Below, piece by piece: positions 1-64,000 of a stretch of 64,000 bases of DNA. The notes under the pieces are model-generated. The model was not told where the DNA came from. It made no database searches and saw nothing but the letters and a program-made list of their open reading frames with translations. Every line of letters begins with the position of its first letter. Within the stretch, counting starts at the first letter, position 1. The DNA is taken from NCBI GenBank assembly GCA_963745035.1, contig CAVUVW010000015.1, positions 224,001 through 288,000 of the forward strand, given 5' to 3'. The translations under genes and the position numbers were made by a program. Origin of the DNA: an uncultured delta proteobacterium. GTDB lineage: Bacteria; Desulfobacterota; Binatia; UBA9968.

Positions 1-578
1 ACGCGTGGAGCGTCTTGCCGGGATTCAACTGGAGCATCTTCGCCGCGGCCGCACCCGCGGCGAAGGTGCCGGAAGTTGCGCTGGGATGAAATCCGCGGCG
101 CAGTTGAGAGGCGCCTCCCGTCATCGCCACCCGGCAGCCGACTTCATAACCGGCGACTAGCGCCGTGAGAAATCGTCTTGCCGTCGACGCCGCGGGCCGA
201 GCGGACAAGCGCATCCGCGGCAGGAATCGCTTCCGCGCCGGGGTGGATAACGCCGACGCGATGGAGGTCATCCATCTCGAAACTATGAATCAAGGTGCCG
301 TTGGCCAAAGGCGCGCTGGTACTCGGCACTTCCGCGCCATCGCCCCAGATGAGCGCCCCCTTCCCTTTGCCCAATTCCTTGGTGAATGAGGTGATAATCT
401 TTCCCCACGATAAGGTCGAGCCGAAAAGCGCGCAGCCGAGGGAATCGATGAGGCAGAGCTTGATGTGCGACAGCACCTCCAGAGGAATGCTTTTGTAAGA
501 GAGTTGGGAGATGTACTCGGCGAGAACTTGGGTCGGCGAGCTCGTTGCGGCGAATTCCTTTGGTTGTGCTTTCACCAT
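1..578 (-). CDS. MmgE/PrpD family protein (3' end runs off the window; apparent +1 frameshift near 175)
   Basis: Motifs LCLIDSLGCALFG, ANGTLIHSFEMDDLH and HPGAE are present. After one extra base the frame continues FLTALVAGYEVGCRV...RGFHPSATSGTFAA, typical of the PrpD family. Confidence 0.85.
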
Positions 579-721
579 AAACGCTCCTTGACGCAGGTAA
601 AGTTCTATGACTTTGATCGGCCCGTACGAGGCGAGCTTTCACCGGGTAACGGCAGCTTGGTAGGTCCAGCTTTCCTACGATAGAGACGTGGTTGTCAAGG
701 CGTCGAGGCAAGGGAGGATCT

Positions 722-1798
722 ATGAGAACAAATCGCTTACTCTTTTTGATTTTCGTCGCTGCGGTCACGGCTCACATTCTTCCATCTTACGTTTTTGGTC
801 AAAGCTCGGCTGCGCCGCTCAAAACATTTGACGGCCTCAAAGGCAAGGAGCGGGAACAGAAGCTCAACGACGGCGCGAAAAAAGAAGGCCGGGTCGTCGT
901 CTACAGTTTTACCGCGGTCGATCAGCTTAAGCCGTTGCTCGATGAGTTTCACAAGCGCTATCCGTTCATCCAACCGGAACACTACCGCGCCAATGCCACC
1001 GGAGTATTCAACAAGTTCGCCACCGAAGCGCGCGCCGGGCAAACGCTCGCCGATGTCATCGACATCTCGGCTGGCGAGACGCACACGCTGATGCAGATGG
1101 GTCTCATCGATTCTTATCTTTCGCCCAGCCGCGAAGGCATTCCCAAAGATTTCATGGACGAAAAAGGCTTGTGGACCGCGCATTACCATTTCGTTCTCGC
1201 TCTCGGTTTCAATACGCAGCACATCAAGCCCGCGGAGGCGCCCAAGAGTTACGAAGATTTGCTCAATTCAAAGTGGAAAGGGCGTTTTTCTCTCGACCCG
1301 GCGGACCAGGATCTGTTCGGCGCGCTCTTGTTCCATTGGGGAAAGGACAAGGCGCTCAGCTATTTTAGAAATCTCGCCAAGCTCGATCCGCGCATGGTTT
1401 CGGGACACACTCAACAAGCCAATCTCGTCGGCGCCGGTGAGATTCAGATGGCCCCTTGGCTCTACGGCTACCGGCCGCTGCAGTTGAAAGACGAAGGGGC
1501 GCCGGTCGAGACGCTGCTTTTCGACCCGGTTCTGTCCAATCCGGCGTATCTCTTGCTGACCAAGAACGCGGCGCACCCGCACGCCGCCGCGCTGTTCATC
1601 GATTGGGCGTTAGCCGCAGATGGCGGTATGAAATTCTTCGGCGAGAAGTTCGGCCGGACGCCGACGCGGACGGGGCTGAAAGAGCGGTTTCCCCAACTGC
1701 GCGTCGATAAATATCTCGTGGTGAAACCCGAGATCGTCGGACCGAACTTCAAAGACTTCACCAGGCTCTACAACGAGATCTTTGGCATCGGCAAGTGA
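722..1798 (+). CDS. ABC transporter extracellular solute-binding protein (AfuA/iron-thiamine-like class)
   Basis: Signal peptide, then GAKKEGRVVVYS, APKSYEDLLNSKWKG and AAHPHAAALFIDWAL; GGGAGG RBS before ATG 722. Confidence 0.85.
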   Translation: MRTNRLLFLIFVAAVTAHILPSYVFGQSSAAPLKTFDGLKGKEREQKLNDGAKKEGRVVVYSFTAVDQLKPLLDEFHKRYPFIQPEHYRANATGVFNKFATEARAGQTLADVIDISAGETHTLMQMGLIDSYLSPSREGIPKDFMDEKGLWTAHYHFVLALGFNTQHIKPAEAPKSYEDLLNSKWKGRFSLDPADQDLFGALLFHWGKDKALSYFRNLAKLDPRMVSGHTQQANLVGAGEIQMAPWLYGYRPLQLKDEGAPVETLLFDPVLSNPAYLLLTKNAAHPHAAALFIDWALAADGGMKFFGEKFGRTPTRTGLKERFPQLRVDKYLVVKPEIVGPNFKDFTRLYNEIFGIGK

Positions 1799-1844
1799 CG
1801 GCCCGCGAGGCTGGTCGTCGATCGCGAGAAGGGAGACTCATTCC

Positions 1845-2873
1845 ATGAAGAAATTCGTTGTCGCGTTCACGTTTTTCTTTCTAGGGCTCTCCAACCTTCA
1901 AGCTCAGGCTCCCTTCTACGCGGGAAAGACGGTGAGGATCGTCGTCGGCCTTCCCGCCGGCGACGTGTACGATATCTACGCGCGCATTCTCGCCGAACAC
2001 ATGGGAAAGCATATCCCGGGAAATCCCGGGATCATCGTGCAAAACATGCCCGGCGCGTCGACCATGACCGCGGCCAATTATGTTTATAATGTGGCCAAGC
2101 CCGACGGCCTGACCTTCGCGGTCTTCCTGCCCGCGCTCTATTTCGATCAGTTGGTCGGCAGAAAGGAAGTTCAATTCGACTGGGGCAAATTTACTTGGCT
2201 GGGGAGCTTCGAGAAATCGTATAACCTCCTCTACATGCGCGCCGACGCTCCCTACAAAACCATCCATGACGTGACCAAGGCCTCGGACCCGCCGAAGTGC
2301 GGCTCCACCGGGACCGGCGGTCTGGCGCATGCCTTCATGCTGCTCTTGAATGAATCGATCGGCACCAAGTTCAACATCGTCACCGGCTATCAAGGCGGAC
2401 AAGAGATCGATCTCGCGGTGGAACGCGGCGAGGTGCACTGCCGCGCTTTCACCGTGACGAGCTTCTTTGCCCGCGAGCCGTTCCATACCTGGCGCAAGAA
2501 AGGTTTCGTGCGCGTCCTGGTGCAGACTGGCAAGAAGCGCGATTCGAGAATGGCCGACGTGCCGACCGTTTACGAACTCATGGATGAATACAAGACGCCG
2601 CAAGCGACGCGCCGTTTGGCAACTCTGGTGCTGGCTGCCGGAGAATTCGGTCGTCCCGTCGTCGCCACTCCGGGAGTCCCGCCGGACCGGGTCAAGCTCC
2701 TGCGCGAGGCCTTCTCGAAGACTCTCGGCGATCCAGATGTGTCGGCCGACGTGAAAAAGAAGAAACTGGAACTGGATCCGACCGGCGGCGAGGAGTTGGA
2801 GACTCTGGCAAAGGAAGTTATTACCGCCGATCGCGAGACCATCGACCGAATGAAAAACCTGCTCGTGAAGTGA
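1845..2873 (+). CDS. Bug/TctC family tripartite tricarboxylate transporter substrate-binding protein
   Basis: FYAGKTVRIVVG, VQNMPGA, AKPDGLT, GYQGG and LAVERGEV motifs; signal peptide. Confidence 0.9.
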   Translation: MKKFVVAFTFFFLGLSNLQAQAPFYAGKTVRIVVGLPAGDVYDIYARILAEHMGKHIPGNPGIIVQNMPGASTMTAANYVYNVAKPDGLTFAVFLPALYFDQLVGRKEVQFDWGKFTWLGSFEKSYNLLYMRADAPYKTIHDVTKASDPPKCGSTGTGGLAHAFMLLLNESIGTKFNIVTGYQGGQEIDLAVERGEVHCRAFTVTSFFAREPFHTWRKKGFVRVLVQTGKKRDSRMADVPTVYELMDEYKTPQATRRLATLVLAAGEFGRPVVATPGVPPDRVKLLREAFSKTLGDPDVSADVKKKKLELDPTGGEELETLAKEVITADRETIDRMKNLLVK

Positions 2874-3123
2874 CGGCAACGGTCGCTGAACGGGCTGAGC
2901 ATGCATCAGAGTCCATTGCATCAGCAGTGCTTTCAATTATAAAAAGAGACTTAATCTGCTCCCTTATCGATGACGCAGCAAATTGAATCGCTCAGACGGC
3001 GACCTGGAAGCGGAGCCATTAGAGGTCGTTAGCCACCCCTTGCGATTCTTTGAATTGTCGTCTTTCTGACACTTACAACGGTCTCTTGCGCTGAAAGTTG
3101 TTAATGATATGGTGCGCGCCGCT

Positions 3124-3376
3124 ATGAAGATCATCGTCGAAGTAGAGTTTGAGAAGATACTACCGATTTCTGGGCAGATGCGACCCTACCAGCTCGGAGT
3201 ATAAGCTTCTGAAGAGCGGCATCGAGACGAGCGACTCTAGAGATCCGACCTGGCGCTTGGTAATAGTGCTGTGTGCATCTGATCAAGCCAAGAAGTTACT
3301 CGAACTGGCACAGATAATTTGCCCGGACGCCGTCCACGATATTAAAACGTCCATTGATCTGGCGCGTACGCCCTAA
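3124..3376 (+). CDS. Small hypothetical protein (probable +1 frameshift in the TTT at about 3148-3150)
   Basis: ATG 3124 gives MKIIVEVE; removing one T joins it to the ORF LRRYYRFLGRCDPTSSEYKLLKSG...ICPDAVHDI. Confidence 0.5.
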
Positions 3377-3395
3377 CGATTACACTGGCTGCCTT

Positions 3396-3536
3396 ATGTC
3401 CTTGGCTGTAGGAATTTTAATTGCCGGCATGCTCGTCATGATCTATAGCCTTGTCCGCGGCAGCGTTTCCGTTGTCGGATTGGCCCTCTTGGTTATTGGC
3501 ATTGTGGCAGAGTTGATAGTCTTGTTGCTGGGATGA
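3396..3536 (+). CDS. Small two-helix membrane protein, hypothetical
   Basis: 46 aa, almost entirely hydrophobic (MSLAVGILIAGMLVMIYSLVRGSVSVVGLALLVIGIVAELIVLLLG). Confidence 0.4.
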   Translation: MSLAVGILIAGMLVMIYSLVRGSVSVVGLALLVIGIVAELIVLLLG

Positions 3537-3703
3537 CGGCTGTCGCTCATGCCTCACTGCCCAATGCCTTACCAGCGGGCTCCATTAGAGCGAGCATCAG
3601 GGTCACCCTTACTTCGTAGTGCTTCAAGACCGCATCCATTTGCTGCTTCAGCTATAAAGTAAAGGACTGACCCCGCGCCGCCTCCGACGAGCGCGTCGAG
3701 CTC

Positions 3704-4423
3704 TCAGTGCGCCAGCAGCCGGCCGGTCCAGCTCACCGCCAGCCCAAACATCAAAAACACCAAGGTCAGGGGATTGCGCTCTTCGATCCGGTGCACTTGC
3801 GGCAGGATATCGGCCGTGGCGATGGCTAGGAATGTGCCGGCGGAGATGCCGATCGCGACGGCAACGTTTTCCGGCGAGAGCGCGCGCAAGAACACATACG
3901 CCAGCAGGGCGCCGGCTGGAGTGGTAAGCGAAAACAATACGCTGAGAAGCGCGACCTTTTTACGCTCCCAGCCGGCGGACAGCAAAATCGACGTGATCGA
4001 GATGCCGTCAGGCATCTTGTGAATGATGACGGCGAGCAGCACTACGGCTCCGAGCTGCGGCAGCATAAGCCCGGCGCCAAGCGCGAGACCGTCGAGCAAG
4101 CTGTGAAACGAGATTCCCAAAAAAGCCGGAATGCCCATTTGATGAAGGTCGCAGTCCCGCTCCTCGCAGGCGTGCACGAAGACGAAACGCTCCATCGCGA
4201 AAATCAGTAGAAAACCGGCCAGGATCGGCCAACCGACGCTCTCGCCGATCACGCTGCCGACTTCGGGCAGCATATGAAAAAACACCGCGCCGAGAAGAAC
4301 TCCCGCGCTGAAGCTGAGCAAGAGCGCGAGCGCGCGCTGGGAGAGCTCGCGCACGAGAGGGAGAAAGCTGCCGACAAGAGAGATGAATATAACGGTGGGT
4401 AGATACAATCCTAGCGACGCCAT
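3704..4423 (-). CDS. ZIP family metal (Zn/Fe) transporter
   Basis: Multiple TM helices; FSAGVLLG, HSLLDG and HKMPDG metal motifs; His/Cys loop HACEERDCDLH. Confidence 0.9.
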   Translation of the reverse strand: MASLGLYLPTVIFISLVGSFLPLVRELSQRALALLLSFSAGVLLGAVFFHMLPEVGSVIGESVGWPILAGFLLIFAMERFVFVHACEERDCDLHQMGIPAFLGISFHSLLDGLALGAGLMLPQLGAVVLLAVIIHKMPDGISITSILLSAGWERKKVALLSVLFSLTTPAGALLAYVFLRALSPENVAVAIGISAGTFLAIATADILPQVHRIEERNPLTLVFLMFGLAVSWTGRLLAH

Positions 4424-4602
4424 GGTTTTTCACCGACGCGTGAAGCTAACATAGGGTCTTCGGGCTGGCAAACAAACGGAGGCGGCGAGGTCTAGAGCTC
4501 GCTATCGCTCTGACATGGCAGCCGCACGACGCGTGCGCCATTTTTTTCCGCGATGGAAGTTCCTGCCGTGATCGAAGGTTCGAGGCGGCGAATCGGCAGC
4601 GG

Positions 4603-5596
4603 CTATCCGGTGAACACTTTGAGCTTTTTGAAATCGTCGATGACCTGGAAATCCTGCTTCATTTTGTCGATGGATTCCCCGATCTGAACGATTTTCTCTC
4701 GCGCCAGATTTCCCAGAAACTCTCCGGCGGTGGCCAGATAATCGATTTTGTGCGGCTCGAGGGTCATCAACCTCGCCGCGGTGGCATCCACGGCGACCAG
4801 GTCGTCGCCGAAGACCAGCACGCCGCTGGCCTTGGCTTGTCCCTGAAGCGGCCCATTGCCCTCCATGCCGACGATGCCGTCGACGATGGCGAACTGCGGC
4901 AGCGGCAGCGAGCTGTTGATGTCGAGAATACTGTTGCCGATGCCCTGCCAGTGAAGAATGTTTTTCGGCCAGCCGTAGACCACGCCGGGCACGACGCCGA
5001 ACATATTCTTGAGCGACAAGGTGGCACCGACCCAGTGATGGGTCTTGAGCTTCGGCAGCGAGACCAGCAGATCGGCATTGTACAACGTCTCGGGCAAATA
5101 CAAGTGCTTCAGGTCGGTAAAGCTGCTGCGCAGCGGCGTGACGCGCACGTCGTCGGAGTTGAGATCGACGTAGCGCACCCGATGGTCTTTCACGACCTCG
5201 TACAATCCCGACGCCGAGAGCAGATATTCGTTATCGCGGCGGTGTCCAGGGCCTTCGCCGACCACTACCTGCGCCGCGCCCAGGCTGCGCAACGAATCGA
5301 TGGCCGCTTCGATCACCGCCGGGTGAGTATTGATCACGCCCTTGGGATCGAATTCGACCAAATTGGGTTTGAGCAGGATTCTTTTTCCCTTGACGTTCAC
5401 GCCGCAAAGCTTGATGCCCCGGACGATGATATCTTTGAGCGGCTCGTCATAACGGCTTGCCGGCAAAATCGCCACTCGCGAATTGTCCTTGCGCCGAAAT
5501 GCGTCGCGCTGCCAGCGCGACCGGCTGCCCGCAGCCCGCGCTCGCCCCGGCGAGCGCGCCCAAAGCCGAGTATTTCAGAAATTCACGGCGCAGCAT
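4603..5596 (-). CDS. DUF362 domain protein with Tat-like/lipoprotein signal (+1 frameshift near 5520)
   Basis: LLKPNLV, THPAV, LPKLKTH, TLSLKNMFG, DGIVGMEGNGP and DLVAVDA motifs. The N-terminus MLRREFLKYSALGALAGASAGC lies in an adjacent frame. Confidence 0.85.
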
Positions 5597-5598
5597 GC

Positions 5599-6501
5599 TT
5601 ACACCCGAAACGGATTGGACTTGCCGGCCAGCGCGATCAGCCCGAGCGCAAGGGTTTTCGTTTCGCCGAGAAAGCCGGTTTCACGAAAGCTGTTTTCTAC
5701 GCGCTTTTGCCAATCGCCGATCGCCTGGCCGTAAAGGCCGAGGCAAATCGCGGTCCAGGAGCAAGCCAAGCCCGAATTGGTTTCCTTAGCGATTTTCTTA
5801 AGCGTCTCCAAACTCTGTCGATTGGCCGTCTCGCCGGCGCGATCTTGCAGGGCGATCAACGCCACGGCGGTAATGTCGGGATAGGGCCAGAGCGCATAGT
5901 CCAGGACTTTCGAATTGCCGTAATTCCAGCCGCCGCCGTTGCACATGCGGTCGTAGATCAGCGCCTCGCCTTCTTGGATTCTCTGGTGTGCATTGTTCTC
6001 CGCGAGCGAGGCCTTTACTTTTTTGAGCGCGAGGATCGCATAACTCGTCGGCTCGACCCAGCTAAATGAATTCGGCACCCAGGACCAGCCGACGAGATCG
6101 TTGTTCAACCGATTGATGTTGCTCTTGCCGGTTGCCCACAGGATCAGTTTCGCCAGAATGCCGGGCTTGCTGCCCTCTTGCGCCACAAGCCAGCGCGCCG
6201 CGCGCGACACGCGCTCTCCGTGCTCGGGAAAAGCGCTGAGCGCGATGATCGCCAAAGCGGTCGTCCAGGAGCCCGCGGTAGCGACATCGTTCAGGCGCCA
6301 ACCGCCGTCGGGATTTTGCCGCTCGGCCAACCAGAGCGCGGCCCGGAGAACCCGATCGCTGGCCGCACTTTCACCCACGGCGTGGAGCGCGCTCAGCGCC
6401 AGCGAAGTCGCCTCGGTATTGCTGCGCCGCCCCTCGGCGGCGCCCCAACCGCCGTCGCGATTCTGCAGGCCGATGAGGGTGTTTCGAACTTGGTCAATCA
6501 T
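5599..6501 (-). CDS. Prenyltransferase/squalene oxidase repeat (alpha-alpha toroid) protein
   Basis: QW-like repeats LQNRDGGWG, RQNPDGGW and GGGWNYGN. Confidence 0.8.
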   Translation of the reverse strand: MIDQVRNTLIGLQNRDGGWGAAEGRRSNTEATSLALSALHAVGESAASDRVLRAALWLAERQNPDGGWRLNDVATAGSWTTALAIIALSAFPEHGERVSRAARWLVAQEGSKPGILAKLILWATGKSNINRLNNDLVGWSWVPNSFSWVEPTSYAILALKKVKASLAENNAHQRIQEGEALIYDRMCNGGGWNYGNSKVLDYALWPYPDITAVALIALQDRAGETANRQSLETLKKIAKETNSGLACSWTAICLGLYGQAIGDWQKRVENSFRETGFLGETKTLALGLIALAGKSNPFRV

Positions 6502-6609
6502 GGCGTCTCGCCTACATATTTATGTTAAGGCATCCAGGCAAGGAGACGCCACTTCATAATCGGCGGGTCAATTCCCCGCGGCTTGTCTGGCATGGGTGAA
6601 TTCTGCGCC

Positions 6610-6642
6610 GTCATTCGCCACATGCTTTTGGCGGGAATCCAG
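6610..6642. repeat. Degenerate GTCATTC-class REP-like palindrome
   Basis: GTCATTCGCCACATGCTTTTGGCGGGAATCCAG resembles the elements at 12742 and 32221. Confidence 0.5.
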
Positions 6643-6673
6643 CCAAGGAGGTCGCGGGCATAGGCGCGCCAGC

Positions 6674-7420
6674 CTATAGAAAATGCAACCGGGCTTCGGC
6701 GCTTTGCAGTTTTCGCTCCGCTTCGCGAATGCGCGCGGGTGTGCCGAGATCCTGCCAGAAGCCGTCGAATGGAAAACCGTAAAGGCGCTCGCCGCCGGCG
6801 AGCATGCGCGGGTAGGTGTCTCTCGTGGTGCTGAACTTCCGCCCGGCGGCATGTTCGCGCATGTGATCGAAGATTCGCGGCTCGAGAATCTGCACGCCGC
6901 TAAACATCAGCTTACGTACCTCGCCGGCTGGCTCGACCGGCGCCTTGCTGTCGAGAAAGCGAATGATTCGGCCGCTTGTGTCGATGTCCATGGAGCCGAA
7001 TTCATCGGCGCGTGGATCGGCGCGCAGCACCAGGGTCGCAACCGCGCCCGTCTGCGCGTGGAAGTCGATCAGCGCCGCCAAATTCAAGTCGATCAGCGCG
7101 TCGGTGTTGATGACGATGAAGCTGCCGTCACGCAGGAAGGCTTTGGCCTTGAGCAGGCCGCCGCCGGTGTCGAGCAACTCGGGCTCTTTCGAGTAGCGGA
7201 TGCTCAAGCCGAGCCCCTGGCCGTCGCCCAGGCGACTTTCGATCTGTTCGCCGAAATGGTGCAGATTGATGACGATGTCGCGGATACCGTGGTGGCGCAG
7301 CAACAAAAGCGCGTATTCGATCATCGGCCGGCCGGCGACCGGCACCAGCGCTTTCGGCATGCGATCGGTCACCGGGCGGAGGCGCGTGCCCTGGCCTGCC
7401 GCCAGCACCATGGCTTTCAC
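6674..7420 (-). CDS. Nucleotidyltransferase, MurU-like (N-acetylmuramate-1-phosphate uridylyltransferase family)
   Basis: AMVLAAGQGTRLRPVT..PKALV, LLDTGGGL and WQDLGTP motifs; 4-nt overlap with the upstream AmgK-like kinase. Confidence 0.85.
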   Translation of the reverse strand: MKAMVLAAGQGTRLRPVTDRMPKALVPVAGRPMIEYALLLLRHHGIRDIVINLHHFGEQIESRLGDGQGLGLSIRYSKEPELLDTGGGLLKAKAFLRDGSFIVINTDALIDLNLAALIDFHAQTGAVATLVLRADPRADEFGSMDIDTSGRIIRFLDSKAPVEPAGEVRKLMFSGVQILEPRIFDHMREHAAGRKFSTTRDTYPRMLAGGERLYGFPFDGFWQDLGTPARIREAERKLQSAEARLHFL

Positions 7421-8493
7421 TGCATCGCCTCGAAATGCTCGCCGAGAAGCGGCAGGAGCTTGCGGGTTTGCGGCGTTTTGTCGAAGTTGCGCAGCAGCCG
7501 CCGCGCGGTGGGCGCGATAAACTTCCGGTAGCCGGGCTTGCCCTTTACCAGATCGAGATAGTAAAAGCGCCCGATGACTTTCAAATCCCGTTGGATCGCC
7601 GACAACCGGTAGATTTCGAAAAATTCTTCGATGCCGCTCCCCCGACCGCCCGCCGAGCCGCTGCCGTCGATATAATAGTGGACCAAGCGCTCTTCCAGCT
7701 CCGGGCGAATCACGCTGTCGGTCACGCGGTCGTTCAAGAGCGAGGCGAGATCGTACTGCGGCGGGGCGAGCAGCGCGTCTTGAAAGTCGATCACCCGCAC
7801 CGCGTTCTCGTGGATCATCAGATTCCAGCTATGGTAATCGCGATGGCTCAAGCAGGCGGGTTGGCGCTCCAAGATGCCGGCGATTGCGGCAAACTCGCCG
7901 CGCAGCGTTCGGATCGTTGCCGTCTTGACTCGGGCGCCGGGACGCTTTTCCAGGCCCCACTCGATAAAATGGTCGAGCTCCCAGAGATAGAGCTTCGAGT
8001 CGAAACGCTGCTGAAAAGCGATGCACGAGTCGTCGCGATTTTGCACGCCGCGGGTGTGGACGACCAGCAGCTCATCGATGGCCTTTCGGTACCACGCCAG
8101 GACTTCGTCGTCGGTCCGCCCCTGCACTCGGTCCCACAGCGCGGTGTCGCCCAGGTCTTCGAGCAAAAGAATCCCATCCTTTTCCCAATGGCCGTAGATT
8201 GCCGGCACTTTAACGCCGATCTTGTCGAGAAAGCGGTGAACGTTCACGAACGGCAGCTCGCGCGGCCCTTCCTTGAAGATCGCCAGTTCTTCGCTGGAGA
8301 GCGGCAAGCCGCTGTCGCCCGGGAGCTCCATCACGATCACCGACGCCGGCGCAGCCGGCCCGCACAGCCAAGCCCGGTAGTAGCGCCGGCTCGAAGCGTC
8401 GCCCGTCAACGAAGCGAGGGATTCCACTTCGGCGCCGGCGCCGAATACCGCGTGGACTTTGTCGCCAAGGAGCTGCTTGAACGGTTCGGTCAA
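7417..8493 (-). CDS. APH-like phosphotransferase, AmgK-like anomeric MurNAc/GlcNAc kinase
   Basis: GDASSRRYYR, LLEDLGD, HRDYHSWNLM, IDFQDA, YDLASLL and QRDLKVIG motifs. Confidence 0.85.
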   Translation of the reverse strand: MTEPFKQLLGDKVHAVFGAGAEVESLASLTGDASSRRYYRAWLCGPAAPASVIVMELPGDSGLPLSSEELAIFKEGPRELPFVNVHRFLDKIGVKVPAIYGHWEKDGILLLEDLGDTALWDRVQGRTDDEVLAWYRKAIDELLVVHTRGVQNRDDSCIAFQQRFDSKLYLWELDHFIEWGLEKRPGARVKTATIRTLRGEFAAIAGILERQPACLSHRDYHSWNLMIHENAVRVIDFQDALLAPPQYDLASLLNDRVTDSVIRPELEERLVHYYIDGSGSAGGRGSGIEEFFEIYRLSAIQRDLKVIGRFYYLDLVKGKPGYRKFIAPTARRLLRNFDKTPQTRKLLPLLGEHFEAMQ

Positions 8494-8545
8494 CTTGGGT
8501 TCTTGTCCTGTTCCGGCGTGACTAGCTTGGGAGGATGATTTCTTT

Positions 8546-8561
8546 GCCGGCGACCGCCGGC
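8546..8561 (-). promoter_or_regulatory. SECIS-like hairpin for the C-terminal UGA (8574-8576)
   Basis: The minus strand reads GCCGGC-GGUC-GCCGGC, starting 12 nt after the UGA, with a G/GU-containing apical loop about 18-20 nt from it. Confidence 0.65.
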
Positions 8562-8564
8562 GCG

Positions 8565-8789
8565 CTACACTTCTCAGGAGCCGCCGAAGCCGACGGTCAC
8601 TTTGCCGTCCTCGATGATCACCGGCACCTGGCGCCGGCCATTGGCATGCTTCAGCATTTCCGCCAGCGCATCATCGTCTTCGAGCACGTTGCGGTATTCG
8701 AAGCGAATCTTCCGTCGCGTGAAAGCCTCCCGGGCCGCGGCGGTATACGGTCAAAGGTCTTTGCCAAAAATTACGACGGCGTCGCTCAT
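8565..8789 (-). CDS. Glutaredoxin-like double selenoprotein (UXX-star type), 74 aa with Sec at codons 13 and 72
   Basis: Reads MSDAVVIFGKDL-U-PYTAAAREAFTRRKIRFEYRNVLEDDDALAEMLKHANGRRQVPVIIEDGKVTVGFGGS-U-EV-stop(TAG). It has a UPYT active site and the glutaredoxin-like QVPVI and GFGG motifs, with a hairpin after each TGA. Confidence 0.88.
8712..8750 (-). promoter_or_regulatory. SECIS-like hairpin for the first UGA (8751-8753)
   Basis: Minus strand CCGU...CGC...GGCC-CGGGA-GGCU...GCG-ACGG directly after the UGA; the G-rich loop begins 18 nt downstream. Confidence 0.55.
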
Positions 8790-8920
8790 TTCATTTTGCA
8801 TTGCGGCAGGCAAACGTTGCTCGTCAAAAATAGGCGCGCGGCGATTAAATTGCAAGTGAACCGAGCCCTATGTTAAGTTCGTATAATTTCCTTCCTTCGC
8901 TTGGAAGACGGAGTCAATCT

Positions 8921-9850
8921 GTGTCGATCCGCATCGCCCTTGCCCAGATCAATCCCCGGCTTGGCAACCTCGCGGCCAACCTGGCGCTCTATGAAGAGGC
9001 GGTTCGCCGGGGCGTCGGCGAGCGCGCCGATCTGCTGGTTTTTCCCGAGCTCAGTCTCACCGGCTATTTGCTGCGCGACACAGTGCCGAGCGTCGCGCTG
9101 AGCGCCAAGTCCACGGAGATGAAAACCCTCGGACAGCTCAGCCGCGAGCTGCCGTTCGTCGCGGGCTTGGTCGAGGAGAGCGCGGATCATCGGTTTTTCA
9201 ATTCGGCGATCTATTTCGAAGACGGCGAAATTCGCCACGTGCATCGCAAAGTCTATCTGCCGACCTACGGCATGTTCGACGAGCAGCGCTATTTCGCGCG
9301 CGGCGACCGGGTGCGCGCCTTCGAGTCCAAGTTCGGCCGCTTAACCTTGTTGATCTGCGAGGACCTGTGGCATCCCTCGACCATCTACTTGGCGGCGCTC
9401 GACGGCGCGTTGGCGGTGCTGTGTCCTTCGGCGAGCCCGCTTCGCGGCATCGTCGAGGGACAAGCTCAAGACGACAACGCGCGCTACTGGGAAATGCTCA
9501 ATCGAACCTACGCCGAGACCTACAGCCTGTTCATGATCTACGGCAACCGCTGCGGCTTCGAGGACGGCGTCGGCTTTTGGGGTGGCTCCGAGGTCATCGA
9601 TCCCTTCGGCCAGCGACTCGCCAAAGCGAAATATTACGAGGAAGATTTTCTCGTCGCCGAAATCTCGCTCGAGTCCGTTCGGCGCAAACGCACCATGTCG
9701 CCGCTGCTGCGCGACGAGGATATCGATCTTACGATCAACGAGCTGATGCGCATCCGCGAGCGGCCCGCGGCCCTGAAAATCGTCCAGGGATTTAAAGGCG
9801 GCAAGGTGCGCGTGCTAAAGAAACCCAAGATCAAGCCGCGCCGGCCCTAA
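8921..9850 (+). CDS. Nitrilase-family C-N hydrolase; probable stand-alone glutaminase subunit of NAD synthetase
   Basis: E-K-C triad ([34 protein letters not shown]); lies 10 nt upstream of nadE. Confidence 0.88.
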
Positions 9851-9860
9851 GCCGGGGATC

Positions 9861-10682
9861 ATGATTGCCATTCCCACCAATCCGGCTCTGCTGCGCGCGA
9901 TTCTCGGCGGCTTTATCCACAACGAAGTGCACAAGACCGGCTTGGCGCGGGTCGTCGTCGGACTGTCGGGCGGCGTGGATTCCGCGCTGAGCGCCCTACT
10001 CGCCGCCGAAGCGCTCGGCGCGGGCAATGTGCTGGCGGTTTTGATGCCCTACAAAAGCTCCCATTCGGACAGCCGCGCGCACGCCGAAATGATCGTGCAA
10101 AAAAGCGGCATCGAGTCGATCTTCGTCGACATCACGCCGCAGATCGACGCTTACTTCGAGCGCTTCCCCGACGCCGACGCGCGCCGGCGCGGCAACAAGA
10201 TGGCGCGCGAGCGCATGACCATCCTCTACGACCATTCGGCGCGCTGGAACGGCCTGGTGCTCGGCACCAGCAACAAGACCGAGCTCTTGCTCGGCTACGG
10301 CACCTTGCACGGCGACATGGCCTCAGCGATCAATCCGCTCGGTGATCTTTATAAAACTCAGGTCTGGGCCTTGGCCGAAGCGCTGGAGATTCCCGATGTG
10401 ATCGTGCGCAAAGAACCCTCGGCGGATCTCTGGGTCGGGCAGACCGACGAAGGAGAATTGGGTTTCAGCTATCGCGAAGTCGATCAACTACTGTATTTAA
10501 TGGTCGATCAACGCTACACCAGACCGGAGCTCATCGCCGCCGGTTTTGCCGAGCGCTTCGTCGATGACGTCGCCCAGCGCATCATGTTTTCGCAATTCAA
10601 GCGCCGCCTGCCGGTGATCGCCAAAGTCTCGCAGCGCACCATTGATCGCGATTTTCGCTATTCGCGGGATTGGGGGAAATAG
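9861..10682 (+). CDS. nadE: NAD+ synthetase
   Basis: [41 protein letters not shown] and PSADLW motifs. Confidence 0.95.
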
Positions 10683-10688
10683 GAGGGA

Positions 10689-10766
10689 AGTGAGGAGTGA
10701 AGAGTGAGGCGTGAGACGATAGACTGTCTTATGCAATGCTCACTACTCACTGCCTCACTCCTCACT
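10689..10766. repeat. Inverted tandem heptamer array, (AGTGAGG)x4 ... (CCTCACT)x4
   Basis: AGTGAGG AGTGAAG AGTGAGG CGTGAGA, a spacer, then GCTCACT ACTCACT GCCTCACT CCTCACT. Confidence 0.85.
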
Positions 10767-10780
10767 TGTGGGGGTCGGTG

Positions 10781-11624
10781 ATGGCCGGTGTCCTTTACGT
10801 CGTCGCCACGCCCATCGGCAATCTCGAAGACATCAGCCTGCGCGCGCTCCGCGTCCTCAAGGAAGTTGATCTGATCGCCGCCGAAGACACCCGCCATACG
10901 CGCATTCTTCTCGACCACTACAATATCGGCACGCCGCTCGTGAGCTACCACCAGCACAACGAGAAGGCTCAGGCGCCGCGCTTGGTCGAGCGGCTGCGAG
11001 CACGGCGAGAACATGGCGCTGGTCTCGGACGCCGGCACGCCGGCGATCTCGGACCCCGGGTATCGGCTGGTGGTCGAGGCGCTCCGCGCCGGGATTCGGG
11101 TGACGCCGATTCCCGGAGCTTCGGCGCTGGCGTCAGCCTTGAGCGCCGGCGGTTTACCGACGGATCGTTTTGTCTTTGAGGGGTTCTTGCCGTCCAAAAA
11201 AGGCGAGCGCGAAAGCCGGCTGGAGGCGCTGCGCGGCGAAAACCGGACGGTGGTTTTCTACGAGGCGCCGCATCGTTTGAAGGACTCCCTCGCCGCCCTG
11301 CGACGCGTTCTCGGCAACCGCGACATCGTCATCGGCCGCGAGTTGAGCAAGGTTCACGAGGAATTCCTGCGCGGCACGATCGACGAGATCCTTGCCGGGC
11401 TCGCCGAACGAGAGCTGAAAGGCGAGCTCACGATCGTGGTGCGCGGCGCGCAAGATACGGAACAAATTTCCCAGGACGAATTGGCGGCGGAAATTCGCCG
11501 ACTGATCGGCGCAGGCGTCGGCGTGAAGCAGATTTCCGAAATCTTGGGCGAGCGCTACCGCCTGGCCAAGCGCGACGTGTATCGATTGGCCTTGCGGCTC
11601 AAGGATGCGCCGGCAAAGTCATGA
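10781..11624 (+). CDS. rsmI: 16S rRNA C1402 2'-O-methyltransferase (+1 frameshift near 10995)
   Basis: [15 protein letters not shown] and AAEDTRHT in one frame; [28 protein letters not shown] and RELSKVHEE in the next. Confidence 0.93.
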
Positions 11625-11638
11625 CCCATATGCCGATT

Positions 11639-11659
11639 GCCCTGAGCAACGTCGAAGGG
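11639..11659. repeat. REP-like remnant GCCCTGAGCAACGTCGAAGGG
   Basis: Reverse complement of the CCTTCG...CTCAGG class also seen at about 47708-47727; lies between convergent genes. Confidence 0.5.
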
Positions 11660-11723
11660 GCGCTCAATCGCCTCGCCTCCGGATCTTTTTGAGCAGCCTG
11701 CAAGAGGCTTTTCCAGCCGCCTG

Positions 11724-12017
11724 CTAGCGCCTGACGACGAAGCCGGAAAGACCACCCGCCGCGGCTTGCCAATTTACCTCGACGTTATCGACGCGCGCGC
11801 CCGGCGGTCCGTGACGGCACCAGGCGAGCAACGATTCGATGGCTGGCCGAGCTCCTTCGGCGATGGCCTCGACCGAACCGTCCGCGCAGTTTCTCACCCA
11901 GCCGGTCAGGCCGGTTTTGCGCGCTTCCTGGACCATCGAAGCGCGATAGTAAACGCCCTGCACCCGGCCGCGAATTTTGATGTGCGCTCTTTGTTGGCCG
12001 GAGTCGTCGATCGTCAT
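11724..12017 (-). CDS. acyP: Acylphosphatase
   Basis: GRVQGVYYR, GWVRN..DGSVE and GPPGARV motifs. Confidence 0.93.
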   Translation of the reverse strand: MTIDDSGQQRAHIKIRGRVQGVYYRASMVQEARKTGLTGWVRNCADGSVEAIAEGARPAIESLLAWCRHGPPGARVDNVEVNWQAAAGGLSGFVVRR

Positions 12018-12091
12018 GCTGGAATTTTTTTAGCTCAGGCGGGGGCGGGGCGGCAAGCGCTTCGACTCTTTTCCGTGCCGCTCGCAAAGAT

Positions 12092-12121
12092 TTGACAAGC
12101 GCGCTTTGACTTTTGTAGGCT
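12092..12121 (+). promoter_or_regulatory. Sigma70-like promoter for the RRM gene
   Basis: TTGACA-N18-TAGGCT. Confidence 0.5.
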
Positions 12122-12245
12122 GGCGCCGTTTTGCAGAGGTTCGGTTAGCGAAGAGCGCGCCGAGCGAGCGATGACCCGTTCAAGGCCCTGCCCTTTGGCT
12201 AAGTCGATCCGTGAGGGAGCGTTTCATCCAACAAGGAGGGCCGAG

Positions 12246-12563
12246 ATGGCAGCAAAACTATACGTTGGCAATCTTTCTTATAATATCACCGAGGAAAGAC
12301 TCCACGAGCACTTCGCGCAGCATGGCACGGTCATCAGCGCGCGCATCATCAGCGACAAATTCACCGGCAAGTCCAAGGGCTTCGGCTTTGTGGAAATGAG
12401 CTCCGATCAGGAAGCCGAAAAAGCGATCAGCGCGCTCAACGGCACCGACTTCGAAGGGCGCAACATCGTCGTCAGCGAAGCGCGCCCCCAGCCGCCGCGC
12501 GCGCCACGCCCGGGCGGCAGCGGCGGTTTCGGTGGCCACGGCGGCGGACGCGACCGTTACTAG
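12246..12563 (+). CDS. RRM (RNP-1) RNA-binding protein with Gly-rich tail
   Basis: RNP2 KLYVGNL and RNP1 KGFGFVEM; AAGGAGG RBS. Confidence 0.95.
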   Translation: MAAKLYVGNLSYNITEERLHEHFAQHGTVISARIISDKFTGKSKGFGFVEMSSDQEAEKAISALNGTDFEGRNIVVSEARPQPPRAPRPGGSGGFGGHGGGRDRY

Positions 12564-12741
12564 CCTTCCGACTTGGCTCCCCACCCGGCCAAAGCCGGCC
12601 TCATCCCCAATCCGCAGTAGAGAGTATTCCGGCAGGCGCAATCCCAGCGGTCGTGACGACCGAGCGCTTTCCCGCATAATGATCTGCAGAATTCCAATGT
12701 CATTCGATCATCCCCGCAGTTGCTGCGACTGGTGGAATTTC

Positions 12742-12830
12742 GTCATTCCCCCTGCTTTACGCCGTGGTTCGACGCAACTCACCACAGGCGGGATCCGGAG
12801 CCGGACCCGATAAAAGCATTCGGGCCGACG
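12742..12830. repeat. Degenerate composite REP-like element (GTCATTCCC class with nested GTGGTTCGAC...CTCACCAC)
   Basis: Nested imperfect palindromes between the convergent RRM gene and ligA. Confidence 0.55.
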
Positions 12831-12890
12831 AGATCGGGGCCCTGGGTAGTTCATTCGTATGCGAAAAACGATAACCGCGAGCCGCTTGCC

Positions 12891-16624
<3,734 letters not shown>

Positions 16625-17000
16625 TGTGCCTCCTTGTTCTCTGATCTGCTAAATTCGTTACTCAGTTATACCAACGGGGCAAATTGCGCCCTTGATTTGT
16701 GCTAGGTTGTACTTGAATGGGCCGCTTTCCAGCAATACGCGAGTAGTAGGATTTTCGCGGCATTGCTTTATACCTTAACGATTTTTCTACGACTTCCGTC
16801 TTATCGATGTGGAAATATTCGCAGAATTTGGCCGTCTTTGGAGCGCAACGGCCTTACCGGTCGCTGAACGCAGGGAACAATCAACGTCTTATACTGCCGG
16901 CTGATTTTTGCTATTTAGGGAGATCATGAGCGGGTCAAACAAGTTTTTCTTTGCTTGCCAGGCTGCAAACAAAAACCCGCAGAGCGGGTCGCAAGATCGC

Positions 17001-17447
17001 ATGATTCGCGCACTCGTTGCGAGCGTCTGCTTGCTGGCGCTATGCTCATCGTGCGCGCCCCGTATCGTCGATGTAAGTCCGAGAGAAGGAAGGCCCGCGA
17101 CCACCGTAAACGTCGCGATCGAGTACCTGGTCGGTTGGCCGCGGGTCGAGATCGGCAAGACGATCATGGACTGGCCGCAGCTTAAACTCATCGCCGCAGA
17201 GCCAGCGCGCAAGGATGTACCGGGCGAAGAGCTCGTGTGGATCGAGGATAAAATTCTGCAATTCACGATTCCCGATCTGCCGCCCGGCGATTACGACGTG
17301 ACTATTTATGACGACAAAGGTCCTCCCGGCGACTTGACCTATTCATTTCTCGAAACAACGGCCTACGTCGTATTCCCTCCCGTCTGGCCGTTCGTGTTTC
17401 GCTCCAATCAGACTCAGTTCAAGCTGCGAGTGCTGCCGCGCGATTGA
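17001..17447 (+). CDS. Hypothetical lipoprotein with an Ig/IPT-like beta domain
   Basis: Signal with lipobox-like LCSSC; PRIVDVSPREG...FTIPDLPPGDYDVTI. Confidence 0.6.
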   Translation: MIRALVASVCLLALCSSCAPRIVDVSPREGRPATTVNVAIEYLVGWPRVEIGKTIMDWPQLKLIAAEPARKDVPGEELVWIEDKILQFTIPDLPPGDYDVTIYDDKGPPGDLTYSFLETTAYVVFPPVWPFVFRSNQTQFKLRVLPRD

Positions 17448-17634
17448 TGCGCAGGGGCGAGCAACTGCGAACAGACGTCGAAGTCACGCCGACCCCGTTT
17501 CGAATAATGCGCCGGTCAACCGATTGCGCCTTTGTCCGCGCGCTGTATCATGAAGAACGCGGCGTGCGCGGTCGCGAAACAGCGCACTGAACGGGCGAGT
17601 TATGCATTTGCCGGTATTTTTAGGATGCGAAAAC

Positions 17635-17664
17635 TTGACTCCGGGCGGGTTTCGCATATATCAT
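17635..17664 (+). promoter_or_regulatory. Sigma70-like promoter for bamD
   Basis: TTGACT-N18-TATCAT. Confidence 0.45.
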
Positions 17665-17683
17665 CAAGACATTAAAGACTAGG

Positions 17684-19538
17684 ATGTTACCTATGCGAAT
17701 GATATCCGCTTTTACACGGCTCTTACTGCTGGCGGCGCTGGCCGGCTGTTCCTCGCTGTCGCTGTGGTCATCCGGCGCCAAATCCGACCCGACTGCGGAA
17801 GCTCTTTTCGACGAAGGGAACCGCAACTTCAACGACAAGCGCTACGTTCGCGCCATCGACAACTACACCAAGATTCGCACCGATCACCCGTTCAGCCCGC
17901 TGATGACGCAGGTGGAGCTGAAGCTCGCCGACTCCTACTATCGCAACCAGCAATACCCGGAAGCGATCAACGCCTTCAAAGAATTTCAGTCCATGCACCC
18001 GACGAATGAGCATATTCCATTCGTGACCTTGCGCCTCGGGCAGGCGCACTTTGACCAGTTTACCAGCACCGACCGCGACCAAAAAAACACCGAAATCGCC
18101 AAGGGCTACTTTGAAACCGTCGTGAGCAAGTATCCGCAATCCCCCGAAGCGGCGGAAGCCAGAGCAAAGCTCGCCAAGTGTCTGGAGTACCTGGCCGAGC
18201 ACGAATTCAACGTGGCGCACTTCTATTTTCAGCAGGAAAAATTTCCCGCAGCGCGAGACCGCTTCGAGGAGATCGTGCGCAAGTACAAGGACACGCCGAC
18301 GGCGGTCAAAAGTCTTTTTTACCTCGGCGAGAGTTATCGAAGAGAAAAAAATTCAGCTGCGCGCCGCTCTCGCCTACGAAGCCGTGATGCAACATTATCC
18401 GCAGAGCAAATTCGCCGCGGACGCCAAGGTCCAGTTGGCCCAGCTTGAAAAGGAAAAACACGATCCGCTGGCATTGTTGCTCATGCGCGACCGCCGCCCA
18501 TCCGCTGCGCCGGAGGTCCAGCCGGACCCGTCATTGGCCAAGCTGCGCGACCTGAACCTGGTGGCGAAAACCGAGGTCGTGCATGAGAATCCCGGCGACG
18601 AAAAAGGCTTCCTGCGTCGCGTGGCGGACAAGCTGAATCCGTTCTCTTCTTCGGACAACGGCAAAAAAGAGGAACCCAAACCGGAGAGCGCCATCGACTT
18701 GCTGGCGAAGCGCAACGCGGCGCAGAAAAAGGAAGAGTCCAGCAAGAAAGACGACATGGCCGTCGCCGAAAAGGAAGCCAAAGCCAGCGGCTTTGTCGGT
18801 CAGATCGATGAATCGCTCAAACAAAAGGGTATCGACTCGGGAGCGCGCCAACAGGCGCTAAAGCCGCCGCCCGCCGATCTGCCGAAGACCGATGATTTGG
18901 CGGTCAAAGCGCCGCCGGCCACCGACACAACCGCCCTGTTGAGCTCCATCGACGGCAAGCTCAAGCAGAGCGGCAAGGATGGCACCGAGCTTCCGCCTGC
19001 CCCCGAAGCCGCTCAGGCGTTCAAAGACGTCGCCGCTACCCAGGCGGCGATCGCCAAGCAGACTCAAAGTCAAGTTTCTCAGGATGTTCAAAGCAGCGGC
19101 ATTTTGAGCAGTATCGACCAGAAGCTCAAAGCCAGTGGCGTCGAGCCCGGGAAGTTTGAGGCCCCGCCGACCGCAGAAGAAATCAAGACTGCGGCGACGA
19201 AGAAACCACAAGCGAGAAATGTCGAGCTCGAACCGAAAGTCACCCTCGAAAAAGGTCCGCTTTTCTTGAGCCCGAGCAGTCTTTCTGGGGAGACGCCCGC
19301 GCCAAGCGCAAATCCCGTCAAGCCCCAGAGCCAGGAGACTGTAGAAGAGACAGCGCCGCCCTCGCGGGTCCTGGTGAAGGGACCGATTCAGCCGCCTGAA
19401 CGCGCGAGCGCCGCCGCGCAAGCCGCGGAGACCAGAAAGTCGTCATCCACTCGCGAAGACGAGCCGAAAGGCGCCCTCGATCAAATTCGTCAAGACGTGG
19501 AAAACGTCGGCAAAGCTCTCAACCCGTTGCGCTGGTAA
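17684..19538 (+). CDS. bamD: Outer membrane protein assembly factor BamD with a long C-terminal extension (+1 frameshift near 18352)
   Basis: Lipobox LAGC and TPRs (TDRDQ, LAEHEFNVAHFY, AARDRF). Removing one base after REKN continues QLRAALAYEAVMQHYPQSKFA into ORF 18384-19538. Confidence 0.85.
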
Positions 19539-19668
19539 GCGAATGGCGCCGAGCAACTTTCACGCGCTCTGATCGCAGTTTGCGGGCTGCTCAAAAGCTC
19601 GATCCGTTCACGCGACGTGATTGAGCGCACCCGTCGACGTTGCTCAGAGTAATCGGCATATCGGTCTT

Positions 19669-20802
19669 TCAGTAGCCTGTTAGCGGTTCATCAAGCGACC
19701 GCGAGCCACGATTGGTCGCATCGGCGACGATCGAGTCCCCTTCCGAGAGCCCAAACAAAACCGCGATCTCACCGCCCTCTACCGGCCCGACGACAACCGC
19801 CTGCCGCACGGCGCGTCCCGCCTCGACTTTGTAGACGTAACTGGCATCATGCCGCGATATAACCGCGGCGCGAGGAATGAAGAGCGCATCTTTCGGGGTA
19901 CTGAGCTCGATCGTCGCCGCAACCATCATTCCAGCCCGCAATACTCGCTGACGGTTGTCTACCTGGATTTCTACTTCGGTCGGCTGGTTTGCGCCGCTTT
20001 CATCCGGCGCAACTCGGCTGATCTTCCCTGCGAAAATTTTATTTGGCAATGCCGCGGTCGAGACTCGTGCCTTGGCTCCGACGGACACGCCGAAAGCATC
20101 GGCGCCGCCGACCGCGGCGGCGATTTTGAGATTGTCCAAACCGGCGAGCGTGAGTATGGCGCCGCCCTCGCCAATCGCGGCGCCCGGCTCTACATTGCGT
20201 CTCGTCACCTGACCGCTGATCCGCGCCGTCAGGCGCGTCAAGCTCCGCAGCGCTTGAGCTTGCGCCAGCATCGCCTGCCGCTGCGCCAGATGCGCGCGCG
20301 CCAGGTCGGCTTCGGCGCGTGCGGTTGCCATCGTCGCCTCGGCCTCTTCCACCTCGCGGCGGGCGATCAAGTCGCGGCGCGCCAGGTCGCGACCAGTAAC
20401 CAAGAGCTTTTCCGCTTCCGCCCATTCGCGCTCTCTCGCCCGCAGGTCGCTTTCTGCGGCGCGGACGCCAGCCTCATGGCGAACCAAACGCGCAGCCAAA
20501 TCGTCCGCTCGAATGGTCGCCACCACGGTCCCGGCGGGAACCCAATCGCCTACTTTGAACCGTATCTCGTTCACCTTTCCGGCGAGACGAGATATGACTT
20601 CGACTTGCTCGACGGGAAGCAATTCGCCGGTGAGCTTCAGCTCCCCGACCAGTGGCGCCCGACGCGCGTGCACGATGGGCGCGGAGATTGCTGAACGATC
20701 AAGAGACGGCGCGGATGGTTTCGAGGAATCTGCGTTTAAAAAATACGCGGCGGCCGGTAACCCGACCACGAGGACGCAAGCGAGCGAGAAAAGCTGCTTC
20801 AT
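19669..20802 (-). CDS. Efflux RND periplasmic adaptor (second MFP)
   Basis: Lipoyl halves (SRLAGKVNEIRFKVGDWV; ARISGQV), an alpha hairpin and GLSEGD. Confidence 0.85.
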   Translation of the reverse strand: MKQLFSLACVLVVGLPAAAYFLNADSSKPSAPSLDRSAISAPIVHARRAPLVGELKLTGELLPVEQVEVISRLAGKVNEIRFKVGDWVPAGTVVATIRADDLAARLVRHEAGVRAAESDLRAREREWAEAEKLLVTGRDLARRDLIARREVEEAEATMATARAEADLARAHLAQRQAMLAQAQALRSLTRLTARISGQVTRRNVEPGAAIGEGGAILTLAGLDNLKIAAAVGGADAFGVSVGAKARVSTAALPNKIFAGKISRVAPDESGANQPTEVEIQVDNRQRVLRAGMMVAATIELSTPKDALFIPRAAVISRHDASYVYKVEAGRAVRQAVVVGPVEGGEIAVLFGLSEGDSIVADATNRGSRSLDEPLTGY

Positions 20803-20961
20803 TGCCGCCGCTGCGATCGTAGGCCGGCGCTCTCTGCAGCCGCAGCACAGACAAAGCGGGAAGGACCCTCTGGCAAGAAAATGTGCTCCCCGCAGCGGCG
20901 AGCGGATAGGAACCAGCGCGCCCTCCCACGGAGATACCGAGCGCTGGCCCAGATGCCGTGA

Positions 20962-23900
20962 TCAGGGATTGTCAACGCCGAGCTTCGGCGCGATGGGCTC
21001 GGGCTTGGCTTCGCTGCCTCTGCGCGCGCCGCGCCATTTCGCCGGCAGCGCCACGAAAAACTCCTGGCACTTCTCCAGATAAAGATAGACGACCGGCGTA
21101 ATGTACAAGGTCAGTAGCTGCGAGATGATCAAGCCGCCGACGACCGCAATGCCGAGAGGCTGACGCGCTTCTGCTCCCGCGCCCCAACCGATCGCGATCG
21201 GCAGGGCGCCAAAGATCGCCGCCATCGTCGTCATCATGATCGGCCGGAAGCGCACCAGCGCGCCGTCATAGATCGCCTGCGCCGGGCTCTTGTTCTCATT
21301 GCGCTGCGCCTCGAGCGCGAAGTCGATCATCATAATGGCGTTCTTTTTGACGATGCCGATGAGCATGATCAAGCCGACGAATGCGTAAATGCTTAAGTCC
21401 ATGTTGAAGAAGTAAAGAGCGATAAGGGCGCCAAGCCCGGCCGACGGGAGACCGGAAAGAATGGTCAGCGGGTGAATGAAACTTTCATAGAGGATGCCCA
21501 GCACCAGATAGACGACGAAGACCGCGAGAGCCAGCAGCACCCAAAGACTGGTGATCGATTTCTGAAATTCTTGCGCCGTACCCTGAAAGTTTGTCGTGAT
21601 CGATGCGGGCAAGACTTCACGGGCGAGACTGTTGATCTGCGCGACGGCATCGCCAAGCGCCACCCCTTCGCGCAAATTGAAGGAGATCGTCGCCGACGGC
21701 AATTGCCCGGAGTGATTCACCGGACATGGGACCCACGGTATAGTTGAGCGTCGCCAACGATCCGAGCGGCACCATCGGCTGGGCGGTGCCGGCTTGGCCG
21801 GTGGTCGAACGAATATAGAGCATGGACAACGCCGACGGATCGTTCTGAAACTTGGGATCGATTTCGACGATCACCTGATATTGGTTGTTTGGCGTATTGA
21901 TGGTCGAAACCTGCCGGGTCGCGTAGGAGCTCCAAAACGCCTCCTCGAGCTGGCGCTGGGAGATCCCCTGCGCGGACACGCCCATCGTGGAAGCCCGGTC
22001 GCGATCCAAGACGACCTTGAGCTGTGGATTCTTCAACTGCAAGTCGCTTCCTACGTCGCGAAAATCCGCCAGCGCCCGAACGCGTTCTTCGAAAAGCGCC
22101 GCATAGCGATAGAGCTCCGGCGCGTCCGGGCTCTGCAAAGTGAATTGGTAGAGACTTCGGCTCAACCGGCCGCCGACGCGAATGACAGGGGGATTTTGCA
22201 AGGATACGCGGATGCCGGGAACTTGAGCCAGCTTGGGCCGCAACTCGCGAATGACTTCATCGGCGTTGAGCTTGCGCTCGGCGCGCGGCTTGAGCTTGAT
22301 AAAAATCCGCCCGGTGTTGTTCGTCAAACCGGCACCACCGACACCGACGCTGGAAAAGAACGATTCGACGTTGGGATCTTTCATGACGATCGCAGCGAGC
22401 TGCTGCTGGTTCTTGACCATTTGCTCAATCGCGACTCCCTGCGCCCCTTCGGTGTTGATCAATACCTGGCCCGTGTCTTCACTCGGGATAAAACCTTTCG
22501 GCACCAAGCCGAACATGTAAACCGTCGCGATCAATATGACGACGGACGCGACCATAGTCGTGACATGGTGACGCATGACCCAGGCTAGGGTGACCTCATA
22601 GGCCTTGTTCATCGCGTCGAGGCAGCGGCCGAGGAAATTGTAGAACCAGCCGTGTTTCTGATCGTGCGGCGGCCGCAGATATCGGCTGCAGAGCATCGGC
22701 GTCAGGCTCAATGAAATAAAGCCGGAGACCAGAATCGCCACGCAAATCGTCACGGCGAACTCGCGCAAGAGCCGGCCGAGCATGCCGCTCATGAACAAGA
22801 CCGGTATGAACGCCGCTACCAGCGAGATCGTCATCGACATGATGGTAAAACCGATCTCCTGGGCGCCCTTCACCGCGGCTTCGTAGGGCTTTTCGCCGTG
22901 CTCCATGTGGCGCACGATATTTTCCAGAACGACGATAGCGTCGTCGACGACGAAGCCTACCGCCAGAGTCAATGCCATCAAGGATAGATTATTTAGGCTG
23001 TACTCCAGCAGGTACATGACGGCAAAAGTGCCGACGATGGACATCGGCACCGCCAAGCTCGGAATGATCGTCGCGGAAACGTTCCGTAGAAATAAGAAGA
23101 TCACGAGAATGACGAGAAAAATCGTGCCGATCAAGGTTAGTTGAACGTCGTGAGCGGATTCCCGGATTGACTGGGTGCGATCGAAAAAGACCTCGAGCTT
23201 AATCGACTGCGGTATCTGCGTCCGCAAGCCCGGCAGCAACTCTTTGATGGCGTCCACAACTTCGACGATGTTTGCGCCCGGCTGGCGCTGTATACCCAGG
23301 ATAACGGCCCGTTTGTCCTTGAACCAGCTGGCCGCCCGATTGTTCTCGACGCTGTCGATAGCGCGGCCGACGTCCTGGACGCGCACCGGCGCGCCGTTGC
23401 GATAGGTAATTACCAGCGATTGAAACGCGTCGCCGGTGAGAAGCTGCCCGTCGGAAACCAAGGTGTATGCTCTCGCCGGCGCATCGAGGGTGCCGACCGG
23501 CAGATCCACGTTGCCCCGCTGGATCGCGACCACGACATCGTCGATTCCGATCTGCCGCACGGCCAGTTGATTGGGATCGAGCTGCACCCTGATGGCATAC
23601 TTTTGCGAACCGATGACATCGACCTGCGCAACTCCGTTGACCATCGATATGCGCTGCGCCAGGATGGTCTGAGCGAACTCATCCACGGTCGAAAGCGGCA
23701 ATGAATCCGAGGTCAGGGCCAGCAGTAAGATAGAGTTGTTGGCTGGATTCACTTTTCGATAGGACGGCGGAGTTGTCATGCTCGTCGGCAGGTCGCGCGC
23801 CGTTCGCGCGATCATCGACTGAACATCTTGAGCGGCGGCGTCGATATTGCGGCTAAGACTGAATTGCAGGGTGATTTGCGTGCGGCCCAGAGTGCTGGTC

Positions 23901-24145
23901 GAGCTCATCGAATCGAGGCCAGCAATGGTGGAGAAATTTTTCTCCAGCGGCGTGGCGACCGAGGAAGCCATCGTCTCGGCGCTCGCGCCGGCCAGATTCG
24001 CAGTAACGGTGATCGTTGGGAAGTCGACCGTCGGCAGGTCGCTAACCGGCAGCGATTTGTACCCGAGGATGCCGAAAATAACGATGCCGACCATAACGAG
24101 CGTGGTCGTTACCGGCCGCCGGATGAACAGCCCGGACATGTTCAT
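20962..24145 (-). CDS. RND efflux permease, MdtB/MdtC-like (+1 frameshift near 21721)
   Basis: FIRRPVTT, SSVATPLE, GFVVDDAIVVLENI, GIVKKNAIMMIDFA and RFRPIMMTT motifs. Confidence 0.93.
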
Positions 24146-25424
24146 GACGCACCTCGCTCTTCAGCGCTTTTTCTCTGCCGCGGCCCTTTTTCTTCCTCTC
24201 ACCAGCATCGGACTTGGCATCATCCTTGGCCAAATCCTTGACCTCGATCCGCGAACCCGGCCCAAGCAAAAACTGCCCTTCGCGGACAACCACCTCGCCT
24301 GCGCTGAGGCCCTTGGCGACCACAGCCTGGCCTTCTTGCGTCCGCCCCACGGTCACCGACCGCATCTCAACCCGTTTATCTTCCTTGACGACAAAAACCT
24401 GTTGTCCTTCCGGCCCGACTTGAATCGCTTCGGAGGGTATGACTACGGCATCGCCTTGCGTCGCCAAGGTCAAAGACACGTTGACAAATTGTCCGGGCCA
24501 CAACCTTCGTTCGCTATTGATAAATTCCGCCTTTAATTTGATGGTCCCGGTCGAGCGGTCAACCGCGTTGTCGACGAAAGCCAAAAAGCCTTCCTCCGCC
24601 CGGCCTTCATCCGACTGAAAGGTCGCCTCGGCTCTTAGCCTGCCTCCAGCCATGTGCCGCTTGAGATCGGCCAGATGATGTTCGGGCACGGCGAAGCTCA
24701 CGTTGATCGGGTTGATCTGGTTGATAATCACCAGCGGTGCTGCGTCATTGACGCGCACGAGGTTGCCTTCGTTGACCAGCAGGCTGCCGACTCGTCCATT
24801 GACCGGTGAATAAATATAGCAGTAGCTCAGCTGAACTTTGGCGTTTTCGACCGCCGCTTTGTCGGCATCGACGACCGACTCAGCGGCATCGGCGTTGGTT
24901 TTGATCAAATCGTATTGTTCACGGGAAACGTACTGCTTTTCGACCAGCTCGGCGTAGCGCCGCACCTGCTCGCGTAGGTTTTTCAATTGCGCCGTATCGC
25001 GCGCCAGGTTCGCTTCGGCCTGCTTGACCGCCGCCTCGAAGGGACGAGGGTCGATGGTGAAAAGCAATTGGCCCTTTTTGACGTCCTGCCCCTCTTTGAA
25101 GTGCGCTTGATTGAGGACGCCGGTAACCTGACTCTTTACCGATACGATCGAGTAAGCTTCGACATTGCCGACTGCGCGCAGTTGCAGTGGCATCGACTTC
25201 TGCACGGCGGTAGCCACCAGCACCGGTACCGCTTCGCGGGCTCGGCCGCCACCACCGGCTCCTCGTTGACCTCCGCTGGTCCCAGCCGCCCGCGGCGTGC
25301 CTTCGCTAGGTTTCGCTTCCGCACCGTCCTTCGGTTTGTTCAGGGACCAGGATTGGTATTGTTGAAAACCGGCAAAGCCCAACACGACAACTACAAATGC
25401 AAGAATCCAGAGGGAGCGTTTCAT
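24042..25424 (-). CDS. Efflux RND periplasmic adaptor, MdtA-like (the true stop may be the ATGA overlap at about 24142)
   Basis: GQDVKKGQLLFTIDPRPF, DNAVDRSTGTI and LWPGQFV motifs. Confidence 0.92.
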   Translation of the reverse strand: MKRSLWILAFVVVVLGFAGFQQYQSWSLNKPKDGAEAKPSEGTPRAAGTSGGQRGAGGGGRAREAVPVLVATAVQKSMPLQLRAVGNVEAYSIVSVKSQVTGVLNQAHFKEGQDVKKGQLLFTIDPRPFEAAVKQAEANLARDTAQLKNLREQVRRYAELVEKQYVSREQYDLIKTNADAAESVVDADKAAVENAKVQLSYCYIYSPVNGRVGSLLVNEGNLVRVNDAAPLVIINQINPINVSFAVPEHHLADLKRHMAGGRLRAEATFQSDEGRAEEGFLAFVDNAVDRSTGTIKLKAEFINSERRLWPGQFVNVSLTLATQGDAVVIPSEAIQVGPEGQQVFVVKEDKRVEMRSVTVGRTQEGQAVVAKGLSAGEVVVREGQFLLGPGSRIEVKDLAKDDAKSDAGERKKKGRGREKALKSEVRHEHVRAVHPAAGNDHARYGRHRYFRHPRVQIAAG

Positions 25425-25455
25425 AGCGACTTCTGCCAAACCCTTTCTGGGTGGG

Positions 25456-26856
25456 CTATTTGATCGACCCTTGCTTCAAGACTCCGATCCGGTTGTCTCC
25501 CATCGCTCGCGCCAGCTGCGCGTCGGCGATCTTGTACTCGTAAATTGTGCGTATATAGGTGGTTTGTGCGTCCGTGTAAAGAGTCTCCGCGTCGGTAACT
25601 TCGATGATCGAGCCGACCCCGACCTGGTAGCGACCCTGAGCCAAATCGAGATTTTCCTTTGCCGCCCTGGCTGCTGAATCGGTCGCTTTGATCCGTTCTT
25701 GCAATTCCACGACCCTAAGGTAGCTCTGCTCGACTTCCAGCGCAATCAGCTGCCGCCGATCCTCTTCCTGGGCGCGGATGTTGTAATAGTTGTGCAACGT
25801 CTCCTCCACCCGGTTGGTCGTGCGGAAGCCGTCAAAGATGGGAATATTGAAGTTTAGCCCGACCGTCCAGGTCGGCTGCAACGGAAATGTATTCAGAGTC
25901 CGGCCGTTGATCTGCTGATCGCTGACGTGCCGGCGGCCATAACTCGCGTCGAAGAGCAAGTCGGGCAGGTGCCCTCGCCGCGCCGTGGCGATCAGTTGAT
26001 CCGACGCCTTGCGCTGAGACTCGAAGCTCTTCAATTCGGTCCGCACATCGAAGGCGACGGTTCTCGCGCCCGCCAGATTCATCGACAGCTCCACTTCCGG
26101 CGAATCAGGGGCGACCGGCTGTTCGGGAAGCCGCGGCGATCCCATGGCGTTGCGCAAAGTCACCCAGGCGATCTTGACCGCATTCTCGGCCGCTATCAGA
26201 TCCGCTTGCGCGCTGAAGAGGTTGGCCTCGGCGCGCGCGACATCGATGCGCGCCCGGGTGCCCACTTCATAGAAACCCCGGGCTTGGCGCACCAGCAAGT
26301 CACGGCTGCGAACCGTCTCTTGGCGCACTCTGACGAGTTCTTGAGCGCCGAGATAAACGTAGTAAGCCTGCTTGATCGCTAAAACGATGTCCTGAGTGGT
26401 GGTCGCGTAGTCTTGTCTAGTCGCATCCAATGTGTCGCGCGCAGCCTGAACGTTGCCCTCCCGTTTGCCGAAGTTATACAGAGTCATGTTGAAGCTTGCC
26501 TGGCTGGAAAAAGTGTCGTTGGCGCGGTCGGCGCCGCCGCTCGTGCTGCTTTGCGAGGTTTGATAACGGTTGTTGAAATTGATGGTCGGGTAGTACGCCG
26601 CCATTTGCTGGCCCAAGACCGCCTCTTGAGAGCCGACCCGCTCGTTCGCCGATTTGATTCTCGGATGATTGTCCAAGCCGATCCGGACGGCGTCTTCGAT
26701 GGTCAGCAGCTTGCCCGTCGGCGAAAGCGAACCCTGAGTTGAAGGCGCTGCCTGAACTTGCAACTGAATCTCCGCGGCCGCAACCAGCCGAACGGTACCT
26801 CCCTTCACGATTGCCATCGCCACCAGTCCAAGTACAAAGACTTTCCATGCGATCAT
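25456..26856 (-). CDS. TolC family outer membrane efflux protein
   Basis: Two OEP repeats (YYPTI; NIPIFDG; RYQVGVGSIIEV). Confidence 0.92.
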   Translation of the reverse strand: MIAWKVFVLGLVAMAIVKGGTVRLVAAAEIQLQVQAAPSTQGSLSPTGKLLTIEDAVRIGLDNHPRIKSANERVGSQEAVLGQQMAAYYPTINFNNRYQTSQSSTSGGADRANDTFSSQASFNMTLYNFGKREGNVQAARDTLDATRQDYATTTQDIVLAIKQAYYVYLGAQELVRVRQETVRSRDLLVRQARGFYEVGTRARIDVARAEANLFSAQADLIAAENAVKIAWVTLRNAMGSPRLPEQPVAPDSPEVELSMNLAGARTVAFDVRTELKSFESQRKASDQLIATARRGHLPDLLFDASYGRRHVSDQQINGRTLNTFPLQPTWTVGLNFNIPIFDGFRTTNRVEETLHNYYNIRAQEEDRRQLIALEVEQSYLRVVELQERIKATDSAARAAKENLDLAQGRYQVGVGSIIEVTDAETLYTDAQTTYIRTIYEYKIADAQLARAMGDNRIGVLKQGSIK

Positions 26857-26980
26857 AGAGTGAATTCCTCCTCGATCAAACGCCCGCAGAATATATGGGT
26901 TTTACTCCGCGAAAGCAAAAACTGCGCAGGTGCGCGGCAGGCCGAGCTTTTGCGGCGTAAAGTGGGGTCGCGAGGCGCGC

Positions 26981-27760
26981 TCAGGGCAGCAATCCGAAGA
27001 TCCGCAAAGGCGCGCCGCTGCCGCCCTTGATCTTCATCGGTATGGCGAAAACCGTCGCGCCTTTGGGCGGAAGAAGCTCCAAGCGCGCCACGTTTTCGAA
27101 GACCGGCACATTGGCGGCGCCGAGGATTTGATGGGCGCGGAAATCCGTCGACGGCCCGTGGTCGATGCTCGGCGTATCGATGCCGACCGCCTTCACGCGC
27201 CGCTGTCTGACGAGAAACTCGGCTGCTTGCGGCGACAGGCCCGGGAAATGAAGATCCGTGACGTTGCCGGGCTCGTCGGTGCCAAAATAGCGTTTGCGAT
27301 CGCCCCAGTACCGGCCCCAGCCCGAACGGATTAGAACAATCGTCCCCGCTGGCAGTCTGCCACGCGCCTTTTCCCAGGCGCGGATGTCGCCTACCTCCAC
27401 AAGATAGTCGGGGTTTTTTTCGCTTTGCCGCCGCACGTCGATCACCGCGGCCGGTCCGATGGTTTGCGATAAAGGAATTTGCTCCGTAGTCCACTTGCCT
27501 TCGGCGAAGTGAAACGGCGCGTCCAGGTGAGTGCCGACGTGCTCCGAGCCGCCGTAATTATAGGAGGAATACCAGAATCCCGCCGGCGTGCGTCCTTCGC
27601 TCACTTTTTCTAAATGGAATGGCTTTCCCGTCGGCCAGTAAAGCGTTTCCTCGCTAAACGAATAGGTCAGATCGACGAGCTTCTTGTCGTCGATGGCGTA
27701 GGCCGGCGACAGGGAAAGTGCGAGAGCCAAACATAACGCGGCCAGCGTCTTCATCATCAT
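26981..27760 (-). CDS. Cyclase/kynurenine formamidase-like metallohydrolase with signal peptide
   Basis: EHVGTHLDAPFHF, GIDTPSID, FENV and GGSGAPLR motifs; N-terminal AYA signal. Confidence 0.9.
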   Translation of the reverse strand: MMMKTLAALCLALALSLSPAYAIDDKKLVDLTYSFSEETLYWPTGKPFHLEKVSEGRTPAGFWYSSYNYGGSEHVGTHLDAPFHFAEGKWTTEQIPLSQTIGPAAVIDVRRQSEKNPDYLVEVGDIRAWEKARGRLPAGTIVLIRSGWGRYWGDRKRYFGTDEPGNVTDLHFPGLSPQAAEFLVRQRRVKAVGIDTPSIDHGPSTDFRAHQILGAANVPVFENVARLELLPPKGATVFAIPMKIKGGSGAPLRIFGLLP

Positions 27761-27803
27761 TAGCCTCCCGGGCGGCGATAAAATTTCAAATAGCAAAAAA
27801 GCT

Positions 27804-28250
27804 CTAGCGGTTTTTCTGGAGGGATTCGAGGCGCCGCCGCGCGTCGGCGAAATCGGGATTGATTTTAAGCGCGGCTTCGAAGGATTCGGCCGCCTCCGGG
27901 GCCCGCCCGGCGTCGGCCAGCGTCCGGCCCAACTCGTAATGGGCAACGTCGTCATTCGGGCAGATCGCCAAGCCTTGGCGATAGAGCGTAATGGCCTCCT
28001 CGCGGTTGGTCGCTACCTGGGCCTTGTCGAAAAAGTCGCGGAAAGCCCGCACGCAATCTTTCTGCCTCTCGTCCTGGATTTGCTGGCCGGCGGCGATCGC
28101 TTCCAATTCTTTTCGCTGCCGCGCGATTTCCAGCTCCTGCTGCTTGATCTGCTCAGCCTGTTTTTCCAGCACCTCGCCCAGGCAGCCGCTCAGCACCAAC
28201 GCGGCCAGATACAACGACGAGAAAGTTAACCGGGCTGACTGTGCTCTCAT
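27804..28250 (-). CDS. TPR-containing lipoprotein
   Basis: LSGC lipobox, coiled coil and TPRs (AHYELGRTL..AESFEAALKINP). Confidence 0.75.
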   Translation of the reverse strand: MRAQSARLTFSSLYLAALVLSGCLGEVLEKQAEQIKQQELEIARQRKELEAIAAGQQIQDERQKDCVRAFRDFFDKAQVATNREEAITLYRQGLAICPNDDVAHYELGRTLADAGRAPEAAESFEAALKINPDFADARRRLESLQKNR

Positions 28251-28255
28251 GATTT

Positions 28256-30586
28256 TCAATCGATGGGCGGAACGCTTTCGGCCAGGCTAAGATAAATCTT
28301 TTCAGCTTTGATCGGCAAATCTTTGATGCGCACGCCGACGGCGTCGTAGATCGCGTTGGCGATCGCCGGCGCGACGGGGATGAGCGCGCTTTCGCCGATG
28401 CCTTTTGCGCCGAAGGGGCCGTTTCGGTCCGGCGTTTCCACGCAAATCGGATCGATCACCGGCGGCATGTCGCCGAGCGATGGCAGCACGTAATCGACCA
28501 GATTGGGGTTGATGAGCTGGCCGTTGTCGTAGGCGATCTCTTCGAAGATCGCTTGGCCGATGCCGGTGATCGCCGCGCCGGCAAGTTGCTGTCGGCAGCT
28601 GAGCGGATTGAGCGCCTTGCCCACATCGACCGCGGTGGCGTACTTGAGTAGCCTGAACTTGCCGGTGTCGGTGTCCACTTCGACTTCGGCCGCTCCCGCG
28701 GCGAGAAACCAAAACGCTGAAGTGCTCTTCTCGCCGAACTCGTCTTTGGTCAACGTCTTCACTTGCCCGTCGCCGACCAAGGTGCCGCCCTGCATGCCGA
28801 AGCGCTTGAACATCACTTCGGCATAATCGACCGCGGCCTCCGGCAGCCGCACTTTGCCGTCGGCGAAGCTGATCTTGTCTTCGGGAACACCGTATTCTTT
28901 CGCGGCGATTTGTCTAAGCTGGCGCTGGATATCCTGGGCGGCTAATTGAACCGCTTTGCCCATGTGAAAAGTCGAGCGGCTCGATGAAGTGGTGAGATCG
29001 TACGGCACCACGTCGGTATCGACCCCCAGCACTTGAATCTTCCCGATCGGAATTCCCAACTCCGCGCCGGCAATCTGCGCCATCACCGTGTCCGACCCCT
29101 GCCCCATCTCCACCGTGCCTATATAAATGGACAGACTCGCATCCTCGTTGAGCTTCACCACCGCGCAGGAAATCGACGGCGTGATCGTCGCCTTGATCAT
29201 GCACGCCAGCCCCTTGCCGCGCCGAATGCTTCCGTCGTTGAACTGTTGAACCTTTGAACTCTTGAACCTAGTGGAATCCCATCCGATCGACCTAGCGACC
29301 TCATCGAGACATTCCTTCAATCCGACGGCGCGCAGTGTTTCATCCGTGACAAACTTATCGCCCTCGTCGTAGCCGTTCTTCTTACGCAGCTCGAGGGGAT
29401 CCATCTTCAGTGCGGCGGCGATGATGTCCATCTGCGATTCGACGGCCCAGGCGGATTGCGATACGCCGAAGCCGCGAAAGGCGCCCGCCGGCGGCTTGTT
29501 GGTGTAGATGGAATAGGAATCAATTTTAAGATGGGGAATCCGATACGGACCCGCGGCCGTGTAACCGGATTTCTTAGCGACGCGCGGCCCGATCTCGGCA
29601 TAGGCGCCGGTGTCGAGATGGATCTCGCACTCGCGCGCCACCAAAGTGCCGTCTTTTTTGACGCCGGTCTTCATGCGGATCACCGCGGCGTGTTTGGTGA
29701 TCGTGTAGAAAACTTCCTCGCGCGACAGAACGACGCGAACCGGCCTGCCGGCCTTTTGCGCAAGCGCAACCGTGATCGGCTCAACCTTCGGATAAACTTT
29801 GCCGCCGTAGCCGCCGCCGAGATAAGGAACGATCACGCGAACCTTGGATACCGGCACTTTAAAAATATTGGCGAGCTGGGTGCGCACGACGAACGGATTT
29901 TGCGTCGTCGCCCACACCGTGATGCGCCCGCCAGGCTCCACCGAAGCGATGCACGCATGGGTTTCCAAAAAACTGTGTTGGGTCGCCGGCAGAGTAAAGG
30001 TGTCTTCGAAAATCTGATCCGCCTCGGCGAATCCTTTGGCGATGTCACCGCGATGAAGCTTGAAGTGGGTGCAAATATTCGTGCCTTCCACCGGTTTGAT
30101 CTCGGCGAGATCGGCAAAGCCCGAGCTTGGTAATTTTACCGAGTCATGGACCAGAGTCGCTTTCGCGTCCAGAGCTTCACCCACGTCGAGTACGGCGGGC
30201 AGCTCCTCGTAATCGACTTCGATGAGCGCCAGCGCTTCTTCCGCGGCATCGACGGTCAACGCGGCCACCGCCGCCACAGGATCACCCACATGCCTGACTT
30301 TATCGACGGCGACGATCGTCTGATCCTTGAATACGGGACCGTAGAAAGGTTCGATCCCTTCGTCGTGCAGAATGTCGTCGCGCGTGATCACCGCTACGAC
30401 GCCGGCAACTTTCGCCGCTTTGGACGCATCGATGCGCTTGATCCGCGCATGCGGATACGGGCTGCGCAGGATCTTGCCGTGGCACATGCCGGGAACGCTC
30501 ATGTCCGCAAGATACTGGGCTTTGCCAGTTACTTTGGTTTCGTAATCCAGCCGACGTACGGTTTTGCCGATTTGCGTGGTTTCCAT
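28256..30586 (-). CDS. Xanthine dehydrogenase-family molybdopterin-binding subunit
   Basis: LRSPYPHARI, GGGYGGK, AFRGFG, EMGQG and AKGIGES motifs. Confidence 0.93.
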   Translation of the reverse strand: METTQIGKTVRRLDYETKVTGKAQYLADMSVPGMCHGKILRSPYPHARIKRIDASKAAKVAGVVAVITRDDILHDEGIEPFYGPVFKDQTIVAVDKVRHVGDPVAAVAALTVDAAEEALALIEVDYEELPAVLDVGEALDAKATLVHDSVKLPSSGFADLAEIKPVEGTNICTHFKLHRGDIAKGFAEADQIFEDTFTLPATQHSFLETHACIASVEPGGRITVWATTQNPFVVRTQLANIFKVPVSKVRVIVPYLGGGYGGKVYPKVEPITVALAQKAGRPVRVVLSREEVFYTITKHAAVIRMKTGVKKDGTLVARECEIHLDTGAYAEIGPRVAKKSGYTAAGPYRIPHLKIDSYSIYTNKPPAGAFRGFGVSQSAWAVESQMDIIAAALKMDPLELRKKNGYDEGDKFVTDETLRAVGLKECLDEVARSIGWDSTRFKSSKVQQFNDGSIRRGKGLACMIKATITPSISCAVVKLNEDASLSIYIGTVEMGQGSDTVMAQIAGAELGIPIGKIQVLGVDTDVVPYDLTTSSSRSTFHMGKAVQLAAQDIQRQLRQIAAKEYGVPEDKISFADGKVRLPEAAVDYAEVMFKRFGMQGGTLVGDGQVKTLTKDEFGEKSTSAFWFLAAGAAEVEVDTDTGKFRLLKYATAVDVGKALNPLSCRQQLAGAAITGIGQAIFEEIAYDNGQLINPNLVDYVLPSLGDMPPVIDPICVETPDRNGPFGAKGIGESALIPVAPAIANAIYDAVGVRIKDLPIKAEKIYLSLAESVPPID

Positions 30587-30590
30587 CGTA

Positions 30591-31055
30591 TTAGCTCCGC
30601 GCCGCATTCCTCACCGCTTGCATGATTTCCTGATAGCAACCGCAGCGACAGAAATTGCCCGCGAGGTAATCGCGAATCTGCTCGTCGGACGGTCGCGGAT
30701 TCTCATCGAGCAGCGCCTTCGCGGTGAGAATGAAACCCGAGGTGCAGTAGCCGCACTGCAGCGCGCCGAACTCCATGAATGCTTCCTGCAGCGGATGAAG
30801 CTTGTCGCGCGCGCTCAATCCTTCGATGGTGAGAACTTCACAGCCGTCGGCATCCGCCGCCAACATCGAGCAGGCGCTCACCGGTTTGCCGTCGACCAGC
30901 AATGTGCAGGCGCCGCAGACTTGAATATCACAGCCGAGCTTCGCGCCGGTAAGTCCGAGCTGATCGCGGACCGTGTCGAGAAGCGTCGTGCGCGCCTCGA
31001 CTTCGAGGCTGCGTTCCTGGCCGTTAACTATAAGCGAAATCGTCTTCCGATTCAT
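30591..31055 (-). CDS. (2Fe-2S)-binding subunit of the Mo-hydroxylase (CoxS-like)
   Basis: GCDIQVCGACT, QCGYCTSG and NFCRCGCY motifs. Confidence 0.95.
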   Translation of the reverse strand: MNRKTISLIVNGQERSLEVEARTTLLDTVRDQLGLTGAKLGCDIQVCGACTLLVDGKPVSACSMLAADADGCEVLTIEGLSARDKLHPLQEAFMEFGALQCGYCTSGFILTAKALLDENPRPSDEQIRDYLAGNFCRCGCYQEIMQAVRNAARS

Positions 31056-31160
31056 TCTTTAATCACTCTGACAGTCCGCAATGGAATTTTTGATGTGCGT
31101 CAGCGTTTCGCATGACCCGGTGCGTTAAAACCACATCACTCGATGCACAAATCACCTGGA

Positions 31161-31239
31161 TGTCATGCTGAGCGAAAGCGAAGCATCTGCCTTTTCCAAA
31201 TGTGAAAAGCAGATTCTTCGGCTACGCCTCAGAATGACA
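31161..31239. repeat. TGTCAT...ATGACA REP/MITE-like palindrome (copy 1)
   Basis: TGTCATGCTGAG..CGAAGCATCTGC..GCAGATTCTTCG..CTCAGAATGACA; close to the reverse complement of 53289-53363. Confidence 0.85.
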
Positions 31240-31328
31240 TTCTGCTACCCTCCTCAGGAAAGCGAAGGAACTCGGAACAATACATCAAAATGATCATACT
31301 TAACTTAGCGAACTCGCGAAACATGCGC

Positions 31329-32192
31329 TCACAGTGCCTTTTCGTATGCCGTCCCTAACGCCCGCTTCACTAACGTGCCGATGATCGCGCGTTTGTACCG
31401 TTCCGACCCGCGCAGATCGCTCGTTGGACTGCACTCTTGAGCTGCTGAGGCAGCGGCTTCCCCGATTAGCTCCGCTGTAAGTTTCTTTCCACCGATCAAA
31501 GCTTCAGCCTTGCGCGCACGCACCGGCGTCGGTCCGACGCAGCCGAGCACGATGCGCGCAAATTGAACGGATTCACCATCCAACGACAGACGCGCCGCCA
31601 CGCCGGCGGACGGTTTATCGACCACCGAGCTGCTGGAGAAGCGCATGTAATCAATTCCGGATTTCGCCGGCAGCGGCGGGAGCACGACTTGCGTGATGAT
31701 TTCGTCTTCGGCCAAACTGGTCGTATAAAAGTCAAGGAATAAATCTTCGACAAGAGCGGTGCGCTCGCTCGTCGGCCCGATGATTTTCAACCTGCCGTCA
31801 AGCGCGATAAAAATTTGCGCTAGATCGGTCAGCGGCTCGCCGGACGCAAGGTTGCCGCCGACCGTGCCCATGTTGCGCACGCGAATGTTGGCGACTTCCC
31901 TTTCTGCTTCGCAAAGGACCGGGAACTTTTCTCTAACCACCGCCGACGTCTCGAGCTCTCGATGGGTGACCAGCGCGCCGATGATCAGCCCTTCTCCGTT
32001 TTTGAACTGAATGCCCTTGAGCTCGGGAATTTTTTTTATATTGACCAGCGTCTTCGGCTGATAAAGCCCCTGCTTCATCAGAATTGTCATATGCGCGCCG
32101 CCGGCGAACACCTTGGCATCGCTGCCGTGCTGCTTGAGCAAGGCGCACGCTTCAGAAACCGAAGTGGGTTCGAGATAATCGAAGTTTTTCAT
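31329..32192 (-). CDS. FAD-binding subunit of the Mo-hydroxylase (CoxM-like)
   Basis: FDYLEPTS, AGG, IGALVTH, VRNMGTVGGNL and SDLRGS.RYKR motifs. Confidence 0.93.
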   Translation of the reverse strand: MKNFDYLEPTSVSEACALLKQHGSDAKVFAGGAHMTILMKQGLYQPKTLVNIKKIPELKGIQFKNGEGLIIGALVTHRELETSAVVREKFPVLCEAEREVANIRVRNMGTVGGNLASGEPLTDLAQIFIALDGRLKIIGPTSERTALVEDLFLDFYTTSLAEDEIITQVVLPPLPAKSGIDYMRFSSSSVVDKPSAGVAARLSLDGESVQFARIVLGCVGPTPVRARKAEALIGGKKLTAELIGEAAASAAQECSPTSDLRGSERYKRAIIGTLVKRALGTAYEKAL

Positions 32193-32220
32193 CGTCCCAA
32201 GGTTAGAAATAAACAGAGGC

Positions 32221-32299
32221 GTCATTCCGGCCAACCCCGGATCATAGTCCGGGGTAGCGCGAGCCGGAATCCAGGACTCCGAAGAAACACTGGATTCCT
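32221..32299. repeat. GTCATTCCGG-class REP-like element with nested ACCCCGGA-TCATAG-TCCGGGGT hairpin
   Basis: GTCATTCCGGC...GCCGGAATCCAG...CTGGATTCC. Confidence 0.75.
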
Positions 32300-32346
32300 T
32301 GCGCGCCGAGCATCACGGCCTTAGTTCCAGCGAGCTACTCCCCACA

Positions 32347-33693
32347 TCAGATGTATTTCACCTTATCGACGCCGGGAATTTCGACCTTCTCGAATCTCCA
32401 GCGATCTTTCATCGGCGCCGTGGCATCGATGCCCAATCCTGCGGTGACCCGCGCTTCGGGGCACGAAGGATCGAGCGTTGAGCACGCGAGATTGGGAATG
32501 ATGATCGCGTCCTTATCCGCCTGAAACCGCGTCGCCATCGCCCAATCGACCTGCATCGGATCGAACGGATCGATGTCCTCATCGACCACGATCACCTGCT
32601 TGAGCCCTATGCCCATCGAAAGCAGGGCCAGGATGACGTTGCGTCCTTCATTTTCCGCGCGCTTCTTGATCGACACCACGACGTGATGGCGAAAGGTTCC
32701 ACCGGGCGTCATGTTGACCCCGCGCACTTCCGGCACGATCTTTTTTACTTCACGATACACCACCGCGGCGTTGCCGTATTCGATCAAGGTGTGATTCTCC
32801 GTCACCGGCATGCCGGTGAGGGCAGTCTGCCAGATCGGATTCTTACGCATCGTGATCGCCGTGACTTTGAGCACCGGCGCTTGCTTGGCTTCGCTGTAGC
32901 AGCCGGGATATTCGCCGTAAGGTCCGTCGGCAACCCGCTCGCCGGGAATCGTTATACCTTCGATCACGACTTCGGCGAAGGCCGGCACCTCGACATCGAT
33001 GGTTTCGCACTTGGTCAATTTCACGGGCGCGCCGCGCAGCGCCCCGGCGATGTGAAACTCGTCGATGCCGAACGGCACTCGCGCCTGCGAGCCGACTACG
33101 ATCGCGGGATCGACCCCGATTGCGCTCGCTACCTCCAAGCCCTTTTTCTTCTCCTCCGCCATCAAGATCATGCGGCCCAAATGGTGATCGGCCGGCGCCC
33201 ACAGAGAAAGCCGATCTTTACCGAGCACCAGCATGCGATGGATAGACAGATTGCGAATTCCGGTAGCGGGACTTTTACCGACCTGCACCCCGATCGTCAC
33301 GTAGGCACCGCAGTCTTTGTCCGCGTGCGTGACGATCGGCAGCTTGGACAGATCGACCTGATCGCCGGTCCATCTGATTTCCTTGCACGGCGCCGTCGAA
33401 ACCATCTCCGGCGGGATGTGCTTATCTTCGAGCGTCATGTAGCGCTCGAGCATCTGCTCTTGCGGCACGCCGAGGCCGAGCGCCACGAGTTTTCGGGTCG
33501 CGAAAAGACCGCCCAATACACGCCAGCCCGGATAACCGCGCACGTTTTCAAACAGCAGCGCCGGCCCTCCTATGTCGGAGGTCTTGCGCATGCCCGCGGC
33601 GATCTCGTACTTGACGTCGACTTCGTCTTTGACGCGCAGTAACTGCTTCTGGCTTTCCAGGTGAGTTAGAAAACCTCTGAGATCTTCAAACAT
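32347..33693 (-). CDS. UbiD family (prFMN-dependent) decarboxylase
   Basis: DLRGFL, PALLFENV, NLSIHRM, DGPYGEY, VVDEDIDP, WAMATR and GIDAT motifs. Confidence 0.92.
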   Translation of the reverse strand: MFEDLRGFLTHLESQKQLLRVKDEVDVKYEIAAGMRKTSDIGGPALLFENVRGYPGWRVLGGLFATRKLVALGLGVPQEQMLERYMTLEDKHIPPEMVSTAPCKEIRWTGDQVDLSKLPIVTHADKDCGAYVTIGVQVGKSPATGIRNLSIHRMLVLGKDRLSLWAPADHHLGRMILMAEEKKKGLEVASAIGVDPAIVVGSQARVPFGIDEFHIAGALRGAPVKLTKCETIDVEVPAFAEVVIEGITIPGERVADGPYGEYPGCYSEAKQAPVLKVTAITMRKNPIWQTALTGMPVTENHTLIEYGNAAVVYREVKKIVPEVRGVNMTPGGTFRHHVVVSIKKRAENEGRNVILALLSMGIGLKQVIVVDEDIDPFDPMQVDWAMATRFQADKDAIIIPNLACSTLDPSCPEARVTAGLGIDATAPMKDRWRFEKVEIPGVDKVKYI

Positions 33694-33712
33694 GGCGAAA
33701 CCTCGAAATCTA

Positions 33713-33803
33713 ATTGGAGTGATGGAGTGTTGGAGTACTGGAACGATGGGTTTCGGAGTCCGAATCCCATTACTCCATCACTCCAGCACTCCAATACTCC
33801 AAT
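33713..33803. repeat. Inverted tandem octamer array, (TGGAGTRN)n ... (NYACTCCA)n
   Basis: TTGGAGTG ATGGAGTG TTGGAGTA CTGGAACG ATGGG-TTTCGGA-G-TCCGAAT-CCCAT TACTCCAT CACTCCAG CACTCCAA TACTCCAA; a near-perfect hairpin of about 90 nt. Confidence 0.9.
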
Positions 33804-33824
33804 CTTCTATCAACCCTCCCATCG

Positions 33825-34809
33825 TCAGTTCAACCGCAACAGCGGCAGCACTTCTTCGACAAATCGCTTCACCTGCCCGAGCTGATCCTTGGCCGTAAAG
33901 CGGAGCACAGGAGTGGTGATGCCCATGTCGATCCATTCTTGGATCAAACGCGCGCAGTCCTTCGGCGGGCCGTGCGCGAGCCAGACTTTGATCAAACTTT
34001 CCGGCGGATAAGTCGGACCGTAATAATGATTGAAGTAATCCTTGGCCTGAGCATAGGCGGCATGCTTGTCGTCGTCGATATTGACCATGCCGTGAATCGC
34101 TACTTCGAAGTTGGACAGGTCCTTGCCGATCTCTTTCGCAGTCTGTTCGATGACGGTTAATCGTTTCTCCAAGCTCTTCGGCCGTCACGCCCATGGTGAT
34201 GTAGCCGTCGGCAAGCACACCGACCCGGCGCATCGCTCCATCGACCACTTTGTCGCCCACCTGTTCGCGCTCGGGACTTACGGCGATCCAGATCGGCGGC
34301 GGTTTCTGCACCGGCTTGGGCACGATGTTGTAGCCTTCGAGCGTGTAATACTTGCCGCGATGCACGACTTCGTCGTCGCTCCAGATTTGCCGCAAGAGCT
34401 GGATGCCCTCTTTCATGCGCCCGACCCGCTCTTCGCGCTTGACGCCGAATGCTCTCAGCTCGCCTTCATGCGCGCCGCCGATGCAGACGCCGAGCAACGT
34501 TCGGCCTTGGGAGACTTGATCGAGCGAAGCCCATTGAATGGCGAGCAAGACGGGGTGCCGAACGGGGAACGACGCCATGCAGATCGTGCCAAGGCGCACT
34601 TTGCGGGTGTGAGTCGCCACGGCCGCGAGCATAGTGATCGCTTCGAGGCGCGGCTTGTGGATCAAGCTGTCGCCGAACCAAACCGATTCGAACACGCCGG
34701 ACTGCTCGGCCACTTTGGCGGTTTCGATGAGCTCATCGACGTCGGTGAGACCGAACAGCGCGCCGCGATTTGGCAGGCTGATGCCCCATTTGACCGGCAA
34801 TTTTCGCAT
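33825..34809 (-). CDS. LLM class flavin-dependent oxidoreductase (+1 frameshift near 34173)
   Basis: FESVWFGDS, RHPVLLA.QWASLD.VS.GR and PKPVQKPPPIW motifs; C-terminus in ORF 33825-34172. Confidence 0.9.
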
Positions 34810-34826
34810 CGCAATTTGCCCACTGC

Positions 34827-34856
34827 ACTGTAAAGAGAACCCCTCTCGGCTGTCAA
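34827..34856 (-). promoter_or_regulatory. Sigma70-like promoter for the LLM-UbiD-Mo-hydroxylase operon
   Basis: Minus strand TTGACA-N18-TACAGT, 17 nt before the ATG. Confidence 0.5.
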
Positions 34857-34872
34857 GCAAACTGCTATTTTT

Positions 34873-34956
34873 CACCGCGGAGAATCAGAGGTCGCAGAGT
34901 TCGGAATATTCCTCAACAACACACTCTTATCTCGGCGTACTCCGCGCCTCTGCGGT
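34873..34956. repeat. CACCGCGGAG/GCAGAG ... CTCTGCGGT class inverted repeat
   Basis: CACCGCGGAG AATCAGAG GTCGCAGAG ... CTCGGCGTA CTCCGCGC CTCTGCGGT, between divergent promoters. Confidence 0.7.
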
Positions 34957-35004
34957 CAGTTCTTCATATGCCTTGGCCATCGCGAAACACCCGACGAACT
35001 CGGC

Positions 35005-35036
35005 TTGACAGGGGCGCGCGATTGCGCGCATAGAAT
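35005..35036 (+). promoter_or_regulatory. Sigma70-like promoter with a 20-bp spacer containing a dyad
   Basis: TTGACA-GGGGCGCGCGATTGCGCGCA-TAGAAT. Confidence 0.45.
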
Positions 35037-35099
35037 GACACAAGAGCAGCGCGGCGCATGGCCGCGGAGAGCGCGAAACTGAGCCGGAGGTAAGTCCAA

Positions 35100-36533
35100 A
35101 TGCCCAAAGATTTTCGTAGTTATCTGGACGAGGTGCTGGAGAAGCGTCCCAAAGATGTCGTGGTCGTCGACAAGGAAGTCGATCCGCGTTATGAAGCCAG
35201 CGCGATCGTCGAGAAATACGAGCGCAAAAACGAATTTCCCCTGGTGTTTTTCAAAAACATCAAGGGCTCGAAGATGCCCCTGGTGATGAATCTCGGGGCC
35301 ACTTACGAGCGCTTGGCTCTGTCCTTGGGCTCGCCCTCGGTGCCGCAGATGGTCAAAGATTTGGCGCACCGGGAGCACAATCCGAGGCCGGTAAAAGAAA
35401 TCCCCGCGCGAGACGCGCCGTGCAAGGAAGTGATCTTGAAGGGCGACGCCGCGGATCTGGATCTTTTACCCGTGCTCACCATCAACGAGGGCGACGCCGG
35501 CGCTTACGTCAACGCCGCGGCGATGATTTGCAAGGAGCGCGACACCGGCTCGGTCAACGTCGGGATTTACCGGCACCAGAAGCAAGGCAAAAGACAGCTC
35601 GGCCTGATGGTCAACCCGGCCAATCACGCCAACTATGTCCGCGCAGAATACGAAGATCACAACGAACCGATGGAAGTCGCGCTGGCTATCGGCCACCATC
35701 CGGCCTTGAACATGGCCGCCGTCAGCAAGCAAGCCGGCGTCGGCTCGGAGCTGGAGATCGCCGGCGCGTTCTTGGGCGAGCCGCTCGAAGTCGTCAAGGC
35801 AGAGACGGTCAATCTCATGGTTCCCGCCCGCGCCGAGATCATCATCGAAGGCATCGTGCCGCCGAACAAGCGCCATTATGAGGGGCCGTTCGGTGAATGG
35901 CCGCACTACTATTATAAGGAGGGCGAACAGCCCTACATCGAAGTGACCGCCATCACCATGCGGAAAAATCCCATCTACCAGTGCATCCACAGCGCGCATT
36001 TCGAGCACAACATCATCGGCGCCGCGCCGCGGCTGGGCAGCCTGCTCAAACGCATCCAGGAAGTCGTGCCCAGCACCACCGGTGTCAACATGCCGATCTC
36101 CGGCGCCGCCCGCTCGCACTGTTACATCTCGGTCAAGAAGCGTGCAGAAGGCGATCCCAAGCAGGCCGCATTAGCAGCGCTCGTCACGGACCCAAACATC
36201 AAGCATGTCATCGTCGTCGACGACGACGTCGATGTGTTCAATGAAACTCAAGTGCTTTGGGCGCTGGCGATGCGGTTCCAGGCCGATCGGGATTTGGTGA
36301 TCATTCCCAATATCATCGGCTCGCATTTGAATCCCACGGCCTACGGTTTCAACCGCATGGAAAAGGGGCCCATGGAAACCAAATTGATCTTCGACGCGAC
36401 CAAGCCGCTGCCGCCCTATCATTTTCCCAAGGAAGCGCAGGCGCCCGACGAGGTGCTCAACAGAATCGATCTCGCGCGCGACACCCGGCCCTACGAGCCG
36501 GGGAAAGATGACAAGGCGATCACGGGCCAATGA
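35100..36533 (+). CDS. UbiD family (prFMN-dependent) decarboxylase
   Basis: NVGIYRH, EGPFGEW, VVDDDVDVF, WALAMRFQ and IFDAT motifs. Confidence 0.92.
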   Translation: MPKDFRSYLDEVLEKRPKDVVVVDKEVDPRYEASAIVEKYERKNEFPLVFFKNIKGSKMPLVMNLGATYERLALSLGSPSVPQMVKDLAHREHNPRPVKEIPARDAPCKEVILKGDAADLDLLPVLTINEGDAGAYVNAAAMICKERDTGSVNVGIYRHQKQGKRQLGLMVNPANHANYVRAEYEDHNEPMEVALAIGHHPALNMAAVSKQAGVGSELEIAGAFLGEPLEVVKAETVNLMVPARAEIIIEGIVPPNKRHYEGPFGEWPHYYYKEGEQPYIEVTAITMRKNPIYQCIHSAHFEHNIIGAAPRLGSLLKRIQEVVPSTTGVNMPISGAARSHCYISVKKRAEGDPKQAALAALVTDPNIKHVIVVDDDVDVFNETQVLWALAMRFQADRDLVIIPNIIGSHLNPTAYGFNRMEKGPMETKLIFDATKPLPPYHFPKEAQAPDEVLNRIDLARDTRPYEPGKDDKAITGQ

Positions 36534-36540
36534 AAACAAG

Positions 36541-36648
36541 GTTCAAAAAGTTCAAGCCGTTCAAATCGTTCAAGCCGTCCGAGAACCGCCCGGAGGTCTA
36601 AACGTCTTGAACGGATTGAGCGTTTTGAACGACTTGAACACGTTGAGC
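36541..36648. repeat. Inverted tandem nonamer array, (GTTCAANNN)x4 ... (TTGAACNNN)x5
   Basis: GTTCAAAAA GTTCAAGCC GTTCAAATC GTTCAAGCC ... TTGAACGGA TTGAGCGTT TTGAACGAC TTGAACACG TTGAGC. Confidence 0.88.
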
Positions 36649-37437
36649 CAAAATCCCTTGGTCGAGATCTGCGGCGTCTCAAAGAGTTTTCACAAAACCG
36701 TCAAAGAACAGACAACGGAGGTCAAGGCATTGGCGGATGTGAGTCTCTCCATCCGCGAGAATGAGTTTATCAGTATCATCGGCCCGAGCGGCTGCGGCAA
36801 AACCACTCTGCTCAAAATGATCGACGGCTTGATCCCGTACGATAGCGGGAAAATTCTCATAGACGGTAAGCAGGTCACCGCGCCGGGCCCCGACCGCGCG
36901 GTCGTATTCCAAGCTTTCGCTTTGTTGCCATGGCGCACGGTGCTCACCAACGTAGAGTTCAGCCTCGAACTGCGCCAAATACCCAAGGAGGAGCGCGCGA
37001 AGACCGCGCGCGATTACTTGAAGCGAGTCGGTCTCGCCGACTTCGAGAATCACTATCCTCACGAGCTTTCCGGCGGCATGCAGCAACGCGCCGGGCTCGC
37101 GCGCGCCCTGGCGGTCAATCCGTCAATCCTGCTGATGGACGAACCCTTCGGCGCCGTCGACGCGCAAACCCGCCAACTTTTGCAGGAAGAGCTTCTGGAG
37201 TTGTGGCAGCGCGAGCGCAAGACGGTGATCTTCATCACGCACAGCATGGATGAAGCGGTCTATCTTTCCGATCGTGTCGTCGTGATGACGCCTCGGCCCG
37301 GAAAAGTGGCGGAAATTCTCGACGTGCCCCTGGCGCGTCCGCGCGTGTCCGAAGAGGTGCGCCGCGACAGCAAATTCGTCGACTTGACGAACTACATTTG
37401 GGAGAGCCTCAAGAAGGCGATGGAGAACCATCATTGA
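36643..37437 (+). CDS. NitT/TauT family ABC transporter ATP-binding protein (start uncertain)
   Basis: GPSGCGKT, LSGGMQQR, LLMDEPFGAVDA and ITHS motifs. Confidence 0.92.
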   Translation: MSQNPLVEICGVSKSFHKTVKEQTTEVKALADVSLSIRENEFISIIGPSGCGKTTLLKMIDGLIPYDSGKILIDGKQVTAPGPDRAVVFQAFALLPWRTVLTNVEFSLELRQIPKEERAKTARDYLKRVGLADFENHYPHELSGGMQQRAGLARALAVNPSILLMDEPFGAVDAQTRQLLQEELLELWQRERKTVIFITHSMDEAVYLSDRVVVMTPRPGKVAEILDVPLARPRVSEEVRRDSKFVDLTNYIWESLKKAMENHH

Positions 37438-38189
37438 ATAGTCGCGTCAGCGCGAACTTTCTTTCCTTCCTGTCTCTGGCGATCCTATGGGAAGTCGTGG
37501 GGCGTGCAATGGATTCGACCTTGATTCCGCCATTGTCGCAGATCGGCGCGGCATGGTGGAAGCTCCTCAGCAGCGGCAAACTGCTCTCCAACCTGAGCAT
37601 GAGCCTCATCACCTTGGCCATCGGATTTTGCCTGGCAGTAGTCGTCGGTGTCGTTCTCGGACTTCTCATGGGACGCTTTCGCGCCGTCGAGCATTTTCTG
37701 GACATCTACGTCAACGCGCTGATGTCCGCGCCGAGCACCGCGTTCGTGCCCGTGCTTATCCTGTGGTTCGGTCTCGGAGTGGAATCGCGCATCGCGGTGG
37801 TGTTTCTCTTCGCGGTGTTCGTCATCATCATCAACACCATGACCGGGGTTAAACAGGTCGACAATGTGCTCGTTGAGATGGCGCGCTCCTTCGGCGCGAG
37901 AGAAAAAGAGATCTTTTTCATGATCATCGTCCCCGCTGCCTTGCCGGCAATCATGGCCGGCCTGCGGCTTGGCATCGGCCGCGCGGTCAAAGGCATGGTT
38001 ACTGCGGAAATGTTGCTTACCCTCACCGGCATCGGCGCCATGATCATGCAGTACGGCTCGGCCTTCGCGACCGATTCGCTCTTCGCCGTGATCCTTACCA
38101 TTCTATTGATAGCATTATTGACCATGAAGGCGGTGCAATGGCTCGACCGCCGGTTGACCGGATGGAAGGCCGAGATCGCGATCGAATAA
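37434..38189 (+). CDS. NitT/TauT family ABC permease
   Basis: TM helices and EAA loop EMARSFGA; TTGA overlap with the ATPase gene. Confidence 0.9.
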   Translation: MNSRVSANFLSFLSLAILWEVVGRAMDSTLIPPLSQIGAAWWKLLSSGKLLSNLSMSLITLAIGFCLAVVVGVVLGLLMGRFRAVEHFLDIYVNALMSAPSTAFVPVLILWFGLGVESRIAVVFLFAVFVIIINTMTGVKQVDNVLVEMARSFGAREKEIFFMIIVPAALPAIMAGLRLGIGRAVKGMVTAEMLLTLTGIGAMIMQYGSAFATDSLFAVILTILLIALLTMKAVQWLDRRLTGWKAEIAIE

Positions 38190-38223
38190 GCATAAAAGAA
38201 ATTTGAAACCGGAGGACGTACCC

Positions 38224-39207
38224 ATGACTAATTATCTTGCGAGATTATCGATGGTGCTTTTAGCCGTCGCCGTTGGTTTCACCTGGGGTGCCGAAGCACA
38301 AGCGCAAAAGAAGGTGCGATTCGCCTACCCGTCGTCGGCGGACATGGGCGACATTCCCTCGCTGCTCGCCTGGGAGCAGCTCAAAAAGCAGGGCATCGAA
38401 GTCGTGCCGACATTCTTTCCCAAGACCGATCTTGCCGTCCAAGCTGTCGTTGCCGGGGAAGCTGACATCGGCTCCGCCGCCGGCATTGCCGTTATCAAGG
38501 CCGTCGAAAGCGGCATGAATATTCGCATTATCGGCGAGCAGGTGCGCAATGAATGGCAGCTCGTCACGCCGGTATCGCTCAAAGAGCCCAAACAACTCGA
38601 CGGCAAGCGGATCGGTTATCACGCGCCGATCACGGTGACCGAGGCTCTCGTGAAATGGATGGCGCAGCACTATAAAATCACGCCCAACTGGATGATTGTG
38701 CCGGGCTCGGACGTGCGCGCCGAAGCGTTGATGCGCGGTCAACTCGACGCGACGCCGGCTGAGATCGGCGATGTGCTCAATATTCTCAGCACCAAGCCCG
38801 GCCAGTTTCACGTCATGATCTCTTACGCCAAGACTTTTCCACAGCTCATCGGCTCGATGTATTTCGCGCGCGCCGACTACGTGCAAAAGAACGGCGCGGT
38901 CGTCGAGAGTGTGCTCGAAGCGATCCTCAGAGCGCACCGGAGCGCCGAAGAGCGACCGGCCTCAGTCAAAGAAAATGCTTTGAGGCTGCTGCCCGAAACC
39001 AAGCCGGAGCTGGTCGACGCCATCGCCGGAACTTACAAAGAACTCCGCATCTGGGACATCAACGGCGGCGCCGGCAAGGAGCGCGGCGACGCGAGCATCA
39101 AATTCTTCGAAGAATCGGGCCTGCTCAAGAAAGGCGCCGTAAGCTTCAACCAGTCCTTTGAAACCGGTCCGTTGGACAAAGTGCTGAAAAAGATCGGCCG
39201 CAAGTAA
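38224..39207 (+). CDS. NMT1/TauA-like ABC substrate-binding protein
   Basis: Signal peptide; AVQAVVAGEAD, LDGKRIG and ALMRGQLDA motifs. Confidence 0.88.
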   Translation: MTNYLARLSMVLLAVAVGFTWGAEAQAQKKVRFAYPSSADMGDIPSLLAWEQLKKQGIEVVPTFFPKTDLAVQAVVAGEADIGSAAGIAVIKAVESGMNIRIIGEQVRNEWQLVTPVSLKEPKQLDGKRIGYHAPITVTEALVKWMAQHYKITPNWMIVPGSDVRAEALMRGQLDATPAEIGDVLNILSTKPGQFHVMISYAKTFPQLIGSMYFARADYVQKNGAVVESVLEAILRAHRSAEERPASVKENALRLLPETKPELVDAIAGTYKELRIWDINGGAGKERGDASIKFFEESGLLKKGAVSFNQSFETGPLDKVLKKIGRK

Positions 39208-39211
39208 AAGC

Positions 39212-39961
39212 ATGAAGGCGAGCACCATCAGAATCATTTCGCTCTGCACGCTCGCCGCGATTTGGGAGATTGCCGGGCGGACGGGTAATGCGCACCTGCT
39301 TCCGCCGCTTTCCAAAGTCGTTACCGTCTGGGTCGAGCTGCTCGTCTCCGGGCAGCTCCTCCAGGCGATCGCCATCAGCTTTCAAGCTCTCGTCATTGGC
39401 TTTTTTGTCTCGGTGCTGGTCGGCGTGCCGCTCGGGCTAATGATGGGCCGCTACCGCAGGCTTGAGTCGTTTCTGGAAATTTACATGACGGCGCTGCTCG
39501 CGGTGCCGATGATTTCGTTCATTCCATTCCTGGTGATCGCCTTCGGTCTCGGCCTCCATTCCCGGGTTTGGATCGTATTTCTTTTTGCCTTCGTCATTAT
39601 CGTCATCAACACGACAGCGGGTGTGCGCAACGTGGATCCGACCCTGACCGAGATGGCTCGTTCTTTCGGTGCGCGCGAGAGCGAACTCTTTTTGAAAGTC
39701 ATTCTGCCCGCCGCCATGCCGATGATCATGGCCGGCATTCGCCTCGGCATGGGCCGCGCGGTGCTCGGCATGGTGACAGGCGAAATGATACTCGCCGCCG
39801 TCGGTTTCGGCGCCCTGCTGATGACGTTCAGCGCCTCTTTCAATTCCAGCGCGCTCTTCGCGACCATCCTCACGATCGTTTTACTCGCCGTCGCCTTGCT
39901 CGCGTTGATTCAATACTTCGATCGACGGCTGATGCCGTGGCGCGCCGCGTCGAGCCAATAA
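39212..39961 (+). CDS. NitT/TauT family ABC permease (second paralog)
   Basis: EMARSFGA EAA loop; similar to 37434-38189. Confidence 0.9.
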   Translation: MKASTIRIISLCTLAAIWEIAGRTGNAHLLPPLSKVVTVWVELLVSGQLLQAIAISFQALVIGFFVSVLVGVPLGLMMGRYRRLESFLEIYMTALLAVPMISFIPFLVIAFGLGLHSRVWIVFLFAFVIIVINTTAGVRNVDPTLTEMARSFGARESELFLKVILPAAMPMIMAGIRLGMGRAVLGMVTGEMILAAVGFGALLMTFSASFNSSALFATILTIVLLAVALLALIQYFDRRLMPWRAASSQ

Positions 39962-40090
39962 CTCGAGCTTTCGGCGCCGTCGTTTGCATCACGTTCACAG
40001 CGCGAGCATTGCGGATTGTCCCACAGGTAAAAGCATGTGATATTTGGCCGCCGAGTCCATTACCACGTGAACAAAATCGGAGGAGCACCG

Positions 40091-41094
40091 ATGAGATCGC
40101 GAATCATGCGACGCTTCGTCGCGCTGGCATGTCTTTGGTTGCTGGCAACAACAATTTCACCAGCCAAGGGCGAGGCGCAAGAAAAGCTCCGCGTCGCCTA
40201 CACGGTGATCGCCCCGACCCAGGCGACCTTGTGGACCGCCAAAGAGCTCGGCTTGTTCGCGAAGCATGGGCTGGATGTCGACCTCGTGCTTTTGGTCGGC
40301 GCGCCGCTCGCGGTTACCGCGCTGGTTTCCGGAGAAACTCCCATCGTGCACGCCGGCGCCTCCGCCGTGGTCACCAGCAACCTCCAGGGATCCGGCGCCG
40401 TGCTGGTGGCCGGCGGCGCCAACCGCTTCCCTTACGTGCTTTTCGTCACCGACGACATCAAGCGAGTGGAAGACTTGCGAGGCAAGAAATTCGGCGTGAG
40501 CCGCATCGGCAGCGCCGACAACGCTGCAGCAATCACGGTCCTCAACGGACTCGGCATCAAGGAAACTGAAATAACCTACGTGCAAGCCGGCTCGATTCCC
40601 GCGCGCCTAGCGGCGATGCAAACCAACGCGCTACAGGCGACACTCCTGCAGGCGCCGGAAACTCTCAAAGCCAAAGAGATCGGCATGCGCGCGCTGCTTG
40701 GATTTCACCAAGCTCGATGTCGAATGGCAGCAAAACGGCGTGGCCACTACGCGGGATTACATCAAGAAAAGACCTGACACCGTGCGCCGTTTTATCAGGG
40801 CGTACGTCGAGGGCAGCCACTACAATCTGACGAATCCCAAGGGCGCGCAAAAGGTCTTGCAAAAATATCTCGCGATCAAAGACGACAAATCCGTCCAGGA
40901 ATCCTATAACGAGATCGTCGCCAAGCTGACCCTCAAAGTTCCCTATCCTACCGAGCGCGGCATCCAGCTCTATCTCGACCAGTTGAAGATCAAGAACCCG
41001 AAAGCCGCTCAGGCCAAACCTTCCGACTTCACCGACGTCAGTTTTTTAAAGGAATTGGAGTCGAGCGGGTTTATCGACAAAATTGTACAAATAA
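40091..41094 (+). CDS. NMT1/TauA-like ABC substrate-binding protein (+1 frameshifts near 40700 and 41081)
   Basis: GLFAKHGLDV and DLRGKKFGVSRIGS; the second half ends DVSFLKELESSGFIDK(LYK-stop after removing one A). Confidence 0.85.
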
Positions 41095-41100
41095 AAACAC

Positions 41101-41211
41101 GTTCACAACGTTCAAGCCGTTCAACGCTGCGCTCGAGTTCACAGGCTCCGGTCTTCTTCCGCGACGCGCGGATGAACGGCTTGAACGCTTGAACTTTTGA
41201 ACGATTTGAAC
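41101..41211. repeat. Inverted GTTCAA/TTGAAC array between convergent genes
   Basis: GTTCACAAC GTTCAAGCC GTTCAAC ... TGAACGGC TTGAACGC TTGAACTT TTGAACGAT TTGAAC. Confidence 0.8.
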
Positions 41212-41214
41212 ACG

Positions 41215-41850
41215 TTAGTTTTTATAAATCACTATTCTGAGATCTTTCCCCCGCCCGCCCTCCGGACACGCGCTGATGCCGACCAGGCAATCCATTTCGC
41301 AGCGCAGATCCATCATGTCGCCGCCGGGGCGAGGCCGGGTCATCGAATAGCGCATGCTGCCGGTCTTGGCGTTGATCACCATGGTTTGAAAAATGTTGAG
41401 CGGGCTCGGCACGTCTTCCTTGGCAACTCCGTGCGGCTTCAGCGCCTTGGCGAGGTTTTCCCAGCAGCCGTGCTTCGGCGCAACGACTTTTTTTCTGCCC
41501 AATCTTTTCCAAACGCCGCCGTATATCTTGAAAATCTCATCGCCCCACTTCTTGTAAAAAGACGTGCTGCACATGCCCTTCTCCATGTCGTGGGTGCCGC
41601 GATAGGTGTCTTTCACGATCGTCTGCATGACGTTGTTGTACTTGGAAATCAGCACGTCGCCCGTGGTGACATAAATTTTCCCCTGATCGACTTTGGTGCG
41701 CGCCTGGTCGAAGCGCTCTTTGACGTTATGCAGATTGAAGACGACATAGTCGGCCGTGGACTCGCCGATGACCCGAATGATCTGCCCTTTCTTGACCTCA
41801 AAAGTCTTGCCGCTGTTGCTCTTGACGATGGTCTCGCTGAGAATCTTCAT
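41215..41850 (-). CDS. DUF1989 / urea carboxylase-associated family protein
   Basis: VKKGQIIRV, HDM..GMCS, HGCWENL, PLNIF and ISACP (Zn-binding Cys set). Confidence 0.85.
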   Translation of the reverse strand: MKILSETIVKSNSGKTFEVKKGQIIRVIGESTADYVVFNLHNVKERFDQARTKVDQGKIYVTTGDVLISKYNNVMQTIVKDTYRGTHDMEKGMCSTSFYKKWGDEIFKIYGGVWKRLGRKKVVAPKHGCWENLAKALKPHGVAKEDVPSPLNIFQTMVINAKTGSMRYSMTRPRPGGDMMDLRCEMDCLVGISACPEGGRGKDLRIVIYKN

Positions 41851-41989
41851 CGCTTCCTCCGAGTGAAATAACCGCCAAGTTATCCATCGAGCGGAGCGAA
41901 TGCAAGAATTCTCGTCATTTTCCGCCGCAGATTGATTCCGAGTGAGCCGGCACGTATAAGCATGGATGTAAAACATCGAGGAGTTCGAA

Positions 41990-43141
41990 ATGTTGAATGG
42001 TTTTAGAGTCTACGACGCCGATGCCCATGCGATCATGAGTCCCGCCATGTGGCAGGACTTGCCGGAGGATTTTATCCGTCGCCGTCCGCGCGCCGTGCGC
42101 ATCATCGACGACAAAGACTTGGGGCGCTGGAACACCGGCTGGCTCATCGAAGGGCGGATGGAGCCCCACGTTTTCGGCCCGGGATCCCACGCCGCCAACA
42201 CGCCCGGCATTGTCATGGATGAACTGGGAACCCGGTCGAATGTCGACAAGGCCCACGGCGCAATCCCCATCGGTTGCCTCGATCTTTCCAATCCGCCCGA
42301 GCGTCTTGCGACTCTCGACAAGCTCGGCATCGACGTGCAGTTTTTGATGCCGAGCACGCTTTACGCCAACATCACCGAAGAGCCCTCCTACGAAGCCGCG
42401 CTCTACCGCACTTACAATCGGTACATGGGACGGCAATGCCGCGCATATTCCGAACGGCTCAAGTGGGCCGGCCTTCTGCCCATGCGCGATGCGCGCCAGG
42501 CCTGCGAGGCGATCGAGGAAATGCAAAAGCTCGGCGCCGCCGCGGCGGTGGTCTACGGCACGGTCGGCAACCGCATGCTCAGCCATTCGAGCTTTGCGCC
42601 GGTTTGGGACGAGTTCGCGCGCTCCGGCTTGCCGCTCTGCGTCCATATGGGGTCGAGTTACGCTCCCTTGAGCGAGCTATGCGAGAACATTCTGGACTCG
42701 AACATGATCAGCAAAGCTCTGCCGGCCAATTTGGCCTTCGTCGCGATCGTCGCTCACGGCATGCTCGACCGATATCCGAATTTAAAAGTCGGCTTTCTCG
42801 AGTTCGGCGCCGAATGGATTTTCTATATGGCCGGCAGGTTGAAGCATTACGCCGTGCTGAATAAGCGGCGCATGCCGTCGAGCAAAGGGCTGCTGGCGCG
42901 CGACGTGGACGATTATTTCAAGTCCGGCCATATCTTTGTCGCGGCGGAAGCCGACGACGCCATGATGGCGCAGGAGATGGAACTGCTGGGCGAGGATCAA
43001 ATTCTTTTTTCCTCGGATTTTCCCCACGACGAAGGGCGCGGCGACGCAATGAAAGAGATTCTCGAGCGCCACGATCTTTCGGAGGTCCAGAAGCGTAAAG
43101 TTCTTTGCGACAACACCTTGCGTTTTTTTGGCGCCGCATAA
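41990..43141 (+). CDS. Amidohydrolase_2 family protein (decarboxylase/hydratase-like)
   Basis: DADAH, LCVH, FLEFGAEW and FSSDFPH motifs. Confidence 0.9.
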   Translation: MLNGFRVYDADAHAIMSPAMWQDLPEDFIRRRPRAVRIIDDKDLGRWNTGWLIEGRMEPHVFGPGSHAANTPGIVMDELGTRSNVDKAHGAIPIGCLDLSNPPERLATLDKLGIDVQFLMPSTLYANITEEPSYEAALYRTYNRYMGRQCRAYSERLKWAGLLPMRDARQACEAIEEMQKLGAAAAVVYGTVGNRMLSHSSFAPVWDEFARSGLPLCVHMGSSYAPLSELCENILDSNMISKALPANLAFVAIVAHGMLDRYPNLKVGFLEFGAEWIFYMAGRLKHYAVLNKRRMPSSKGLLARDVDDYFKSGHIFVAAEADDAMMAQEMELLGEDQILFSSDFPHDEGRGDAMKEILERHDLSEVQKRKVLCDNTLRFFGAA

Positions 43142-43153
43142 AGGAAGTCTCCC

Positions 43154-44135
43154 GTGAAGCTCAAACTTTCATTCGCTTGCGCGCTGGCAATCTTTACCGT
43201 GCTCGCCGTTTATGTCTCTGCGACGGCCAAGCCCATCCGCATCGCGATTCCCGGCTACAACATCACCCAAATCGCTTTCTTCGTCGCCAAGAGAGCGAGG
43301 CTTCTTCAAAGATGAAGGCTTGGACGTCGAGCTCATTCAGATGACCGGGACGTTGGCCAATCTCGCGCTCATGTCCGGCGAAGTGCCTTTCACGAGCGTG
43401 CCGACCGCCGCCATGACGGCGAATCTTCGCGGCGCCAATCTGCGCGTGCTTTTTACGACCTTCGAACGGCCTTTGTTCTGGCTCTACAGCAGGCCGCAGA
43501 TCCGCGACGTGAAGGAGCTAAAGAACAAGAAGGTCGGCGTCGGCGGGCTCAATCAAGCGAGTTATACGCTGCTGAGAGAATTGCTAAGCAACTACGGTTT
43601 GGAATCGGGGCGAGATTACACGCTTATTCAGGCCGGCGACAGCGCGCCGCGTTTCATGGCGCTCACCACCGGTTTCATCGATGCGACACTCATGCCGCTG
43701 CCTTGGAATTTCTCCGCCCAAGACGCCGGCATGCACGAGCTCGTGGCGCTTTCCAAGGCCGACGTCACCGCGCCGACCGGAAGCATCGTGCTGCGCGAGG
43801 AGCTGCTGCGCAACGAGCCGCAACTGGTCGAGCAGTTCACCCGCGCGACGTTGAAAGCGCTGCGCTACGCGACCGAACGCCGCGCAGGCGCCATCGCCGC
43901 TCTAACCCAGAGCCTAAAAATCAAGGAAGATCTCGCCGCGAAAGGTTACGACGCGGCCCGGCCCGCGTTGACCACTGACGGAACCATGACCGAAGCGTCG
44001 CAGCGCAAAGCGTTGGACGCGGTGCTCAAAAGCGCCGGCGTGAAAGAAGCGCCGCCGCTGGACAGATTCTTCAATTTCGCGATCGCAAGAAAGGTTGCCG
44101 CGGATTTGCAAGCCAAAGGTTGGAAACCGCAATAA
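43154..44135 (+). CDS. NMT1/TauA-like ABC substrate-binding protein (+1 frameshift near 43291)
   Basis: GTG start MKLKLSFACALA...FFVAK joins ERGFFKDEGLDVELI. Confidence 0.85.
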
Positions 44136-44138
44136 AGA

Positions 44139-44218
44139 AAGGATGAAGGATAAAGGCGAAAGGATAAAAAGGTCGGCGATTTTCCGAAATTATCCTTTAT
44201 CCCTTATCCTTTATCCTT
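44139..44218. repeat. Inverted tandem heptamer array, (AAGGATA)x4 ... (TATCCTT)x4, overlapping a stop codon
   Basis: AAGGATG AAGGATA AAGGCGA AAGGATA ... TATCCTT TATCCCT TATCCTT TATCCTT. Confidence 0.88.
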
Positions 44219-45395
44219 CAAAGATCATCGTCAGATACCCCGTCCCGTTGCTGCCCTGATAGCAAAGTGAATTGCCTTTGATGTCCTTGCCGAGCGCGCC
44301 GCGCATCATATAGAGGTGCCCCGCTCGTCCCTCCGGATTCCAGGATTCGAAGTCGTCGTCGCTCATGTCGATGAGCCTGCCGTGCTGTCCTTTCTCGAGC
44401 CACTCTTTGGCGAGCCGATCGAATCGTTCGCCTTGAGGCACGACGTACTCGGGCGGTTTGGAAAAATCGAAGGTGTGAGACAAGCCGCCGCTGGCGACGA
44501 AAAACGCTCTCCGCCCGAGCCCTTGCACCGCCTCGCCGATGATCTCGCCGAAACGGCGATGAGCCTCGCGCGGCCCGCGCCACCAGATCGAGCACGGCAC
44601 CAGCGCTGTGCGTCGATCACCGGATAGAAGATGTCCCGGCACCCACACCGCATGCTCCTGCGCGACCCGGTGAATCCGCCTGACCGGCAGCTCGGCGCGG
44701 CGCGCCAGATCGCCGATCAGCGCCGCCAGCTCGGGATCGCCGGGAAAACTGAAGAGCTGCGGCTCGACGCCTTGATACGAAGCATCGCAGCCATCCTCGT
44801 GCTTGTCGCCGTCGTCGATAAAGAACCCGTCCCGCGGCATCCAGTGGGTCGATGCCAGCACAATTACATCCGGCTGTAATTCGTCGAGCCGCTGTCTCAC
44901 CTGGTCGATAGCGGCCAAAGATTTGTTGCGATGATCGGCGGGCCGGTGGCGCGCCTCGTACATCGGAATCGTGTGCGGCAAAACCGCGCCGCCGATGAAT
45001 GCGCCCCGACCGTGCGTGCTGCTTGCGGAGACCGGTTCAGGGTCGACGCCACAAAATTCCTTGGCGCACCAGGCCGCGAAGTCGCTTGAATTCTTCTCCG
45101 GCTCAGCCGCCGACTCGACATCTAGTGAAATCACCCGGATCACCGGAACATTGTCGCGGCTCCAGTCTCCAGGCTGCCCATCGGGAGCGAGCGCGACCGT
45201 GTAGATACAGTCGTATTTCTGGTTGATCGCGGTGCCGTTTTTCTGCCGGCTGATCGTGCGCGGATAACCGAGCACTTCGATGTCGATGACCACCGCCGCT
45301 CGATCACGATAACGCGCCAACCCCGGGGTCCACAGATCGGTCAAGCGCACCAGAGTGCCGCGTTCGTACATGTCGTCTATGGTTCGGTAATCCAT
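44211..45395 (-). CDS. Class III (LigB-like) extradiol dioxygenase fused to an unknown N-terminal domain of about 115 aa
   Basis: LPHT, PDVIVLASTHW, FPGDPELA, ASGGLSH and PEG motifs in the C-terminal part. Confidence 0.82.
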   Translation of the reverse strand: MDYRTIDDMYERGTLVRLTDLWTPGLARYRDRAAVVIDIEVLGYPRTISRQKNGTAINQKYDCIYTVALAPDGQPGDWSRDNVPVIRVISLDVESAAEPEKNSSDFAAWCAKEFCGVDPEPVSASSTHGRGAFIGGAVLPHTIPMYEARHRPADHRNKSLAAIDQVRQRLDELQPDVIVLASTHWMPRDGFFIDDGDKHEDGCDASYQGVEPQLFSFPGDPELAALIGDLARRAELPVRRIHRVAQEHAVWVPGHLLSGDRRTALVPCSIWWRGPREAHRRFGEIIGEAVQGLGRRAFFVASGGLSHTFDFSKPPEYVVPQGERFDRLAKEWLEKGQHGRLIDMSDDDFESWNPEGRAGHLYMMRGALGKDIKGNSLCYQGSNGTGYLTMIFEG

Positions 45396-45545
45396 TGAGT
45401 CATATCTCCGCGATCTGCGCCGCAATAGACCGGCGGCAACACGTCCGCTACTTTAAGCGTTCAGTCCGCAACAGTTGATCTGGCCGTCAGCTTTTCAGAA
45501 ATCCCTTTCTTCTACCCTCGTGCCGCAAAGAGACTTGGGTTAAAT

Positions 45546-45626
45546 TGTCATGCTGAGGCGACGAAGAATCTGCCTTTTTGAAAGTTCGCCAGAAAAGGGA
45601 GCTTTGAGTATAGGTTCAGCATGACA
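45546..45626. repeat. TGTCAT...ATGACA REP/MITE-like palindrome (copy 2)
   Basis: 11-bp perfect TIR TGTCATGCTGA/TCAGCATGACA; internal CGAAGAATCTGC. Confidence 0.8.
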
Positions 45627-45684
45627 GCCGACTGATACTAACATTCCACGATAATTTCGCTGCGAAGAGGCAACCGCCGTATCA

Positions 45685-47469
45685 CTATTTTCGCGCCAGC
45701 GACATCTCCTCGACCACCGTCGGCAGATGGGCAGAGATGATCGCCGGAGATCCTTGTCGAACACACTCGAGACCGCGCCTCAACGCCGGCCCAAGCCTTT
45801 CAGGATCACTGACGGTTTCACCGTAGCCGCCCACCGACTCAGCTAGTTTACCGAAATCCGGAGCCGGATCGAGAAGCCCGCCCTCATAATTTCCGGTGGC
45901 CTGGGCCGCGCCCTGGGGATAGGCTCGTTTCAAGCCCGAAGTTCCGGTGCTGTAAGAACGATTCGTAAAAATAACCGTGAGGAAGGCTGCTTTGTAATGC
46001 GCCGCGCTCCAGAGCGCCGGCAGGGGAGTGCCAAACATGAAGAAGCCGTCGCCGGTGACCAATACAACATCGCTTTCCGGGCTCGCGAGCTTGGCGCCGA
46101 AAGCGGCGCCGCTCCCCCAGCCGCCCGACGAACCACCGCCGCCAAAATATGTGTTCGGCAAGTCGCGGCCATGATACTCCTGGACGTAGCCGGAATTGCT
46201 CAATGCCTCATCGAGAATAATGCTGTTCGGCTCGAGAATCTTGCCCAACTGATACGCCACCCAGCGCGGGTGCATGGGCCGGCGCTGGCCTGCGCGCTGC
46301 GCTGCTTCTTCCGCTTCGCGCACCATCTCGCGCTTGCGCGCGTGCAATCTCTCCTTGCGGTCGGCGATACGGCTCATGTGCGTGTGGGAGAGCATCTGCG
46401 TCGCTGCGTCGTGAATCGCGCGGAGCGCAGTCACTGCGGGCACGGGTAGCCAGAGATCGGCGTGATACTCCATGGTTTTGTAGCGCGACTGCACCGGATC
46501 GACATCAATCCAGGCAATCTTGGCTTCGGCGCGCGGCGATTCCAGCGGCGGCATGAACGGCATCGGATTCTCGATTACCAAGAGCACGTCGGCGTCCTTT
46601 GATTCGGGACCGGTGCCATAAAGCGGATGCGTGGTCGGAAAATTCAAACGATCGACCCGGTCGGTATCCATCACCGGCAACGCGAGCAGCTCGGCCAAAC
46701 GAATCAACTCCGCGACAGATTCGGGATTGCGCCCCGCCTTGCTGGCGAAGACGCATGGATTCTCGGCGTTGACGAGCCATTCGGCGATGCGCCGCGCGTC
46801 CGCGGCGTCGGGCCAGGCCGGCCGCGCGATGCCAAGCTCGTCGCGGGTGGGAAAACGGATTTTGTTCGGCAGCCGCAACATCGCCGTTTCGCGCGGCACT
46901 GCTAAATAGACCGGTCCTTGCGGCTCACTCATAGCGACTTGCAGCATGCGGCTCACGATCAGTCCCGGATTGTCCTGATGCTCGAGGCGGTGATCGAGCT
47001 TGGTGTATTGTCTGACGATCTCCCCTTGGTCGCGCGGCTCCTGCACCCACTGAACCGGCCGGTTGCGGGCGCCCATCATCGAACCCGGATACGCCCGCGG
47101 TCCGGTGCCGGCCGTCATCAAGACCGGATATCCACCGCGCCAGGCGCTGTGCAGCGCCGCGCCATAATTCAATGTTCCGACGTCGACGTGCGCCGCGGTC
47201 ACCGAAGGCTGTCCGGAAATCATCGTGCAGCCGAGCGCCGAGTTCAAAGCGACTCCCTCGTGCGGCACGGTGATCAACTTCGGCGTCGGCCAGCCGCGCA
47301 CCTGCGCTTTCGCCACGCTTTCCTGGTAAAAGGCGATCTCCGCTCCGGAGACGAAAAAAATATGCTCCACACCGCCCAGCTTCATCGACGCCACCAGCGC
47401 ATCCGACCATTCCTCGGCGTCATACTCCTTCCACCTCGGATCGAAAGCCACGGTTTGTCCCTCGAACAT
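45685..47469 (-). CDS. Thiamine pyrophosphate-requiring enzyme (acetolactate synthase/benzoylformate decarboxylase superfamily)
   Basis: PHE catalytic Glu, HVDVGT, PQGPVYL and GDG...N ThDP motifs. Confidence 0.9.
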   Translation of the reverse strand: MFEGQTVAFDPRWKEYDAEEWSDALVASMKLGGVEHIFFVSGAEIAFYQESVAKAQVRGWPTPKLITVPHEGVALNSALGCTMISGQPSVTAAHVDVGTLNYGAALHSAWRGGYPVLMTAGTGPRAYPGSMMGARNRPVQWVQEPRDQGEIVRQYTKLDHRLEHQDNPGLIVSRMLQVAMSEPQGPVYLAVPRETAMLRLPNKIRFPTRDELGIARPAWPDAADARRIAEWLVNAENPCVFASKAGRNPESVAELIRLAELLALPVMDTDRVDRLNFPTTHPLYGTGPESKDADVLLVIENPMPFMPPLESPRAEAKIAWIDVDPVQSRYKTMEYHADLWLPVPAVTALRAIHDAATQMLSHTHMSRIADRKERLHARKREMVREAEEAAQRAGQRRPMHPRWVAYQLGKILEPNSIILDEALSNSGYVQEYHGRDLPNTYFGGGGSSGGWGSGAAFGAKLASPESDVVLVTGDGFFMFGTPLPALWSAAHYKAAFLTVIFTNRSYSTGTSGLKRAYPQGAAQATGNYEGGLLDPAPDFGKLAESVGGYGETVSDPERLGPALRRGLECVRQGSPAIISAHLPTVVEEMSLARK

Positions 47470-47695
47470 TATCTTAGTTCTCCCGTCCAGTCCGATCAGA
47501 ATAAAAATTCATTTAAGCTTAGGCCGTCGACAACTGCCGCCAGCGCAGTTTTTGTTGCGTCCCACACCGGTATAATGCCAACCATAGCAAAATTCGGAAA
47601 TCATTATCCAGGCTCCGTAGTGGTTCAGTTTCACTTTGCTAAGAATCTCGACATTCCGCGAAAGATGCCTTGCTACCGCCAGGCTGTGAAGACTA

Positions 47696-47744
47696 CGTTC
47701 ATGGTTTCCTTCGGCTTCGCTCAGGACAGCGCTCACCACGAACG
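47696..47744. repeat. Nested REP-like element CGTTCATGGT[CCTTCGGCTTCGCTCAGGAC]ACCACGAACG
   Basis: An outer inverted repeat with a second REP class inside; a further CTCGCTCAGGATAAAC at about 47790. Confidence 0.65.
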
Positions 47745-47919
47745 GGTCCGATGTAGTTTTTCACATGCTCTGACCGCTCGGGATGATAACTCGCTCAGGA
47801 TAAACTCGTGAGAGACCTTTGCTAAAATGAATCACTAATTGACCACGACAAAAGTCGTAGCACGGTTGACACGCTAGGGTTCAAATGGATAAATACCGCT
47901 CCTAGCGAGCAAAGATCTC

Positions 47920-48745
47920 ATGCCGGATCTCGCACAGGCCACGCGCCGAATCGGACTGCGCCGAGCGCGGCAGTCATCAGCGTCGAAAAGGTCAGCAAGT
48001 TTTTCCAGACGCCGAGCCAGGACAACCTGGGCGCGCTCTGGACATCGATTTAGACATCCGTCCCGGCGAGTTCGTCACCGTGGTCGGACCGAGCGGTTGC
48101 GGCAAATCCACTTTGCTCAAGCTGGTCGCCGGTCTTTCGCCGGTGCTCCGCCGGACGGATTCTGTTCCAAGGCGAAGAGGTGCGCGGCCTCAACACCAGG
48201 GTCGGCTACGTGCCGCAAGAGAGCAAGCTCTTTCCCTGGCTCACCGTCGAGGAAAACGTCGGCTTCGGCCTCAATCCCAAACGTTACTCGCGCGCCGACC
48301 GCGAGCGGCAAGTCGATTATTTCATCAAGCTCGCCGGCCTCGCCGGTTTTGAAAAATATTATCCCGCGCAGTTTCGGGCGGTATGGGCAAGCGGGCTTCG
48401 ATCATCCGCGCGCTCGCCTACGAGCCGCCGGTGATCTTGATGGACGAGCCGTTCGGGCCGCTCGACGCACAGACCCGCATGGTGCTGCAAGATGAGCTGT
48501 TAAAAATCTGGGAGCAAAAACGTCAGACCATCGTTTTCGTCACCCATGACTTGGTCGAAGCCGTCGCGCTGGCCGACCGCGTCGTCGTCATGACCCATCG
48601 CCCCGGAAAAATCAAAGACGTCATCAAAGATCCGATGGCGCGGCCGCGCAATATTTTCGAGATTCACCGCCAAGAAGGTTTCGACGAGGCTTATGGCCGC
48701 TTGTGGAATATCTTTCGCCACGAGCTCAATATCGGAGCACCCTAG
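47920..48745 (+). CDS. NitT/TauT ABC ATP-binding protein, broken by several indels
   Basis: Fragments in different frames: [31 protein letters not shown], (L)[18 protein letters not shown] and VTHD. Confidence 0.8.
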
Positions 48746-48755
48746 AGCTGCTGCG

Positions 48756-49632
48756 ATGGCCGAAATAACAGATCAAGTACGGCCTCAACCTGATGCGTCG
48801 CTGGGCACAACGCCGAACTATGCCAACGACCGCAACGTCAAAGCGGATGTTTTCGCGCGCGTCACCGTGACGTTAGCGTCCGCATTGCGCCATTGTCGGA
48901 GGGCTTTTTTCTCGCTTTGGGAATTCGCCTCCGGCAGATGGATCGAACCGTTTCTGATCAGCAGCCCCAGCCGTATTTTTACGTCTCTGTTCACCGGTTT
49001 CTACTCGGGTGACTTGCTCCAGCATACCTGGGTGACCTTTTTGGAAATTGCCATCGGATTTCCCATCGGGCGCTATTGCGGGCATCGCCTCGGCTACAGT
49101 TTCGGCCGGAGCCGATTCTCGCGGAGATATTTGAGCCGATCATTATCGCGCTCAACGGCATTCCGCGCACCGCGCTGGCGCCGCTTTTCATAGTCTGGCT
49201 CGGCATCGGTCTTTGGTCCAAAGTCGGCGTAGTGTTTCTGCTCACCTTCTTTCTCAATTTTTTTAATACTTACACCGGCATGCGCCAGATGGATCAGGAA
49301 TACGTCGACTTGGCGGAACTCATGGGCGTCAAAGGATGGAAGTTCACTTTCAAGGTGATTTTTCCGGCGATCTCGCCCTATGTTTTCACCGGCATCCGCA
49401 CCAGCATTCCCTTCGCCGTCATCGGCGCTATCGTCGGCGAATTCGTTGCCGCCACCGAAGGAGTCGGATTTTTCATCCGCATGTCGGCGGGGATATTCAG
49501 AACCGCCGACGTGTTTGTCGGCATCATCGTCTTGATGATCATGGTGATCATCATGGACAAAATGGCCGAGCGGTCGAGCGCAGAGCGCTGCGCTGGCAGA
49601 CGCAAACAGAACATATCCAAATCCAGGCCTGA
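48756..49632 (+). CDS. NitT/TauT ABC permease, broken by several indels
   Basis: LWEFASG..PFLISSPS, NGIPRTALAPL and AVIGAIVGEF in shifting frames. Confidence 0.8.
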
Positions 49633-49650
49633 AGGAAAGGAGATTCTGCG

Positions 49651-50706
49651 ATGCGAAAACAAGCTAAACTTGTGATCGGAATTGTCGCCTTGACCATGTT
49701 TATGCTCTTGCCGGCGATACCCCACAGGCGCAGCCCAACAGAAAGAAATGCCGGAAATTTCCATGCTGACCGCCGTGCCCAATTTCGCTTTCGCGGCGAT
49801 CTGGGTTGCCGAGCAGCTCAAATATTTCGAGCAGGAGGGCGTGCGGATAAAGATCACGCCCGCGCCGAGCGGCTCGGTCTGTCTGAACGCGGTGGTCGGC
49901 CGCTCGACCAATTTCTGCGCCTCCACATCCGAGGGACTTGTGCTGGCGCGGGTCGAGGGCGCGCCGGCGATCGCGATTCAAGCGCACAATCGTACCATGA
50001 CGTTGGGCGTAACCCTACGTAAAGCGATCGTCGATAAACTCGGCCTGACTCGTGAAAGCCCAATCCAGAGCGCGGCTCAAAGCACTGACCCAGTTGGGCA
50101 CCATCGGCGCGACGGGTCCCGGCGCCGCCTCCGAACAGGTCATAAAATTTCTCGTGAAAAAAGCCGGCGCATCCGCGACCGTGCTTAAGTTCGTTTACAT
50201 CGGCGCGGCCGAGCTTCCCGCTTCGCTGATGAACGACGTGATCGACGCCTATGCGCTCTCTCCGCCATCGGCCGAAATCACCGAGGCTGCCGGCAAGGGC
50301 TACGTCCTGATCCCGCTGGGCAAGGGCGAAATCGCGGAATTGACCGATTACCCTTATGAAGTTCTCATGGTCCGCCCGGACTACGTCGAGGCGAACCCGA
50401 AGATCGCCATAGCGGTCTCGCGCGCGATATCGCGCGGCGGCGCGCTGTTTCGCAACAAACCCGAAGAGGCGAAGAGCCGCGCTGCGCGCCCACCGCCTTT
50501 CTGTCAAATTAACCGACGAAGTCTTCAACCTCTCACACAACATGGTCGCCGGCGCCATGCCTCCCTGGGGAACCATGAGCGCCGCCGGCTGGCAAAAGGT
50601 CATCAACTTCGCCACCGGCGCGGGCATCGTCAAGGATCTCGCGCAAGCGCCTTCGAGCAAAGAGGGCGTGCTGTGGACCAATAAATTTGTCGGCAAGCCG
50701 TCGTGA
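49651..50706 (+). CDS. NMT1-like ABC substrate-binding protein, broken by several indels; paralog of 50858-51907
   Basis: MPEISM..AEQLKYFEQEGVR, QAHNRTMTLG and GKGYVLIPLG; ends EGVLWTNKFVGKPS. Confidence 0.8.
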
Positions 50707-50857
50707 TTGTGAACGTAAACGATATTTTTCTCTCAAACGCCCGTGGGTCAATTCCACGGGCGTCTTTGTTTCAGGCTGGACATCGATGATCTTGACTCGA
50801 TTTCATTCGCGCAAAAACAACGGTAAGTCACGTTGCGCTAAATCGACGGGAGGAATC

Positions 50858-51907
50858 ATGCGAGCCATCAGAGACCTCTTCATGCGCAATATCCGCGCTG
50901 CGCTGTTACTTGCGGCCCTTGGCATCCCCATGCCGGCGCTTGCCCAGGAAATGCCGGAAATCACCATCGCCACAGCGGTCGGCAACATGGCCTACTCCGC
51001 CGTCTGGATCGCCGAACAGTTGAAGTATTTCGAGCAAGAGGGCGTCCGCGGCAAGATCACCGTCGCCGGCGGCGGAGCGCCTTGTCAATCCGCCGTTGTC
51101 GGCCGTAGCACCCATTTCTGCGCGTCGAGTTCGGAGGGGCTCATCCTCGCCAATCAGGAGGGTGCCTCGCTGATCGCGGTACAGGCGCACAACCGCAACA
51201 TGACTTTGGGCATCACCGTCCGCAAAGCGATCGTCGACAAATTCAAGCTGACGCGAAAAAGCCCGCTTAACGAACGGCTCAAAGTCCTGACACAACTCGG
51301 CACCATCGGCGCCACCAGCCCCGGCGCTGTATCTGAGCAAATTTTCAAATTTCTGGTAAAAAAAACCGGTGGAGATCCGGCCAAGCTCAAGTTCGCCTAT
51401 CTCGGCGGCAGCGAGCTCGTGGCGGCAATGGCGAACGATATTATCGACGGCCTGGCGCAATCCCCGCCGCAAGCGGAAAGCGCAGAAGCCATGGGAAAAG
51501 GCTACGTGCTTATCCCGCTCGGACTCGGCGAAGTTCCGGAGCTGACCAACTATCCCTACTTGGTTTTGATGAGCCGCGCCGACTGGGCCGAGCAAAATCC
51601 TAAGTTGGTTGCCGCGACGGCGCGTGCGATCTCTCGCGGAGGCGCGCTATTTCATACTGCTCCCGAGCAGGCAAAGGCCGCATTGCGCGCACACCGTTTT
51701 TCCGACTCCAAAAGGTTGGACGACAATCTTTTCAACCTGGCCTACTCACTGGTATCCAACGCGATCCCACCGTGGGGCGACATGAATCAGGAAGGCTGGC
51801 AGAAGGTTCTGGATTTTTCTATCGGCGCGGGCATCGTGAAGGATCGCGCCAAGGCGCCGTCTGCCAAGGAAGGCGCGCTATGGACGAACAAGTATGCGGG
51901 GAAGTGA
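50858..51907 (+). CDS. NMT1-like ABC substrate-binding protein
   Basis: Signal peptide ALA-QE; AEQLKYFEQEGVR, QAHNRNMTLG and EGALWTNKYAGK; GGGAGG RBS. Confidence 0.88.
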   Translation: MRAIRDLFMRNIRAALLLAALGIPMPALAQEMPEITIATAVGNMAYSAVWIAEQLKYFEQEGVRGKITVAGGGAPCQSAVVGRSTHFCASSSEGLILANQEGASLIAVQAHNRNMTLGITVRKAIVDKFKLTRKSPLNERLKVLTQLGTIGATSPGAVSEQIFKFLVKKTGGDPAKLKFAYLGGSELVAAMANDIIDGLAQSPPQAESAEAMGKGYVLIPLGLGEVPELTNYPYLVLMSRADWAEQNPKLVAATARAISRGGALFHTAPEQAKAALRAHRFSDSKRLDDNLFNLAYSLVSNAIPPWGDMNQEGWQKVLDFSIGAGIVKDRAKAPSAKEGALWTNKYAGK

Positions 51908-51932
51908 CAGGCTGGCAAGAGTTATCCTAGGC

Positions 51933-52472
51933 TCAGCGACCGACGAGGTGTTTATTGGTGAGCACTATCTCTCTCACGTCATGATTCGACAGGGTCATTT
52001 CTGTTATCAACACACCGCCGTGCCTGGCATTCACTTGGGTCAATACAAACCACTTACCGTCTGGGACTTCCGAAAATGAAAAATTGCCTTGTGCGTCGCA
52101 CTGCGTCCTCCTGATCATGTTCTTCAAATTGGGATAGGTTTTCTCCGGGGGTTCCGGTTCGCTTCCTGCGACCATGTGCCCGATCATTTCTCGGAAGTAA
52201 GAAGTCGCCGGTAGCAACAAAACCCGGTTCCCTGCGCACGTGACGACACTCTCTCCTTGCTGCTTGAGAAAGGCTTGTCCGCTTATACCGTTTTCGCCCG
52301 GTTGCGCGTAGGGTTTATGTTCCGAATAATCTAACTTCGCATGCATCTTCACGAACCGTGGCGCCGGCTTTCTCGCAGCCTCTTGACGAACGAAAGAGCA
52401 TCCGGCAGATACGAGAGGCAAGCCGAGCACCACCGCAACGACTCCAAAGATTTTTGCCCTAAGGATTCTCAT
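51933..52472 (-). CDS. Hypothetical lipoprotein (beta-sandwich, carboxypeptidase-regulatory-like)
   Basis: SAGC lipobox; ISGQAFL, TCAG and CDAQGNFSFSEVPDG. Confidence 0.65.
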   Translation of the reverse strand: MRILRAKIFGVVAVVLGLPLVSAGCSFVRQEAARKPAPRFVKMHAKLDYSEHKPYAQPGENGISGQAFLKQQGESVVTCAGNRVLLLPATSYFREMIGHMVAGSEPEPPEKTYPNLKNMIRRTQCDAQGNFSFSEVPDGKWFVLTQVNARHGGVLITEMTLSNHDVREIVLTNKHLVGR

Positions 52473-52585
52473 TGGGTCACGATGGCGAAGGAGCGCCAGA
52501 CCTCATCGCTACAAGCGCCACAAGACGAGAATTTGCCGTTGACTGCAAAGCGGACCGCCGCGCCGGCACATTCACCACAAAGCGC

Positions 52586-53260
52586 TCAGCGATACCCCAT
52601 CGCTCCAAGAAACTGCTTCAACGAAGTGAATTTCAGGTAAGGATTCGTCTTCTTCTGCTCGCCGAGTGTCGCGTGCGGCTTCGCGGCGTAGTTGTGGCCG
52701 GGAAAAAGAATCGTATCGTCTGGCAAAGCCATGAGCTTCTGCGTCAGACTATTGTACATCTGCTCCGGATTGCCGCCGGGGAAATCAACTCGTCCGCAGG
52801 CGTCGATGAACAGCGTATCGCCGGAAACGATTCTGCCATCGATGAGAAAGCATTGGGAGCCCGGCGTGTGTCCCGGTGTGTGCATGAGCTGGATCTCCAC
52901 GCCGCCGACGTCGATCTTGTCGCCGTTGTCACTCTTGATCATGTCCGATGACGAGAGCCCCTTAAGAAACTCCGCTTCCGCTTTGTGCACGACTACCTTG
53001 GCTTTACACTTCTCAAGCAACTCCGTCACACCGTCTATCTCCATGCCCGCAAATCCACCACCAACGTGATCGGGATGGGTGTGCGTCACGAACGCATGGA
53101 TGATTTCCATCTCGTCCTGCGCCGCGATCTTCAGGATCGTGTCGATCTCCCAGGCGGCATCAACAACCGCGACTTTGCGCGTCTCCGTCGAGCCGATGAG
53201 ATAGACATAATTCTGCATCGGCCCCATCTCGATTTGTTTGAAGTACAGTTGATTGCTCAT
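52586..53260 (-). CDS. MBL-fold metallo-hydrolase (glyoxalase II-like)
   Basis: THTHPDH, HTPGHT, SGDTLF and PGH motifs. Confidence 0.92.
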   Translation of the reverse strand: MSNQLYFKQIEMGPMQNYVYLIGSTETRKVAVVDAAWEIDTILKIAAQDEMEIIHAFVTHTHPDHVGGGFAGMEIDGVTELLEKCKAKVVVHKAEAEFLKGLSSSDMIKSDNGDKIDVGGVEIQLMHTPGHTPGSQCFLIDGRIVSGDTLFIDACGRVDFPGGNPEQMYNSLTQKLMALPDDTILFPGHNYAAKPHATLGEQKKTNPYLKFTSLKQFLGAMGYR

Positions 53261-53288
53261 TTCGCTTTCCTGCTGAGGCTGATCAAAA

Positions 53289-53363
53289 TGTCATTCTCAG
53301 GCGAAGCCGAAGAATCTGCTTTACATCGTGAAAAACAGATGCTTCGCTTTCGCTCACATGACA
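53289..53363. repeat. TGTCAT...ATGACA REP/MITE-like palindrome (copy 3, inverted relative to copy 1)
   Basis: TGTCATTCTCAGGCGAAGCCGAAGAATCTGC...CAGATGCTTCGCTTTCGCTCACATGACA. Confidence 0.85.
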
Positions 53364-53392
53364 CACTCTTAGAAAGAAAACATCGAGAATGC

Positions 53393-53833
53393 TCAGCGAC
53401 CCTTCGCTGACAAAGACTGGTAGCTCACGCCCTCGCCGTTGTCGTTGCTCACCGGCAGTCCCGATGCCGCCCAGCCCGGTGCGCTGACGTTGCCCATTTG
53501 ATCGCGCATGCCGCCGAAGCCGCCGAGCATGTTCGAAACATCCTGAAATCCCGCCTGCTGCAGCATCCCCGCCGCCGCATTGGAGCGCGGTCCGGCCTGG
53601 CAGCCGACGACGATCTTCTTTTCTTTAGGGAAATTCGCTTCTACGACTTTGACAAAGTCGCTGTTCACCATCATCCCACGCGCTGGATCGGGAAAAGCGA
53701 CTGGAATATTCACGGCCCCTTGCGGGTGGCCATTGGCAAATTCCCGTTCCGTGCGCACGTCAATGTAAACGGCATCGGCATTCGCAGCCAGCATTTCGTG
53801 TGCCTGTTGCGGCGTGATTTCTTTGATGGCCAT
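53393..53833 (-). CDS. Single-domain rhodanese-like protein
   Basis: IDVRT..EF..GHP.GAVNIP and active-site CQAGPRS. Confidence 0.92.
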   Translation of the reverse strand: MAIKEITPQQAHEMLAANADAVYIDVRTEREFANGHPQGAVNIPVAFPDPARGMMVNSDFVKVVEANFPKEKKIVVGCQAGPRSNAAAGMLQQAGFQDVSNMLGGFGGMRDQMGNVSAPGWAASGLPVSNDNGEGVSYQSLSAKGR

Positions 53834-53843
53834 AAAGACCTCA

Positions 53844-53926
53844 CTGGGGTGATGGAGTACTGGAGTATTGGAGTATTGGGCGGTCCGGAGCAGCACTCCA
53901 TTACTCCAACACTCCATTCATCCATT
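53844..53926. repeat. Inverted tandem octamer array (TGGAGTAN), same class as 33713-33803
   Basis: ATGGAGTA CTGGAGTA TTGGAGTA ... CACTCCAT TACTCCAA CACTCCAT. Confidence 0.88.
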
Positions 53927-53931
53927 CCCTT

Positions 53932-54702
53932 TTACATCCCCATAATATTATAGCCGGCGTCGACGTGCAGCACCTCACCTGTGACGGCGCTGCCCAGGTC
54001 GCTGCACAAGTACAACGCGGTCTTGCCGACTTCTTCAGCGTCGATGTTGCGCTTGAGCGGCGCGCGCTCGGCGACGTGATGCAGCATGGATTTGAAGTCG
54101 GAAATCCCCGCAGCAGCCAGAGTCCGGATCGGCCCTGCGGAGATCGCGTTCACCCGGATGCTCTTCGGTCCCAGATCATGCGCGAGATAGCGCACGCTCG
54201 CTTCGAGCGCCGCCTTTGCCACTCCCATCACATTATAATTAGGTATGACTTTCTCCGAGCCCATATACGTGAGGGTCACGATGGAACCATTGCGGCCTTC
54301 CATGAGCGGCGCCGCTCGCTGCGCCAAAGCAACGAAGGAATAGGCGCTCACATCCATCGCGAGATGAAATCCGGCTCGGCTTGTCTGCGTATACGGATTG
54401 GACAGGTCTTCTTTATTGGCGAAAGCGATGGCATGGACAAGGATGTCCAAGCCGCCCCACTCTTGCTTGAGCGTTGAGAAGACTTTCTCAATCTCTTCAT
54501 CTTTGGTGACGTCGCAGGGCAGGATAATTTTAGAGCCGATGCCTTCGGCGAGCGGCCGAACCCGCTTCTCCAATATTTCTCCGGCAAAAGTGAAAGCCAG
54601 CTCGGCGCCCTCGGCGTGAAACGCCTCCGAGATCGCCCAGGCGATGCTGCGGTCGTTGGCCACGCCGAAAATCGCCGCTTTCTTCCCGTCCAATAACCCC
54701 AT
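53932..54702 (-). CDS. fabI: Enoyl-ACP reductase
   Basis: [36 protein letters not shown] and [10 protein letters not shown] motifs. Confidence 0.96.
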
Positions 54703-54752
54703 CAGTGAACCTCCGTCATCTCTACGCTGAACCCGAGCGTGCCCTCCGGTCC

Positions 54753-54786
54753 TTTTTACCTTTTTACTTTTTACTTTTGCCCTTTT
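54753..54786. repeat. Heptamer tandem array (TTTTACT/C), single arm, overlapping the 3' end of the adenosyltransferase gene
   Basis: TTTTACC TTTTTAC TTTTTAC TTTTGCC CTTTT; encodes the terminal KGKSKK-stop. Confidence 0.65.
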
Positions 54787-55375
54787 CGATCAGTCCTCTT
54801 TGCCAAAGATATTCCTGCTCGCCGGTCTGTTTCGCGATCCAACGCGACAGCACGAAGAACAAATCGCTCAAGCGATTGACGTACTTGAGAACGTCGGGAT
54901 TGACTTCCTCCTCGCGCGATAGCCGCAGGATGTCGCGCTCCGCGCGCCGGCAAACCGTTCGGGACTGGTGCAAGTAGGCGCCGACGCGACCGCCGCCGGG
55001 CAGAACAAAGGACTTGAGCGGCTCGAGATCTTCCTGGCATTTGTCCATCAGCTTCTCCAGGCGATCGATCTCGCCTTCGCTTACCCGATACATGCCTTGC
55101 TGAAAAAACTCCGCCGGGGTTGCGAGCTCGCTGCCGATATCGAAAAGCTGGTCCTGAATTTGACAGAGCACCTCGTCAAGAAATTGATGCGCCTCGCCGG
55201 CGTCAAGGCTCTCTTCGTTGAACACCCGCGCCAAGCCAACGATGGAGTTCAACTCATCGATGGCGCCGTAGGCCTCGATACGCAAGGAATCCTTCGGCAC
55301 TCGTTTTCCGCCGACCAGAGCCGTCTCACCGCGGTCGCCGGTGCGCGTGTAAACTTTAGTGATGCGAATCGCCAT
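54764..55375 (-). CDS. PduO-type ATP:cob(I)alamin adenosyltransferase
   Basis: [36 protein letters not shown] and NRLSDLFF motifs. Confidence 0.95.
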
Positions 55376-55385
55376 AACCTAAACT

Positions 55386-55466
55386 AATTGAGAATTGAGA
55401 ATGGAGAAATGATAATACGGCGGCCACTAGTCTTGGTTTTCGTTCCCATTGTCAATTATTCATTCA
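55386..55466. repeat. Degenerate inverted heptamer array, (AATTGAG)n ... (CTCAATT-like)n
   Basis: AATTGAG AATTGAG AATGGAG AAATGAT ... TCCCATT GTCAATT ATTCATT. Confidence 0.7.
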
Positions 55467-56834
55467 GTTCTTTTGTGCCCGGCTTCTCCAGATCAGGTAG
55501 GCAGGAATTCCCAGGCAGACGATGAAGAGCCCGATCAGAGACTCTTTCGGTTTTTCAGTCACCGATCCCCAAACGATCCACAGATGAACCAGTATAAAGA
55601 GCAACGGCACGATAGGATAGCCCCACAGCCGATACGGCCGCTTGATGTCAGGCTTCTTCCAGCGGAGCACGATCACCGAGCCGACGGTGAACGCGGAGAA
55701 GAGCGTGATCACCACGCTCACGTAGGTGAACAACGTGCCCCACGTGTTGGTAAGAATCAGCAGACAACTCCACAGTGCCTGCAGCATGATCGCTTTAGTC
55801 GGCGTGCCGAACGTTGGATGCACGTAGGTCAGGCGCTGAAAGAAGACGCCGTCCTTGGCCATGGCGTAGTAGATTCGCGGCCCGATCATCGTCACCACGT
55901 TGAGTGCGCCGAGAATGGAGACAGTAATGATGGCGGTAATCCACGCGGAGGTCTTGTAGCCGAACAACGCCGTGGTGGCGACTTCGGACATCCGCAGCGC
56001 GCCTTTCATCTCGGTCACGGGCACCGCGTAAATGTAAACCGCGTTGATCGCCAGATAGAGCACCATCACGATCAATACGCCGTAGAGAAGCGCGCGCGGT
56101 AAATTTTCGTCCGGATCTTTTACTTCTCCGGCGATATAGGTTACGGCGTTCCACCCGGAGTACGCGAAGATCACCGGAATGAACGCCGCGCCAAACAAGC
56201 TGAAGTTGCCGATCTTTTCCCAGTCGAAGAGCGGCTCGAAGTGGCTTGTGCTGCCTTTGCCGAAAAAGAACCCCAGAATGATGATTCCCAAGAGCGCGCC
56301 GATCTTCAAGATCGTCAAAATGTTTTGGGTGAGAGTTCCCTGCTTCACGCCCAGACAGTGGAGCCCGGACAAAAGCAGCACCACCGCCATCGAGAAAAAC
56401 ATGCCCACAGTGGCGTTGATCGGAATAAACGGAAGCGGAATCGAAAAAATCACATCTTGAGAGCCCAGCGCGGGGATAAAGAACGACACGAACCCATTCA
56501 AGATAACCGCAAGAAATGCGATGGCGCCGGAGAACGTCACCAGAAACGAAGACCAGCCGGAGAGAAACCCCATCAACCTGCCGTAGGCCTCGCGGATATA
56601 AATGTAGTCGCCGCCGGCGTAGGGGAAGCTCGCAGACAACTCAGCGCAAGTAAGAGCGCCGGCCAGCGCAAGCAGTCCGCCGAACAACCACACGAGCAAG
56701 ACGCCGCCAGGCGTCGGCAAGGTCTCCGCGATCGCACCGGTGGAGATAAAAATTCCGGTGCCGATCATATCGCCGGCGATCACCATCACCGCCGAGAACA
56801 ACCCGATTTGCCGCTTGAGTTCCTGTTGCGCCAT
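55464..56834 (-). CDS. APC family amino acid permease
   Basis: IGTGIF, AELS..P.AGGDY.Y, FAYSGWN and GEVKDP motifs; 12 TM pattern. Confidence 0.93.
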   Translation of the reverse strand: MAQQELKRQIGLFSAVMVIAGDMIGTGIFISTGAIAETLPTPGGVLLVWLFGGLLALAGALTCAELSASFPYAGGDYIYIREAYGRLMGFLSGWSSFLVTFSGAIAFLAVILNGFVSFFIPALGSQDVIFSIPLPFIPINATVGMFFSMAVVLLLSGLHCLGVKQGTLTQNILTILKIGALLGIIILGFFFGKGSTSHFEPLFDWEKIGNFSLFGAAFIPVIFAYSGWNAVTYIAGEVKDPDENLPRALLYGVLIVMVLYLAINAVYIYAVPVTEMKGALRMSEVATTALFGYKTSAWITAIITVSILGALNVVTMIGPRIYYAMAKDGVFFQRLTYVHPTFGTPTKAIMLQALWSCLLILTNTWGTLFTYVSVVITLFSAFTVGSVIVLRWKKPDIKRPYRLWGYPIVPLLFILVHLWIVWGSVTEKPKESLIGLFIVCLGIPAYLIWRSRAQKN

Positions 56835-56977
56835 AGCGGATAGCATTACAGATAAATCACGGACCAGGCAACTTGATCGCGCGCGTTCCGGTAGTCTTTC
56901 GGATGTAATTGGAACGAGTAAGAAATATGGTAGCCTTCTACCCAACGGATTCGATACGGCCTACAGGAGAAATCCCG

Positions 56978-57646
56978 GTGTTGCTGATCATAATCGTCGC
57001 CGCGCTGGCCTTATGGCCGCGAGGTCTCGCCGCCCAGGAAGCCGTCAAGCGCGATTCACACCAGATGCACCGCCTGCACAGCGATCCGAAGGCGTACATC
57101 GGCGCGCTGGAGGATCCCAAGCGCGATGCGTATCAAAAGCCGCACGAAGTGCTGACCGCGCTTAATCTGAAGGCCGGCGAAGTAATCGCCGATATCGGCG
57201 CCGGCTCAGGCTATTTCACATTCCGGATCGCCCATCATCTCGGTCCCAACGGAAAAGTTTTCGCCGTGGATGTGAGCCCGGACATGATCCGCCATATCAA
57301 CCGGCGCATCCGCGACTTGAAAACAGACAACGTCGTTTCGGTCCTCGCCGATCCGGACGATCCCCTGCTGGCCGAGCAATCGATCAACCGGTTTTTCATC
57401 TGCAACGTATGGCACCACGTCGAGAACCCGACGAAGTACCTTTCAATGATGAAGAAGATGCTCAAGCCCGGCGGCGAGATCGTGATGATCGACTTTCACA
57501 AAAAGGAACTACCGTTCGGCCCGCCGCTGGAAATGAAAATCGCCCGAGAAGATCTGATCAGACAGATGGAAGCCAACGGCTTCCGGCTCATCAAAGAGCA
57601 CACTTTTCTGCCGTACCAGTATTTCCTGGTGTTCGCGCCGAAATGA
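56978..57646 (+). CDS. Class I SAM-dependent methyltransferase with an N-terminal signal-like peptide
   Basis: IADIGAGSGYF, VFAVDV and LKPGG motifs; AGGAGA RBS before GTG 56978. Confidence 0.88.
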   Translation: MLLIIIVAALALWPRGLAAQEAVKRDSHQMHRLHSDPKAYIGALEDPKRDAYQKPHEVLTALNLKAGEVIADIGAGSGYFTFRIAHHLGPNGKVFAVDVSPDMIRHINRRIRDLKTDNVVSVLADPDDPLLAEQSINRFFICNVWHHVENPTKYLSMMKKMLKPGGEIVMIDFHKKELPFGPPLEMKIAREDLIRQMEANGFRLIKEHTFLPYQYFLVFAPK

Positions 57647-57674
57647 TTGTGCTGCGGCGCAACATGCTCAATCC

Positions 57675-58764
57675 CTACAGTCGGTAGAACTCGCTCGCGT
57701 TCCTGTAAAGGATCGCCTCCTTGTCGTCGTCGGACAAGTCTTCATTCTCGATCAACTCATCGAGCTCATGCCGGCAGGTCTCGCTGTTCACTTCGTGCGG
57801 GAAAGTCCGACGAATACATAAACGGTTCGGCACCGACCATTTTAACCGCAGTGGCAAGCAGCGGCTCCCCGCCTTCGCAGCCGACGAAGATGCGCCGCGC
57901 TTTGATATGTCGAATGATGTATTCGCTGACTTTCTCGCCTGGCTGAAGCTTTAAATAGCCGCCCCGTAGATCGCGCATCACGTGCGATTCGTAGGAGCTG
58001 TCGAAACGCTCGAGGCAAAACAGCAGCCACGCCACCCCGCCTTCGAGAAAACCGAATTTGATCCGCGGAAATTTTTCCAGCAGGCCGTTAAAAACAATCG
58101 ACGCCAAGGAAATCATCTGCCCCAACGGATGCGCGATCGCATGCACCGCGGCGTACGGGTCGAGCCCGTCCATGCCCATGCCGCCGTGCACGCCGCCGTG
58201 GATCGCAACGCAGCAGCCGAAATTGTTGGCGACCTCATATATCGAATGATGGATCTGCGACCCCAGCGGCGGGGCGTGCAGGCTGTTTGAGGGTAATACC
58301 GCGCCGCACATCCCGAGTTTGGTAACCGCACGGTCAAGCTCTTCCGCCGCGGCCGTTGGATTCAACACGGGCTGCGGCAGCAACGCCAAGCCGCGAAAAC
58401 GCGGGCTCTGCTGTAGATATGTTTCGTGCAGCCAGTCGTTGTATGCGCGCGCAGCGTCGATGGCCCAATCGGGATTGACGATGTTCGACGAACCAACGCC
58501 TGCGGTGGGGTAAAGCACCGTGCTCTCGAGACCTACGTCGTCCAAAAACCCCAGCCACTCCTTCGGTCCCACTTTCCGATTGAAGGCGCCCTCGGGCATG
58601 TCCACCAGATGCGCAGCATGCAGATGATCGAAGGGTGGGAACGGATGGAACGGTTGCACACGAGCCTTCGCGCGATAGGCTTCGGGCATGCGGGCGATGA
58701 TCGCCTGCCCATCTTCCGCGACATGTCCGTCGGCATCGATGATTCGTCGAGTTTTTGCCGCCAT
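57675..58764 (-). CDS. Amidohydrolase_2 family protein (+1 frameshift near 57799)
   Basis: IIDADGH, AIHGG, FLEGGVAW and YSSDFP(HE)...ILYRNASEFYRL. Confidence 0.9.
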
Positions 58765-58915
58765 TTTCGCGCCTCCTTTTCTCCGACGTCTTTCCCCTCA
58801 AGGAAGGACTGAGAAAGGAATAGCAAAGATGACAATTCACAAGCAATGGATTTCGTGATTGCATCGATCAGTTACGCCATCATATAGAACGAGAAACGGA
58901 TCCGAGGATAAATTT

Positions 58916-59848
58916 ATGAAAATCATGGTCGTGGGTGGCAGCGGCTACATCGGCCGCCACGTGGTGAAAACTTTGGCGGCCCGGGGCGTTGATGTCGTCG
59001 CCTTCGACGTTGCGCCTGCGCCGGCGAATTGGACGCAGCCTCGCGTGCCGTTCATCCAAGGCAACATGGCCAATCTCGAAGAAGTCATGGCCGCCGTCGT
59101 CGACCACGGCGTGCAGCGGATGGTTGCACTCGGCTATTTCATGACGCCGCTGCTCGCGCCCGAGTGCCGCGACCTTCTCAATGCCGCGCGCGTGAATATC
59201 ATCGGCGTGACGAATCTTTTCGAAGCCGCGCGCCTCGCCCGGCTCGATCGGGTCATCTTCGCCAGCACCGTGGGAACGTTTGGCTACCAAGATGGTTATG
59301 GGTCGGAACCGATCAACGAAAACACCGAAGCCCGCGCGCCGAAAAGCCTCTACGGTCTGATGAAGCTGCTCAACAACGGATTGGCGGAGCGCTACGCGAA
59401 AACCTTCGGCATCCAGATCGTCAAAGTTCACTCCACGGCGGTCATCGGCCCCGGCAACACGGCCTTCTCGCGCCAGATGATTCAACAGCCCGCGCTGGGC
59501 AAACCGGGCTATGCTAACTGGCCCTCTGCCGCGCCGCGCAATATCGTCGGCGTCGCCGACATCGCCGAGCTCTACGCCAAGATCGCCCTCGCCGATCAGG
59601 TGAAGCACGACGCGTACATGGGCACCGGCCCTGCACCCACCGGCCGCGAAATCGCGGACATCGTGATCAAATACTTGCCCGGCGCCGAAATCAGCTTCGA
59701 CGAGAAGGCGCGGATTCCTGCCTGGAACTTCGACAACTCGCGTGCGGTGAAAGAATTCGCCTGGAAGATTCAATCGGTGGAAGAAATGATTTTGGATGAG
59801 ATCAACGGAACGCGAGCAGCCGCGGGGCTTGCGCCTGTGAGTGGATGA
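58916..59848 (+). CDS. NAD(P)-dependent epimerase/dehydratase (extended SDR)
   Basis: GGSGYIG, FAST and YGLMK motifs. Confidence 0.88.
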   Translation: MKIMVVGGSGYIGRHVVKTLAARGVDVVAFDVAPAPANWTQPRVPFIQGNMANLEEVMAAVVDHGVQRMVALGYFMTPLLAPECRDLLNAARVNIIGVTNLFEAARLARLDRVIFASTVGTFGYQDGYGSEPINENTEARAPKSLYGLMKLLNNGLAERYAKTFGIQIVKVHSTAVIGPGNTAFSRQMIQQPALGKPGYANWPSAAPRNIVGVADIAELYAKIALADQVKHDAYMGTGPAPTGREIADIVIKYLPGAEISFDEKARIPAWNFDNSRAVKEFAWKIQSVEEMILDEINGTRAAAGLAPVSG

Positions 59849-59960
59849 TAACGGCTGCGCTATCAAGCTTGACCATCAGCCGACCGCGGATACGAGCCGA
59901 TATGATGGACATTTCGCTTCGGCTATCGTATGGGAGTTGAGACCCGAGAGAAAAGGAACC

Positions 59961-60638
59961 ATGAGTCTCGACGACATCAAACAAGACATCGTCACCGCCA
60001 GCCATATTCTCCACCGGCAAGGCATCGCCGCGGCCTTCGGCCACGTCAGCGCGCGCATTCCCGGCACCGACACTTTCATTTTTCCGCCGCGCATGAGTCC
60101 GGCGCTGGTGCGCAAAGACAACCTGCTCGTGCTCGACGTCGACGGCAATCAGCTTTCCGGCGACGGCCGGCCGAACACCGAATTTTGGATTCATGCGAGG
60201 ATTTACAAAGCCCGGCCCGATGTCCAATCCGTCTGCCACGTTCATCCGCCGAGCTGCGTCGTCTTAGGCTCGCTTGGTGAAACTATCCGCCCGCTGCACG
60301 CCTCCGGCGCAATCTTCAGAAACGACGTGCAGGTTTTCGATGCGATCACCTTGATTCGCACGCGCGAGCTCGGCGACCAAGTCGCATCGACCCTCGGCCG
60401 GCACGGCGCCATGCTCCTGCGCGGCCACGGCGTCAACGTCGCGGACAAAGATGTCCGGCGGGTGTGCGTGATGACGCTGTGGATGGAGGAGGCGGCCAAT
60501 TATCAACTGCGCGCGATGGCGGCGGGAAAACCGCGTTACTTTTCGCCGGCGGAGTTGGAAGTCATCTATCCTCAGGTCGCCGGCGAAGAGGTGTCGAACC
60601 GCGCCTGGGATTATTTCAGCAGCCGGCTGGATGACTGA
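59961..60638 (+). CDS. Class II aldolase/adducin family protein (GHVSAR subtype)
   Basis: FGHVSAR, EFWIH, CHVH and LLRGHG motifs. Confidence 0.9.
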   Translation: MSLDDIKQDIVTASHILHRQGIAAAFGHVSARIPGTDTFIFPPRMSPALVRKDNLLVLDVDGNQLSGDGRPNTEFWIHARIYKARPDVQSVCHVHPPSCVVLGSLGETIRPLHASGAIFRNDVQVFDAITLIRTRELGDQVASTLGRHGAMLLRGHGVNVADKDVRRVCVMTLWMEEAANYQLRAMAAGKPRYFSPAELEVIYPQVAGEEVSNRAWDYFSSRLDD

Positions 60639-60674
60639 ACGTAAGTTGAACAAGTCGCAATCTCGGGAGGAACT

Positions 60675-61358
60675 ATGACCCTGAACCACGCAGCGCTCCG
60701 CCAGGCCGTGATCGACAGCGCAAATTTTTTAGTTCGAATCGGCGCCATTTCCATGAGTCACCACGGCAACTTCAGCGTGCGGGTGCCGAACACCGACACG
60801 ATACTTCTCACCGCAACCAGCTCGTTCGATAACCTGAAACCGGAGAATCTTGCGCTGCTTGACCTCGACGGCCGCCTGATCGAAGGAGAGATCAATCCGA
60901 CCAACGCCGAGATCGTGCATATGCACGCGATCGTATACAAGGAACGGCCGGCCACCGGCGCAGTGGTGCACACGCACTCCACCTACGCGACCAGCTTCGC
61001 GCTGGCAAGCCGCGCGCTCGGGTGTTCCTATGAGGCTTTGGTGCGCCAGGACATGACCGACGGCGTCCCGCTGGCGAAGTACGGCCCGCGCGGCTCCAGC
61101 GAATCGATCGCCAATATCGCCGACGCCCTGCGCGCCACGAAAAACACCAAAGCGGTGCTCTTGGAAAACCACGGCGTGCTCGCCTTCGGTAATGATCCCG
61201 CCGCCGCGGCGCGGGCGAATCTGATCGTCGAAGAAGCGGCGCAGATGGCGATCTTCGCCGAAGTGCTCGGCGGTGCGAAACCGATTCCGTCGGAGCTGCT
61301 CAAAGCGACGGTCGGTCGCAGAGACGAATTCGCCCGCGAAGGTATTCGGCGGGCGTAG
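60675..61358 (+). CDS. Class II aldolase/adducin family protein
   Basis: GNFSVR, EIVHMH, VHTHS and LLENHG motifs. Confidence 0.9.
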   Translation: MTLNHAALRQAVIDSANFLVRIGAISMSHHGNFSVRVPNTDTILLTATSSFDNLKPENLALLDLDGRLIEGEINPTNAEIVHMHAIVYKERPATGAVVHTHSTYATSFALASRALGCSYEALVRQDMTDGVPLAKYGPRGSSESIANIADALRATKNTKAVLLENHGVLAFGNDPAAAARANLIVEEAAQMAIFAEVLGGAKPIPSELLKATVGRRDEFAREGIRRA

Positions 61359-61365
61359 TAATAAC

Positions 61366-61393
61366 GTAGGGGCGACCGGCCGGTCGCCCCTAC
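61366..61393. repeat. GTAG-type REP (perfect 28-bp palindrome)
   Basis: GTAGGGGCGACCGGCCGGTCGCCCCTAC. Confidence 0.85.
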
Positions 61394-61432
61394 CGCGACA
61401 AATACTGACTACTATTCGAAAGGAACGTAACG

Positions 61433-62297
61433 ATGGAACTCAACTCGACAGAAAAACGCAAAGCGCTCCGCGCCATGATGCAGGAATCTGTTTGCCACCT
61501 GGCGCCGAGCTGCAACGATGGCATTCAAGCCCGTTTGGTTGAATGGCTCGGCTTTCCACTCGTGCATATTTCCGGCAGCGGGCAGCACCGCGCTCTCGGC
61601 TTTGCCGACGCCGGCTTGCTCACCTTGACGGAGATGGTCAACCGCGCCCGCGAGATCTCCGATGCCGTAAATATTCCCATCGTCAGCGATGCCGAAACCG
61701 GCTACGGCAACGCCGTCAATGTGGCGCGCGCGGTTCGCGAATTCGAAAACACCGGCGTCGCCGCGCTGCACATCGAAGACCAGATGACGCCCAAACGCGC
61801 GGGCCACGAAGGATTCGACGTCGGTCTGGTGTCCAAGGCGGAGTTCGTCAACAAGATCAAAGCGGCCGTCGATACCCGGCGCGATGAAAACTTGGTGATC
61901 ATCGCGCGCTCCGAAGCCAAGGATTCCTTGCAGGAACGGCTCGACCGCGACCGCTGCGTGCATCGAGGCGGGCGCCGACGCCGCTTGGGTGAGCGCGCGA
62001 TCGGAAGACGACGTCAAAGCCTATGCCAAGCTGGGCAAACCGATGGTCGGCGTGCCGCCGCGGCAAGCGATGCCGGTACAGCGCTGGGGTGAGCTCGGCG
62101 GCCGGGTCGGTTGCATTCCGACCGTCCTGCAGGTCGCGGCGCTGCACGGCATGCGCCAGTGTTTGGAGGAATTGAAACGAAGCGGCACCGAAGCCGCCTA
62201 TTTCAAAAACACGGCGGGTATCGAAGATACTCGTAAATGGTACGCCAACATGGGCAACGAGGAGCTGAAAGCGTTGGAAAAAAAGTACGGCTATTAA
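61433..62297 (+). CDS. Isocitrate lyase/PEP mutase family protein (+1 frameshift near 61949)
   Basis: ISGS, GFADAG, DAETGYG, HIEDQ..PKRAGH and IIARSE; continues ACIEAGADA in the next frame. Confidence 0.88.
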
Positions 62298-62300
62298 ACC

Positions 62301-62328
62301 GTAAGGGCGGGTTTCAAACCCGCCCTAC
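62301..62328. repeat. GTAG-type REP
   Basis: GTAAGGGCGGGTTTCAAACCCGCCCTAC. Confidence 0.8.
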
Positions 62329-62339
62329 TGGAATACCCG

Positions 62340-63419
62340 ATGAAGTTCGCCCACTTTTCTCACGTCTGGAACAAGCCGGGCATGACTGCGGCGGCGCGCT
62401 ATGACCAGCTCTGGCGCGAGCTGGCGCTTGCCGACGAATCAGACTTCGACTTTGCGTTTTGTGTCGAGCACCACTTCAATCCCAACGAGAGCTGGATGCC
62501 GTCGCCGTCGATCTACTGCGCCGCAGCGGCGGCGCGCACCAAACGGCTGCGCATCGGCACAATGGGCAATGTCGTGCCGCTCTACGATCCTCTAAGGATC
62601 GTAGAGGATGCGGCGGTGCTGGACAACTTAGCGAACGGCCGGTTCGAGCTCGGTCTGGTTTCGGGCATCGTGCCGGACTTTTTCGGACCCTACCGCGCCG
62701 ATTTCCAAAATCGCCGCGCACTCACTCATGAAGCGCTGCTGTTCATCAAAAAGGCGCTCTCCAGTGACGCGGCGTTTAGCTTCACAGGGGAATCGCGCCA
62801 GTATGAAAACGTCACCCTCGGAGTGAAGCCGCTACAAAAACCCCATCCGCCGATCTGGATGCACTCGCGCGACGCCGACACGCTCGCATTGCTCGCGCGT
62901 GAAGGCGTCCACACAGGTTATCTGTTCTTGGTGCCGCGCGGCGAGGTCGCGCCGCGCTATCGGGAATATTTGCGTCTGTGGAAAGAAGCGGGTCACACAT
63001 ATTCCCCGGACATCGGCTACTGGATTCTCGTCTATGTCGACGAGACCGACGCCAAAGCGATAGAAAAGGCGAAGTCGCAATTCGAATATTGCTTCACCCA
63101 CGTCTTCGGCACCCGTGCCGACGGCGGAGTCGGCTACAAAAGGCTGGCGGAGAATCATCTCAAACGCGGTAATCCAGGCGGCGCCGAGATTGCGCTGCAC
63201 TCCATCGATGTGGAATATCTCACTGCGCGCAAGCTGGCCTTCGTTGGCTCGCCGGCAAGCGTGGTCGAGCAAATCAAGAGCGCCGCGGAAGAAGGCGTGT
63301 TTAATACGGTTCTGGGCGAGTTCAATTTCGGCGCCATGGCCGAGGAAGATGTGATGCGCTCGATCCGACTTTTTAGCAGTGAAGTCATACCTGCTCTTAG
63401 AAATTTCCAGCCGTATTAG
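62340..63419 (+). CDS. LLM class flavin-dependent oxidoreductase
   Basis: VEHHF, RTKRLRIG, DPLRIVED..VLD.L.NGR and KPLQKPHPPIW motifs. Confidence 0.92.
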   Translation: MKFAHFSHVWNKPGMTAAARYDQLWRELALADESDFDFAFCVEHHFNPNESWMPSPSIYCAAAAARTKRLRIGTMGNVVPLYDPLRIVEDAAVLDNLANGRFELGLVSGIVPDFFGPYRADFQNRRALTHEALLFIKKALSSDAAFSFTGESRQYENVTLGVKPLQKPHPPIWMHSRDADTLALLAREGVHTGYLFLVPRGEVAPRYREYLRLWKEAGHTYSPDIGYWILVYVDETDAKAIEKAKSQFEYCFTHVFGTRADGGVGYKRLAENHLKRGNPGGAEIALHSIDVEYLTARKLAFVGSPASVVEQIKSAAEEGVFNTVLGEFNFGAMAEEDVMRSIRLFSSEVIPALRNFQPY

Positions 63420-63464
63420 CATAGCGTGTCTGAACTCAATAATGGCTGTGCGATGCTAGACGAC

Positions 63465-63560
63465 AAATCTCCCCTGCCCCTCTTTTCAAAAGAGGGGTTC
63501 GAGAAATTCGCCCCATGATTGACATCCCCCTTTTTTGCTAAAGGGGGATTGAGGGGATTT
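63465..63560. repeat. AAATC-CCCCT...AAAGGGGG class paired REP-like element
   Basis: AAATCTCCCCTGCCCCTCTTTTCAAAAGAGGGG ... CCCCCTTTTTTGCTAAAGGGGGATTGAGGGGATTT, between convergent genes. Confidence 0.8.
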
Positions 63561-63612
63561 GCGACCTTAATGAGTACAAAACCGGCGAAGGCTCGTTTCG
63601 AAACAACGAGCA

Positions 63613-64000
63613 TCATCTGCGAGCAAGATTCTTAATAAACCCTGAGGTCTCCAGTTCTTTCACAAGCGAGTTGTCGATGTACTTTTCCGGCGTGACGTCT
63701 TTCACTTGCTCTTTGGGCAAGAAGTCGAGAATCGCCTGCACGGCGTCCGTCCGCACGTAGGGAACCTCCTCCCAGACATTGGCGAATGATCGGTAGGCAC
63801 CGCGCGCAACGTCCGGCGATATGCGGAGGTGCTTCACCAATGAGGCGATAACTAGGTCCGGTTTTTCGCGCGCGAGCTTCATCGCCTCGACAAACGCCTT
63901 CATGAAGCTCAGCACTAGCGGCCGCTCCTTTTGAAGATAGCCGCGGCCGACGATGATTGCGCCCTGCAGGAAAGGAATTCGTTGGGTTGCCAAGTCGACC
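63613..64000 (-). CDS. C-terminal part of an NMT1-like ABC substrate-binding protein (5' end outside the window)
   Basis: YIDNSLVKELETSGFIKNL, like the end of the 40091 protein. Confidence 0.75.
   Translation of the reverse strand, partial: VDLATQRIPFLQGAIIVGRGYLQKERPLVLSFMKAFVEAMKLAREKPDLVIASLVKHLRISPDVARGAYRSFANVWEEVPYVRTDAVQAILDFLPKEQVKDVTPEKYIDNSLVKELETSGFIKNLARR

Follow-up and report, generated by a model that had tools for sequence, protein, structure and literature searches.

A gene on the minus strand of the window, by which we mean the whole 64,000-nucleotide stretch of DNA that was analysed, encodes a small glutaredoxin-like protein in a reading frame that passes through two TGA codons (Table 1). 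We are almost certain both of the gene and of the reading of its two UGA codons as selenocysteine (Sec, U), by way of the host SelB and a SECIS element after each codon. This unannotated double-Sec gene is real; its family, however, has been catalogued before.

The frame has 74 codons and exactly two in-frame TGA codons, as the original prediction had it, and it is indeed missing from the open reading frame list made for the window with translation table 11. Its end reads TGA GAA GTG TAG, which is a U-X-X-stop ending. The first TGA had been described as lying in a CPYC-like redox site. It does occupy the nucleophile position, but the motif U-P-Y-T has one Sec and lacks a second Cys, unlike the dithiol CPYC. 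Genome-wide, 75 ATG frames of 60–90 codons contain exactly two TGA, the second of them three codons before a TAA or TAG, and among those 75 this gene gives the only match to the family profile. Judged from sequence, it is the family score and the conservation, not the bare pattern of a frame with two TGA, that raise the finding above chance. The gene call amounts to an annotation fix, since many database entries of the family end early at a TGA.

Table 1. Features of the selenoprotein gene and its surroundings, in window positions
Feature	Position	Strand	Remarks
UXX-star family 1 glutaredoxin-like selenoprotein gene	8565..8789	-	74 aa, ATG (8789) to TAG (8565)
TGA codon 13	8751..8753	-	Sec at the glutaredoxin nucleophile position, FGKDL-U-PYT
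TGA codon 72	8574..8576	-	Sec in the C-terminal U-X-X-stop motif, GFGGS-U-EV-stop
SECIS candidate 1	8712..8743	-	inside the CDS; apical stem 8735-8725, loop CGGGA, -12.5 kcal/mol
SECIS candidate 2	8546..8561	-	3' UTR; 6-bp stem GCCGGC/GCCGGC, loop GGUC, spacing 18 nt, -13.2 kcal/mol
AmgK-like APH-family kinase	7417..8493	-	TTG start at 8493, 71 nt downstream of the selenoprotein gene
MurU-like nucleotidyltransferase	6674..7420	-	overlaps the kinase stop
Split NAD synthase, divergent	8870..10682	+	nitrilase-like domain gene 8870-9850, nadE 9861-10682

With Cys written for Sec, the protein scores 112.3 bits against NCBIfam NF041114 (UXX-star family 1; cut-off 72), over model positions 1–70 of 70, and 93.8 bits against NF041212 (cut-off 66). 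Both scores bear out the UXX-star membership given in the original prediction, and a glutaredoxin-like fold of the expected 70–75 aa is supported by a match to Pfam PF00462 (E = 6.7e-14), by the structure model and by the fold searches described below. The two marks of family 1, a UxxT motif and two Sec residues, are both found here (U-P-Y-T and U72). With family 1, NF041114 within NF041212, the protein shares the full-model score, the UxxT, the two Sec and the U-X-X-stop ending, and we see no family-level difference; traits of this lineage are the U-E-V tail, U-G-V being the commonest tail in the phylum sample, and the AmgK-like neighbour. UXX-star families 2 and 3 and the HUGP/GUXX-star fusion have a related glutaredoxin-like domain with a C-terminal Sec motif; NF041211, NF047338 and NF045501 all score below their cut-offs here (50.9 against 100, 54.6 against 97 and 56.6 against 325). 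Identity as a classical Grx3 or as an NrdH-redoxin was rejected, the motif being UxxT rather than CxxC and the scores falling short (39.7 against a cut-off of 90 for TIGR02181, 33.1 against 85.75 for TIGR02194). Fourteen longer homologue matches were scanned and proved to be multi-glutaredoxin, GST, TGR, MsrA or PDZ proteins, or mis-read extensions, with no clue among the 14 to a family-specific fusion partner.

A 2026 review (PMC13188914) lists the family in its Table 1 as 'Distant Grx-like protein 1', with motif UxxT and two Sec. There family 1 is counted among predicted, not experimentally verified, selenoproteins, and the role of Sec in UXX-star proteins is said still to need work. The review attributes the family to its reference 61, apparently the 2008 GOS paper, in the main text of which the term 'distant Grx' was not found, and cites Haft and Tolstoy 2025 for the related UXX-star families.

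The genome is equipped for Sec insertion, and the four components that the original prediction named as a check (selA, selB, selD and tRNA-Sec) are all present. The three genes score over cut-off and are neighbours on contig C17, at 315–320 kb, where selD itself has an in-frame TGA; tRNA-SeC(tca) lies at C17:371273. The tRNA-Trp is normal, with anticodon CCA. selA was also found in 55 of 60 relatives and in 41 of the 43 carriers of the family elsewhere in the phylum.

Both TGA codons are conserved. Strong matches to the gene (E < 1e-15) occur in 51 of 60 related genomes, with two TGA in 40 and one in 11. The 30 best loci, counting the window's own, have TGA (24) or Cys (6) at codon 13 and TGA without exception (30 of 30) at codon 72. 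A set of 57 loci from a genome collection largely repeats the same genes; codon 72 is again TGA throughout (57/57), and codon 13 divides into 34 TGA and 23 Cys, a Cys share that can be inflated because one of the two search patterns had Cys at that site. By title, 28 of these 57 are Candidatus Binatia and most others delta proteobacterium or similar. Farther out, the family cut-off was passed in 43 of 200 other genomes of the phylum, and in the 29 loci considered from these 43 the first site is TGA (24) or Cys (5) and the second TGA (28) or absent (1). The database homologue P0002, also over the family cut-off, has Cys at both sites. Homologues carry Cys or TGA at the two sites, the check that the original prediction had named, apart from the one phylum locus without the second; relatives are not independent, and these counts describe conservation rather than a statistical test. 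The two residues after codon 72 are conserved as well, and then comes a real stop. That stop is itself TGA in 13 of 28 genes (phylum loci L041–L070), where one downstream hairpin serves to distinguish the Sec UGA from a stop UGA just three codons later.

Hairpins had been predicted about 18–20 nt after each TGA. Both are present, with the apical loop starting 18 nt after the UGA in each case, but neither beats shuffled sequences on energy: equally or more stable folds came from 193 of 200 shuffles for candidate 1 and from 31 of 200 for candidate 2. The SECIS consensus given in the legend to Fig. 2 of the review (PMC13188914) has a loop of 3–9 nt with G in its first two positions, a spacing of 16–37 nt, a stem of 4–16 bp and an MFE of -7.5 or lower. 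Candidate 2 fits this consensus in loop, spacing, stem and energy. Candidate 1 fits in loop, G, spacing and energy; its apical stem has just 3 bp before a 5-nt bulge.

Candidate 2 lies in the 3' UTR, so only a constraint on the RNA could preserve it. Its five inner pairs are each kept in 27–29 rows of the 30-row alignment, and one pair alternates between G-C, A-U and G-U. The covariation score of 0.197 was reached by none of 500 shuffles and exceeds those of six slid controls (highest 0.109), though the structure was derived from these very sequences, and scores of this kind are inflated among relatives. By the two measures based on numbers of pairs or of pair types, this hairpin was not unusual (74 and 101 of 500 shuffles).

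For candidate 1, inside the coding sequence, an RNAalifold consensus retained only two pairs, with no compensatory change. The synonymous sites point the other way. The third base of the Ala19 codon, part of an apical stem pair, is C in 24 of 24 Sec forms, against a genome-wide GCC share of 37%, and it is the sole invariant one of 27 fourfold-degenerate sites in those forms. Arg20 is never CGC in the same 24, though CGC is the commonest CGN codon. The 57-locus set has C at the Ala19 third base in all 34 Sec forms, as opposed to 17 of 23 Cys forms. At the phylum loci every Sec form (24 of 24) has a pyrimidine there, and so do three of five Cys forms. Candidate 1 is weak by energy, and this apparent synonymous-site constraint supports it.

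An AlphaFold2 model made from the 30-row alignment with Cys for Sec has a minimal glutaredoxin fold, at a mean pLDDT of 94.3. The best solved match, both by sequence (E = 2e-5) and by Foldseek (TM 0.78, rmsd 1.1), is cGrx1 of Clostridium (Alkaliphilus) oremlandii (PDB 7c10/7c12). A fold search gave Z of 10.1–10.3 over residues 2–70 for 3zij, 1h75 and 7c10. Alignments to solved structures stop near residue 70 and leave the C-terminal tail uncovered. The model lacks a C-terminal helix; it has short strands at residues 54–55, just before Pro56, and at 72–73, with pLDDT of about 95. When residues 72–74 were deleted from all 30 rows, the 54–55 strand was lost, mean pLDDT fell from 94.3 to 88.2, and residues 61–70 dropped from 94 to 76. 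The simplest reading of the paired full-length and tail-less models would be that the tail pairs with the cis-proline loop. This pairing and the distance between residues 13 and 72 derive from secondary-structure assignments in Cys-for-Sec models of a shallow 30-row alignment, and AlphaFold may simply put any Cys-bearing tail into that groove.

Such docking has a setting in what is described for related folds. According to PMC2665069, thioredoxin-fold proteins hold their partners through antiparallel beta pairing with the cis-Pro loop, and in most cases the side chain of cisPro-1 lies no more than 4 Å from the nucleophilic Cys; the TVP motif of glutaredoxins is given as part of the glutathione site (PMC3530482). 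In our alignment Sec13 matches the catalytic Cys of cGrx1, and the resolving-Cys position of UPXC is Thr in 30 of 30 rows. Given a Thr at the resolving position and a tail on the cis-Pro loop, we infer that Sec72 is the resolving residue.

The account that best explains these observations, and which as a whole we hold to be fairly probable, is one of tail docking, Sec72 as the resolving partner of Sec13, and a general redox role. The protein would be a stand-alone glutaredoxin-fold selenoprotein with Sec13 at the usual nucleophile position, lacking a resolving Cys and ending after strand 4, where a Gly-rich linker and U-E-V replace the usual C-terminal helix. Its tail would fold back on the cis-proline loop Gln54-Val55-Pro56, the groove for glutathione or partner peptides, placing Sec72 next to Sec13, where the Cys of glutathione would sit. 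An intramolecular Se-Se bond between Sec13 and Sec72 (Se-S in the Cys13 forms) would arise during turnover. The whole would work as a small dithiol-type oxidoreductase with a built-in glutathione-like resolving partner, re-reduced by a cellular reductant, and as a general redox protein it would have no dedicated tie to AmgK/MurU. Docking, the 13–72 bond and the redox role are all steps that we infer; the diselenide pairing of the two Sec, suggested in the original prediction, gains indirect support from the paired AlphaFold models.

cGrx1 is described as a native selenoprotein whose catalytic Sec lies in a U/C-P-X-C motif and is resolved by the second Cys of UPXC (PMC7642778). It has one Sec and a resolving Cys, whereas in the present protein Thr takes the place of that Cys and the C-terminal tail bears a second Sec. 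NrdH-redoxin (1h75) and the BC3987-type glutaredoxin-like protein (3zij) have the same minimal fold (Z 10.2–10.3, rmsd 1.5–2.1 Å over 65–68 residues), but both are CxxC dithiols without Sec. Selenoprotein L-type UxxU proteins with a diselenide bond were reportedly described by Shchedrina et al. in 2007. They offer a natural Se-Se precedent with both Sec in one UxxU, whereas here the two are 59 residues apart.

Extended to the family, the account would make UXX-star family 1 a group of glutaredoxins that carry their own glutathione mimic, a docked Gly-Gly-Ser-Sec-X-X tail forming a long-range diselenide, and that act independently of glutathione. We would give this extension even chances. gshB was over cut-off in none of the 43 other family-carrying genomes, with two sub-threshold matches, which means that the family as a rule cannot depend on glutathione made by GshB, the one route covered by this 43-genome test. 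Two observations count against the mechanism. The present genome has a gshB (398.7 bits against 299) and a GCS2-family ligase of its own, besides a thioredoxin reductase, and so needs no glutathione substitute; and L064, a phylum member, carries CxxC and lacks the tail Sec. We did not find a tail acting as glutathione mimic in the literature searched. The hypothesis is concrete and cheap to test.

In a different function, the two Sec would act on a metal or metalloid such as arsenic or mercury, by binding or transforming it, and the protein would be a detoxification chaperone or reductase instead of exchanging disulfides. A pair of neighbouring selenols would be well suited to hold As(III) or Hg(II), and tail docking is equally compatible with such a role. 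The review also allows that Sec in the UXX-star family may serve as a metal-binding ligand (PMC13188914). Among the 29 phylum loci, two lie in arsenic-type clusters: L070 (C-P-Y-T ... U-D-I) between an ArsE-like protein, an Fe-S protein and an ACR3 that scores over cut-off, and L064 alongside ArsR and a partial ACR3. But both members are atypical, with Cys at site 13 and, in L064, no tail Sec, and at the other 27 loci no transporter of this kind turned up when 118 of the 132 ORFs picked within about 1.5 kb on each side were scanned (Pfam E ≤ 1e-9). Nor does the window gene or its genus relatives have such neighbours among those tested. We consider metal handling unlikely, a tentative alternative to the redox reading.

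A single Sec might instead do the chemistry, with a mobile Sec72 as an exposed nucleophile acting on peroxides or disulfides and position 13 serving only to re-reduce it. Animal thioredoxin reductases provide the precedent of an exposed Sec nucleophile on a C-terminal arm. Sec72 is never replaced in the 57 loci, as against Cys at site 13 in 23 of them, a share that the Cys-containing search pattern possibly inflated, and the SECIS of Sec72 is the better conserved of the two. Position 13, however, is the canonical nucleophile of the glutaredoxin fold. Sec72 as nucleophile also requires the same 13–72 contact as our best explanation, and sequence cannot separate the two. We think it improbable that Sec72 acts in this way, although its stronger conservation leaves some room for an attacking tail, and prefer Sec13 as the probable nucleophile with Sec72 as its resolving partner.

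The surroundings of the gene suggested another role. As predicted, it ends 71 nt upstream of an AmgK-like kinase on the same strand, followed by a MurU-like gene. These amgK-murU-like neighbours are so named by likeness only, since both score below the NCBIfam equivalog cut-offs (100.5 against 550 for the AmgK-like, 179.9 against 250 for the MurU-like protein); the likeness claimed for them stands, with that reservation. In 27 of 28 genomes of the same genus the kinase follows within 70–309 nt, and in the remaining one after 1.3 kb. In other genera of the family it is adjacent in one of three cases, 1.6 kb away in one and not found in one; in a second family (f2) it is adjacent in one of two genomes and 3.9 kb away in the other. 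In a third (f3), the link is absent from all 17 genomes with both genes, six of which have the kinase on another contig. Across the phylum, no kinase, transferase or NAD synthase lies within about 1.5 kb at any of the 29 loci.

It had been proposed that the gene has a functional tie to peptidoglycan recycling, the protein being a dedicated redox partner or regulator of the AmgK/MurU-like enzymes. The shared strand, the short gap and the adjacency in the genus, in one other genus of the family and in one genome of the second family all speak for it, as does a 151-nt contig from an RNA library that spans 8458–8607, from the gene end through the kinase start. One contig over two genes shows no single transcript, however, and an RNA library can contain DNA. 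Family f3 keeps the kinase (54–59% identical) but not the link, insertions of 1.3–3.9 kb part the two genes in G008, G035 and G045, and the link is lost phylum-wide. Synteny, the proposed check, is kept in the genus but lost in family f3 and at the phylum loci, and a dedicated role in recycling is highly improbable. The divergent NAD synthase and rsmI are conserved alongside the gene block; together with the loss of the amgK link outside the lineage, this points to inherited gene order and not a shared job. It looks like an old gene order in part of one order, with no family-wide partnership, as far as gene positions tell, and a tempting false lead is removed.

Co-transcription with the kinase in this lineage is plausible because of the 71-nt gap. 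A promoter and terminator scan of 8400–9000 gave no promoter-like site and one terminator-like site, which is chance level. Contigs from RNA libraries cover the gene in part (word shares 0.28 and 0.14) and cannot show expression, strand or a single transcript; RNA run X1 had no cover of the gene. Neighbours at the phylum loci were varied. Their sole recurrent set, which we do not take as functional, was ndk with protoglobin/PsiE in four of 29 loci (L044, L045, L048 and L049), where the gene is followed by a nucleoside diphosphate kinase and a protoglobin-PsiE fusion. In the window, the murU-like gene is followed (4603–6501, minus strand) by a prenyltransferase/squalene-cyclase-repeat protein, which comes after murU in several relatives too, and a DUF362 protein.

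A reading of the TGAs as genuine stops, as sequencing errors or as Trp codons, in a pseudogene or giving a truncated product, has next to no chance. The assembly does show apparent frameshifts elsewhere (rsmI in two frames, the paralogue L008), and many database forms are truncated at these TGAs or translated with Trp; but the same TGAs recur in dozens of genomes across the phylum, homologues without TGA carry Cys and not Trp, tRNA-Trp is CCA, and a short-read contig from another study runs gapless over 7400–8966 with none of the 12 listed differences (of 13) in either TGA. We regard the error and pseudogene readings as already refuted. Recoding of TGA as Trp was rejected on the tRNA-Trp anticodon and the Cys homologues. 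Several database homologues, P0005, P0012, P0014, P0016 and P0020 among them, have Trp in place of both Sec residues, apparently because the gene caller translated TGA as Trp, and many others end at residue 71.

Frame breaks were seen in two further genes of the window, both on the plus strand: rsmI is split over two frames (10736–11624), and a bamD-like gene (17684–19538) runs on in an overlapping second frame. Both are probably indel errors of the assembly. A U-L-F-C glutaredoxin-like paralogue elsewhere in the genome (L008:1500–1720, plus strand; G000:C20:4539–4703) has a frame that is apparently shifted twice near the cis-Pro motif, which appears to be an assembly error or a pseudogene. 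Two more glutaredoxin-like genes with in-frame TGA were noted. One (L009:1474–1704, minus strand; G000:C13 near 1183.8–1184.0 kb) is a second Sec glutaredoxin-like gene of 77 aa with a U-G-P-C motif, YruB/NrdH-like and below all NCBIfam cut-offs. The other (L010; G000:C17:300331–300498, minus strand) is a glutaredoxin-like domain within a longer frame, with its TGA in U-S-S-C, and lies about 15 kb from the selA-selB-selD cluster.
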